Source: an uncultured Gammaproteobacteria bacterium
GTDB lineage: Bacteria; Patescibacteriota; Patescibacteriia; Magasanikbacterales; GWA2-37-8
Assembly (NCBI GenBank): GCA_964439885.1
Contig: CAYTPE010000003.1
Span: forward strand, 1-47,968
Length of the DNA stretch: 47,968 nucleotides
Direction: 5' to 3'
Shown one piece after another: positions 1 to 47,968 of this stretch. A program made the translations under genes and the position numbers. Under the pieces are notes generated by a model, which made no database searches, had not been told where the DNA came from, and saw only the letters and a program-made list of their open reading frames with translations. Each line of letters begins with the position of its first letter. The stretch's first letter is position 1.

Positions 1-139
1 CAATGCACGTACTGTACTACAGCGTGAATGGATAGACAAGGGTAAATTATTTTGGTACAGTAGTGGCGTTATAAAACCATAAACTCAGATATCAAATTGT
101 TTAGGGTTTAGAAATTAGGATTTAGAATTTGAATCATAT

Positions 140-1087
140 ATGTCAGTCCTTATCTCCGGCTCTCTCGTCTACGATCACATCATGAATTTTCCTGATGCGT
201 TCAAAAACCACATTCTGCCCGACCAGATCCATATTCTGAACGTGGCGTTTATGATCGATAAGCTGGAAAAAAGTTGGGGCGGCACCGCCGGCAATATTGC
301 CTATAATCTAAAACTCCTTGGTGGCGAACCGCTGATCATTTCCACAGTCGGAAACGATGCCGACAGCTATCTCAGCCACTTTAAGAAAAACAATATTGCA
401 ACGAACCTCATTACCACTGACGAAAAACGCCCCACTGCTTCCGCATTTATTACCACCGATAATGAGGACAATCAAATTATCGCCTTCTACGGTGGCCCGC
501 TCGACAGCACTCCAGCTATTAAAGTCGACCCCGCAAACCGACCGTCTCTGGTGCTTGTGAGCCCTACCTATAAAGAAGTAATGAAAAATCACTTGAAGCA
601 GGCCAAGGAGCAAGGGCTCACCGTAGTTTTCGACCCCGGCCAACAGCTTCCGGCTTTTAGTGGCGACGAGCTCAAAAGCATGATTGCTCTTTCGGATATC
701 GTGATCGGCAATGATTATGAAATGAAACTACTGCAAGAGCGAACGGGGTATACTGCCCAAAACATGCTCGAGCATGCCACAATGATTATTACGACGCTCG
801 GCGAGCGTGGGTCGGCAATTGCCACGAAAGACGGCGTCACAGAAGTCGCTGCCTGCCCCCCACTCTCGGTGGACGATCCCACCGGCGCGGGTGACGCCTA
901 TCGCGCCGGCTTTTTCTTTGGATATGAAAAAGGGTTAGATCTTAAAACCTGCGGCCAAATTGGCTCCGTGGCAGCCAGCTTCACTATCGAAAGCTACGGC
1001 ACTCAGAACCATACTTTTTCCAAAGAACAATTTGCCGAGCGATACAAGAAGACATACGCTGAAGAATTTGAATTTGATTTTAAATAA
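140..1087 (+). CDS. PfkB-family kinase, adenosine-kinase-like
   Basis: 315-aa ORF with the GGTAGNIAYNL di-Gly region and the C-terminal DPTGAGDAYRAGFFFG PfkB signature. It is collinear with bacterial adenosine kinases as I recall them. ahcY lies nearby. Confidence 0.85.
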   Translation: MSVLISGSLVYDHIMNFPDAFKNHILPDQIHILNVAFMIDKLEKSWGGTAGNIAYNLKLLGGEPLIISTVGNDADSYLSHFKKNNIATNLITTDEKRPTASAFITTDNEDNQIIAFYGGPLDSTPAIKVDPANRPSLVLVSPTYKEVMKNHLKQAKEQGLTVVFDPGQQLPAFSGDELKSMIALSDIVIGNDYEMKLLQERTGYTAQNMLEHATMIITTLGERGSAIATKDGVTEVAACPPLSVDDPTGAGDAYRAGFFFGYEKGLDLKTCGQIGSVAASFTIESYGTQNHTFSKEQFAERYKKTYAEEFEFDFK

Positions 1088-1159
1088 CAATTAACAATCC
1101 CGCTTCTGTTCGTTACTCGTTGCTAATTGCTCATTGCCCCTATTCGTTGTTAATTTTGT

Positions 1160-1756
1160 ATGCACAAAGTTCTGCGCACCCTCATTTTATCCGACCTGTT
1201 CATCATGAGTAGTTTCGGTTTGGTGCAACCTATTTTTGCGGTCTTTATTTTAAAGAATATCACTGGCGCGTCCATCGCGGCTGTGGGCATCGCGGCCACG
1301 GTAGCTCTGTTCGCTCGCGCGAGCTTCCAAATACTCGTGAGCCGCTGGACCGACGCGGAAAAAGGTAATTGTCGCGAACTCTACACACTCGTTGTCGGAT
1401 CGTTTATCATCTGCGCGGTGCCAGTTGGATATATGTTCGTTCACTCACTCCCTGGTTTGTATTTAATGCAATTTATGTACGGGCTAGGCCAAGCGCTTTC
1501 CTACCCGAGTTGGCGTGTTATCTTTGGCAACTATGCTCGGCGCGAGCATATTGGGTATGAATGGAGTGTATATGATACCGTTATTAACTTCGGTGTGGCC
1601 GCCGCCGCCGCGCTCGGCGGTTACTTTGCTGAACAGTTTTCCTTTGAAGCTCTCTTTTTGGTGGTGGCGGCAATTTCTCTGGTGGGAACGAGTTTCCTTA
1701 TCATGATTTTCCAGCAAGAATATACGTGTCGAATACATTTTAAAAAATCTCTTTAA
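1160..1756 (+). CDS. Half-size (about 6-TM) MFS-like membrane protein
   Basis: 198-aa hydrophobic ORF with an MFS motif-A-like loop (VSRWTDAEKGNCR). There is no room upstream for a second six-helix half. Confidence 0.6.
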   Translation: MHKVLRTLILSDLFIMSSFGLVQPIFAVFILKNITGASIAAVGIAATVALFARASFQILVSRWTDAEKGNCRELYTLVVGSFIICAVPVGYMFVHSLPGLYLMQFMYGLGQALSYPSWRVIFGNYARREHIGYEWSVYDTVINFGVAAAAALGGYFAEQFSFEALFLVVAAISLVGTSFLIMIFQQEYTCRIHFKKSL

Positions 1757-1807
1757 CTCACAAGCAACTAATATAAGAAACAATAAATTTGTAACTCCCT
1801 TGAATAT

Positions 1808-2386
1808 ATGCCTAATCCAGAACAAGATGCCCCGCAATTTGGGCAGTCGTCTTTGATTGACACGGTCAATCTTGATGATATGGTTGACTTGCTTTCTGAA
1901 GGAGCGCTGCCAGATACCGATGATATACGCGATAAGTACCCGCAAATTCTTGAAGAGATTAAACCTCGATTTCGCAACGCACGGTTACTCAGCGCTTTTG
2001 TTGCCAAAGCAGATTCTGCCATTGCTCACTATAAAATTTCGCCAGAGCGTTTATCGAGAGCCAAACAAATATTGGCATTTATCAATGGGAGTTTAGCTCA
2101 ACTGGAGTATGAACAAAGAATAATCGAGGTGGCACACAGTAGCGCTTGGGAGGCAACTATGGAGACGTTATACTCGCCTCACGAAAGAGCACAGCGGAAC
2201 ACATCCGGAGATCCAGAACATCCCATTAGCCCACAGATGGTCGTCAAAGCAAATCAACGCACAAAACGTGTAAAAGAGAATTTCTTGTCCGGAATCGCCT
2301 TAGTACTATATGGAAATTTAGGCAGAGCGGAAGACGAAATAAAAGAGTGGCAACGGGAGAATCCCAATTTCATTCCTCAAAATTAG
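1808..2386 (+). CDS. Hypothetical acidic soluble protein
   Basis: 192-aa ORF, the only long frame here. I recognised no motif. Confidence 0.55.
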   Translation: MPNPEQDAPQFGQSSLIDTVNLDDMVDLLSEGALPDTDDIRDKYPQILEEIKPRFRNARLLSAFVAKADSAIAHYKISPERLSRAKQILAFINGSLAQLEYEQRIIEVAHSSAWEATMETLYSPHERAQRNTSGDPEHPISPQMVVKANQRTKRVKENFLSGIALVLYGNLGRAEDEIKEWQRENPNFIPQN

Positions 2387-2434
2387 TTATTGATTTAATA
2401 AAATATATTTTTTTAGATTCACATTTAAAATACT

Positions 2435-3736
2435 ATGAAAAATGACTTTAAAGTTGCTGACATCACCCTTGCCGCCTGGGGCCGTAAAGAAATCATCTTA
2501 GCCGAAAAAGAAATGCCCGGCCTGATGGCTTTGCGCAAGCGTTTTAAGGGCAGAAAGCCGCTCAAAGGAGCGCGCATTGCTGGTTGTTTGCATATGACCA
2601 TCCAGACCGCCGTGCTCATCGAGACGTTGGTAGATCTCGGTGCCGACGTGCGCTGGAGTAGCTGCAACATCTTTTCCACACAAGACCACGCGGCGGCGGC
2701 TATCGCCAAAGCGGGCATCCCAGTATTTGCTTGGAAAGGTGAAACTGAAGAAGATTACTGGTGGTGTGTGGAAGAGTCTCTTAAATTCAAGGACGGCAAA
2801 GGGCCGAATATGCTGCTCGATGATGGTGGCGACCTCACGCTCGTTATTCACGAAAAACACCCGCAGATGATGAACGATATTCGTGGTGTCTCCGAAGAAA
2901 CCACTACCGGCGTGCACCGACTCTACGAGATGATGAAAAAAGGAACGCTCGGTATGGCATCCATTAACGTGAACGATTCGGTAACGAAATCAAAGTTTGA
3001 TAATAAATACGGCTGCCGCGAATCACTCGCTGACGGGATCAAACGCGCTACCGATATTATGATCGCCGGAAAAACCGTAGTCGTAGCCGGCTTTGGCGAT
3101 GTGGGCAAAGGTTGTGCTCAGAGCATGCGTGGCTTTGGTGCGCGCGTGCTGGTAACCGAAATCGACCCAATCAACGCGCTACAGGCTGCCATGGAAGGCT
3201 ACGAGGTAGTTACCATGGAAGAGGCCGCGCCGATGGCTGATATTTTCGTGACAGCCACCGGCTGCTGCGATGTGGTGACAGGTAAACACATGACCGCGAT
3301 GAAAGATGGAGCGATTGTGTGTAACATCGGCCACTTCGACAGCGAAATCGATATGGCGTGGCTGACAAAACAAAAAAATGTTAAAGAGGAAAATATCAAG
3401 CCTCAGGTAGATAAATTTACTTTCTCAAATGGTAAATCAATCATAGTACTCTCGCGTGGTCGCCTCGTTAATCTTGGCAACGCGCACGGCCACCCCAGCT
3501 TCGTGATGAGCACCAGCTTTACCAACCAAGTGCTCGCTCAACTTGCTCTATGGAACAACAAAGGGGAATACAAAAAAGGCGTCGTGTACGTGCTGCCCAA
3601 AGCCCTTGATGAAGAAGTGGCGCGCCTGCATCTGGATAAATTGAATGTTAAACTTACAACACTCACCAAAAAGCAAGCTGAGTATCTCAGTGTGACAGTT
3701 GGTGGTCCTTATAAACCGGAACACTATCGCTACTAA
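2435..3736 (+). CDS. ahcY: Adenosylhomocysteinase
   Basis: 433 aa. It starts [17 protein letters not shown], has the NAD-binding [15 protein letters not shown] motif and ends with the conserved ...[10 protein letters not shown] tail. Confidence 0.96.
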
Positions 3737-3738
3737 GT

Positions 3739-4590
3739 ATGACTATTGATAGTGAGCACCCAGGCATACAGGCCGCGCGCGAGATGGCGTTAGAAAAAAA
3801 TAGAACCGATTTAAATAGAAAACGAGCTGTAATGATGGCAGGAGTTTTTAATGGCCGCTGCAACGCTGACGAAGCGGCCGCATACCTCGACCGTATCAGT
3901 CCAGCTTATAAAGCTTTTTTGGAAAAATACGGTGCACGTGGCGGTTTTATTCTGGTTGAATCTTTAAACACCGCCTTGGATGAGAAAATTTTAGGAAGAA
4001 GGTTTCATCAGGTAATGTGCTTCGAATACCAGGATGAGATGAACGAAAAGTTGGAAGAGAAATTCGGTTCAGACATAGAGTCTGACACGGCTGAGATTAA
4101 TATGTTCCGTCGATTTGTTGATGATTTGCGCGCCCAACTTTTGTACGCTCATTACCTCAATATTCAGGAAGCGCTTGATAAGGTTAAGTGGAAATTCGTC
4201 ATCAATCTAGAAAAATTTTTGAGAGTTAATGACATTCCGATCCCGGGAAAATTCCGTTTATATGTACCTGCTGAGGAACGAGAGCGGTATGAGTCGGATA
4301 TATTGACTGAACAAAAACTTGATCAGATATTGTCTGCCTATATACAAGGTTCTTTAAAAAGAAGGGGTCAGGATGAAGCGGATCTATTGCACGAAGGAAC
4401 GCATCCACTTTTTGCCCATCGTATGGCTAGAACTATTAACGACACTGTGGAACGAGAAGCGCTTGAAGCAGGAAAGATGGGCATGAATCGGGAAGCCGCA
4501 CTACTTACCGAACTCCTGGAAGAATTCGACGACCCCCGCGTAATAGTTGATATAATCGCCGATTATGCAAAAGAAAATTCACCGATTTAA
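3739..4590 (+). CDS. Hypothetical protein translationally coupled to ahcY
   Basis: 283-aa ORF that starts 3 nt after the ahcY stop. I recognised no motif. Confidence 0.6.
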   Translation: MTIDSEHPGIQAAREMALEKNRTDLNRKRAVMMAGVFNGRCNADEAAAYLDRISPAYKAFLEKYGARGGFILVESLNTALDEKILGRRFHQVMCFEYQDEMNEKLEEKFGSDIESDTAEINMFRRFVDDLRAQLLYAHYLNIQEALDKVKWKFVINLEKFLRVNDIPIPGKFRLYVPAEERERYESDILTEQKLDQILSAYIQGSLKRRGQDEADLLHEGTHPLFAHRMARTINDTVEREALEAGKMGMNREAALLTELLEEFDDPRVIVDIIADYAKENSPI

Positions 4591-4595
4591 CGCCT

Positions 4596-6008
4596 ATGGT
4601 TTTTACCATTTACCTTATATACGGTCTCATTTTTGCTTTTCTTGCGTGGAAACGATTTCCCTGGGCAGTCTATATTTTGATTGCGACTTTGCCAGTCTAC
4701 CTGATTCGCTTTTCCATTGGCCCCCTGCCGTCCACGCTTCTTGAGCTCAACTTCGGCATTATATTTGCAATCTGGCTCATCAAATACGCCCGCACCGACG
4801 TATCTCGTATCTCACATCTCATATCTCATCACAAAATATTATCTACTGCTTACTGCTTACTGCTTACTTCGTCCTTCATTTCCATCTTCTTCTCCGTCGA
4901 CCGTTTCGCCGCCCTCGGCATCTGGCGCGCCTTTTTTCTTGAACCAATGATTTTCTTCGTTATGTTGGTCGGACGTTTCACCGCCTCCCCTTACGAAGGG
5001 GAGGTCGGGTGGGGTTTACCATCATTTACGTCCAGTCCCACACTTTCCGTGAAGGCAACTACCACACCTACCCCCTCCTTCGAAAGGAGGGGAAATATAA
5101 TAATTCTGTGGTCCCTGATTGTCGCATCCTTACCTGTCAGCCTACTCGCTATTCTGCAAAAAATCACCGGCAGTTTTTTCCCGCCCAGCCTTTGGGACGA
5201 CTACCTCTTTGGCCGTGTCACATCATTTTTTACCTCCCCCAACGCCGTCGGCCTTTTCCTCGAACCGATCTTTTTTATTAATCTATACTTAATTGCTCAG
5301 AAATGGAAAGAGTTGAAAATGGATAAAAGCAAAAAAAACAAAATTTTAATCTCAATCTTAATCTTTAGTCTTTTGTCTTTATTCTTTTCGATTGCGTTCA
5401 CCCTCTCTGTCGGCACCTGGCTTGGCATTACGGTTGGACTGCTCGTGTTGATCTTTCTGCTCGGCTGGAAAAAAATATCGATCGCTATTATCGTACTCAC
5501 CATTCTGGCCGCTTTCTTTTTACCGCCACTGCACAAAGTGCTACTCTCCAAAAGCCAATCCACCACCAACCGTTTCGCGCTATGGAGTTATTCGTGGGAA
5601 TATCTGTCGGCTGCCCCCAGCCACTTTGTCTTTGGCAGCGGATTGCGCAGCTTTTTTGAGCATGTGCAAGCGCCACATTACAACCCACGCAAACTCGAAG
5701 CACTCACCTACCCACACAACATCATCCTGAATTTTTGGACCGAAGCCGGCCTCGTCGGCGCCGTCGCTTTTCTCACCCTATATTTCTGTCTATCGCTTAT
5801 CGCCTATCGCCTCTACCGCCACACCGATCGTCTCCTTGGTGCCATCTTTTTTTCACTCTTGATTGCCTACTTCGTCCACGGGCTGATTGACGTTCCGTAC
5901 TTCAAAAACGACTTATCGATGTTATTTTGGATTCTTGCCTCGCTTGTCATCGCGAGTCCCGCCAAAGCGGGGCGTGGCGATCCCCTTGGTTGCAGAACCT
6001 ACCGTTGA
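4596..6008 (+). CDS. O-antigen ligase/polymerase family (Wzy_C-like) membrane protein
   Basis: 470-aa polytopic protein with the YPHNIILNFWTEAGLVG motif typical of Wzy_C/O-antigen ligase domains. It contains internal DNA repeats and two palindromic inserts. Confidence 0.8.
   Translation: MVFTIYLIYGLIFAFLAWKRFPWAVYILIATLPVYLIRFSIGPLPSTLLELNFGIIFAIWLIKYARTDVSRISHLISHHKILSTAYCLLLTSSFISIFFSVDRFAALGIWRAFFLEPMIFFVMLVGRFTASPYEGEVGWGLPSFTSSPTLSVKATTTPTPSFERRGNIIILWSLIVASLPVSLLAILQKITGSFFPPSLWDDYLFGRVTSFFTSPNAVGLFLEPIFFINLYLIAQKWKELKMDKSKKNKILISILIFSLLSLFFSIAFTLSVGTWLGITVGLLVLIFLLGWKKISIAIIVLTILAAFFLPPLHKVLLSKSQSTTNRFALWSYSWEYLSAAPSHFVFGSGLRSFFEHVQAPHYNPRKLEALTYPHNIILNFWTEAGLVGAVAFLTLYFCLSLIAYRLYRHTDRLLGAIFFSLLIAYFVHGLIDVPYFKNDLSMLFWILASLVIASPAKAGRGDPLGCRTYR
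4984..5092. mobile_element. MITE-like ~109-bp palindromic element inserted in-frame in the ligase gene
   Basis: Terminal ~32-bp inverted repeats: cctccccttacgaaggggaggtcgggtggggt at 4984-5015, versus the reverse complement of 5061-5092 (cccctcctttcgaaggagggggtaggtgtggt). Each arm holds its own 9-bp hairpin. Confidence 0.5.
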
Positions 6009-6056
6009 TAACGGAGGGATTGCGACGTCGCTCCTAAGTCACTCCTCGCAATGACA
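5945..6056. repeat. GTCAT...ATGAC-type ~112-bp palindromic repeat overlapping the ligase 3' end
   Basis: The left arm tgtcatcgcgag...cgtggcgatcc mirrors the right arm ggattgcgacg...ctcgcaatgaca. The element supplies the last ~20 codons and the stop codon. Confidence 0.5.
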
Positions 6057-6068
6057 CGTTAAATTGCT

Positions 6069-6569
6069 ATGTACACTTTTTTTAATTTATTTTTCGCTCC
6101 CGGTGTCATGCTCCACGAGCTGGCGCACGCCCTTTTTTGCCTTCTCGCGGGTGTCAAAATCTTTAAAATTAAACTATTTCAGTTCGACAAGGTTGCTGGG
6201 TATGTTACCCATGAGGAGCCAAAAAAATTTTTACAAAGTTTGCTTATTTCGTTTGGACCGATTCTCGTCAATACACTCGTGAGTCTCGTATGTTTTTCTC
6301 GATTTTATAGGCCCTATAACCGCATTGAGCCGTGGCTCCTACTCTGGCTTGGCGTTGCCAGCGGTCTGCACGCCATACCGTCCGATGGCGACGCGGACAC
6401 ACTGCTCTCTACTATTAACGCACGGATTTGGCGCAATCCGCTGGTCGCTGTCGGGTATCCGTTCGTTCTGCTTCTCTATATACTCAATTTTCTCAAACGC
6501 TGGCGCGCGGATTTCGTTCTCACCCTCGTGCTCTTCTGGCTGGGCGCCTACTATTTAAAAACAAAATAA
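6069..6569 (+). CDS. Membrane protein with an HExxH motif (putative zincin-like peptidase)
   Basis: 166 aa with an N-terminal HELAHALF motif followed by several hydrophobic helices. Confidence 0.6.
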   Translation: MYTFFNLFFAPGVMLHELAHALFCLLAGVKIFKIKLFQFDKVAGYVTHEEPKKFLQSLLISFGPILVNTLVSLVCFSRFYRPYNRIEPWLLLWLGVASGLHAIPSDGDADTLLSTINARIWRNPLVAVGYPFVLLLYILNFLKRWRADFVLTLVLFWLGAYYLKTK

Positions 6570-6600
6570 CTCTCGGACAGAGAGTTATTTTAAATTACTT

Positions 6601-7035
6601 TTATTCTTCGTGATGTTTTTTGAATCGGCTATCATCGAGAGTGAGCAGCAAAAGCATGAGTATCGTTGACCCGACCGCGAGAATGTAATAGCCTGTGCCC
6701 ACTGCCATACCAATTCCCGCTGCTGCCCAGAGACCGGCTGCCGTGGTAAGACCGTGTACCCGATCGTCTTTTTTGTCGTCCCGGTGGAAGATAAGCCCGG
6801 CACCAAGAAAACCAATACCCACTACGATGTTCGATGCGACACGAGCGGCTTCACTCTCGCCAAACGCGTGGATCGAAAGTATCGTGAAGAGTGCTGAACC
6901 CGCCACCACGAGCGCGTGCGTGCGCGGCCCGGCTGGTTTGCCCCAACGTTCACGCTGCCACCCAATAATGCTACCGAGGGCCATGGCGAGTAAAATCTGG
7001 GCGAGATAGGTGTATTCCGGTGTGTACATACGCAA
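6601..7035 (-). CDS. MgtC/SapB family membrane protein
   Basis: 144 aa. LAMALGSIIGWQRERWGKPAGPRTHALV is the typical MgtC N-terminal domain. Confidence 0.85.
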   Translation of the reverse strand: MRMYTPEYTYLAQILLAMALGSIIGWQRERWGKPAGPRTHALVVAGSALFTILSIHAFGESEAARVASNIVVGIGFLGAGLIFHRDDKKDDRVHGLTTAAGLWAAAGIGMAVGTGYYILAVGSTILMLLLLTLDDSRFKKHHEE

Positions 7036-7121
7036 ATAAATTGTGTGTTGATAAATTGCTGCTCCTAGTATACTCCCCTTTGACTTATTTGTGAATTTCT
7101 GCTAAAATCAATATCGTTCAT

Positions 7122-7149
7122 TTGACATTGGAAATTAGGATTTTGAAAT
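7122..7149 (+). promoter_or_regulatory. Putative promoter of tRNA-Ala(TGC): TTGACA-16 nt-TGAAAT
   Basis: TTGACA at 7122-7127 and TGAAAT at 7144-7149, 9 nt before the mature tRNA 5' end. The same block precedes the tRNA at 44995. Confidence 0.45.
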
Positions 7150-7158
7150 TTTCGAAAC

Positions 7159-7231
7159 GGGCCAGTAGCTCAGTTGGTAGAGCAGTGCTTTTGCAAAGCA
7201 AAGGTCAGCGGTTCAAATCCGCTCTGGTCCA
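7159..7231 (+). tRNA. tRNA-Ala (anticodon TGC)
   Basis: Hand-folded cloverleaf. Acceptor gggccag/ctggtcc with G3:U70, D arm gctc/gagc, anticodon loop tttgcaa, T arm agcgg-ttcaaat-ccgct. Confidence 0.9.
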
Positions 7232-7262
7232 CAAAAAAACACAACAATATAGTTGGGTTTTT

Positions 7263-8063
7263 TTATTTCGCCGCAAAAAACTTCAACTTCAACTTCGCAT
7301 TATCGGTCCTCAGTCCCACCGGACCCTTCATTTTTTTCATCACACTCTCTACCGACCCTTGCCACACTTCTTTTCCATCAGCCCATACATTCAACATATT
7401 CTGCGCGTCAATCTGCGCCTCGAGCGTGTGTGTCTGCCCTTCGGCAACAGCTGGCACTGTCACTGATTCCGCAGGCTTTATAACGGTATACCCGTCCGCT
7501 CCACAATTTTCAAAATTTGCCTTTCCATTATTATATTTTTCCAAAACTTCCAACCGCTGGTTCGGCGCAAACTGCCACGAAACATATAGCGTGTTGCACA
7601 GATCCTGCGCGAGCAGCTTGAGCGCTACTTGCCGACGCTCTTCGCCATTTGCCAATGGCGCAGTAGACTCCGATGGCCCTTGGTAGGTAAATATTACTTT
7701 GGCGTGCTGCTCTACCACTTGTGGCGCGGTGGCGCGGATGGTGGGGTTGGTAATAGAAATCTCACCATCTTTGAGCTCTGTAAATTCGTCGGCCGTGGAT
7801 ACAAGCGAACCGAAAGGGATTTGATGAAGGCTCGTTTGTGCTATTTGAGACGACTGTGAAACATTTTGAGGTTTGGTTGCGAGCGTAGACGTTGTTGGGG
7901 CGGCGGCTAACTTGTGCGGCCGGCGGAATCGCTCCAAAACGGTTCTAAAGGGTGGCGCTACTCTACCGCTTTTGAATACGATACTCTTTCCGGGGCAAAA
8001 TGGCAGCATCGATACCATAAGCAAACCCGGTGCAAACATGCGTACTTTGGTGCGTAGCTGCAT
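7263..8063 (-). CDS. Hypothetical exported protein
   Basis: 266-aa ORF. The C-terminal ~170 aa is beta-rich (…GPVGLRTDNAKLKLKFF), possibly a lectin/jelly-roll-like fold. The start codon is uncertain. Confidence 0.5.
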   Translation of the reverse strand: MQLRTKVRMFAPGLLMVSMLPFCPGKSIVFKSGRVAPPFRTVLERFRRPHKLAAAPTTSTLATKPQNVSQSSQIAQTSLHQIPFGSLVSTADEFTELKDGEISITNPTIRATAPQVVEQHAKVIFTYQGPSESTAPLANGEERRQVALKLLAQDLCNTLYVSWQFAPNQRLEVLEKYNNGKANFENCGADGYTVIKPAESVTVPAVAEGQTHTLEAQIDAQNMLNVWADGKEVWQGSVESVMKKMKGPVGLRTDNAKLKLKFFAAK

Positions 8064-8193
8064 ATGCGTTGTGATAAGAATTAACGTATATAGGTACCAT
8101 AGCCTGATGTGTAGAAATTAGTCAAATAATGGCTTGTTATGGTCATTTTTTATTTAAATTTAGCCATTCTTGTCGCTGCGAAAAAAATATGTT

Positions 8194-8967
8194 ATGATGA
8201 AAACCCTCATCGATTTTATGAACCTCCCCGCTCACATCGCTATCATCCCCGACGGCAACCGCCGCTGGGCTACACAAAAGGGTCTCCCCTCATTTTTCGG
8301 TCACCGGGAAGGGGCTAAAACTACGGAAAAAGTCCTCACTCACGCCGTAGAAAAAGGCATCCCTTACATGACTTTCTGGGGCGCTTCGGTGGGCAATGTG
8401 ACCAAGCGGGAGCATAAAGAAGTTCAATTTCTTTTTAATCTCTTTACCAGCTACTTTAAAAAGATCGCCAAAGCCAAAATTATTCACAAAAATAAGGTGA
8501 ATATTCGGGTTTTGGGAGAATGGGAAAAATACTTTCCTGAAGAAACCAAAACCGCCATCAAGAGCGCCGTAGCCGCGACCAAAGACTACGATGCCTTCCA
8601 CCTCACCATTCTGCTCGCCTATAGTGGAACTATGGAAATGCTCACGGCCATAAACAGCCTACTGCTCCAGGCCTCAGTAGAGCGTAGCCATGTATCGTCT
8701 TCCGGACGCGTTCTATCGCGCGAGAGCTCTCCTTTCTTTGTGACCGAAGAGGAGCTCAAAAAACGTCTCTATACGGCACACCTACCGCCTGTTGACCTGG
8801 TAATCCGCACGGGCGGCGAACCGCATCTTTCTGCCGGATTTATGATGTGGGACATAGCCGAAGCGCAGCTTTTCTTCTCGAAACGACTCTGGCCCGACTT
8901 CTCTACCGACGAATTCGAAAAAGCGCTGTCAGTCTATGCCACTACTGAGCGGCGACTGGGAAAATAA
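8194..8967 (+). CDS. uppS: Isoprenyl transferase (undecaprenyl-diphosphate synthase family)
   Basis: HIAIIPDGNRRWA and RTGGEPHLSAGFMMW motifs. It has a ~30-aa Ser-rich insertion (VERSHVSSSGRVLSRESS). I chose the first in-frame ATG rather than the TTG at 8170. Confidence 0.9.
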   Translation: MMKTLIDFMNLPAHIAIIPDGNRRWATQKGLPSFFGHREGAKTTEKVLTHAVEKGIPYMTFWGASVGNVTKREHKEVQFLFNLFTSYFKKIAKAKIIHKNKVNIRVLGEWEKYFPEETKTAIKSAVAATKDYDAFHLTILLAYSGTMEMLTAINSLLLQASVERSHVSSSGRVLSRESSPFFVTEEELKKRLYTAHLPPVDLVIRTGGEPHLSAGFMMWDIAEAQLFFSKRLWPDFSTDEFEKALSVYATTERRLGK

Positions 8968-8981
8968 CAACCTATAGTAGG

Positions 8982-8990
8982 TTATCCACA
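8982..8990 (+). promoter_or_regulatory. Perfect DnaA box TTATCCACA upstream of nrdA
   Basis: An exact 9-mer match to the consensus. Confidence 0.5.
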
Positions 8991-8997
8991 GTTTTGA

Positions 8998-9013
8998 CCA
9001 CTACATATAGTGT
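8998..9013 (+). promoter_or_regulatory. NrdR-box-like palindrome
   Basis: ccactacatatagtgt matches the NrdR box consensus acacTAtATaTAgtgt at about 14/16 positions. It sits just upstream of an extended -10 (tgctatact, 9022-9030). Confidence 0.45.
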
Positions 9014-9236
9014 TTAATGTGTGCTATACTAAGAACGTCCATTTGAGCAATATATCGTGAGCCGTGCCCGTAATAAAAGGCACGGCTTTCAGTCAGATAG
9101 TGTGCTGTAGATAAGGTGTGGGCGACACGCTCGTACTACAAAATGGAAAATTCGTTTATTGTTAGTTGCTGGTTGTTAATTGCGGATGCCGCATCGCAAA
9201 ACAACAACCTACAATTAACCATTAACAATCCTTTAT

Positions 9237-12134
9237 ATGGGAGTCGTTCAGAAAATAAAAAAGCGCAACGGCGCCATCGTTGATTTCGATGTGCAAAAAA
9301 TCGCGCTTGCGATCCAAAAAGCATTCCAGGAAGTTCGTGGTTCGGTCGATGTTGTGAAGGTGCAGACACTCACCGAGCACGTGATCCAGCAGGTGGATGC
9401 TTTTTTTGGCAACACCACGCCAGCGGTGGAAAATATCCAAGACTTCGTGGAGCGCGAACTGATGCAAGAAGGATTTTTTGATGTAGCAAAAGCATATATT
9501 TTGTATCGCTACGAACATGCCAAGGTGCGCGAAGAAAAAAAGAAAGAGGTACTGGAAAAAATTGAAAAGAACGATCTCACGGTGGTAAAACGCTCCGGCA
9601 AAACAGAAAATTTCTCAATGGACAAACTCCGTCGCAGCCTGAGCTTCGCCGTGAAGGGGCTCGAGAAAGAAGTAGATATGGAAGCTGTGCTCCAACAGTG
9701 TCGCTCCGAACTCTACGAAGGCATCACCACCAAAGACGTGGCCCGCGCCCTCATCATGACCGCTCGCGCGATGATCGAGCAAGACCCCGCGTACTCCAAG
9801 GTGGCCGCCCGACTTCTTTTGTACATCAACTACAAAGAATTCATCGGGGCAGATGTTATTGATTATTCCAAGCTCGACTCGCAATACCGTGAAGCCTTTA
9901 TTCGCAATCTTAAGAAAGGTGTGGAGATCGGCCGCCTCGACCCACGGCTCCTTGCGTTTGACTTGGAAAAGCTGAGTCAGGCACTGGTGATCGAACGCGA
10001 CGACATGTTTGTGTACCTTGGTTTACAGACACTGTTTGATCGCTATTTTGTGGCCGACTACTCTACTAAACGCGTATTGGAAACTCCGCAAACTTTCTGG
10101 ATGCGCATCGCTATGGGCACTGCCATCAATGAAAAACAAAAATTCGATTGGACTGTCAGATTCTACGACATCATGAGCAAGCTCTTGTACACTCCATCAA
10201 CTCCAACCCTTTTTCACGCTGGCACACCAAAGCCACAACTCAGCAGCTGCTACCTCAACACGGTGTCCGATTCACTTGATAACATCTTCAAAACCTATTC
10301 CGACAATGCGCAGCTTTCTAAGTGGAGCGGCGGTATCGGTACAGACTGGACAAACATCCGCGGCACGGGCGCCTTTATCGAAGGCACGGGCGTGGAGTCG
10401 CAAGGCGTCATTCCTTTTCTCAAAATCGCTAACGACGTCACCGTGGCCATCAACCGCTCTGGTCGTCGTCGTGGCGCCGCCTGTGTATACCTCGAAACAT
10501 GGCACTATGATATTGAGGCCTTCCTTGAGCTACGCAAAAACACCGGTGACGAACGCCGCCGCACCCACGACATGGATACCAGCAACTGGATCCCTGATCT
10601 CTTCATGAAACGGGTTAAAGAAGACGGTAATTGGACATTATTCTCTCCGGACGAAACACCAGACCTCCACCACATCTACGGTCGACGCTTTGACGAGCGG
10701 TACGAAATGTACGAGAAGATGGCCGATGAAGGAAAAATCAAACTTTTCAAACGCATGAAGGCGCGCGATCTGTGGAAGAAAATGCTTGGCATGCTATTCG
10801 AAACCGGCCACCCATGGATCACCTTCAAAGATCCAAGCAATGTGCGCTCACCACAAGATCATGTGGGTGTGGTACACAACTCCAACCTCTGTACCGAGAT
10901 CACTCTCAACACCAGCGAAAATGAAACTGCCGTGTGCAACCTCGGCTCACTCAACTTTGCTAAATTCGTCACCAATGGTAAGTACGATGTGGAGCTCGTG
11001 CGCGATGTGGTCACCACTGCCATGCGCATGCTCGACAATGTGATCGACATCAACTACTACCCCACCGAAGATGCTAAACGCTCCAATATGCGTCATCGCC
11101 CCGTTGGCCTTGGTATCCGCGGCTTCCAAGATGCTCTCTACGCGCTTAATATCGATTTTGACTCAGAAGCTTGTGTGAAATTTGCGGATTACAGCATGGA
11201 GGTGGTGGCCTACTATGCTTATATGGCATCGAGTGAACTAGCCAAAGAGCGCGGCGCCTACGAAACGTTCCGTGGTAGTAAATGGGACCGAGGTATCATG
11301 CCCCTCGACACCATCGCGCTTCTCGAAAAAGAGCGCGGTATCGCTATCGACGTGGATCGCACCAGCACAATGGATTGGGATGCGCTACGCCACAACATTC
11401 ACATGTACGGCATGCGTAACTCGAACTGCTTGGCCGTGGCTCCAACCGCTACTACCGCCAACATTGTGGGCTGCATTCCCACAGTTGAGCCTATCTACAA
11501 AAATCTCTACGTAAAATCGAATCAAGCGGGCGACTTCATTGTTATCAATCCATATCTCGTGGAAGAACTCAAAAAACTCAATCTGTGGGACTTTGAAATG
11601 CTTGCTAAAATTAAATACCACGACGGATCTATTGCCGAAATCAATGAAATTCCCGAACACGTTCGCAACAAATATAAAGAGACTTTTGAAATTAATCCAA
11701 AATGGATTATTAAATCGGCCGCGTATCGTGGCAAATGGATCGACCAATCACAGTCCATCAACATCTACTTCAAGAGCACGAGTGGCAAAGATCTTTCGGA
11801 TGCTTACATGTACGCTTGGGAAATGGGCCTCAAAACCACCTACTACCTGCGCACTTTGGCCGCTTCACAAGTAGAAAAGTCTACCGTGAATACCTCGGAG
11901 TTTGGCTCTACCCATATTCGCAAAGATGTGCTAAAAGATATTGTGAAAGAACCAAAAAGCACTCCAGTAGCCACCCAGGCAACCACGATTCCCGTACAGA
12001 GCGCGCCGGTTGACCACACCAGCTCTGTCGCCTCATCTATGGCTGCCAAAGCCGCCGAAGCCAAAGCAGCTGGTACCACCACCGTCAAGGCGTGCCTTCT
12101 GAATGACCCAACGTGCGAATCGTGCCAATCATAA
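9237..12134 (+). CDS. nrdA: Ribonucleoside-diphosphate reductase alpha subunit (class I, with ATP-cone)
   Basis: 965 aa. It has an N-terminal ATP-cone (VQKIKKRNGAIVDFDVQKI), the catalytic NLCTEI motif and a C-terminal Cys pair (CESCQS) after a long low-complexity linker. Confidence 0.96.
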   Translation: MGVVQKIKKRNGAIVDFDVQKIALAIQKAFQEVRGSVDVVKVQTLTEHVIQQVDAFFGNTTPAVENIQDFVERELMQEGFFDVAKAYILYRYEHAKVREEKKKEVLEKIEKNDLTVVKRSGKTENFSMDKLRRSLSFAVKGLEKEVDMEAVLQQCRSELYEGITTKDVARALIMTARAMIEQDPAYSKVAARLLLYINYKEFIGADVIDYSKLDSQYREAFIRNLKKGVEIGRLDPRLLAFDLEKLSQALVIERDDMFVYLGLQTLFDRYFVADYSTKRVLETPQTFWMRIAMGTAINEKQKFDWTVRFYDIMSKLLYTPSTPTLFHAGTPKPQLSSCYLNTVSDSLDNIFKTYSDNAQLSKWSGGIGTDWTNIRGTGAFIEGTGVESQGVIPFLKIANDVTVAINRSGRRRGAACVYLETWHYDIEAFLELRKNTGDERRRTHDMDTSNWIPDLFMKRVKEDGNWTLFSPDETPDLHHIYGRRFDERYEMYEKMADEGKIKLFKRMKARDLWKKMLGMLFETGHPWITFKDPSNVRSPQDHVGVVHNSNLCTEITLNTSENETAVCNLGSLNFAKFVTNGKYDVELVRDVVTTAMRMLDNVIDINYYPTEDAKRSNMRHRPVGLGIRGFQDALYALNIDFDSEACVKFADYSMEVVAYYAYMASSELAKERGAYETFRGSKWDRGIMPLDTIALLEKERGIAIDVDRTSTMDWDALRHNIHMYGMRNSNCLAVAPTATTANIVGCIPTVEPIYKNLYVKSNQAGDFIVINPYLVEELKKLNLWDFEMLAKIKYHDGSIAEINEIPEHVRNKYKETFEINPKWIIKSAAYRGKWIDQSQSINIYFKSTSGKDLSDAYMYAWEMGLKTTYYLRTLAASQVEKSTVNTSEFGSTHIRKDVLKDIVKEPKSTPVATQATTIPVQSAPVDHTSSVASSMAAKAAEAKAAGTTTVKACLLNDPTCESCQS

Positions 12135-12206
12135 CTAGTTCATAGCCAATAGTTTGTCAGGGGGGGGCTATTGGCTTCGAACTATTGGCTATTTACTTAA
12201 TATACT

Positions 12207-13241
12207 ATGCCTATAACAAAGACAGATGAAAAAGTGGATATTAATAAACGCCGTGTTATCAATGGAGCGGATGCCGACGTAATTCAGCTGTACCCGATGC
12301 GCCACCTCTTTGCGTGGGAAGCCTACAACACCGGCAACGCCAACCATTGGCTCCCTACGGAGATTTCCATGCAAAAAGATATCGAACAGTGGAAATCGCC
12401 CACCGCGCTCTCTGAGGACGAACGTAAGGCCTTAAAAACGGTTCTAGGGTTCTTCACCACCGCCGATAGCATCGCCGCCAACAACGTAGTGCTCGCCATG
12501 TACCGCCACATCACTTCTCCTGAGTGCCGCATGTACCTCTTGCGCCAAGCCTATGAAGAAGCTATTCACACTCACTCATACCAATACATTGTAGAAAGCC
12601 TTGGGCTCGATGAAGGTGAAATATTTAACATGTATCGCGAGGTGGATGCGATCTATAACAAAGACGCGTTTGTGCTCTCGTTCAACGAAGGCATCTTCAA
12701 CTCTGACTTCAAAACCGGTACGTTCGCCAACGACCAAAAGTTTCTTGAGAACATGGTGGTGTTTTCACTTATTCTTGAAGGTATCTTCTTCTACAGCAGC
12801 TTCGCCGTCATGTTCGGCTTCCAGCGCCAAAATAAAATGCAGGGTGCGGCCGAGCAAATTCAATATATCATGCGCGACGAAAGTCAACACCTCAACTTCG
12901 GCATCAACATCATCAACACCATCAAGGAAGAGCAGCCCGAGCTTTGGACACCCGAATTCCAAACACACGCCATTGATTTGGTACGTCAGGCGGTAGACCT
13001 AGAGGCCAAATTTGCCGCTGAGGTGTTCCCTAAGGGCATCTTCGGCATGAATGCGGATGGTTTCCGCAAATACATCGAATACATCGCTGACAGGCGTTTA
13101 AGCCGCGTTGGGCTCCCTCTGCAATACAACACCCCCAACCCCTTCCCGTGGATGAGTGAAGCGATCGACCTCAACAAAGAAAAGAACTTCTTCGAAACCC
13201 GTGTAACAGAATACCAGGTTGGTGGAACGTTAGATTGGTAA
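12207..13241 (+). CDS. nrdB: Ribonucleoside-diphosphate reductase beta subunit
   Basis: 344 aa. Iron ligand and radical motifs are EEAIHTHSYQYI (Tyr retained) and RDESQHLNFG. Confidence 0.95.
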   Translation: MPITKTDEKVDINKRRVINGADADVIQLYPMRHLFAWEAYNTGNANHWLPTEISMQKDIEQWKSPTALSEDERKALKTVLGFFTTADSIAANNVVLAMYRHITSPECRMYLLRQAYEEAIHTHSYQYIVESLGLDEGEIFNMYREVDAIYNKDAFVLSFNEGIFNSDFKTGTFANDQKFLENMVVFSLILEGIFFYSSFAVMFGFQRQNKMQGAAEQIQYIMRDESQHLNFGINIINTIKEEQPELWTPEFQTHAIDLVRQAVDLEAKFAAEVFPKGIFGMNADGFRKYIEYIADRRLSRVGLPLQYNTPNPFPWMSEAIDLNKEKNFFETRVTEYQVGGTLDW

Positions 13242-13252
13242 AAATAGAATAT

Positions 13253-13280
13253 AAAAGCGTGCTTTTCTCAGCACGCTTTT
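13253..13280. terminator. Bidirectional intrinsic terminator between nrdB and the convergent gene
   Basis: aaaagcgtgc / gcacgctttt is a 10-bp stem with an A-run and T-run on either side. Confidence 0.7.
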
Positions 13281-13291
13281 ATATTTACTTT

Positions 13292-13633
13292 TTATTTGTC
13301 CAAATCGACCTTACCCAACACGTCATCAATTCTTAAATGTTGATTTTTTCTTGGAGCTACAAGTTGTTGTTTTTCTACATCGGACAAATAATCCAATACG
13401 ATCTTTTTTTGTGCCTCAGTTAGGCCTTCATAAAGTTTTCTTCTTTCCTCTGTTTTATGGAGTTTTCTAAAATCCACCAGAAAACTTGCCGCAAAGAGAT
13501 ATGGGTTTTCTTCGAGTCTTTGTTGTACAATTTTATCACCTAGGCTTTTCACCTGCGTTAATTCTATAGGTTCTTCGTTTTCATCAACTTGTCGTTGGTG
13601 CTCAATATCCATTTCTATTCTGTCGGCCTCCAT
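13292..13633 (-). CDS. Hypothetical protein downstream of dnaN
   Basis: 113-aa charged ORF with no recognised motif. Confidence 0.5.
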   Translation of the reverse strand: MEADRIEMDIEHQRQVDENEEPIELTQVKSLGDKIVQQRLEENPYLFAASFLVDFRKLHKTEERRKLYEGLTEAQKKIVLDYLSDVEKQQLVAPRKNQHLRIDDVLGKVDLDK

Positions 13634-13664
13634 ATATTTGGTAGGTTAAAAAATAAAATATGCT

Positions 13665-14789
13665 TTATTGCCGTATCGGCATGACTATATATAAATAACT
13701 TTTATCTCCTGATGGGGTCAGCACACACGCGCTATCCGAATTTATTACCTTAAGCTCGGTGGTGCTTGTGGCGATGTTGTTGAGGCCGTCCAACACATAC
13801 CGATTGTTGAGTAAGATGTTGTTTTCACTACCAGAGATGTCTGCTGGCAACTCGGAAACATACTCACCGGTTTGGGTAGAGGTGGAAGAAATTTTTATAC
13901 TACCGTTTGCTGGTTCAACAGCAACCGTTACCGCGTTTACCCCAGAAGTAGTGAAAAGACCACTCGCCTTCATTTCTTTTATCATCTGCGCCGTATCCAC
14001 CACCGCGGTTGTTTGAAAATTTTGGGGAATAATTTGAGTGTAGTCTGGGTATTGCCCCTCGACCAAACGAGAAATAATCTGCGCATTTCCATATGTTATC
14101 ATTATCTGGTTCTCCCCTACAATTATGCGCACGTTTTTTTCTCCATCTCCCCCTTCTAAACCACCAAGCATGTGATTTATCTCCTGAGCTGTTCTTCCTG
14201 GTAGAATTATTCGCATTTCATCTGCGCCCTGGGTGAGTGGAGCCTTTTTCTCAGCCAATCTGTAGCTGTCAGTTGCGGCAAGTGTCAGCCCTGGGGTACC
14301 GCCCGTATTAAAACCACACAAAACACCGGAGAGTTCCGGTCGAATATCGTTCTTGGCTACTGCTGGTAAAACCTGTTGTAACCCTTGTCGCAAGTCTTCG
14401 GCTTGCATGGTAAAACCACTTCCACCTTCAATGTGGGGAATAATTGGAAAGTCTTCAGCTGAAGCGCCCTTGATTTTGGTGGACGACTTACCAGAACGAA
14501 CAATTAATTCGTTGCCTTCCACCCACAGATCGATTTTGTCGTTCGGAAGCAGGGCAACGTAATCAGCGAGGGTCCGTGCTGGCACAGTAAACGAGCCAGA
14601 CTCTTCTATTTTTGCACGCACAGACACTTTAATACCAAGCTCAAGGTTGGTTGCGGCGAGTTCAACTTTTTGATCATCCACCACAAACATCACATTGCTT
14701 AAAATAGGTAGGTTAATATTTTTGCCCGTGACACCACTCGTAAGTGCAAGTGCTTGGGATAAATTGTCTTTGGTACAGGACAGCTTCAT
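13665..14789 (-). CDS. dnaN: DNA polymerase III beta sliding clamp
   Basis: 374 aa with a typical start (MKLSCTKDNLSQAL) and end (…YLYIVMPIRQ). It lies directly after dnaA. Confidence 0.95.
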   Translation of the reverse strand: MKLSCTKDNLSQALALTSGVTGKNINLPILSNVMFVVDDQKVELAATNLELGIKVSVRAKIEESGSFTVPARTLADYVALLPNDKIDLWVEGNELIVRSGKSSTKIKGASAEDFPIIPHIEGGSGFTMQAEDLRQGLQQVLPAVAKNDIRPELSGVLCGFNTGGTPGLTLAATDSYRLAEKKAPLTQGADEMRIILPGRTAQEINHMLGGLEGGDGEKNVRIIVGENQIMITYGNAQIISRLVEGQYPDYTQIIPQNFQTTAVVDTAQMIKEMKASGLFTTSGVNAVTVAVEPANGSIKISSTSTQTGEYVSELPADISGSENNILLNNRYVLDGLNNIATSTTELKVINSDSACVLTPSGDKSYLYIVMPIRQ

Positions 14790-15151
14790 AGTTACTTTAT
14801 ATATGTATATAGTAATATATTAGTAATAATAAGGGCTGTGAATGGTGGGGAAAATAGCTTATTTGTGCTAATTTAAGCGCAAATTGTTGTTGATATGTAT
14901 AGTATTAAGACCCCACCCATTTCCACAGCTACTGTGGGTAACCACATGTATTAATGATGGGGTTGTTTATAACCCACCCCCATTGTGGATGTTTTTGTGG
15001 GTAAATTATTGATTTTTATACTCGTTTTTAACATCTTGTGCACAGATTTGTCCACAGACGCTTATTACACCAAATATCGGTATTTTTCCCTTATTTTAGC
15101 ATTTTTGTAACTTACCAACACTCAAAACAAACACTTTTCTTTGTGAATAAC
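14790..15151. other. oriC part 1: dnaA-dnaN intergenic DnaA-box cluster plus AT-rich unwinding region
   Basis: 8/9 DnaA boxes: tgtgggtaa at 14933-14941 and ~14996-15004, ttgtccaca at 15048-15056, tgtgaataa at 15142-15150. AT-rich run tatatatgtatatagtaatatattagtaataataa at 14798-14832. Confidence 0.7.
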
Positions 15152-16552
15152 TTAAATATTGTTAACGTACAGGCGCTGTTTGAGTGAGTCCATGTCTTGT
15201 TTGAGTTTTAAGTCGTTTTCCAGCTCTTTTTTGACCTTTTCATGGGCGTGCATGGCGGTAGTGTGGTCGCGGCCACCAAGTTCTTCACCAATGGCTGGGT
15301 AGCTCATTTTGAGCTCTTCACGCATCAAAAACATGATAATTTGTCGTGGGAGTGCCACCTTTTTTTCTCTATTTTTAGATAAAATCTCATCAATCGTGAG
15401 ATTGTAGAATTGTCCCACAACCTCAACAAGTTGACGAGGTGTAAGTGATTGACGCGATGAAACGCCTGATGTGCTCAGCAGCAGTGATTTAACCGAGTCG
15501 ATGGTGGGTGGTGTATTTTTGAGTTGGTGCCACGCCATTATCTTATTAAGCGCGCCCTCAAGCTCTCGGATGTTGCTTTGGACGTTAGCGGCAATAGTTT
15601 CGAGGATCTTAATATCAAGTGGGTAGGCTTTTTCACCGCATTTCTTTTCCAAAATAGCGATTCTGGTTTCAAAGTCAGGCGCGCTCACATCGGCGATCAT
15701 TCCCCACTCAAAGCGGGAGCGCAGACGCTCTTCGAGGGCTGGAATGGCTTTGGGCGGACGATCGGAGGTGATAATAACCTGCTTATTCTGTTGGTGTAAC
15801 TCGTTAAACGTGTGGAAAAACGATTCCTGCGTTCCTTCTTTGCCCGCAATAAACTGAATATCATCAATGAGTAGCAGATCGATATGGCGGTAGTTGGTTT
15901 GAAACTCCTTGGCTGTTTTTTCGCGAACCGAACGGATAAAATCGTTTGAAAAGCGCTCGGCGCTCACATACATAATATTGATATTGGGGTTGCGTTTCAT
16001 GAGTTCATTACCGACCGCTTGGATAAGGTGGGTTTTACCGAGCCCCACACCCCCATAAATGAAAAGCGGGTTGTATGCTTCCCCAGGTCGGTTCACTACT
16101 GCTTGGGCGGCGGCGTAAGCGAGTTCGCTGCCTTTTCCGTTAACGAAATTTTCAAAAGTATACTTCGGATTGATGGAAAAACCGCCGTTAATAGGTTGGG
16201 GTGTGCGGAAAGCGGGTTGTGGAGAATTAAAGTTCGCACTAGGCTCGGTAGGAATAGTATTTTCATTGACTGGGGCGGCGGTTCCGCTTTCGGTGATGCT
16301 CTTGAGGGAATCAATTTTATATTCAAGCTTGCGGATCGGCTTGCCGGAAATACGCTCAAGGGATTTTATGATGGTTTGGTGGTACTTTTTTTCCAGCCAC
16401 GCCTTGGTAAAGGCGTTTGGCACCACGAGCAACACCTGACCTTGCTGGAAGGTCATAATGCCCGTATTTTTAAACCAGGTAACAAAATTGGCCTTGGAAA
16501 TAGACAATTCCAGTTCAGCCAAAACCGCCTGCCAGAGCTCGTGGTTATTCAT
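15152..16552 (-). CDS. dnaA: Chromosomal replication initiator DnaA
   Basis: 466 aa with Walker A GGVGLGKTHL, LLIDDIQF, and the C-terminal DNA-binding GGRDHTTAMHA. Confidence 0.97.
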   Translation of the reverse strand: MNNHELWQAVLAELELSISKANFVTWFKNTGIMTFQQGQVLLVVPNAFTKAWLEKKYHQTIIKSLERISGKPIRKLEYKIDSLKSITESGTAAPVNENTIPTEPSANFNSPQPAFRTPQPINGGFSINPKYTFENFVNGKGSELAYAAAQAVVNRPGEAYNPLFIYGGVGLGKTHLIQAVGNELMKRNPNINIMYVSAERFSNDFIRSVREKTAKEFQTNYRHIDLLLIDDIQFIAGKEGTQESFFHTFNELHQQNKQVIITSDRPPKAIPALEERLRSRFEWGMIADVSAPDFETRIAILEKKCGEKAYPLDIKILETIAANVQSNIRELEGALNKIMAWHQLKNTPPTIDSVKSLLLSTSGVSSRQSLTPRQLVEVVGQFYNLTIDEILSKNREKKVALPRQIIMFLMREELKMSYPAIGEELGGRDHTTAMHAHEKVKKELENDLKLKQDMDSLKQRLYVNNI

Positions 16553-16800
16553 AGGTACAATTTACGTGAGATTAATTCCAAACAGTGTGGGGAGGCCACC
16601 GTGTCAGTGCATTCTAACACAGCCGCACAATTTGTCGAACTTTAGAGAAAAGAACGATGTGGAAAACATGTGGAAAAGCTGTGGATGGATTGGTGGTGGG
16701 GCGATAAGCTGTGGGTACTAAGTACTAAGCAGTAAACCACTTTTAGTATCATTGCTAAGAATCTAGTACATATCGCTTAATACCCACAAACGCACAACTG
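16553..16800. other. oriC part 2 / dnaA promoter region with tandem DnaA boxes
   Basis: tgtggaaaa at 16658-16666 and 16669-16677, tgtggatgg at 16680-16688, tgtgggtac at 16710-16718, and an acccaca-type box near 16781. Confidence 0.65.
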
Positions 16801-16853
16801 TTGACTCAAAACCATCTTTAGTGTATACTTTGAACTGTTACTAAATTCATTTT

Positions 16854-17033
16854 ATGGCCACCAAAAGAACTTACCAACCAAAGAAGCGCAAACGAGCCAA
16901 ATCTCATGGCTTCATGAAGCGCATGAGCACCAAGCAGGGTCGTGCCGTTTTGGCACGTCGCCGCTCCAAGGGTCGCAAGAAGCTTACGGTTTCTGATGAG
17001 ATCAAAGGCAAGCTGCGCCGCTACAAACGATAA
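16854..17033 (+). CDS. rpmH: 50S ribosomal protein L34
   Basis: A 59-aa ORF, below the ORF-track cutoff: [44 protein letters not shown]… A TTGACT-17-TATACT promoter sits at 16801-16829. Confidence 0.9.
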
Positions 17034-17044
17034 AGCTTGAAGCA

Positions 17045-17080
17045 AAGGCCGTGTCCAGCATACGGCCTTTTTATTTTTTT
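17045..17080 (+). terminator. Intrinsic terminator after rpmH
   Basis: aaggccgt…acggcctt stem followed by tttttattttttt. Confidence 0.75.
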
Positions 17081-17185
17081 AAATTGACGACGTACACGAA
17101 AAAGATTAAGATTAAGATTAAGGTCTTTTAAAAAAAATTTTAAAATTAATCTCGGTTTTTTTTAATAATCAATAATTTTTTTCCT

Positions 17186-17575
17186 GTGCTCACCTCAGCC
17201 AATAGATTAACCAAAGTTCGTGATTTTAATCTGCTTATGAAAAACGGCCGGTGGGTCAGTGGTCGGTTTATTGATCTTAAATTTTTACCACTTGTGTCGG
17301 CGCCAATTCCGAGAAAAGAGAACCCTGATAATTTCAAAAAACAGCTACGGTTAGCCACAACAGCAGGTTTAAAAATTTCGAAAAGCGCTGTTGTGCGAAA
17401 TCGGGCCAAACGGCAGATGCGTGAAGTGGTGAGACTCTTGCTCAAAGACAAAAAATTAAGAGTTGGTCACTATATTTTATTCGTAGCCAAAAAAGCTATT
17501 TTAGAAAAAAATTACGCTGAGATAAGCGACGAAATTAAATTATTATTAAAAAGATCAGGAATCTTCGTTGGTTAA
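17186..17575 (+). CDS. rnpA: Ribonuclease P protein component
   Basis: 129-aa basic protein (…NRLTKVRDFNLLMKNGR…) in the conserved rpmH-rnpA-yidD order. GTG start. Confidence 0.85.
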   Translation: MLTSANRLTKVRDFNLLMKNGRWVSGRFIDLKFLPLVSAPIPRKENPDNFKKQLRLATTAGLKISKSAVVRNRAKRQMREVVRLLLKDKKLRVGHYILFVAKKAILEKNYAEISDEIKLLLKRSGIFVG

Positions 17576-17644
17576 TATCTTACTATCACAATATAATAAT
17601 ATCTTGTCCGAAAGATATTCAAGATATTGTGATATTACGATATT
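17574..17644. repeat. Nested inverted-repeat structure between rnpA and yidD
   Basis: A 21-bp IR (17574-17594 versus 17624-17644, 19/21 match) encloses an 8-bp hairpin (17598-17605 / 17612-17619). Confidence 0.5.
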
Positions 17645-17646
17645 GT

Positions 17647-17916
17647 ATGTTGAAAAAGGTGCTGATTTTTATTATATCTTTGCCAAAAAACGTTATTTTG
17701 TTGCTCATAAAATTATATCAAATTACTTTGTCTCCGGATCATGGCTGGTATCGGGCAGCCTTTCCACACGGTTATTGTAAATTTTTTCCCACCTGCAGCG
17801 CATACGGTTATCAAGTTATAAAAAAAAGAGGCCTTGTAGTAGGCTCAGCTAAGACGATTTGGCGTGTTTTGCGGTGTAACCCGTGGAGTAAGGGTGGAAT
17901 AGATATTCCGAGCTAG
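17647..17916 (+). CDS. yidD: Membrane protein insertion efficiency factor YidD
   Basis: LIKLYQITLSP…CKFFPTCSAYGYQVIKK…RCNPWSKGGIDIP is the canonical YidD core. Confidence 0.85.
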   Translation: MLKKVLIFIISLPKNVILLLIKLYQITLSPDHGWYRAAFPHGYCKFFPTCSAYGYQVIKKRGLVVGSAKTIWRVLRCNPWSKGGIDIPS

Positions 17917-18143
17917 TCAGGCTGATCGTCGATCACAATAGTTTTTTTGCGCCCACGCAGACCAGAAGTGATGTGAAACAAACTTTTGGGCTTCTTGAAA
18001 GTAGCGCTCAAAAAATCAATCAGCATGCTATTGGCTGCTCCGTCTACCGGAGCCGCTTTTAATTTTATTTTAAAGTCATTTTCCGTAAGTCGAATAATTT
18101 CATTTTTTGATGAACGGGGAACCACCGACACCGTAATGCGCAT
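17913..18143 (-). CDS. DUF167 (YggU-like) protein
   Basis: 76 aa. VVPRSSKNEI…KLKAAPVDGAANSMLIDFLS matches the DUF167 pattern. Confidence 0.75.
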   Translation of the reverse strand: MRITVSVVPRSSKNEIIRLTENDFKIKLKAAPVDGAANSMLIDFLSATFKKPKSLFHITSGLRGRKKTIVIDDQPD

Positions 18144-18147
18144 ATCG

Positions 18148-18480
18148 TTAGTTATTAAGGAAGTCTACAACCACACCGCCGCTGTCGAAGGTAATAATTG
18201 TCTTGGGTAGTTCGTGAGGCAACCGTTCACTGACGAATGTAGCGTACCCGGCAGAGGAAGGGTATTCTGAGTCTTCGGTGTAATCTAATAAACGACCTCC
18301 AAAAACAACAGAGCACGTGGCAAGACGAGCTTTATTGTTTTTAAGCCAGGCGGCGAAATCGGGGATCGTGTCGTTTTCTTTGACGATAGGTGGCAGCAGG
18401 AAGAATTCTTCACTTTTTTGTTCCGGATTGCGTCCCTGCTTAAGACCATCTTCGTGTCCGAGTAACGTACTAAAAAACAT
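18148..18480 (-). CDS. Hypothetical protein
   Basis: 110-aa ORF packed tightly between DUF167 and nfo. Confidence 0.5.
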   Translation of the reverse strand: MFFSTLLGHEDGLKQGRNPEQKSEEFFLLPPIVKENDTIPDFAAWLKNNKARLATCSVVFGGRLLDYTEDSEYPSSAGYATFVSERLPHELPKTIITFDSGGVVVDFLNN

Positions 18481-18482
18481 AT

Positions 18483-19334
18483 TTAAGCAGCGTCACGTAT
18501 TTCTTTTAAGATCGTCAGATCCTCATTCACTCGGTCGTGTTCTGTCTCGAGGACAAAGTTAATTTTTTGAAAATCTTTATTGTTTAGCATGGCCTTGAAA
18601 CCATCGAGCCCAATATGGCCCTGGCCAATGTGTTCGTGGCGATCTTTGTGAGAACCGAACTCTGGTTTACTGTCGTTGCATTGCGACATTTTAAGCTTAT
18701 CGAGGCCGATAATTTTATCGAAATGGGCAAGTGTTTTTTTGACATCTTCTGGCGTGCGGCAGTCGTAGCCGCTTGCGAACGCGTGTTGTGTGTCGTAGCA
18801 CACGCCAATGTCGTATTTTTTTAATTTTGGGTGATAAATAATTTCGGCAATTTCTTCAAAGGTATCGCCAATAACGCTACCAGCGCCAGCTGTAATTTCC
18901 ACCAAAAATTGCGTTTCGCCTCTGTAGCCTTTAAGCGTTTTGTCGAGACCTTCAATGAGTTGTTGGAAGCCTTCTTTTTCACCCAAATCCTTGTAGCTGC
19001 CCAGGTGCGCCATCAGATATTTGACCCCCAGCATGCTCGAACGTTCCAACTCTTCACGAATAACGGCGATGGAGCCATATTTGATCCGGTTATTGGCCGA
19101 GGCGTAATTAATGAAGTATGGCGCGTGCACGTAACACTCAGCTTGGCCACACAGTTCCATATTTTTTTTAAACAAAGCAGCCACTTCTTTGGAAATAGGA
19201 TTAACCGGGCCGCCGTGCGGTGAACGGGTAAACATCTGAAAAACTTCGCAGCCGATTTTGGCAGCGTTGAGTGGAGCGTTAAAGATACCACCGGCGATTG
19301 ATACGTGGGCACCGAAGAGCATACATTTAAGCAT
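18483..19334 (-). CDS. nfo: Deoxyribonuclease IV (endonuclease IV)
   Basis: 283 aa with GAHVSIAGG and the TIM-barrel AP-endonuclease 2 His/Asp/Glu pattern (…HLGSY…, …CYDTQHAF…, …HEHIGQG…LETE). Confidence 0.9.
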   Translation of the reverse strand: MLKCMLFGAHVSIAGGIFNAPLNAAKIGCEVFQMFTRSPHGGPVNPISKEVAALFKKNMELCGQAECYVHAPYFINYASANNRIKYGSIAVIREELERSSMLGVKYLMAHLGSYKDLGEKEGFQQLIEGLDKTLKGYRGETQFLVEITAGAGSVIGDTFEEIAEIIYHPKLKKYDIGVCYDTQHAFASGYDCRTPEDVKKTLAHFDKIIGLDKLKMSQCNDSKPEFGSHKDRHEHIGQGHIGLDGFKAMLNNKDFQKINFVLETEHDRVNEDLTILKEIRDAA

Positions 19335-19719
19335 CTGTGTCTAAAAGCGGGGTTGTTTCAGAGCTGATTATCTTTAGTTCTTGAGAAGTGCCTCCCACCA
19401 ACTTCTTCAATTGACCAGCCACCACCTGTTCGCCGGTAAAAAAACCAGAACTATTAACCCCCTTTTTAGCATCAGAAACGGTCGGATACAGATCAATTAC
19501 AAAGTGCCATTTTTTAGTGCTCGGATCTTGTTGAGCGCGTGTTCCACCTACGACACAAATTTCAGTGCCGCCTTGATTATATGTTGCCGCCACACGATCG
19601 TACAGCTTAAATCCGAGTTTCTCAAAAAAAGAATCTGCTGTTTCGGCACGGGGGGGCTCTTTTTTTTCCGCCGGCCCCTTCTTTTGCGCACCAAAATGAC
19701 CAAAAAGGCGCTCAAACAT
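19327..19719 (-). CDS. Hypothetical protein
   Basis: 130-aa ORF whose end overlaps the nfo start by 8 nt. Confidence 0.5.
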   Translation of the reverse strand: MFERLFGHFGAQKKGPAEKKEPPRAETADSFFEKLGFKLYDRVAATYNQGGTEICVVGGTRAQQDPSTKKWHFVIDLYPTVSDAKKGVNSSGFFTGEQVVAGQLKKLVGGTSQELKIISSETTPLLDTDA

Positions 19720-19842
19720 ACTACATTAAATAATTTATTATTCAATCGCAAACCTAACGAGCTGGACGCTCAAACGCTTATAATTACTATAATGCCTAAA
19801 TAAAAAAATGTCCACTGGGCAGTGAACACTTTAACAGACATA

Positions 19843-20283
19843 TTATTTTTTTGAATCTGAAAAAATAACGCTGTCCGGATTTTCCTTAAAGAAAGAGAGC
19901 GGGAGCAAAAATGTTTTTTCTGGTACCGCGACCGTCCGCACAACCACCGCATAGTGGATCACTGTTCGGTCGGGCGCTCCAGGTTCATCATTATTAAAAC
20001 CCACGTAAGATAAAACGGCATATGTTGACCCCGCCTCTTTGATGGCAAACTGCCTTCCGGGCACTAAAGCGGGTAAGTCGCGACGAAAAGCCTGTTCGGC
20101 CTCAGCCGTCGTTTTGGGGTCATCGTACAGTTGTAGCTTGTTGTCGGTGGTGCGCAAGCCCGCGGGGTGTTGATCGGGCCATTCTTGCAAAGACGGTTCA
20201 TGTTGAGTAGATCCTGGGCGCCTTATTCGGCCAGCACTAGAATCTACAACAGCTTTTAGACTTCCCAATCCCTCATAAACCAT
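19843..20283 (-). CDS. Hypothetical protein
   Basis: 146-aa ORF followed by a hairpin plus T-run at about 19806-19833 on the minus strand. Confidence 0.5.
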   Translation of the reverse strand: MVYEGLGSLKAVVDSSAGRIRRPGSTQHEPSLQEWPDQHPAGLRTTDNKLQLYDDPKTTAEAEQAFRRDLPALVPGRQFAIKEAGSTYAVLSYVGFNNDEPGAPDRTVIHYAVVVRTVAVPEKTFLLPLSFFKENPDSVIFSDSKK

Positions 20284-20307
20284 AGTGATTCGATTAAAGT
20301 AAGTATA

Positions 20308-21588
20308 CTATTTTAGAATTTTTTCTCTGAGGTGCGCAACCACCTTTCGATTCTGCACCGTTGCCGCTATTGTATCAATCACTTCTGCTTTTTTCAAATT
20401 TTCTTCAACTGTTTTATCGCCTGGGTACGCGGCGCGGATGGCTTCAATTTCTTTGTTGAGTTCGTCTTTTTCAACTTTCATATTATTCTCATGCGCCACT
20501 TGGCGAGAGATGAGGGCGGCCTTAGCTCGCTTGGTAGCGCTTTCGGTAAAGTCGGCGAAGATCTGCTCTTCGGTTTTTTTGATGTCTTGCAGGTATTGTT
20601 CAATCGTTAAACCGCGGCGATCCAGGTCGCTTTTGAGTTCGTAAAACATTTTACGTTTTTCGGAATCAACCAAAACTTGTGGCAGCTCACCAAACTGAGT
20701 TTTTTCTATCACCTGATCCAAAATCGCCTCTTCCACGCGAGCATCTTCTTTACGCTCGGCTTCACGCTGGAGATTGGCGGTCAAAAGTTTTTTGAGTTCT
20801 TCCAAACTTTGTTGACCAAGCGACTTGGCGAACTCGTCGTTGAGCTCCGGATATTGGAGCTCAAAGACTTCATTCACTTTGATTTTAAAGTCAACATCTT
20901 TACCGGCGAATTGTTTCTGATAGTGCTCTTTCGGGAAAGGCAAGGTAAATTCCTTTTCGTCGCCTTTTTTGAGGCCCACAAGCTGTTCGGCTAAGCCAGG
21001 AATGTAGTGTGGTTCGCTGAGGTACACCTGGTGGTTTTTGGCCTGCCCACCCTCCATTGGTACTTTGTCTATAAACATGTCTAAATCAATCGTCACCTTG
21101 TCTTCTTTGGTAGAAGCGCTGTCCTTTACCACTTCTTTTGGTTGCATTTTTCGAATATTCTCCAGAGTATCTCCCATCTCCTTATCTCCTATCTCCACAG
21201 CCTTTTTTTCAACTTTAATAGTGTCTAGGTTTGGTAGCTTAACGCTTGGCAGCAAGGCAACGGTAGCGACATAAATTAGTTCGTTCCCCGGTGCCATTTT
21301 TTCTACTTTAATTTGCGGCATGCCGATTGTTTCGAGTTTTTCTTGTTTTACTACTTCAAAATACGTGCGTTGGATAATGGCTTCCACCGCTTCTTCCAGA
21401 ATTTTACCTTCGCCAAGCTGCTGTTTTATCATTTCGTAGGGAGCTTTGCCGGGGCGGAAGCCTTTAATGGCAGCCCGCTGAGAGAGACGCAAAGCAGCCG
21501 CCTCCATGTCCTTCTTAAGTTCGTCGGGAGATAAGGTGAACGAAATTTCTACCTGTGATTTTTCGAGTTTTTTTACGACGTGATTCAT
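20308..21588 (-). CDS. tig: Trigger factor
   Basis: N-terminal ribosome-binding motif AIKGFRPGKAP. I chose the start at MNHVVKKLEKSQVEI rather than the upstream extension to 21654. Confidence 0.9.
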   Translation of the reverse strand: MNHVVKKLEKSQVEISFTLSPDELKKDMEAAALRLSQRAAIKGFRPGKAPYEMIKQQLGEGKILEEAVEAIIQRTYFEVVKQEKLETIGMPQIKVEKMAPGNELIYVATVALLPSVKLPNLDTIKVEKKAVEIGDKEMGDTLENIRKMQPKEVVKDSASTKEDKVTIDLDMFIDKVPMEGGQAKNHQVYLSEPHYIPGLAEQLVGLKKGDEKEFTLPFPKEHYQKQFAGKDVDFKIKVNEVFELQYPELNDEFAKSLGQQSLEELKKLLTANLQREAERKEDARVEEAILDQVIEKTQFGELPQVLVDSEKRKMFYELKSDLDRRGLTIEQYLQDIKKTEEQIFADFTESATKRAKAALISRQVAHENNMKVEKDELNKEIEAIRAAYPGDKTVEENLKKAEVIDTIAATVQNRKVVAHLREKILK

Positions 21589-21670
21589 ACGGATTGTGTG
21601 AAAATTTAGACAGATTAGTTCACGCATTCTAGCGGAAATACCGGCACCTGTCAATTAGTAATAAGAAAAC

Positions 21671-21702
21671 AAAAATCCCGACTGAAAAGGTCGGGATTTT
21701 TT
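21671..21702. terminator. Intrinsic terminator after hppA (bidirectional shape)
   Basis: aaaaatcccgac…gtcgggatttttt. Confidence 0.75.
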
Positions 21703-21750
21703 GTTGCAGCGAAGATCCTTCGGGTGAAGCCCTCAGGATGACAGCGAAGT

Positions 21751-23748
21751 TTATTTGAGAAGCAGACCAACAATCAGAAGCGCTACAATATTCGCAACTT
21801 TGATCATCGGGTTAATAGCCGGGCCAGCGGTATCTTTGTATGGGTCGCCAACCGTATCGCCGGTCACGGCCGCTTTGTGCGCGTCGCTGCCTTTGCCGCC
21901 GTAGTTTCCTTTTTCAATGAATTTCTTCGCATTGTCCCAAGCGGCGCCACCGGTTGTCATAGAGATAGCCACAAAGAGACCGGTGATAATGGTACCAACG
22001 AGTAAACCACCGAGTGCTTGGATGCCAAGCAGCCAACCAACGAGAATTGGCACTACGATCGGCAAAAGCGATGGAAGCACCATCTGGCGAATAGCATCTT
22101 TGGTTACGATGTCAGAAGCCGCGCTGTAGTCTGGTTTACCAGTGCCTTCCATAATGCCGGCGATTTCTTTGAATTGGCGTCGAACTTCCTCCACTACTTT
22201 ACCAGCTACTTTACCTACCGATTCCATCAGCATAGCGCCAAAGAGATATGGGAGCAGACCGCCGATGAAAAGACCGGTAAGCACTTTGGGATCATTGATA
22301 AGGAATGTATAAGTTGAAGGAAGTTTGTGTGTGAAGTCGGCAAAGAGTACGATAGCAGCGAGGCCAGCGGAAGCGATGGCATAGCCCTTCGTTACGGCTT
22401 TGGTGGTGTTACCAACAGCATCAAGCGGATCGGTGACAGAGCGCACCGATTCGGGAAGTTCGGCCATTTCCGCGATGCCACCAGCATTGTCGGTAATGGG
22501 GCCGTACGCGTCAATAGTTACCACAATACCGGTAAGCGAGAGCATGGCAACAGCCGCAATAGCAACGCCATAGAGGTCAGCGAGCCAATAGGTGAGCAGC
22601 AGTGCCGCCACAATAAAGATAACTGGCAAAGCGGTAGAGCGCATGCTGGCAGCAAGACCAGAAATAATATTTGTACCATGGCCGGTAACTGAAGCCTTGG
22701 CAATATTTTGCACAGGTTTGTAATTTGTGGACGTGTAGTAGTCGGTAAGGAGCACCATAATGGCAGTCAATGCCAAACCAATCACCGCGCAGATGAAATA
22801 ATTAAATGCTTGACCGCGCACGCTCACAAGCGAACCAGCAAAGAACCAGTTCGTGATAAAGAAGAAGGCAATGAGGGCGATAACCCCTGCAGCCGCCAAA
22901 CCTTTGTACAGCGCGTTCATCACGTTATTATTTTTACCGAGACGAATGAAGAATGTGCCAAGGATAGAAGCGATAATTGAAGCACCGCCAAGAACCAGCG
23001 GATAGCTTATAACAGCATCATTAGTTGGGAAAACAAGTTTACCAAGCACCATGGCAGCAATGAGTGTGATGGCGTACGTTTCGAAAAGGTCAGCAGCCAT
23101 ACCAGCGCAGTCGCCTACGTTGTCGCCAACATTGTCCGCAATCACAGCTGGGTTGCGGGGGTCGTCTTCTGGGATGCCTTTTTCTACCTTACCAACGAGG
23201 TCGGCACCAACATCGGCCGCCTTAGTATAAATACCCCCACCAATACGAGCAAATACGGAAATTAGGCTGCCACCAAAACCAAGACCAACCAAAGCCGATA
23301 CATCATGGCCAGTTACCAAATAAAAAGCCGACACGCTGAGTAAGCCAAGACCGGCAACGAGCAAACCAGTAATTGAACCGCCACGCACTGCCAAATCAAG
23401 TGCGGCTTTAAAACCCTTTTTAGCAGCCTCAGCAGTGCGTACGTTGGCGCGCACCGAAATACTCATGCCAATAACACCTGCCAAACCAGAACAGATAGCA
23501 CCAACCAAAAATCCGAAAGCGGTTGCCCAATCGAGGAACAAACCGAGCAATACAAAGATAAGAGCTGCTACCACGCCGATGGTGGTGTACTGGCGCTTAA
23601 GGTAGGCAGTGGCGCCTTCCTGAATTGCGCGCGAAATGGACTGCATGCGTTCGTCGCCTGCCGGCTGTTTCATGATCCAACTAATTAAAATAGCGCCATA
23701 AAGTACTGCAATTAAGCCCGGTACCAAGGCGGCCCACACGATGAGCAT
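21751..23748 (-). CDS. hppA: Membrane-bound proton/sodium-translocating pyrophosphatase
   Basis: 665 aa, polytopic, with [29 protein letters not shown] and [14 protein letters not shown] signature motifs. Confidence 0.96.
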
Positions 23749-23779
23749 AGGGTTTGTTCTTTAGTAAATAAAGTTGCTA

Positions 23780-23838
23780 ATTGTTGATTGTTAATTATTG
23801 TAATTTAATTTGAACAATCAACAATGAGCAATTAACAA
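23780..23838. promoter_or_regulatory. Heptamer-array palindrome with a TTGTTAATT / AATTAACAA pair upstream of hppA
   Basis: A 13-bp perfect IR: attgttgattgtt (23780-23792) / aacaatcaacaat (23813-23825). TTGTTAATT is at 23788-23796 and AATTAACAA at 23830-23838. Confidence 0.4.
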
Positions 23839-24038
23839 TGGCTACATGCTAGGTTTGATTTTGAGCATATACTATGGTAAAATAGCAATCTCGTCAACTC
23901 GGATTATCAACTTTTTGTGTTGTTTTGCGCACCAACATTCAAAGTTAAGTTGCGGCATTTATGCTAATTTTAGCCTAATTTAGACTCTCTTTCCGCGCAG
24001 TACCGTACCTCAAGTCAGAATGGTATCTATCAGACAGT

Positions 24039-25388
24039 ATGAAATATCGCGTTCTATTACAATTTCTTCGCGTGCTCATGTATGGCAAACGAGCCATCTG
24101 GTGGATTGCGAGCAGGATATATCTTATTTTAGCTAAGATTTTCGGTTTTGGCACCAAAAACATTATTTTCGTTCGCTATAAGTTTGGCTATTTCTTGAAA
24201 AAAATTGGCGTGGACACCAATAACGAATGGTTGCTCAAACGGGGTTTTTTGCAAACAGTTCTTTTTTTTAGCTTTTTTCTTTTTATTGTTGGCCACACTA
24301 CCCTCGCCCCCAAGGGCAATTTAGCTGACGCTGCCCAACACACTCAGGCTAATGAATTTTTTGGGTCTAACGACGAAGTACAATTGGAAGAAATTTCCAG
24401 CGGGAGTGCCCCAGACACCGCAGTGCCCAATTGGCGGCAGGGCATTATCGAAGCAGGTTCAGCACCGGCGATGGCAGACGGCCAAGATACGCTCGCCCAA
24501 CAAGAAGATTTTACCGAAATTGTGGCTGGCGGTACCGCGATCGGCAAGCCGACTATTATTACCGGTTCGGCAGCCGGCGCAGCTCGCTCGAGCGTTGATA
24601 ATTACACCGTCATGCCGGGCGATACGGTCGCGGGCATCGCTTATAATTTTGGAGTAAGCACCCCCACTATTTTGTGGGAAAATGGTCTCACACAAAAATC
24701 TCTACTCAAACCAGGTCAAGTTTTGCGCATTCCACCGGTCAGTGGCGTGATGCACACCCTTAAAAAGGGGGACACCCTCACAAAGATCGCGTCTCTGTAT
24801 GGAGTCAACGCAGCCGATATCATTTCTTTCAATCAGCTGAGTGCCGACGGAAAGGATTTGGTAGCCGGTGAGCGCATTATGGTACCTAACGGGGTGAAGC
24901 CTGCCTCTCCCACTCAGTCGAAACCAGCTACAACTGGATCCAAAACACGAATCACCGCCTCGCCGCTCGCTCGTGATGTCTCCGCTCTTCCTGCCTCTAC
25001 GGTGGCACCATCCGACGCCGGTTTCATTTGGCCATCTGGTTCACATATGGTGACGCAATACTTTAACCCCAACCATCACGCCATGGATATTGCAGGACCG
25101 TGGCAGACACCAACGTATGCGGCAAAGAGCGGCGTGGTAGAAAAGGCACAATGCGGTTGGAACGGCGGTTACGGTTGCTATGTGATTATTGACCACGGTA
25201 ACGGTATTAAAACGCTTTATGGCCACCATTCAGTGCTACTCGTCAAGCCAGGAGATGAAGTTCAGCAAGGGCAAGTGATCGCGCTGATGGGCAACACCGG
25301 CAACGTGCGTGGGCTCACCGGTATTCATCTTCATTTCGAAGTGATCGTGAACGGAGTGCGAGTAAATCCGCTCGGATATATACGTTAA
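24039..25388 (+). CDS. LysM-domain M23 family metallopeptidase
   Basis: Two LysM repeats (YTVMPGDTVAGIAYNFGV…, HTLKKGDTLTKIASLYGV…) and the M23 motifs HHAMDIAG … GNTGNVRGLTGIHLHFEV. Confidence 0.9.
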   Translation: MKYRVLLQFLRVLMYGKRAIWWIASRIYLILAKIFGFGTKNIIFVRYKFGYFLKKIGVDTNNEWLLKRGFLQTVLFFSFFLFIVGHTTLAPKGNLADAAQHTQANEFFGSNDEVQLEEISSGSAPDTAVPNWRQGIIEAGSAPAMADGQDTLAQQEDFTEIVAGGTAIGKPTIITGSAAGAARSSVDNYTVMPGDTVAGIAYNFGVSTPTILWENGLTQKSLLKPGQVLRIPPVSGVMHTLKKGDTLTKIASLYGVNAADIISFNQLSADGKDLVAGERIMVPNGVKPASPTQSKPATTGSKTRITASPLARDVSALPASTVAPSDAGFIWPSGSHMVTQYFNPNHHAMDIAGPWQTPTYAAKSGVVEKAQCGWNGGYGCYVIIDHGNGIKTLYGHHSVLLVKPGDEVQQGQVIALMGNTGNVRGLTGIHLHFEVIVNGVRVNPLGYIR

Positions 25389-25434
25389 GACTTGAAAAAA
25401 AGAATACAAAGTGGTATCCTGACACCACTTTAAT

Positions 25435-25506
25435 GGTACCGTAGCCAAGCAGTAAGGCAGAGGTCTGCAAAACCTTTATGCGCGGGTGCAATTCCCGCCG
25501 GTACCT
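25435..25506 (+). tRNA. tRNA-Cys (anticodon GCA)
   Basis: Acceptor ggtaccg/cggtacc, anticodon arm gaggt-ctgcaaa-acctt, T arm gcggg-tgcaatt-cccgc, discriminator U. The T-loop reads TGC instead of TTC. Confidence 0.8.
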
Positions 25507-25507
25507 C

Positions 25508-26155
25508 ATGTTTATGCTCGCCGCACACACAAGCCGCGCGCGCCGTATGTTCGCCACTCTCGTGTACGGTGCTGCTTTTTTGTTCGTTTATGGAATTACT
25601 AACCACATACTTTTGTGGTCACCACGAGAGCTGCCACTTGTATGGCACGAAGAGGCGATTCCATTCATTCTTTCTACTGTCTGGGTGTATCTTTCCGTCT
25701 TTATTTTTATTCCTCTGGCCTTTTGGCGCATACCCGAAAAGTCACTATCGCGCATGTTTCGCGGCGCACTCATTTTGCTGAGTATTCATGGGTTGTTTTT
25801 TTTGCTTTTTCCGACTACTGTCCCTCGTGTGCCGACCTCAGATGCGGCTGGATTTACCAGTCACGTTTATCATCACCTCGCAGCATTCGATCGTCCGCAA
25901 AATTGTTTTCCTTCGCACCATGTTGCTGCCGTAGTGTTTATGGCGTTTGCCCTCTGGCGCACGCGCTATGGCAAGCTCTTTATGGCGTGGGCGACGCTGA
26001 TCAGTCTCTCCACGCTCACTACCAAACAGCATATCGTACTTGATGTGCTCGGAGGAATTGCTGCTGCTACAACAGTATATTTTCTTGCTTTTCGTACGTC
26101 CGTACTGTATAAAGAGAGTAGCGGTTCTACATCTGCCAACACTTATGTCACCTGA
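25508..26155 (+). CDS. PAP2-superfamily membrane phosphatase/phosphotransferase
   Basis: PSHHVAAVVF and TKQHIVLDVLGG motifs. The ORF-track start at 25478 lies inside tRNA-Cys, so a later Met (25508, 25514 or 25547) must be used. Confidence 0.7.
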   Translation: MFMLAAHTSRARRMFATLVYGAAFLFVYGITNHILLWSPRELPLVWHEEAIPFILSTVWVYLSVFIFIPLAFWRIPEKSLSRMFRGALILLSIHGLFFLLFPTTVPRVPTSDAAGFTSHVYHHLAAFDRPQNCFPSHHVAAVVFMAFALWRTRYGKLFMAWATLISLSTLTTKQHIVLDVLGGIAAATTVYFLAFRTSVLYKESSGSTSANTYVT

Positions 26156-28880
26156 AAAAAAAGAAAAAATAGTTATCATCGACGGTAACGCCATTATTCA
26201 TCGCGCGTACCATGCTATTCCGCCGCTTACGACTAAAGAAGGCTTGATGGTAAACGCGGTGTATGGTTTTGTGTCCATGCTACTTCGAGTGATACATGAT
26301 ATTAAGCCCACCTTTGTAGCGGTCACGTTTGATATGGCCGGGGGGAGCAAGGCTCGCCTCGAGCGATACAAAGAATACAAAGCAACCCGCGTGAAAGCCG
26401 ACCAGGAATTATACGATCAAATTCCGATTACGCATACTGTCGTTGCGGCACTTGGTATTCCTATTTATGAAAAGAGTGGATACGAGGCCGATGATGTGAT
26501 TGGGACGATTATTAAAATGAGCACAGAGCACAGAGCACAGAGCAAAATTGAAACGTATATTGTGACGGGTGATATGGATACACTCCAGCTGGTGGACGAG
26601 CGTGTAAAAGTGTATACCTTGCGCAAAGGCATTAATGACATTGTGATTTATGACCCGCAGACAGTGAAAGAGCGGTTTGGGTTTGGGCCGGAATTAGTAG
26701 TTGATTATAAGGCGATACGTGGTGATACGAGTGATAATATTCCAGGTGTACCAGGGATTGGAGAGAAGGGGGCAACCGAATTAATCACGAAAGTCGGAGA
26801 TTTGGACACCATATATACGAAGATTGGACAATTAAAGGGGTTAGGATTTAAAGACGGGCTCATCAAAAAACTTATTGAAGGAAAAGAGAGCGCGTACATG
26901 AGTCGTGAGCTCGCGACGATTGATTGTGCCGTGCCCGATATTAATTTTAAACTTGAGGATACAAAACTCAAACCGTTCGACCTCGAAAAAATCCGTCCGT
27001 TGTTTCAACGTTTAGAATTTGTGTCTTTGATGAAGCGGCTTGGTGGTGAAGAATTTGGAATTAAGAATCAGGAATCAGGCACCACAAAAAAAATGTCCAA
27101 CAAAGCTGTTAAAAGTAAACTTACTTTTAACGATGTGCAAGACGCGAGTGCCGTTGAAGAATTACTTAAAAAAATTAAAACAGCAGGTTCATTCGGTGCG
27201 AAAATATTGACGAGCACAAAAGATGTCTTAACTGCTAAGATGACGGGCATCCTGTTTGTTGTCAGTAATGAGAGTTTTTATGTGGGTGGAAAATTGATTG
27301 ACACGGCAATTTCTATTTTCGCCGACCCGGATGTGGAGCTGATTGGGCATGATGTGAAGCAGATGGTGAAAATTTTGTCTGCACACGGAGGGGCTGAAAA
27401 TGTTCAGCCCCTACAGAGCGGCATTAAAAACCGCCTCTTCGACGTCATGATTGCTTCATACCTTCTCAACCCCGGCACCCGGGCGCATGACGCGGCGAGC
27501 GTGGTACTCAAAGAGCTTGGGCAAGAGCTGCCCGTCCAAACGAGCCAGGAAAGTTTGTTTGGCCATGATCCCAAAGTGCTCGCCGAAGAACTCGCCCTTA
27601 TTGTGCAGAGCGCGCACAAACTCAAAAAGGATCTGGAAGCCGTCGACAATCTCGGCCTCCTGGAAAAAATTGAGATGCCACTCATCTTGGTTTTGGCCGA
27701 GATGGAACTAAACGGTGTCGTACTCGATACGCGGAAAATGAAGAAGCTCTCCGAGCGCGTAAAAAGAGAAATCGCGGCTGTAACTAAAAAAATATATGAA
27801 TACGCCGGGGAAGAATTTAACATTGCGTCACCAATTCAGCTGCGCGATATTTTGTTTGATAAGCTTGCCATTCCGGTACAGGGTATTAAAAAAGGGAAAA
27901 CGGGACTCTCGACGAGCGCCGAACAGCTGGAAAAAATGCGCGGCCTCCATCCCATTATCGAAGAAATCGAAAAGTATCGTGAAGTAGCCAAACTCCAAAA
28001 CACCTATATCGACGTACTTCCTCAGATGGTTCACCCCGTCACACACCGAATTCATACGACGTTCAACCAGGTGATCGCCGCCACCGGACGCCTGAGCAGC
28101 GTCGATCCAAACCTGCAGAACATTCCGATTCGCACGCCGCTTGGTCGTGAAATTCGCGAAGCGTTTGTGGCCGAAAAAGGCAATGTACTGGTGAGTGCCG
28201 ACTATTCGCAAATTGAGCTGCGCGTGGTGGCTTCGCTTGCTCAAGATAAGCGTATGCTCGAAATTTTTGAAAAAGGTGAAGACATTCACACGGCCACGGC
28301 CGCCGCGATTCACGGCATACCGGTGGAAAAGGTAACCAAAGAAATCAGGCGCACCGCCAAAGAAATCAATTTTGGCGTGTTGTACGGTATGGGTACCCAC
28401 GGTCTTTCCTGGCGCGCTGGGATAAGTTACGCGGACGCCAAGGCGTTTATCGAAAAATATTTTCGAGAATTTAGCGGCGTAAAAAAATATATCGATCAGA
28501 CACTTGAATTTACCAAAAAAGAAGGCTACTGCGAAACGCTTTTTGGCCGCCGTCGCTACATCCCAGAGCTGGCGTCAAAAAATTTCCAACTTCGCTCGGC
28601 AGGAGAACGCATGGCCATTAATCACCCTATCCAAGGTACCGCCGCTGACCTCATGAAGCTCGGCATGATATCCGTTCGCGACGCCCTACAAGCTACAAGC
28701 TACAAGCTACAGGCTCGTCTAGTCCTCCAAGTCCATGACGAACTGGTGCTCGAGGTTCCCGAAGGACAAGCCGACGAAGTGGGAAAATTGGTAAAAGAAA
28801 AAATGGAGAGTGTTGCTACGCTGCGTGTACCGATAGAAGTGCATGTGAGCAAAGGAGTGAGTTGGGGAAAGATGGAATAG
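26145..28880 (+). CDS. polA: DNA polymerase I
   Basis: 5'-nuclease domain (IIDGNAIIHRAYHA, GIPGVPGIGEKGA) and polymerase motifs (DYSQIELRV, KEINFGVLYGM, LQVHDELVLE). The start is moved to ATG 26145, which overlaps the previous stop by 11 nt. Confidence 0.95.
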   Translation: MSPEKKEKIVIIDGNAIIHRAYHAIPPLTTKEGLMVNAVYGFVSMLLRVIHDIKPTFVAVTFDMAGGSKARLERYKEYKATRVKADQELYDQIPITHTVVAALGIPIYEKSGYEADDVIGTIIKMSTEHRAQSKIETYIVTGDMDTLQLVDERVKVYTLRKGINDIVIYDPQTVKERFGFGPELVVDYKAIRGDTSDNIPGVPGIGEKGATELITKVGDLDTIYTKIGQLKGLGFKDGLIKKLIEGKESAYMSRELATIDCAVPDINFKLEDTKLKPFDLEKIRPLFQRLEFVSLMKRLGGEEFGIKNQESGTTKKMSNKAVKSKLTFNDVQDASAVEELLKKIKTAGSFGAKILTSTKDVLTAKMTGILFVVSNESFYVGGKLIDTAISIFADPDVELIGHDVKQMVKILSAHGGAENVQPLQSGIKNRLFDVMIASYLLNPGTRAHDAASVVLKELGQELPVQTSQESLFGHDPKVLAEELALIVQSAHKLKKDLEAVDNLGLLEKIEMPLILVLAEMELNGVVLDTRKMKKLSERVKREIAAVTKKIYEYAGEEFNIASPIQLRDILFDKLAIPVQGIKKGKTGLSTSAEQLEKMRGLHPIIEEIEKYREVAKLQNTYIDVLPQMVHPVTHRIHTTFNQVIAATGRLSSVDPNLQNIPIRTPLGREIREAFVAEKGNVLVSADYSQIELRVVASLAQDKRMLEIFEKGEDIHTATAAAIHGIPVEKVTKEIRRTAKEINFGVLYGMGTHGLSWRAGISYADAKAFIEKYFREFSGVKKYIDQTLEFTKKEGYCETLFGRRRYIPELASKNFQLRSAGERMAINHPIQGTAADLMKLGMISVRDALQATSYKLQARLVLQVHDELVLEVPEGQADEVGKLVKEKMESVATLRVPIEVHVSKGVSWGKME

Positions 28881-28902
28881 AATTATTCGTGATGCAGAGG
28901 GT

Positions 28903-28932
28903 ACGATACACACTCAAAAGTGTATCGTTTTT
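28903..28932. terminator. Intrinsic terminator after polA
   Basis: acgatacac…gtgtatcgt 9-bp stem followed by ttttatttc. Confidence 0.7.
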
Positions 28933-29725
28933 ATTTCTTCCTCATCCACTGCACAAACGATAGCAAATCGTCGTCCACGTGAATGCGGTGCACCAGCCAC
29001 CGGCTTTCGTTTGCCGGATGCTCCACCGCGTAGTCCGTCGTGACAGCGGATAGGTAACCCGCCTCGGCGAGCGCGTATACGGTGGATGTATTGTAAGCCC
29101 CGCCCGGATACGCGAAAAAATTGATCGGAATGCCAAGCTGTGATTCGAGCAGCGCCTTGCTACCCTTTAGTTCGTATGCTTTCTGTTCGTTGTTTCTGTC
29201 TGGTAAATGCGGGTGCGTCATGCTGTGGCTTCCTATTTCCATACCATGGCGAAGCAACGTTTTCATTTGGCTCCAGCTCATCCAATAGGTTTTTCCTACG
29301 TCACCAGCGATAATATAGAACATCGCGGGGTAATTATATTTTTTCAAAATCGGCAGAGCATTCGTAAATTCGTCGAGCGATCCATCGTCAAATGTTATCA
29401 CCACCGGTTTAGTAGGGAGCGTGCTCGTGCCAAAGCGCGCGGCGTAAAATTGTTGGTACGTAATCGGTGTGTAGTGATTTTTGCTTAGCCACGCCATTTG
29501 TTTTTCGAACATAGCTGGCGATACGTAAAAAGCGTTGGGTGGCGTGTGCGTGGCGATGTGGTGGTAAGTGAGAATAGGAACCACGAGTGTGGACGAAGCG
29601 ATGGGTGGGGCGGTTTGCCGGCGACGTGCTTGTGGGAGTGTGCGCGCGTTCGCGGAAAAAATAAAAACAACCGAGCAGAGCAGTGTCGTGACGACGAGCA
29701 TTAATATATATTTTTTCACACTCAT
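28931..29725 (-). CDS. Polysaccharide deacetylase family protein (membrane-anchored)
   Basis: N-terminal TM helix, then the NodB motifs ITFDDGSLDEF and GSHSMTHPHL. Confidence 0.85.
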   Translation of the reverse strand: MSVKKYILMLVVTTLLCSVVFIFSANARTLPQARRRQTAPPIASSTLVVPILTYHHIATHTPPNAFYVSPAMFEKQMAWLSKNHYTPITYQQFYAARFGTSTLPTKPVVITFDDGSLDEFTNALPILKKYNYPAMFYIIAGDVGKTYWMSWSQMKTLLRHGMEIGSHSMTHPHLPDRNNEQKAYELKGSKALLESQLGIPINFFAYPGGAYNTSTVYALAEAGYLSAVTTDYAVEHPANESRWLVHRIHVDDDLLSFVQWMRKK

Positions 29726-29750
29726 ATTGGCAGCGCTATAATACCGAAAA

Positions 29751-29776
29751 AATACCTCCCTGTTAAGGGAGGTATT
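29751..29776 (-). terminator. Intrinsic terminator after the TPP-enzyme gene
   Basis: aatacctccc/gggaggtatt 10-bp stem. The minus strand then continues with a T-run. Confidence 0.75.
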
Positions 29777-29778
29777 TT

Positions 29779-31416
29779 CTATTGCAATTTACTCAGCTCT
29801 TCGCTCAGCACTCGAGCATTTTCGCTATAATCAATCGGGCATTCCACCACGGCCGGCCGACCACTTTCAAACGCGGCACGCAGTTTCGGTATAAGATCGT
29901 CGGCGGACTCCACCCGTAGGCCAAGTGCGCCATAGCTCTCGGCATATTTCACGAAGTCCGGGTTTTGCAACTTCATGCCGAATTCCGGAAGACCCATGTT
30001 TTTTTGCTTCCACTCAATAAATCCATAACCGTTGTCGTTTAAAACGAGCACGACCACAGGGATGTTTTCTTTCACACACGTGATAATCTCTTGTGAGTTC
30101 ATCATAAAACCACCGTCTCCACATACGGCAAGCACCCTTTTATCTGGGTTCAAAAGCTTTGCCGTCATCGCACTGGGAAGTCCTGCACCCATGGTGGCGA
30201 GCGTGTTGTCGAGCAGTAGTGTGTTCGGAGCGAATGTGCGATACTGTCGAGCAAACCATAGTTTATATATGCCATTATCGAGTGTCACAATATCTTCACG
30301 CTTCAGCGCTTTTCGCACATCCGATACAATGCGCTGTGGCACAAGGGGGAATGCCGAGCTGTTCGCGTTTTCAGCATGTTTTTCTGTCAATTTTACTCGC
30401 AAACGTTGAAATGGTTCTATATCAAATGTTGTACCCGTCAGAGCAGCCTGCAGAGCCCACAACGTGTACGAAATGTCACCAATCACTTGAAAAGTCGGAA
30501 TATAAAATTCGTCCGGATCAGCCGGAGTAAAGTCTATGTGAATAATTTTTTTATTTTTTTGTGAGTTCCATACGTAAGGTGGATGTTCATTCGTATTATA
30601 GCCGACCGTGATAATCAAGTCGCTTTCATCAATTGCTTCGTTAATATAATCGCGACGGTGCATGCCGAGGCTAAACAGAGATTGTGGATGGTCGTCAGGA
30701 AGTACTCCTTTGCCCAGCTGTGTCCCAATGACATAGAGTCCGGTAAGCTCAACTAAATTGCGCAGTTGTTTGGTTACGAGTTTACGATTGCCCCCACCAG
30801 ATACTACAATAATTGGTTTACGTGATTCTTTGATAATATTAGCCGCTTGTTTTATTGCCTTCTCGTCAGCAACGGGGCGGCGATTTGGCATGGGAATGTG
30901 TTTTATAAAATCCGACTCATGTTCCATGCCAGCAATATCCTCCGGAATTTCTACGTGCACCGCACCAGGCTGCTCTTCGCGCGCTACAGTCAACGCCCGG
31001 TATACCGTTTGACTCATCATACGAGGCGAGGGAACGGTTGTGGCAAGTTTTGTAATGGGTTTCATTACGCCAACCACATCGACAATTTGGAATTTGGCCT
31101 GCCAATTTTCCAAAAGAGCTTTCTGTCCGGTGATAGCAATGAGAGGCGTACCACCAAGTTGTGCATAGGCGATGCCGGTCACCAAATTAAGCGCTCCAGG
31201 GCCCAACGTTGCTAGACAAATACCTGGCTTTCCCGTTAGTCGTCCGTAAGTGGCCGCCATGAATGCCGCAGCCTGTTCATGGCGTGTGACAATTAATTTA
31301 ATTTTTGACTTACGAATTGCTTCTAAAAAATCTAAATTTTCTTCTCCTGGCAAACCAAAAATATATTCAATACCCTGCTCCTCCAAAATTTTGACAAAAA
31401 TATCAGAAGTCGTCAT
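29779..31416 (-). CDS. Thiamine-diphosphate enzyme, acetolactate-synthase-like
   Basis: 545 aa with an N-terminal GIEYIFGLPGEENL and the TPP-binding GDGGFMMNSQE…NDNGYG motif. Confidence 0.9.
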   Translation of the reverse strand: MTTSDIFVKILEEQGIEYIFGLPGEENLDFLEAIRKSKIKLIVTRHEQAAAFMAATYGRLTGKPGICLATLGPGALNLVTGIAYAQLGGTPLIAITGQKALLENWQAKFQIVDVVGVMKPITKLATTVPSPRMMSQTVYRALTVAREEQPGAVHVEIPEDIAGMEHESDFIKHIPMPNRRPVADEKAIKQAANIIKESRKPIIVVSGGGNRKLVTKQLRNLVELTGLYVIGTQLGKGVLPDDHPQSLFSLGMHRRDYINEAIDESDLIITVGYNTNEHPPYVWNSQKNKKIIHIDFTPADPDEFYIPTFQVIGDISYTLWALQAALTGTTFDIEPFQRLRVKLTEKHAENANSSAFPLVPQRIVSDVRKALKREDIVTLDNGIYKLWFARQYRTFAPNTLLLDNTLATMGAGLPSAMTAKLLNPDKRVLAVCGDGGFMMNSQEIITCVKENIPVVVLVLNDNGYGFIEWKQKNMGLPEFGMKLQNPDFVKYAESYGALGLRVESADDLIPKLRAAFESGRPAVVECPIDYSENARVLSEELSKLQ

Positions 31417-31424
31417 AGGTTATT

Positions 31425-32213
31425 TTAATGCCCCAAAATTAATTCTTGATAGGTTGCTTGGTCAAAATCTTTTAAATTAATAAGCGGTTTCACCGGTATT
31501 TTGGTATGTTCGGGTTCCCGATCATATTTGGCGATTTCTTGCTTATCCTCCTTGCTTAACTCAGAGTTTGTTTTATAGTCGTCCGGAACACCCCAACTGT
31601 GGTCAAAATCACCGGTTTCTAAGTTGTACGTTTTAGTCTCGTCCATAAGCAGAGTGCTGTTGAGCTGATAGTCGGTGTACTCCACTAAATATAAACCCTC
31701 ATTTTTCCACGCAAACGTGTGCGTGGCCCCCCAGCGCCAGCTACTGCCACCATAGTATGAGACAACAAGTCTGCCGTGCGTATCGATAACCATATCTTGC
31801 AACGGGTCTCCCATCACTCCACCGCATGTTTTACATTGGACTGCCCGATCGTTTGATAGCAACTGTGTGTATGAACCATCTTTTTGACCAAGTAAAATAG
31901 TTAAAATACGCGGTGGAAAATCGTTCGTTGAGGCATCAACGTCGGGGTTGTCCTCATCTTTTGATTTATAGATAACCGCTTCATCGTCTAGTCCGTCACC
32001 GTTTAAATCACTCACCGCATCTTGTAATACACTATAGCCTTGAGGTGCAAATGTATCTTCAACCGCGATTGAATCTGTGCTCGTTGTTATTCCGGAATTT
32101 TTATGTACAAATTGTGGAGTGCTGCAGCCCGCAAGTACGAGAGTTATTGCAAGTGCGCCAACATACAAACGGTTTTGAGCGAGCATAGAAGTGGTTATAC
32201 AATTAAATTTCAA
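31425..32213 (-). CDS. Lipoprotein, paralogue 1 (DLNGDG / CKxCGG family)
   Basis: Lipobox LVLAGC. It shares DLNGDGLDDEA, PPRILTIL, KDGSYT, CKTCGGVMGDP, YGGSSWRWG and NEGLYL with the next ORF. Confidence 0.7.
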   Translation of the reverse strand: MKFNCITTSMLAQNRLYVGALAITLVLAGCSTPQFVHKNSGITTSTDSIAVEDTFAPQGYSVLQDAVSDLNGDGLDDEAVIYKSKDEDNPDVDASTNDFPPRILTILLGQKDGSYTQLLSNDRAVQCKTCGGVMGDPLQDMVIDTHGRLVVSYYGGSSWRWGATHTFAWKNEGLYLVEYTDYQLNSTLLMDETKTYNLETGDFDHSWGVPDDYKTNSELSKEDKQEIAKYDREPEHTKIPVKPLINLKDFDQATYQELILGH

Positions 32214-32236
32214 TGCAAAAAATCAAAGACAATATT

Positions 32237-32983
32237 TTATGGGTTTTGATTGATATCAAAATCATCAAGTCGCACGAGTGGTTTAATAGGATTTTTGCCT
32301 TTTTTCGATACGTTCCATCGATCAATTTCGGCACGGTCATCATCAGACAGTTCAGGGTCGTTTTTATAGCCATCAGGCACCTGACTTACAATTGTATATG
32401 CACCAGTTATGAGATTGTCATCTTTCGTCTGTGAGGTAAGGAGCGCGTTGTCGGCTGTATAATCGGTGCGACCAATCAGGTACAAACCATTATTTTGCCA
32501 ACGCCATTTGTAGGTATAACCCCAACGATCGCGGCTGCCCCCATAAAACGAAAGTGTCAGTACATTTTTTTCGATGCCCATGCTGTCAAATGGTTCACCA
32601 AAAACACCACCGCACTGTTTGCACAAAACAGCTTTGCTGGAAGAAGCGACTTCTGTAAAAGAGCCGTCTTTATTTTGGAATAGTATGATGAGCTGCCGTG
32701 GAGGCAAATCATCGGCGCCAATTACATCGGCCTCGACCTCTTTTTCGTGGTTGAGTATGAGTGCTTCGTCATTCAGCCCATCTTTATTTAGGTCCCCAAT
32801 TGCTTCGGCAAAAATTTGCCAATGCGCCGGAACAAAAGACGCTAGTTTGTCGTCAGGCGTTGTGGTTGAGATGGAAGTAGACGTTGCGGTTACATTGGTC
32901 TGCGTATTCGACCGCGGCATCTGCGAAGTACATCCACCAACCAACACGAGTATGCCTATCAATGCTAAGAGGCGCGTCCGCAT
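32237..32983 (-). CDS. Lipoprotein, paralogue 2 (DLNKDG / CKxCGG family)
   Basis: Lipobox LVGGC. It is collinear with 31425-32213 (DLNKDGLNDEA, PPRQLIIL, KDGSFT, CKQCGGVFGEP, YGGSRDRWG, NNGLYL). Confidence 0.7.
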   Translation of the reverse strand: MRTRLLALIGILVLVGGCTSQMPRSNTQTNVTATSTSISTTTPDDKLASFVPAHWQIFAEAIGDLNKDGLNDEALILNHEKEVEADVIGADDLPPRQLIILFQNKDGSFTEVASSSKAVLCKQCGGVFGEPFDSMGIEKNVLTLSFYGGSRDRWGYTYKWRWQNNGLYLIGRTDYTADNALLTSQTKDDNLITGAYTIVSQVPDGYKNDPELSDDDRAEIDRWNVSKKGKNPIKPLVRLDDFDINQNP

Positions 32984-32987
32984 ACCA

Positions 32988-34418
32988 TTAAAAATCTTTA
33001 TTAATGACTAATACTCTTCGTTCAGTCATATCTTCTATAGCGTAACGCACACCCTCGCGTCCGATGCCGGAATCTTTCACGCCGCCATAGGGCATGTGGT
33101 CGGCGCGGAAGTTCGATGTATTGTTGATGACAACTCCACCCACATCGAGATGTTCGAAGGCATGCTGCACTTCGCGCATATCATTTGTGAATATGCCCGC
33201 CTGCAGACCAAAATCACTGTCATTAATCATGTTTATGGCATCGGAAAAATGAGTGTACCCTTCAACAAGCACGACGGGAGCGAACGCTTCCAGACTGCAT
33301 ACCTTCATCTCCTTTTTCGTGTTTGTTAAAATAGTGGGCATAAACCCCGCGCTGTCTACTCGTTCTCCACCATACACAAGTCGCGCCCCTTCCGTTACTG
33401 CTTCCACCACCCAGCTGTTGATGCGCTCAGCGTTCGCTTCGTCAATCATACTCGAAAACATGACCCCACTGTCCATCGGGTTACCATACGTTAGTGCTTT
33501 GGCCTCGGTAACAAGTGCTTCGGTAAACTCGTCCCGAATACTTTCGTGGACAAAAATGCGCTGTGTGTGGATACAACTCTGGCCACTCTGGCCAAAAGCC
33601 GCCATAGAAATTTTTTGAAGATGCTTTTTCCAATCACCGGTTGGGGTTATCACTACCGCCGCGTTGCCACCCAGCTCCAGTACCACTTTCTTTTTGCCCG
33701 CGCGAGCCTTCATACCCCAGCCCACACTTGGCGAGCCAGTAAAGGTAAGTAATTTAAATCGGTCGTCTGTCACCAACATGTCACCTGTTTCGCGGTCCAT
33801 AGGCAGAATGGAAACAGCCCCCTTCGGCAGTTTTGTTTCATCAATCAACTCCGCCAACAACAATGCTGAAATTGGCGTTTTGCTCGCCGGTTTAAGAATT
33901 ATAGGACACCCCGATGCAATCGCCGGAGCCAGTTTGTGAGCTACAAGATTAAGCGGAAAATTAAATGGAGCAATTGCTGCGACCAAACCCACTGGAAATC
34001 GCCGCACAATCGCCTCGTGCTTTTCGCCACTCACCGTGCGATCAAGCGGCATCCATTCACCATATATCCGTTTGCTCTCTTCCGCGCCGTCCAAAAAGGT
34101 CAGCACCGCCCGGTCAACCTCAAGACGCGAATAAAAAAGTGGTTTAGCGGTTTCACGCGTCATGGCTTCGGCAAATTCTTCCTTGCGTTCCTTGAGCCTT
34201 GCGGCAACATGCATGAGTGCGTCGTAGCGAACGTGCGTTGGCAGGGCCGCAAGCTCGTGCTGTACGCAAAGGCCCGCCGCAATTACCTTTTCTAAATCAT
34301 TTGTGGAAGCCAAATAGGTTGTAGTGGAGAGCTCGTTGTTGTACGGATTATAAACATCGAGTTTTTTTTCGGTCGTTAGGAATTGTCCAGCGAGATAAAT
34401 GGGATATACAGCTTTCAT
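32988..34418 (-). CDS. NAD(P)-dependent aldehyde dehydrogenase family protein
   Basis: 476 aa with LELGGNAAVVI (catalytic Glu) and GQSGQSCIHTQRIFV (catalytic Cys). Confidence 0.9.
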   Translation of the reverse strand: MKAVYPIYLAGQFLTTEKKLDVYNPYNNELSTTTYLASTNDLEKVIAAGLCVQHELAALPTHVRYDALMHVAARLKERKEEFAEAMTRETAKPLFYSRLEVDRAVLTFLDGAEESKRIYGEWMPLDRTVSGEKHEAIVRRFPVGLVAAIAPFNFPLNLVAHKLAPAIASGCPIILKPASKTPISALLLAELIDETKLPKGAVSILPMDRETGDMLVTDDRFKLLTFTGSPSVGWGMKARAGKKKVVLELGGNAAVVITPTGDWKKHLQKISMAAFGQSGQSCIHTQRIFVHESIRDEFTEALVTEAKALTYGNPMDSGVMFSSMIDEANAERINSWVVEAVTEGARLVYGGERVDSAGFMPTILTNTKKEMKVCSLEAFAPVVLVEGYTHFSDAINMINDSDFGLQAGIFTNDMREVQHAFEHLDVGGVVINNTSNFRADHMPYGGVKDSGIGREGVRYAIEDMTERRVLVINKDF

Positions 34419-34420
34419 AA

Positions 34421-35071
34421 TTAATCAGCGTATTGAGTTAGGCCGTTAGTGAATTGTAGGAATTGTTCCCAATAATGGGCACGGTCAGCTTCGGTTCGAT
34501 ATTCAATGGCAAATGTTCGACGGGTATTAAGATTCTGATGTTCAACATCAAGTACTTCACGTGTATAACCAGAGCCAGTGAGGACACTCAGTGTGCTGCT
34601 CGCGTTTTCATCAAACGTGTAATAGTTAGTTATGTTTTGCGGGCACGCTGTGCCTAGGTCTTCCTTAAAAATTAATTTTTCTCCATCGCGAAGTCCTGTT
34701 TCATACGGATCGCCATTCCACTGCGGTGAATAGACGTAAAACCCAACCGTTTTATCTGGTGAAGTAAAGTAGCCGGTGTCTGGTTGATCCAGCGTTTCTT
34801 CATCATCTCTTTTTTCCACAGCGTTAAACGAATACATCCGAGTAAATTGCGGCGGGTACATAATAGCAAAAAAATCTTTATCAAAAGATTTCCAACTTTT
34901 GGGCGGAACGGGAGCGCTTGGCTGGTTACACCAACTGGCGAGTATTTTGCTATCCACCGCGTATAATGAGGTGGTGGTGTGCGAAAACGTATTGCTTATG
35001 ACGTTTTGACCACAACCTGACAACATGCACAAACAAAAAATAGCGATTGTTTTTAGTGCGGTTGATTTCAT
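34421..35071 (-). CDS. Lipoprotein, unknown function
   Basis: 216 aa with lipobox CMLSGC. Its stop is 2 nt from the ALDH start. Confidence 0.65.
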   Translation of the reverse strand: MKSTALKTIAIFCLCMLSGCGQNVISNTFSHTTTSLYAVDSKILASWCNQPSAPVPPKSWKSFDKDFFAIMYPPQFTRMYSFNAVEKRDDEETLDQPDTGYFTSPDKTVGFYVYSPQWNGDPYETGLRDGEKLIFKEDLGTACPQNITNYYTFDENASSTLSVLTGSGYTREVLDVEHQNLNTRRTFAIEYRTEADRAHYWEQFLQFTNGLTQYAD

Positions 35072-35132
35072 AGGAGATCGTTAAACAATACGGCTATCTT
35101 CTCAAAAAAATCGCTGAGCGTCAACCAACTAA

Positions 35133-35158
35133 AACCGACCCACAGGCATGGGTCGGTT
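35133..35158 (-). terminator. Intrinsic terminator after the DoxX gene
   Basis: aaccgaccca/tgggtcggtt 10-bp stem followed by TTTT on the minus strand. Confidence 0.6.
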
Positions 35159-35189
35159 GACATTGTAAGAGAGTCGAGGCTCTTCGGAT

Positions 35190-35807
35190 TTATGCTTTGG
35201 TTTCTTCAGAATGTTCGCCCTTTTTACCACATTCAGCGCAATCAGATTTACCGCAGCCACAAGCTTTTTCGCCACAATTACCCCCGCAAGCACCACCACA
35301 GCAACCACCTTTTTCTTCTGCGCCATTCTTTTTGTCTGAGCAGCATCCGCCAGCGCAACCTGCTCCTTTTGTACGACACTCCTTGCAGCAGCATTCGGTT
35401 TTAAGTACGCGCCATTTTCCAGCACCGGTGCCAGCAAGAGCGAGAGCGCCACCAAGCACCATTACTTCTAAGAAATAGGTAGGAAGGGGTGAATGTGGAG
35501 CGTGCGCGGTAAACATCGCAACTACCATGATAACCGCGAGCCACACTGCCGCGACGCTCGCGTATACTCCAAGTAATACCATAATACCCCCAACCACTTC
35601 AAGACCTCCAACCAGATACGCCCACAATGAACCAGCGCTCTCCGGGCCAATGACCTTGCCCATCATACTAGAAGCCATCAGGTGGCTCGGTCCCAGCTTG
35701 TTGTACCCCATGTAAATAAATATAATTGCGAGAGCAATTCTGAGGGCCAACAAGCCAAGCGATTTGGCTGTTTTATGAAAGGATGGTTTACATGCGGTTT
35801 GACACAT
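35190..35807 (-). CDS. DoxX-family membrane protein with a Cys/Gly-rich C-terminal tail
   Basis: DoxX-like core (LRIALAIIFIYMGYNKL…GGLEVVGGIMVLLG) plus about 15 Cys in the last ~70 aa. An alternative TTG start at 35846 overlaps the upstream AATTAACAA motif. Confidence 0.75.
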   Translation of the reverse strand: MCQTACKPSFHKTAKSLGLLALRIALAIIFIYMGYNKLGPSHLMASSMMGKVIGPESAGSLWAYLVGGLEVVGGIMVLLGVYASVAAVWLAVIMVVAMFTAHAPHSPLPTYFLEVMVLGGALALAGTGAGKWRVLKTECCCKECRTKGAGCAGGCCSDKKNGAEEKGGCCGGACGGNCGEKACGCGKSDCAECGKKGEHSEETKA

Positions 35808-35893
35808 AAAAAGTGTAATTAGGAATTTGTAACTAACAATTAGCAATTAACAAACAGCACTGTTTATCGCTAATTGTTCATTGTTAATTTTTC

Positions 35894-37156
35894 TTATTTC
35901 TCCACTTCGAGTATATAGGAAAATCCAAAGAGCCGCAAGGTCCAATTGAGTATGATTTTAAGTTTGCGCAAGAAGCCTGGGAAAAATGCCACATAGACCG
36001 TGCGGCGGATCCACCAAGCAAACCATCCGAACAATAAAAATTTTTGAAACGCCACAATGCCATATCCATCGCCGATCGGCATAATCGTACCAAGCGATTT
36101 AAAATAAAACGTGGGCATTTTTGTGTTTCTGAGCGACGCTACTAGGTGCTTTCCGACATACTCACCCTGTTTGTGGGCTGCTTCGCCGAGCTGCGGATAT
36201 GGCTGTTCGCCAGCTGCGTTTCTGCCGAGTATGATATCTCCCACCGCGTAGAGATTAGCAAAGCTCGGATGCGTCAAATAATTGGTGACGGGGATGCGGC
36301 CTTTTTCGCACAGCCCCGCGTCGAGTAAACGGTCGGCAGTCGTTGCAAAGCCAGCACACCACACCGTGATGTCGCTCTCCACCTCGCCCTTTTTGGTCAG
36401 TTTAATTGTAGTATTTTTTACCTCCTGCACAGCGTCATCGAGAATAATTTCCACCCCCATGTGAGTAAGTCGTTCATATATTGCTTGTTGCACAGGGGTG
36501 GGTAGTACCGGCACCAGGGTCGGTCCAGTTTGCACCAAACGCAACGTCACTCGTTTTTCCGGATACAGTTTGCGCATATCATCGTTGATAAGGTCCTGAA
36601 GTTGCCCGGCTACTTCCACTCCGGTATATCCGCCGCCCACCACAGTCATCGTTACCGAACCGGCGCACGTTTCCATTTTTTGCACAATGGTTTCACGCAA
36701 GGCCATCGCAGCCGACAGTGTGCGTACATTATACGAAAATTCCTTCGCTCCGGGCACGCCATAGTAGTTCACGTCGCTGCCGAGCGCCACCACGCAGTAT
36801 GTATAGTTAATGTCACCCACCGAGGTCATCACTTTGTTTTCGTTGGGGACTATTTTGTGCACCTCGGCTTTTACAAATTTACCCGGCGTTTTGTACACCA
36901 GCTCGCGTAGTGGCGCCGAAGCATGTGATGGCTCAACCGCTCCCGAAGCCACTTCGTGCAGCAGCGGGGCAAAGGTAAAATAGCTGTTTTTGTCCACGAT
37001 CATTACCTTTTTTTTGATTCCAAAACTTTTGAGCTGCTTTACAACGGTGCGAAATGTTTCATAGCCACCAATGCCACCCCCAAGGATGAGAATGTCAGTA
37101 GTGAAGGTTTTTTGAGTTGTACGTTCAGAGTTCATAGGTTGTAGTTCGAATGGCAC
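35894..37156 (-). CDS. ndh: Type II NADH dehydrogenase-like FAD/NAD(P) oxidoreductase
   Basis: ILILGGGIGG and VVGGGYTGVEVAG dinucleotide folds, YAVGD, and a C-terminal hydrophobic anchor. The start is either GTG 37156 or ATG 37135. Confidence 0.85.
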   Translation of the reverse strand: MPFELQPMNSERTTQKTFTTDILILGGGIGGYETFRTVVKQLKSFGIKKKVMIVDKNSYFTFAPLLHEVASGAVEPSHASAPLRELVYKTPGKFVKAEVHKIVPNENKVMTSVGDINYTYCVVALGSDVNYYGVPGAKEFSYNVRTLSAAMALRETIVQKMETCAGSVTMTVVGGGYTGVEVAGQLQDLINDDMRKLYPEKRVTLRLVQTGPTLVPVLPTPVQQAIYERLTHMGVEIILDDAVQEVKNTTIKLTKKGEVESDITVWCAGFATTADRLLDAGLCEKGRIPVTNYLTHPSFANLYAVGDIILGRNAAGEQPYPQLGEAAHKQGEYVGKHLVASLRNTKMPTFYFKSLGTIMPIGDGYGIVAFQKFLLFGWFAWWIRRTVYVAFFPGFLRKLKIILNWTLRLFGFSYILEVEK

Positions 37157-37329
37157 AGTTCAGTGTCGAAACTGCAATTCTATCAGCGCGGTAAGTATAA
37201 CATACAAAAACGTATTATTCTATACTCTTTACTCTTTATATTTCAGCACCGTTGCCTTTTTCCCTTCACCAGTATATCATTCCATCACCCACATATTTGA
37301 TGTTAGACATTAGGATTTTGTCATTCTCT

Positions 37330-38292
37330 ATGATTTTGTATTTTTACGGCGCCGACACCTTCCGCAGTCGCCATTATCTGCGCCAATCTATTGATCAGTT
37401 TAGAAAACAACGTGACCCAGCCGGATACAATATCGCCATGCATGATGGAAAAAAGATCGAATTATCTAAGCTTATGGCGGAGCTGCGTGTCGTTCCTTTT
37501 TTGGCAGAAAAGCGGATGGTGGTAGTGGAAAATCTACTCTCAAGTTCGGATAAAGATTTGTTATACGCAGTACAAGAAATTATTGCAAGCAAAAAAGTAC
37601 CAGAGAGTACAATCATCATATTGTGGCAAGGAGAAGCACTCAGTAAAGTTAAGGAGGCAAAAGATTTGGCGGCGCTTTTGAGCAAAGAAAAATTTGCCCA
37701 GGAATTTACGCCGCTCACCGATGCCAAGCTCGCCGCGTGGATTAGCAAAGAAGTGACGGCTCGCGCCGGTACCATCGAGCCGCCTGCCGTCGCATTTTTG
37801 GTGACCAATGCCGGAGACGACATGTGGCGTTTGCATTCTATCCTCGATCAGCTTATTGCATACAGTAAGGGCTCGCCCATCACGCTCGCTCACGTACAGA
37901 TTTTTTTGAACGAAAAAATTGATGATAACGTGTTCGCAATGATCGAAGCAATGGTGGCGGGAAACAAAAAAAAGGCTTTTACTCTACTCAACGAGCAGCG
38001 CCGTCTTGGTGAAGACGAAGGTAAAATTTTTGGCCTGCTTATATGGCAGTTTCGTATTCTACTCGAAATAGCTGACGTTTTGACCGACGACCCGCGTGCC
38101 ACGAGCGACACACTTGCCAAGAAAATCGGCATACACCCCTTCGTGGTTAAGAAAAATTTTGCGGTGGCAAGAAATTATTCCGTGGCAAAATTGCAGCACG
38201 CGTATCGGGCTCTACTCGATATCGACGTCAAGACTAAAACGGGGCGTGCCGACCAAGGACTACTTATCGATATGTTCATTGAGGCGTTATAA
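37330..38292 (+). CDS. holA: DNA polymerase III delta subunit-like
   Basis: Starts MILYFYGADTF…, with the size and helical C-terminal domain typical of HolA. The ORF-track TTG start at 37252 looks too far upstream. Confidence 0.6.
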   Translation: MILYFYGADTFRSRHYLRQSIDQFRKQRDPAGYNIAMHDGKKIELSKLMAELRVVPFLAEKRMVVVENLLSSSDKDLLYAVQEIIASKKVPESTIIILWQGEALSKVKEAKDLAALLSKEKFAQEFTPLTDAKLAAWISKEVTARAGTIEPPAVAFLVTNAGDDMWRLHSILDQLIAYSKGSPITLAHVQIFLNEKIDDNVFAMIEAMVAGNKKKAFTLLNEQRRLGEDEGKIFGLLIWQFRILLEIADVLTDDPRATSDTLAKKIGIHPFVVKKNFAVARNYSVAKLQHAYRALLDIDVKTKTGRADQGLLIDMFIEAL

Positions 38293-38321
38293 AAAACCAC
38301 CCTGTGTGAGGGTGGTTTTTT
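38292..38321. terminator. Bidirectional terminator between holA and rpsT
   Basis: aaaaaccaccc…gggtggtttttt. Confidence 0.85.
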
Positions 38322-38330
38322 GATTCTATT

Positions 38331-38591
38331 TTATTTTTTCACCATCGCGTTCACGCGTTTCATGATGCGCGAGAGTTTGCGTGCCGCGGTATTCTTTTTG
38401 ATGGTACCGGCTTTCGCAGCTTTATCGAGAGCCTGCTGTACTTCTTTGGCCATTTTTTTGGCCTCATCAAGGCTCGCAGCCTTGAGGGTTTTTTTGATAG
38501 CGTTTCGGAACGCGTCCTTGCGAACAAGGTTACGGGCCGCACGCTTTTTGGATTGGCGGTACGCTTTGGCCGCGTTAGCTTTGTTTGGCAT
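38331..38591 (-). CDS. rpsT: 30S ribosomal protein S20
   Basis: 86 aa. MPNKANAAKAYRQSKKRAARNLVRKDAFRNAIKK is the canonical S20 N-terminus. Confidence 0.92.
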   Translation of the reverse strand: MPNKANAAKAYRQSKKRAARNLVRKDAFRNAIKKTLKAASLDEAKKMAKEVQQALDKAAKAGTIKKNTAARKLSRIMKRVNAMVKK

Positions 38592-38777
38592 AGTGGATTC
38601 AGTTAGTGGTAAGTTTAAATCCAGCTGGACGTACGAAAGTACGAACAGTACGAAGTTACGAAAGTGACACGAATTTCGTATTTTCGTACCTTTCGTAGTT
38701 CGTTACATTTATTGAGAGCATTGAGTGAGTGGCGATAGTGTACTGGAAATGCAAGGAAAAGTCAAGATCGGATACTT

Positions 38778-39365
38778 TTAACCGAGCGGCAAAATTTTTT
38801 TGCTCAAATCTTTGCCAATCTTTTTCATATAGAGTTCAGCGTCAGCATTCGAAATATATTCAAACGCGACGAGCTCTTTAACGGCAGCCTGGATATCGTT
38901 GTATGAAAGAAATATGTGCAGAGTTTTGAGATCCTTGGTCGATAACGTGAGTAGATACTGCCGCTCTGGTAGCGGAGCGCTGTGACCCCGGCGCCCGATT
39001 GATGTCATGGTAAAGCTGGTGGTGTCGTGTTGCCTGCCCCAGTCTCTTTCGAGTGTTGTGGAAGGTTGGATGGCAAAAATGGTGTTTTTGGGGAACACCT
39101 TTGTGCCTTTACCGGTTTCAAGCGTCAACTCGGCCGGTGTGATTTCGAAATAGAGATGTCGAGTTTTTTCGAGCAACAGGTAGAGTAGGCCAACTCCCAA
39201 AGCTATGATGCCCACGCAAAACGTCAAAGCATGTGATTTGATAAACGGAACGCTTTGACCTTGTTCGCCATATGAAACGTACAGTGCCACCGAAATGAGC
39301 AGCAGACTGTACACAAGCGACAATGGAATGATAGGCACGTGACGTTCGTCCGAGATATACTTCAC
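38778..39365 (-). CDS. Hypothetical two-TM membrane protein
   Basis: 195 aa with two N-terminal hydrophobic helices and then a soluble domain. Confidence 0.55.
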   Translation of the reverse strand: MKYISDERHVPIIPLSLVYSLLLISVALYVSYGEQGQSVPFIKSHALTFCVGIIALGVGLLYLLLEKTRHLYFEITPAELTLETGKGTKVFPKNTIFAIQPSTTLERDWGRQHDTTSFTMTSIGRRGHSAPLPERQYLLTLSTKDLKTLHIFLSYNDIQAAVKELVAFEYISNADAELYMKKIGKDLSKKILPLG

Positions 39366-39381
39366 AGTGTTTTATAAAAAA

Positions 39382-40470
39382 TTATTCAACTTCAATGTTT
39401 GGTTTTTCAATGGCCAGCACCTCAACCGTTTTCTCGCCGCCAGTGATGCGCACCACGTCGGTATCGATCTTTTTAAATTCTTTGTACGCATTATTATAGT
39501 GGCTCACGGTGGTGCCGAGGGTGTTGCCCATTTTTTGCATGTAGGCATCGTACGCCATTATGTGTTTGCCGAGTTCCTCGATACGTTTGCGAATTTCTTT
39601 GGCGGATTCTTCTATCTGTAGAGCCTTGAGCCCCTGCAGCACGGTTTGAAGGTATGCGAGGAATGATGTGGGCGATACGATGATAACATGGTATTTGTTG
39701 GCCGCGCGCTGAATTAAATTTTCGGTATCGCCCTGCACCGCGCCGATTTTATTCACCAATAAATCGTAATAAATAGCCTCGTGCGGAATAAACATGAAAG
39801 CAAATTCGAGTGTGTTCTCATCGGGGCGGATGTATTTGGATGTTTCTTGAATACGCAGCTTAAGATCGTTTACAAATAATTTTTCCAAACGGTCGCGCTC
39901 CGTCTCGTTGCGCTCTTCGGCCAATCGATTATAGTTTTCCAAACTAAATTTGGAATCGATAGGAATGATTTTGTCTTTCACAAACACCGCCGCGTCCACA
40001 ATTTCACCATCGTTAAATTTGTACTGCATCTGAAAACTGCCAGGCGGTAGGACGTTCTTAAGAAGCGTTTCGAGGTAATACTCGCCGAGGATGCCACGCT
40101 GTTTTGGATTTTTCAAAATATCTTGCAAGTCTTTCAGTTGGTCCGTGAAGCCCACCACCTGTTTGTTCGTTTCGTCGAGCTTGGTTAGTTTTTCGGTCAC
40201 ATCAGTAATAATCTTCATACTCTGACCGAATTGATTTTGAATGGTTTTATTGAGCGACACCTGTGTTTCGTTCATAGTTTTGTGCGTGTCAGATATTTTT
40301 TGATCCACCAAACGCGACAATTCTTGAATCTGATTTTGCATCATGAGGAACATGTTTTGGTCACCGGGTTGTTTGTCCGACGCAGTTTGTAAACGGCGAT
40401 AGATTATAGTGATACCGACAATTACCGCAACCAGCAGCACAGCCACCACCCACAAAGCAGGATTTTCCAT
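39382..40470 (-). CDS. rmuC: DNA recombination protein RmuC
   Basis: N-terminal TM helix, a coiled coil, then FAFMFIPHEAIYYDLL … VIIVSPTSFLAYLQTV, typical of RmuC. Confidence 0.85.
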   Translation of the reverse strand: MENPALWVVAVLLVAVIVGITIIYRRLQTASDKQPGDQNMFLMMQNQIQELSRLVDQKISDTHKTMNETQVSLNKTIQNQFGQSMKIITDVTEKLTKLDETNKQVVGFTDQLKDLQDILKNPKQRGILGEYYLETLLKNVLPPGSFQMQYKFNDGEIVDAAVFVKDKIIPIDSKFSLENYNRLAEERNETERDRLEKLFVNDLKLRIQETSKYIRPDENTLEFAFMFIPHEAIYYDLLVNKIGAVQGDTENLIQRAANKYHVIIVSPTSFLAYLQTVLQGLKALQIEESAKEIRKRIEELGKHIMAYDAYMQKMGNTLGTTVSHYNNAYKEFKKIDTDVVRITGGEKTVEVLAIEKPNIEVE

Positions 40471-40647
40471 ACTCTTTTAGTCTTAATTCATTATTCTCTC
40501 ATTTTATCACCTCTGCTATGGGCTGTCATTGTGAACAAACTGGGGATGACGCTCGTGCTCTTTTGGAGAAAAAGTGATAGCCTACGCCAACTGTCACACT
40601 TTAGCTACTATTACAGTTATACATACCGAAGAAGCCAACATGTATTT

Positions 40648-41205
40648 ATGGATGTGGGAACACCTGCCGCGCTCGTAGAGCTCATGACCAAGGCCAAAGC
40701 TGGCGATAAAGAGGCGTTTAGCGCTCTGTATCACCATTCATTTGTGCCGGTCTACCGCTACCTTTTCAAGCGCGTACACGAACCATCAGTGGCCGAAGAC
40801 CTTGCCCAGAGCGTTTTTGTCAAAGTCTATACGTCCACCACCGCGTTTACCGCTAAAGCCAGCTCGCCACTTGCCTATCTTTTTACTGTGGCCAAACACG
40901 CGCTCATTGATTATTGGAAAAAACAGAATCGAACCACCACGCTTGCGCTCGAAAGCGATGAAATGATGGAAAAAATCGCGATCGATAGTAGGGTCGAAAC
41001 TAACAATCGCCTTGCGGTATTCAGCGCGCTGAACACATTACCAAGTGAACAGAAACAAGTGCTCGAGCTCAAATTTTGGCAGGGGCTTGGCACGCACGAG
41101 ATCGCGGTTAAACTCAATAAGACGGAAATGGCTATTCGGCAGATCCAGTGCCGCGCATTGCGTGCCTTGCGCGCTCAACTTTCAGACCAAAAATCAACAC
41201 TCTAG
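40648..41205 (+). CDS. ECF-type RNA polymerase sigma-70 family factor
   Basis: Region 2 (FSALYHHSFVPVYRYLFKRV…AEDLAQSVFVKVY) and region 4 HTH (LPSEQKQVLELKFWQGLGTHEIAVKLNKTEMAIRQ). I preferred ATG 40648 over GTG 40531. Confidence 0.8.
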   Translation: MDVGTPAALVELMTKAKAGDKEAFSALYHHSFVPVYRYLFKRVHEPSVAEDLAQSVFVKVYTSTTAFTAKASSPLAYLFTVAKHALIDYWKKQNRTTTLALESDEMMEKIAIDSRVETNNRLAVFSALNTLPSEQKQVLELKFWQGLGTHEIAVKLNKTEMAIRQIQCRALRALRAQLSDQKSTL

Positions 41206-41208
41206 TAT

Positions 41209-42636
41209 ATGGAAAACGAAATGCATTTTGAATCTATTCTCGACGAAGCCCTCGCTCTTGTACAGGGCGGCAAGTCGGTGCCAGAAGTGCTCGCTATTTT
41301 CCCAGAATACCACGTTGAGCTTTTTGGTTTGCTCACCACCGCATCCTCACTGAGCGAACTGCGCGATGAAATTCTATCGTCCACGGCGCTTACCAGAACG
41401 TTGAATCTTCTTCCGTCCGCATCTTCACAGGCGCAAATACCCGCAGCTTCTTCCGTTAAAAATAGTTTTAGTGAACGTATGAAAAAATTAGTATGGCTCA
41501 GAGTAATTGGTGTTGGAGCGTTTGCAGTTTTGGTTGGGTTCATGGTTGTTAATAAGTATATTCAGAACCAGTATGCTCCAGCAACGTATTTACCAGTAGC
41601 ATATGGTAATGGAAATTTGCTAAGCGCGCATATTCCGCAGGGGGATCAGCTGTCCGTCGATGATGTCGGTACCGAGTATGCCGCTCAAACCGGTTTAGCC
41701 TCCACCGATGTGCGCGTCACTGTGGCTCGGCTCGGCAGACTCGCCAGCAGTTTCTTAGATCCTGTTGGGTCGGCAGTGGTAGACGGCGGAAGCGCAATCG
41801 CGATCAACTCTCTCGTTAACGCCACAAATGATAGTTCATTCGATAATTCCATAAGCGATCAAACGGACACGCGCGAATTTCTCAAAACCGGCTACAATGC
41901 CACCGTTGAAACGCGCGAGGTGCAAACCCTCGGCAATCGGGCCGCCACGATTATTCGCGGCTACGGCGGCCGTATCGATTCGGTTTCGCTTAGCAAAGAA
42001 TATGGATATATTTCGTTCGTCGTACCAGCCGACACATTCGACCGTTTCCGGGCTGAGATCCAAAGCTTGGTTGGCAAACGGTTTTACGACGAGACAATTA
42101 ACATGACCAATTTGTTGCCCCAAAAGCAGCAGGTAGAGCAGTCTACCGATGCCACAATCGGGGCGCAAGCCATTATTCAAAATCAAATTACATCTGTTAC
42201 TGCCGAACGCGACGCGTATCTTAAGAATTTAAGAAATAGTATTGCCGGTATCAACTATATTGTGAATCAGGATAACGCCGCGCTTGCGGTTGCCACCGAC
42301 CCAGAAGAAATCAACAGGCTCACCGCCGACAGAAATGCTAATCAAAAAATTGTGCAGCAAACGAGGCAACGACTGACGGAGGTGACTAACTATTACGCGA
42401 ATGAACTGCAGAATTTACAAACGCAATTACAAAACACACAAGGCACACTCGCGAATCTGCAAACCCAGAACCAAAATATTTTGAATGACGTGGCCACCGT
42501 GCAAGGCACTATTACCTTCAAGTGGATTAGCATTCCACTGGTGCTCCATCGCTACCTCCCCTACTTCTATATTTGGCTGCCCGCTCTGGTTGCGCTTATT
42601 ATCTACTGGAGAAAAAAACGAACCAAAACCATGTAA
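41209..42636 (+). CDS. Anti-sigma-like membrane protein with a DUF4349-like coiled-coil ectodomain
   Basis: Starts 4 nt after the sigma gene stop. It has a cytoplasmic N-terminal domain, a TM near residue 105, a Gln/Asn-rich coiled coil and a C-terminal TM. Confidence 0.65.
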   Translation: MENEMHFESILDEALALVQGGKSVPEVLAIFPEYHVELFGLLTTASSLSELRDEILSSTALTRTLNLLPSASSQAQIPAASSVKNSFSERMKKLVWLRVIGVGAFAVLVGFMVVNKYIQNQYAPATYLPVAYGNGNLLSAHIPQGDQLSVDDVGTEYAAQTGLASTDVRVTVARLGRLASSFLDPVGSAVVDGGSAIAINSLVNATNDSSFDNSISDQTDTREFLKTGYNATVETREVQTLGNRAATIIRGYGGRIDSVSLSKEYGYISFVVPADTFDRFRAEIQSLVGKRFYDETINMTNLLPQKQQVEQSTDATIGAQAIIQNQITSVTAERDAYLKNLRNSIAGINYIVNQDNAALAVATDPEEINRLTADRNANQKIVQQTRQRLTEVTNYYANELQNLQTQLQNTQGTLANLQTQNQNILNDVATVQGTITFKWISIPLVLHRYLPYFYIWLPALVALIIYWRKKRTKTM

Positions 42637-42640
42637 AATA

Positions 42641-42675
42641 AAAACCCGCTTCGACGTGATCGAGGCGGGTTTTTT
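42641..42675. terminator. Bidirectional terminator between convergent genes
   Basis: aaaacccgc…gcgggtttttt. Confidence 0.8.
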
Positions 42676-42680
42676 GTTAT

Positions 42681-42899
42681 TTACATAGCAGTGCCACTGG
42701 TGCACGTGCGACAATCCTTCTTGTGAGTAACGAGCAAAACAAGAGCGGACAAACCGACGAGGATATAGACGATACGCGCAAGAATCGACATCGCGCCAAA
42801 AATCATGGCAACGAGATCCCAGCCGCCTACTCCAACGAGTAACCAGTTGAGACCACCAACGATGACCAAGATAAAGGCGATCATGTGTAAAGCTTTCAT
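42681..42899 (-). CDS. DUF378-family small membrane protein
   Basis: 72 aa. IAFILVIVGGLNWLLVGVGGWDLV matches the DUF378 pattern. A strong SD (aaaggaggtga) lies upstream. Confidence 0.8.
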   Translation of the reverse strand: MKALHMIAFILVIVGGLNWLLVGVGGWDLVAMIFGAMSILARIVYILVGLSALVLLVTHKKDCRTCTSGTAM

Positions 42900-43050
42900 A
42901 CACTCACCTCCTTTCCTGTTTTTTAGGATAGTGTGAAAACATGTGAGTAGTATAGCATGGATGAGCTTGGGGGTGTAGATGATTTGTCAATGGGTGTTAA
43001 GATATTGTGATATTAAGATAGTAAGATATTTCGTGACTTGATTTTTAAAA

Positions 43051-43085
43051 AATAAATGTTTGACTTTTTGAACCAAACATTTATT
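43051..43085 (-). terminator. Putative terminator of the alpha-CTD-like gene
   Basis: aataaatgtttg / caaacatttatt 12-bp stem, followed by a T-run on the minus strand. Confidence 0.5.
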
Positions 43086-43257
43086 CCTCTAAGCGCACAC
43101 AAGTTGCGCGCAAAGGAATTGTGCCCCGCTATTTGAAAAGCCGCGGGGCGGGCAGTTGTTGAGCGCTGCCCTGTGTGCTAGCGCAGTACTAGCCGCGGGC
43201 ACTCATTCGGCTCATACAAGCTGGCGCCCTTCCGATTCCAAGTTCGCGCACGAAGTA

Positions 43258-43728
43258 CTACCTCTGTCGCTTGTTGGGTCGCAGCCAGCCGTCCGTGAAC
43301 ACTACCCTCGGATATTTCCGGTCGTAGCTGGGAATGTCCAGGTAGGGGTGCACCTCCTTCAGGCCTCTGCGGATGTCGGCGATGCTCCCCTTGCCCATAC
43401 CCTTGATCTTCAGCAGCTCCTTCTCAGAGCTGCTCACAATCTCGCCGATGTAGATGATGTGAGCATTCTGCAGGCAGTTGGCCGGCCGTACCGAGATGCA
43501 GAGCTCGTCAACTCTCATGTCGAGAAGACGCCACAGTTCCTCGGTGGGCGGCTTGCCCTTCGGTGCGTCACCCGAGCGCTCGATGACCGCAGTCGTTGCC
43601 GTCAAGAGGTCAAGGACCAGGCCGGGCGCCATTGGGCCGCTCACGACGAATCGGTACACACCACTATCCTCGCGCACCTCGATCGTGCGTCCGGATTCCG
43701 TTCGAATGCTGGCGCTCAAGATCTGCAT
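43258..43728 (-). CDS. Orphan protein with an RNA polymerase alpha C-terminal-domain-like HhH module
   Basis: VDELCISVRPANCLQNAHIIYIGEIVSSSEKELLKIKGMGKGSIADI resembles alpha-CTD. The ATG at 43728 follows a GGAGG. G+C is about 60%. The ORF-track GTG start is at 43752. Confidence 0.7.
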   Translation of the reverse strand: MQILSASIRTESGRTIEVREDSGVYRFVVSGPMAPGLVLDLLTATTAVIERSGDAPKGKPPTEELWRLLDMRVDELCISVRPANCLQNAHIIYIGEIVSSSEKELLKIKGMGKGSIADIRRGLKEVHPYLDIPSYDRKYPRVVFTDGWLRPNKRQR

Positions 43729-43977
43729 TGTTGCCTCCACGTTAGCTTGCACAAAGACTACGCCGTGTAGTCGATGTGGTTGGCAGTAATTATATTAGAA
43801 ATTTCATTTTAGTGAATAGTATTTTACAAAATCATAAAGTAATTTATTTAAAATAAAGCTACTAATATACAAATTATAATTATTTGTAAATTTAAATTGA
43901 CACAAAGTAACTAAAGTGGTACCGTAACCAACAACACAATTTCTTTCCCCCCAATGGGGGGAGGAGCATTCTCAAAT

Positions 43978-44775
43978 ATGTCCACTCCACTCAGCAATCT
44001 CGGCCTGGAAGACTCTGAAGCTCGTGTGTACGAAGCCTTGCTTGAGCTTGGCCCGAGCACGGTTTCTGAAGTTACAAAGAAGGCAGGCATTACTCGTACG
44101 CTCGGGTATGATGTGCTCGATAGACTCGCAGTACACGGTTTGGTCGATCGCGCGTCTGGCTCTGGAAGTAAAATAAAATATTCAGCCAATCACCCGCGCA
44201 GCCTTTTACAGTACGTGATCAATCGTAAAAATCAGTGGGAGCGACGAATGAAAGATGTGTCCGGGCTCTTGCCAGAATTGGTTTCTTTATATAAGATTGC
44301 CGAAAAACCAGTAGTGCGATATCAAGAAGGCGCCTCAGGCGTAAAAAATATTTTTGCAGAAACACTTGATTCAAAGAGTGAGATTCTCTCTATATTGGAT
44401 ATCGAGGGATGGGATGTGCCTGAGTTTCGTCAGTGGGGCAAACAGTATAATGCCGAGCGCAGTCAAAAAAGAATTCATGAGCGTATTTTGATTTTAGACA
44501 CGAAACAAGCCCGTGAGTGGATGAAGTTTTACCGCGGATCATTCAAATATACCGATTATCGCTGGATAAAACCTGAACAAATCCCTACCATAGCGAATTT
44601 CGGAGGTGAAATTAATGTGTACGACAACAAAGTAGTCATGGCCCTGCTCAAAGAACCGAACATGATGGGTGTACTCCTAGAAAGTACAGCCCTAAGTAAT
44701 ATTTTAAAAGGCTTATTTGAATTAGCCTGGCTGCAGGGAGTTCCTGCGAAGAATAAAAGTAATTTGGCCCCATAG
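43978..44775 (+). CDS. TrmB-family transcriptional regulator
   Basis: wHTH LGLEDSEARVYEALLELGPSTVSEVTKKAGITRTLGYDVLDRLAVHGLV. The ATG at 43978 follows GGAGGA (43960-43965). The earlier ATG at 43954 sits in the loop of a C6/G6 hairpin. Confidence 0.8.
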   Translation: MSTPLSNLGLEDSEARVYEALLELGPSTVSEVTKKAGITRTLGYDVLDRLAVHGLVDRASGSGSKIKYSANHPRSLLQYVINRKNQWERRMKDVSGLLPELVSLYKIAEKPVVRYQEGASGVKNIFAETLDSKSEILSILDIEGWDVPEFRQWGKQYNAERSQKRIHERILILDTKQAREWMKFYRGSFKYTDYRWIKPEQIPTIANFGGEINVYDNKVVMALLKEPNMMGVLLESTALSNILKGLFELAWLQGVPAKNKSNLAP

Positions 44776-44837
44776 TTCAACGGATAGAACAAACCCGTCC
44801 TAAGGGTAAGATGTGTGTTCAATTCATACTGGGGCCA
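44766..44837 (+). tRNA. tRNA-Arg (anticodon CCT)
   Basis: Acceptor ggcccca/tggggcc, D arm gttc-aacggata-gaac, anticodon loop gtcctaa, T arm gtgtg-ttcaatt-catac. It overlaps the TrmB stop codon. Confidence 0.85.
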
Positions 44838-44959
44838 CAAGTAAAATGTCAAAATCCCAATGTCTAATGTCAAGTCAAGCTCAAAATCCTAAGCTTCAGC
44901 TGTATTGTCAGAATTGAGTAGATAGTATAGTATTTAGTCATTGTAAATTTGGATTTCAT

Positions 44960-44987
44960 TTGACATTAGAAATTTAGCGTTTGAAAT
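44960..44987 (+). promoter_or_regulatory. Putative promoter of tRNA-Ala(CGC): TTGACA-16 nt-TGAAAT
   Basis: Near-identical to the block at 7122-7149. It ends 7 nt before the tRNA 5' end. Confidence 0.45.
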
Positions 44988-44994
44988 TATCAAT

Positions 44995-45065
44995 GGGCCT
45001 ATAGTACAGTGGTAGTACATGGCATTCGCATTGCCGAGACGGGGGTCCGATTCCCCCTAGGTCCA
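44995..45065 (+). tRNA. tRNA-Ala (anticodon CGC)
   Basis: Acceptor gggccta/taggtcc with G3:U70, D arm gtac-agtggta-gtac, anticodon arm tggca-ttcgcat-tgccg, T arm ggggg-tccgatt-ccccc. Confidence 0.85.
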
Positions 45066-45318
45066 CTACTTCGCTCAGTCCGCTGAGGCGGACTGAGCTT
45101 CGCGGTGTAGACACCCACGACATCAGTAACACTCTTAACCGGTGTTTTTTGTTTTATGTAGTTTTGGGTCGCAGTGGGGATAACTCTGTGGGTAAATGTA
45201 TTATTTGTATACAATAATGTATACAAATTTTAATTAATTTAGCTAATATTAGCCAAATTAGATTTTAGTTTTGCTTATACTTATCCACTTCTGCGTGCTT
45301 GTGAGATTGGTAATTGTT

Positions 45319-45386
45319 TGTCATTCCACGGAGGTTTGGAAACTGTTTATTTGAACGACGAGATTCCCGCTCTGGCGGGAATGACA
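45319..45386. repeat. GTCAT...ATGAC palindromic repeat (short copy)
   Basis: tgtcattcc (45319-45327) / ggaatgaca (45378-45386) is a perfect 9-bp IR. There is an internal cccgc…gcggg hairpin. Confidence 0.5.
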
Positions 45387-45422
45387 GGTAAAAATTGATG
45401 ATTTATTGGGTTTTGCAAAGAA

Positions 45423-45438
45423 TGTTTCACGTGAAACA
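45423..45438. promoter_or_regulatory. parS site 1 (TGTTTCACGTGAAACA)
   Basis: A perfect 16-bp palindrome (20 bp with flanks) matching the ParB/Spo0J parS consensus tGTTNCACGTGAAACa. Confidence 0.75.
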
Positions 45439-45526
45439 TTCTGTGTTTTAAATGTATAATTGAACTGGTAGCGAGCTATTTCTACAATTGCTTCACTACA
45501 ACCAAAAATTAACACATATTTTTGGC

Positions 45527-45617
45527 TGTCATCTTGACCCGCCGCAGGCGGGGAAAGATCTAAGCGACGTTATTTTGTCCAATTGAACTTAGATTCTTCG
45601 CTACGCTCAGAATGACA
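45527..45617. repeat. GTCAT...ATGAC palindromic repeat (91-bp copy)
   Basis: tgtcatcttga…aagatctaag mirrors cttagattctt…tcagaatgaca. Confidence 0.5.
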
Positions 45618-45683
45618 ATGGGAGAAATTCGGTATGAGTTCATTTGAATGTGAATATCAGATTTAGTACTTTTAAAGTAAAAT

Positions 45684-45699
45684 TGTTTCACGTGAAACA
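45684..45699. promoter_or_regulatory. parS site 2 (TGTTTCACGTGAAACA)
   Basis: A perfect 16-bp parS consensus match. Confidence 0.75.
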
Positions 45700-45770
45700 T
45701 TTGTAAATGCTAATGCTCTGTAACGTCAGATATAATCGACCGCAATTTCTGCGGCTTCTTGAGGAGGGTC

Positions 45771-46001
45771 ATGAAAAAGCGAATGAGTCACGTTGGTTTC
45801 CTCATGGTTGTGATGGCCAGTGGTTGCCATCACGGCCTGGACAAGGATCTCGCGGATGAGATGAAGCGCATGGTCAAGGTCTGCAAGACCGGTGCCAAGG
45901 AGAAGGTGTACGCAGAACAGGCACAGCGCAACCGGAAGCGCGAACGGGAAGCTGCTGAGAAGGTCGAGGAGGCCGCCGCCAAGCACCGCAGCCACCTCTA
46001 G
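45771..46001 (+). CDS. Small putative lipoprotein encoded in a GC-rich islet
   Basis: 76 aa. MKKRMSHVGFLMVVMASGC carries a lipobox, followed by a Lys/Glu-rich helix. GAGGAGG lies just upstream and a 9-bp GC hairpin (46028-46050) downstream. Confidence 0.55.
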   Translation: MKKRMSHVGFLMVVMASGCHHGLDKDLADEMKRMVKVCKTGAKEKVYAEQAQRNRKREREAAEKVEEAAAKHRSHL

Positions 46002-46065
46002 GCCTGCAGGAAGGCGGCCGATCAGTGCCTGCCCCGAACTCCGGGGCAGGCGTATCATACGCAAA

Positions 46066-46081
46066 TGTTTGACGTGAAACA
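46066..46081. promoter_or_regulatory. parS site 3 (TGTTTGACGTGAAACA, one mismatch)
   Basis: 15/16 match to the two sites above, with flanks aaa/ttt extending the palindrome. Confidence 0.65.
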
Positions 46082-46297
46082 TTTGGGTAAAAAATAAAAC
46101 AAACTAATTAATCTAAAGTGATCATTTCTGCCTGCCGAACCAAGCGGTAAGTATTTATAAATTGATACAAATATTCATATATAAATAATTAAATTTATAA
46201 GCAAAATAATCAACAGGTCACACTGTTTTTTTGTACCTAAAAGGTGTATAATAATATGAGTAGCCAAATTAGTTATTTTTTAGCAAGCGAGCAAGGT

Positions 46298-46948
46298 ATG
46301 AAAAGTATGAAAAGTATGAAAAAATTATACTCGGCCGCACTGATTGGAGCAGTGCTTTTTTTTCCGATGGTAGTTCTGGCTGCCATGTCTTCTACCAATT
46401 ACACAATCTATGCTGATAGTATAGGCCTCGGAGGCGGGCTTGTGAGTACGAGTTCGGCGTACACTTTGAATGATACGATAGCCAACAGTCTGGACGCGGT
46501 GAACGCCACCAGCTCTTCGTATATTATGCGTGGCGGCTATCAAAGCTTGGACCGGAGTTCGTTGAGTGTGCAGATATCCACTTCGTCACTCAATCTCGGC
46601 ACGCTCGATCGTGTGTCGGTGAAGACGGCTGAAACAACTGTCACTGTTACGTCAAACGCAGCCAGTGGGTACACACTCAGTGTGAACGGTCTGAGCGGAA
46701 CGATGCCAGATCCGGTACAAGGCGGAACAGTCCGAGCGGGGAATAACGCATATGGTGTGGCAGTGAGCGGCGCTTCGGCGGCGTTTGTGGGAGATCAGGG
46801 TGTCACCGACAATATGGTGCTTGCGCAGTCGTCGGGTGAGGTATCCAATGACGCCACCACACTTACATTCAAAGCGGCCATGAGCGGATCGAGCGTGCCC
46901 GGATCTTATTCTCAATCGATATCCCTTTTGATCACAGCGAACTTCTAA
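46298..46948 (+). CDS. Secreted beta-rich surface-subunit-like protein
   Basis: Signal peptide MKKLYSAALIGAVLFFPMVVLAA, Ser/Thr/Gly-rich beta repeats, and a C-terminal PGSYSQSISLLITANF strand. The start is ambiguous among ATGs at 46256, 46298, 46307 and 46316. Confidence 0.7.
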   Translation: MKSMKSMKKLYSAALIGAVLFFPMVVLAAMSSTNYTIYADSIGLGGGLVSTSSAYTLNDTIANSLDAVNATSSSYIMRGGYQSLDRSSLSVQISTSSLNLGTLDRVSVKTAETTVTVTSNAASGYTLSVNGLSGTMPDPVQGGTVRAGNNAYGVAVSGASAAFVGDQGVTDNMVLAQSSGEVSNDATTLTFKAAMSGSSVPGSYSQSISLLITANF

Positions 46949-46950
46949 AT

Positions 46951-47832
46951 ATGCTCAAACGATGTCTGTATAGTTTAGTAAGTGGTTGGGCAGTCGTGTT
47001 GCTTTTTGGGTGTGCTGTGCAGGCTAATGCGCTTACGCTAAGCCCGATAAAATATGAATCAGTTGTCGATCAGGGCGGCGAACAAGTTTATAAATTATAT
47101 ATCACCAACGATTCTAAAAGTACCAAAACATATGCGCTATCAGTAGCTACCGTGACGGCTGATGACTATGGACACGTGCAGTTCGTTTCAAGCTCATACG
47201 ATCCAGCGGCACATTGGATCTCATTTTCTACCACGACATTAGCTGTTCGCAAAAAAGCACAGACCACGATTTCGTTCACGGCACAGGTTCCTTCGGACGC
47301 TCCATCTGGCGTGCACTACCTCGCTATTGTCGTGGAAGAAAAACCACCTACAGGACAAATAGGCGTGGGCATTAAAGCCGCCTCACTCCTTGCGCTGCAT
47401 GTTGCGGGTGTTGCTCACGAGGCCCTCCAAGTACAGCAAAAAGAAATAGAATACATAACGGCCACATCTACGGGATTGCGCTTCACATTACACAACGCGG
47501 GAAATGTCGAAGTGTTCGCCACTGCTCGTCTTGAAGTTCAGCCCGCCAGCAAATCCTCACGAGAAAGAATACTTGCAGTCGGGAATGAAATATTAGCCGG
47601 TACCAATCGAACGCTCAAAGTTGAAGTTCCTTTTGAGCATCTCAGTGCCTGGTGGCCTACCAAAGAAAAATTTATGCTTAACATTACGTACGGGATGACT
47701 GAACAACACATATTAGTGAGTGTCACAAAATTATATGTGCCGCGAAACGCACAGATTATTTTTAGCGTGGTTTTATTACTAGCCGTTGTTGGAGCGATAC
47801 TTAGTAAAATATATGTTTTTGAAAAAAAATAA
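46951..47832 (+). CDS. Surface protein with a signal peptide, Ig-like/chaperone-like domains and a C-terminal TM anchor
   Basis: 293 aa. LTLSPIKYESVVDQGGEQVYKLYITNDSKSTKTYALSV… then …IIFSVVLLLAVVGAILSKIYVF. It starts 3 nt after the previous stop. Confidence 0.7.
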   Translation: MLKRCLYSLVSGWAVVLLFGCAVQANALTLSPIKYESVVDQGGEQVYKLYITNDSKSTKTYALSVATVTADDYGHVQFVSSSYDPAAHWISFSTTTLAVRKKAQTTISFTAQVPSDAPSGVHYLAIVVEEKPPTGQIGVGIKAASLLALHVAGVAHEALQVQQKEIEYITATSTGLRFTLHNAGNVEVFATARLEVQPASKSSRERILAVGNEILAGTNRTLKVEVPFEHLSAWWPTKEKFMLNITYGMTEQHILVSVTKLYVPRNAQIIFSVVLLLAVVGAILSKIYVFEKK

Positions 47833-47968
47833 AATTTTTGTTTCAGCTATTCTCACAGCAACAATTATTCTGCGTTTTTGTGGTCTACAAGCAGTGTCGG
47901 CAACGACGGTTTCAGATTCGATTTCAGTTGGACTGACAATCCCGAATGTGGGGGGCGGAGGTGGGGGT
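47813..47968 (+). CDS. Secreted protein, 5' fragment running off the window
   Basis: My own translation: MFLKKNKIFVSAILTATIILRFCGLQAVSATTVSDSISVGLTIPNVGGGGG. The frame stays open to the window end and overlaps the previous gene by 20 nt. It is not in the ORF track because it has no stop. Confidence 0.45.
   Translation, partial: MFLKKNKIFVSAILTATIILRFCGLQAVSATTVSDSISVGLTIPNVGGGGGG

Follow-up and report, generated by a model that had tools for sequence, protein, structure and literature searches.

The window studied here, which is the whole stretch of DNA of 47,968 nt, contains four 5' regions built of similar 7-nt units, located before a half-MFS gene, nrdA, hppA, and doxX. An earlier note described each of them as a long imperfect palindrome of degenerate 7-bp units that carries the 9-mer TTGTTAATT and its complement, and suggested a shared operator, a small regulon, or a structured 5' UTR module. 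Do the four genes share a regulatory site, or did the similar sequences in their spacers arise in some other way? We think it probable that the four sites form a single genome-specific family of slippage-driven hairpins, built on a lattice of heptamers in the spacers of mRNAs, and that their effects, if any, are structural.

The heptamer lattice at the four sites

The 9-mer or its complement was found at positions 1089, 1147, 9173, 23788, 23830, 35845, and 35881, exactly as the earlier note had claimed. The window of 47,968 nt contains these 7 copies, all within the four arrays; the note, too, had noticed the 9-mer nowhere else. In 100 dinucleotide-preserving shuffles of the window, the mean number of copies was 1.18 and the maximum was 4. 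When one mismatch was allowed, 36 matches were found against 23.7 expected; 20 of the 36 are inside the four sites, in phase with the 7-nt lattice, and those outside the sites are at the chance level. The two copies in the nrdA leader said to match at 8 of 9 positions (9213-9228) are present, and the inverted repeat of 13 bp reported before hppA (23780-23792 / 23813-23825) is exact and reaches 19 nt at 95% complementarity.

The description of a degenerate 7-bp unit was borne out by Tandem Repeats Finder and by a separate autocorrelation scan, both of which gave a period of 7. In the scan, the window gave 12 arrays with a period of 7 and no more than 3 with any of the other periods examined (5-11), and shuffled sequences gave none. 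The 9-mer is a mere joint of the two commonest units, ATTGTTA and the next ATTG; the true repeat is the unit. Several of the period-7 arrays in the window are located in frame within polA and a Wzy_C gene, and further heptamer palindromes are present in the nrdA-nrdB spacer and between two tRNA genes. The four arrays studied here are all non-coding, with ATTGNTN units on one arm and NANCAAT units on the other. Their parts are as follows.

1085-1155, plus strand: S1, at the junction from pfkB to the half-MFS gene, beginning with the pfkB stop codon and separated by 4 nt from the MFS ATG at 1160
1085-1098, plus strand: first part of S1, two TAACAAT units, the first of which opens with the pfkB stop codon TAA (1085-1087)
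1105-1155, plus strand: NTTGNTN-type array of S1, one-directional (TCTGTTC GTTACTC GTTGCTA ATTGCTC ATTGCCC ... TTGTTAATT)
9158-9229, plus strand: S2, in the nrdA leader, ending 7 nt before the nrdA ATG at 9237
9158-9185, plus strand: left arm of S2 (ATTGTTA GTTGCTG GTTGTTA ATTGCGG), with the 9-mer at 9173-9181
9186-9201, plus strand: centre of S2, read from the sequence, and the inner stem in the predicted fold
9202-9229, plus strand: right arm of S2 (CAACAAC CTACAAT TAACCAT TAACAAT), from the sequence and the fold
23773-23839: S3, in the leader of hppA (hppA is on the minus strand), ending 25 nt before the hppA ATG at 23748
23773-23800, plus strand: ATTGNTN arm of S3, a period-7 array (GTTGCTA ATTGTTG ATTGTTA ATTATTG), with the 9-mer at 23788-23796
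23812-23839, plus strand: NNNCAAT arm of S3 (GAACAAT CAACAAT GAGCAAT TAACAAT), with the 9-mer complement at 23830-23838; the 5' arm on the hppA mRNA
23869-23897, minus strand: predicted hppA promoter, TTGACG-17-TAGTAT, from a consensus scan; kept in relatives, as seen across six leaders
35813-35893: S4, at the junction from the ndh-like Pyr_redox_2 gene to doxX (genes on the minus strand), between the Pyr_redox_2 stop and the doxX start
35813-35854, plus strand: TNNNAAT-type arm of S4, including TAACAAT TAGCAAT TAACAAA; the 3' arm on the mRNA
35866-35893, plus strand: ATTGNTN-type arm of S4 (ATCGCTA ATTGTTC ATTGTTA ATTTTTC); the 5' arm on the mRNA

The sites differ in how far they are palindromes. 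The long imperfect palindromes that had been described were borne out at S2, S3, and S4, which have long predicted hairpins, but S1 is barely palindromic and mostly one-directional: only the last 10 nt of its array at 1105-1155 pair with 1089-1098, giving a 10-bp outer stem. In S2, the centre and the adjoining bases (about 9181-9200) make up a small near-palindrome, TTGCGGATGC C GCATCGCAA, which is richer in GC and set inside the two arms. In S4, the 5' arm starts 4 nt past the Pyr_redox_2 (ndh-like) stop codon (35894-35896), and about 13-23 nt lie between the end of the 3' arm and the doxX ATG at 35807. The MFS and doxX start codons match those of orthologs (for doxX, that of L001), and the start codons beside all four sites have no visible Shine-Dalgarno sequence.

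Alignment of the four sites with one another gave only runs of units of 17-31 nt; the loops and flanks are unrelated. S3 and S4 have a common core, TTGTTAATTGCTNATTGTT. The spacing of the 9-mers, from start to start, is 58 nt in S1, 40 or 47 nt in S2, 42 nt in S3, and 36 nt in S4. On the mRNA strand, the AACAAT-arm precedes the ATTGTT-arm in S1 and S4, and the order is the opposite in S2 and S3.

Orthologous leaders and placement of the sites

We compared the sites with the corresponding regions in relatives with 50-85% protein identity, which included 7 distinct hppA leaders, 11 nrdA leaders, 2 pfkB-MFS gaps, and 1 ndh-doxX gap. The best identity in the nrdA search of genome contigs was 78%. 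An exact look-up of the HppA protein of the window returned no record, and the HppA homologs bear names such as Candidatus Magasanikbacteria and Patescibacteria.

The hppA leaders of the seven distinct relatives, at about 80-85% protein identity, keep a promoter of the form TTGAC-17-TAnnAT, which is closely followed by an AATCAA box. Past the AATCAA box the leaders diverge completely, and the heptamer palindrome was found in the window only. At the spot that corresponds to S3, the leaders of L001 and L087 have GC-rich hairpins, that of L003 a short hairpin, and that of L088 a long unrelated palindrome; no hairpin was found past the box in L002 and L084. Compared with the empty site in L084 (aaacTTAGTCtttatt), the window contains an insert of about 77 nt with TAGCA on both flanks. 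Judging from the predicted promoter, the S3 palindrome probably lies within the hppA 5' UTR, where it would extend from near +23 to a point 25 nt short of the ATG. A search of RNA runs for the hppA region gave no match. An upstream mini-ORF in the same leader (ATGCTCAAAATC...TAG) was set aside; it is probably untranscribed because its start directly follows the -10 box.

The 11 nrdA leaders of relatives keep the region of the DnaA box, the NrdR box, and the -10 box, and the array was absent from all of them; in the window, the conserved -10 box precedes S2 by about 120 nt. The pfkB-MFS gap of relatives is 18 or 57 nt long and the ndh-doxX gap is 22 nt long, and neither contains the array. The four arrays are lineage-specific and not conserved at orthologous sites. 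A search for the 9-mer pair in 83 related loci (1.435 Mb) gave 12 single 9-mers and no inverted pair.

These results did not sustain the suggestion of a shared operator or a small regulon. The array is absent from every orthologous leader and junction read, and the lack of conservation in orthologous leaders, which the earlier note had itself named as evidence against its proposal, was found in all of them (hppA, nrdA, pfkB-MFS, and ndh-doxX). An operator would be the binding site of a lineage-specific regulator that recognizes the inverted 9-mers and co-regulates MFS, nrdA, hppA, and doxX. The enrichment of the 9-mer (7 copies against 1.2) and its confinement to four upstream regions agree with such a regulator, and a unit family that is common to the four sites and absent in relatives is what co-evolution with a private factor would give. 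However, the pair is unconserved in every orthologous leader read, its spacing varies from 36 to 58 nt, and two of the four sites have their arms in the reverse order. Neither the spacing, the orientation, nor the placement relative to a promoter is fixed: S3 lies downstream of the conserved -10 box, S2 likewise well downstream of a conserved promoter, and S1 and S4 in stop-start gaps within operons. The 9-mers follow the phase of a longer 7-nt lattice, which is found with other units at other genes, and we found no functional link among the four genes. The variable spacing, the flipped arm order, and the positions inside transcripts and operons make a shared operator for the four genes appear unlikely, and we regard this reading as very improbable.

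Predicted hairpins and turnover of the arrays

Folding of the four leaders predicted long hairpins for S2, S3, and S4; the fold of S1 was unconvincing. In the RNA sense, the values were -27.8 kcal/mol (z -4.35) for S2, -24.1 kcal/mol (z -5.63) for S3, and -18.9 kcal/mol (z -3.78) for S4, and S1 gave a z of -0.38. In the predicted stems, the paired 9-mers are mostly not paired with each other; other 7-nt registers pair instead. As DNA, S3 folds at -17.1 kcal/mol (z -5.22) and the fold of S2 is also significant, whereas S4 is weak (z -1.57) and S1 is not significant. The sense and antisense strands fold about equally. Because of this parity, the G-U pairs are no sign of selection at the RNA level, and the parity together with the DNA folds means that the RNA strand is not singled out.

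The proposal of a structured 5' UTR module is therefore to be divided by site. It suits the hppA and nrdA leaders, which have strong predicted folds downstream of a conserved promoter or -10 box; S1 and S4 are not leaders of this kind and lie in stop-start gaps. A search for intrinsic terminators at 23600-24100 gave no terminator-like sites, and the predicted stems are AU-rich and without U tracts. In a search against Rfam, only tRNAs passed the gathering score and the four sites matched no family; at E values up to 5, the sole overlap was with a plant microRNA-precursor model (22.8 bits against a gathering score of 74).

Arrays of the same period are common in the clade. In close Magasanikbacteria loci, 16 arrays have a period of 7, against 2 with a period of 6 and 2 with a period of 8. 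In 1.47 Mb of related loci, 48 of the 76 period-7 arrays are intergenic, and an inverted partner within 110 nt was found for 15 of these 48, against none in the reversed-only control and 1 of the 28 coding arrays. For example, L003 has a GGAACAA/TTGTTCC palindrome before tig, and L075 has seven copies of GTAAACA with an inverted arm before uppS. Relatives have different heptamer units at different genes.

Strains closer to the window were compared by means of contigs from other runs. Runs X1 and X2, and X3 in one segment, are identical to the window wherever their contigs cover the regions of the four sites; thus, no variation was seen at the sites of the window itself. No contigs spanning the S1 or S2 arrays were found in runs X2-X5. 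Run X3 also contains contigs of less close relatives. In one of them, 221 nt at 23633-23855 are replaced by 148 nt, leaving no room for the S3 palindrome; one TTGTTAATT is kept, aligned with the outermost 9-mer of S3 and, by arithmetic from the lengths (30 nt of the divergent part were read), located about 10 nt before the ATG. In another X3 contig, 21 nt of the ATTGNTN-type arm of S4 are identical and in the same place beside the 3' end of ndh, and the palindromic centre is different (CAAACGATCGTTTG versus AAACAGCACTGTTT in the window).

Elsewhere, the S3/S4 core was found in at least 120 metagenome contigs with a G+C content of 26% to 67%. Nearly all of the matches listed are within longer period-7 arrays, 105 of the 120 listed are outside ATG-started ORFs of at least 90 codons (a crude ORF call), and 8 contigs among the matches listed have inverted arms. 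We rejected the idea that these arrays mark a special conserved motif. In viral contigs, perfect arrays of 2.7 units numbered at least 119 for TTGTTAA and 116, 62, and 73 for three composition-matched units; thus, AT-rich heptamer arrays are common in general and the TTGTTAA unit is not uniquely special.

One contig, L197, is Bacteroidota/Ignavibacteriales-like as judged from its MoxR homologs. There, a palindrome of 101 nt fills the gap between the moxR stop and the DUF58 start, and 26 nt of it are identical to S3. In contigs with a 96-98% identical MoxR, a palindrome of 94-127 nt was present in the moxR-DUF58 gap in all those read, and its unit sequences differ between contigs. The NCAATNN arm always begins at the stop codon, and 3-9 nt separate the end of the NNATTGN arm from the start; all 5 distinct junctions are predicted to fold, with z values of -2.9 to -7.3. 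In moxR, L579 and L580 have 3 differences in 990 nt, and one arm of the palindrome differs between them by an indel of 14 nt, which is exactly two units; the longer allele, L580, has a stem of -38.4 kcal/mol against -31.7 kcal/mol. This junction gives direct evidence that the array changes in 7-nt steps and that the site stays occupied while its sequence turns over. We have thus shown that palindromes of this heptamer class are common in the clade, are present in another phylum, and change by whole units.

Could the copies instead belong to a small mobile element, resembling a MITE, REP or REPIN, that was inserted into the spacers by an enzyme whose gene lies elsewhere? The insert of about 77 nt at S3 relative to L084 is flanked by a 5-nt direct repeat (TAGCA), ordered strings of units of 17-31 nt are common to the copies, the run of 26 identical nt occurs in an unrelated phylum (L197), and short unitigs of higher depth that resemble an S4 arm are present in runs X3 and X5. 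On the other side, TAGCA belongs to the repeat unit TAGCAAT and may therefore be a seed rather than a target duplication. Since composition-matched arrays occur in viral contigs in similar numbers (62-116 against at least 119), shared runs can arise by convergence. The copies have no conserved termini, interior, or length, and their loops and flanks cannot be aligned. Moreover, the 86-nt S3 element, searched at 80% likeness in the contigs of the source metagenome, recovered its own locus only, and the 14-nt indel between strains is slippage-like. We consider a mobile element quite improbable.

An RNA module under selection for its structure deserves more weight, and we hold it as a tentative reading with a minor share of the probability. 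Such a module would serve coupling, stability, or RNase III processing in the gaps, and, in the 5' UTRs, tuning of translation from leaders without a Shine-Dalgarno sequence. Three of the four copies fold far better than shuffled sequences, and the arms flank the gap, one at the stop codon and the other ending a few nt short of the start. A hairpin is kept in the moxR-DUF58 gap of every strain read despite the turnover of units, the longer allele in L580 has the longer stem (-38.4 versus -31.7 kcal/mol), and some hairpin is present at the spot of S3 in 5 of 7 distinct hppA 5' UTRs of relatives as well as in the window. On the other hand, S1 hardly folds (z -0.38), the hppA leaders of L002 and L084 and most nrdA leaders are without such a hairpin, the two strands fold about equally with G-U pairs that show no selection at the RNA level, and a lattice whose units are alike goes on pairing after slippage even without selection. 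This reading overlaps with that of hairpins produced by slippage, and the sole difference between the two is selection on the structure.

Proposed origin and comparison with known repeats

If the four sites are products of slippage, as we favor, their origin may be envisaged as follows. Arrays would lengthen and shorten by 7 nt through replication slippage; for the sites of the window we infer this, and the step change was seen in the Bacteroidota-type contigs. The second arm would derive from an inverted copy of the array. Because the units are all alike, the stem could pair in many registers after gain or loss of units, and because a stem of interchangeable units survives slippage, a gap or a 5' UTR could stay occupied by a hairpin for a long time while its sequence is rewritten. 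All four sites would be in transcribed spacers: two appear to be in 5' UTRs (nrdA and hppA), and two fill stop-start gaps inside operons (pfkB-MFS and ndh-like-doxX).

An effect on expression, if any, would be exerted through a long AU-rich RNA hairpin and not through a sequence-specific operator. In the operon gaps, the 5' arm opens with the upstream stop codon or shortly past it, and 4-23 nt separate the end of the 3' arm from the next start. From this stop-to-start geometry, a terminating ribosome could open the stem and couple the translation of both genes; alternatively, the stem might protect the mRNA or mark it for processing. By analogy, the geometry fits either a stem opened by the ribosome (translational coupling) or a REP-like stabilization of the upstream cistron. 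The hairpins in the 5' UTRs may be merely tolerated.

Two features leave room for more than this. Four arrays of one unit family in 48 kb, together with the core shared by S3 and S4, exceed what simple independent slippage would predict, and copying from one site to another, or a factor that recognizes the unit, may have had a part in this sharing. The persistence of the palindrome at moxR-DUF58 across strains could reflect selection for structure. The boldest form of the idea would be a class of self-maintaining hairpin devices, spread across phyla, that gate or couple translation or set mRNA processing in genomes where Shine-Dalgarno sites are often missing, with the unit sharing resulting from copying or from a lineage-specific factor; we offer this as speculation, and think it unlikely.

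Our analysis removes a false lead, as a regulator motif or regulon that joins nrdA, hppA, doxX, and the MFS gene is unsupported. It also adds a clear case of period-7 arrays arranged as hairpins in the short spacers of streamlined CPR genomes and at a Bacteroidota operon junction. If the hairpins affect translation or the fate of mRNA, they would be a cheap and fast-evolving way to tune expression for organisms with few regulators; if they lack such an effect, they would be a marker of an unusual bias toward 7-nt slippage. In either case, annotation pipelines and motif-discovery tools will go on mistaking heptamer arrays for regulatory motifs.

In open-access text, we found no paper on heptamer palindromes in Patescibacteria or on AATTGTT arrays. 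The literature matches for hairpin repeats in Patescibacteria were TIGR-Tas arrays, which we set aside as a different kind of array. Several known systems nevertheless resemble the sites in part. REP and REPIN sequences are small extragenic palindromes that, like the sites here, lie between co-directional genes and have proposed effects on mRNA stability. They have a conserved sequence, tagged ends, many near-identical copies, and a dedicated RAYT transposase (PMC3116915, PMC3733652). In contrast, the arms in the window are unit arrays of variable length without conserved ends, and we found no set of near-identical copies that would place them among REP, REPIN, or MITE sequences.

Among published cases, the nearest are the intergenic tandem arrays of a 7-nt unit, GGGAATC, in Xanthomonas (Rehm et al. 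2015, PMC4692102). Each genome has 70-75 convergent pairs of arrays on opposite strands, which could form stem-loops or cruciforms, and the length of the repeats varies between related genomes while the type of repeat is usually kept (PMC4692102). The likeness to the window lies in intergenic 7-nt tandem arrays and inverted pairs. However, the Xanthomonas unit is G-rich and quadruplex-forming, whereas the unit in the window is AT-rich, degenerate ATTGNTN; the copies in the window adjoin start and stop codons of a tiny CPR genome, and their unit family differs among genomes.

Direct TAACTGA repeats occur upstream of start codons in Beggiatoaceae, cyanobacteria, and Bacteroidetes (MacGregor 2015, PMC4679880). 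They are mostly intergenic and end a few nt before starts that have no ribosome-binding site, and a post-transcriptional role has been proposed for them; the downstream genes show no functional pattern, and 1 of 170 sets is inverted (PMC4679880). The arrays in the window likewise have 7-nt units that begin with TAAC (TAACAAT / TAACCAT), are mostly intergenic, and lie close to starts without a visible Shine-Dalgarno sequence before genes of no functional pattern. Whereas TAACTGA repeats are direct and fixed in orientation to the start, the window has inverted arms, and either arm can be beside the start. With a unit of TAACAAT / ATTGTTA and inverted arrays, the sites do not belong to the TAACTGA type.

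The general class is that of the heptanucleotide simple-sequence repeats. The name STRR is used for the class of such repeats in cyanobacteria. The sites share its defining property, that is, 7-nt units arranged head to tail, with period 7 commoner than other periods. Tandem heptanucleotide repeats in cyanobacteria (Calothrix PCC 7601) and a bacterial excess of heptameric simple repeats are known to us as cited in PMC4692102. As far as that account of them goes, they resemble the sites in the excess of period 7 among long simple repeats and in the intergenic location, and they are described there as direct arrays, whereas palindromes and the filling of stop-start gaps are the feature of the copies in the window. 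The heptamer-lattice palindromes are a little-described kind of repeat that is related to the known heptanucleotide repeats.

Variable leader of hppA

Comparison of the window with six loci of relatives indicated that the hppA 5' UTR contains a variable 'hairpin slot', which differs by lineage. The promoter and the AATCAA box directly downstream of it are conserved, and the TTTATT..TAA stretch upstream of the hppA ATG is partially conserved. Between these parts, the slot contains a heptamer palindrome (tandem 7-nt units with reverse-complement units as inverted arms), GC-rich hairpins, a short hairpin, a long palindrome, or none of these.

hppA leaders compared
23749-23868, minus strand: window
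9900-10000: L001
9911-10000: L002
9533-9637: L003
1402-1500: L084
1386-1500: L087
1-67: L088

Unit-built arrays in other spacers and leaders

In all five Bacteroidota-type metagenome contigs listed below, a heptamer palindrome fills the gap between the moxR stop and the DUF58 start, and its unit sequences vary by strain. In two strains whose moxR genes are 99.7% identical, the palindromes differ by a 14-nt indel, equal to two units.

Palindromes at the moxR-DUF58 junction
3170-3270: L197
3523-3635: L579
1104-1230: L580
3991-4084: L581
3991-4085: L582

The window has two more unit-built palindromes, with units other than ATTGNTN, as well as a TTACTCT-type array that represents a separate unit family.

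Other unit families in the window
12137-12197: CCAATAG/CTATTGG palindrome in the nrdA-nrdB spacer (-25.3 kcal/mol)
44845-44988: palindrome with AATGTCA-type arms, between two tRNA genes
37216-37243: TTACTCT-type heptamer array, directly before a holA-like gene (DNA_pol3_delta)

Short unitigs resembling an arm (window 35817-35853) of S4, the array site in the ndh-like/doxX gap, were found with five differences in the metagenome runs X3 (44 nt) and X5 (43 nt). Their depth was 10-17, as against 2-5 for the genome, which hints at more arrays of a similar kind in these metagenomes. Each of two distant nrdA leaders (L012, 8788-8800; L033, 9960-9978) carries a single isolated motif, either cattgttaatt, 24 nt upstream of the ATG, or aacaattaacaattaat, roughly 23 nt upstream of it; these motifs could be array seeds, array remnants, or chance occurrences.

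Coding sequences

The MFS gene at 1160-1756 of the window is of half length (198 aa), covering positions 5-174 of the 347 in the MFS_1 profile. The following ORF (1808-2386, 192 aa), which gave no Pfam match, may be the diverged second half of the gene, with a 51-nt spacer between the halves.

Period-7 arrays also occur within coding sequence, namely in polA and in an O-antigen-ligase-like (Wzy_C) gene.

Period-7 arrays in coding sequence
4797-4880, 5357-5389, 5787-5818: Wzy_C gene, window
26513-26553, 27050-27085, 28677-28719: polA, window
4973-5019, 6817-6858, 7127-7169: polA, L001
5699-5739: polA, L002

The polA gene has three such arrays in the window and four across the two relatives, no two of them at the same position; their recurrence in this gene is curious.
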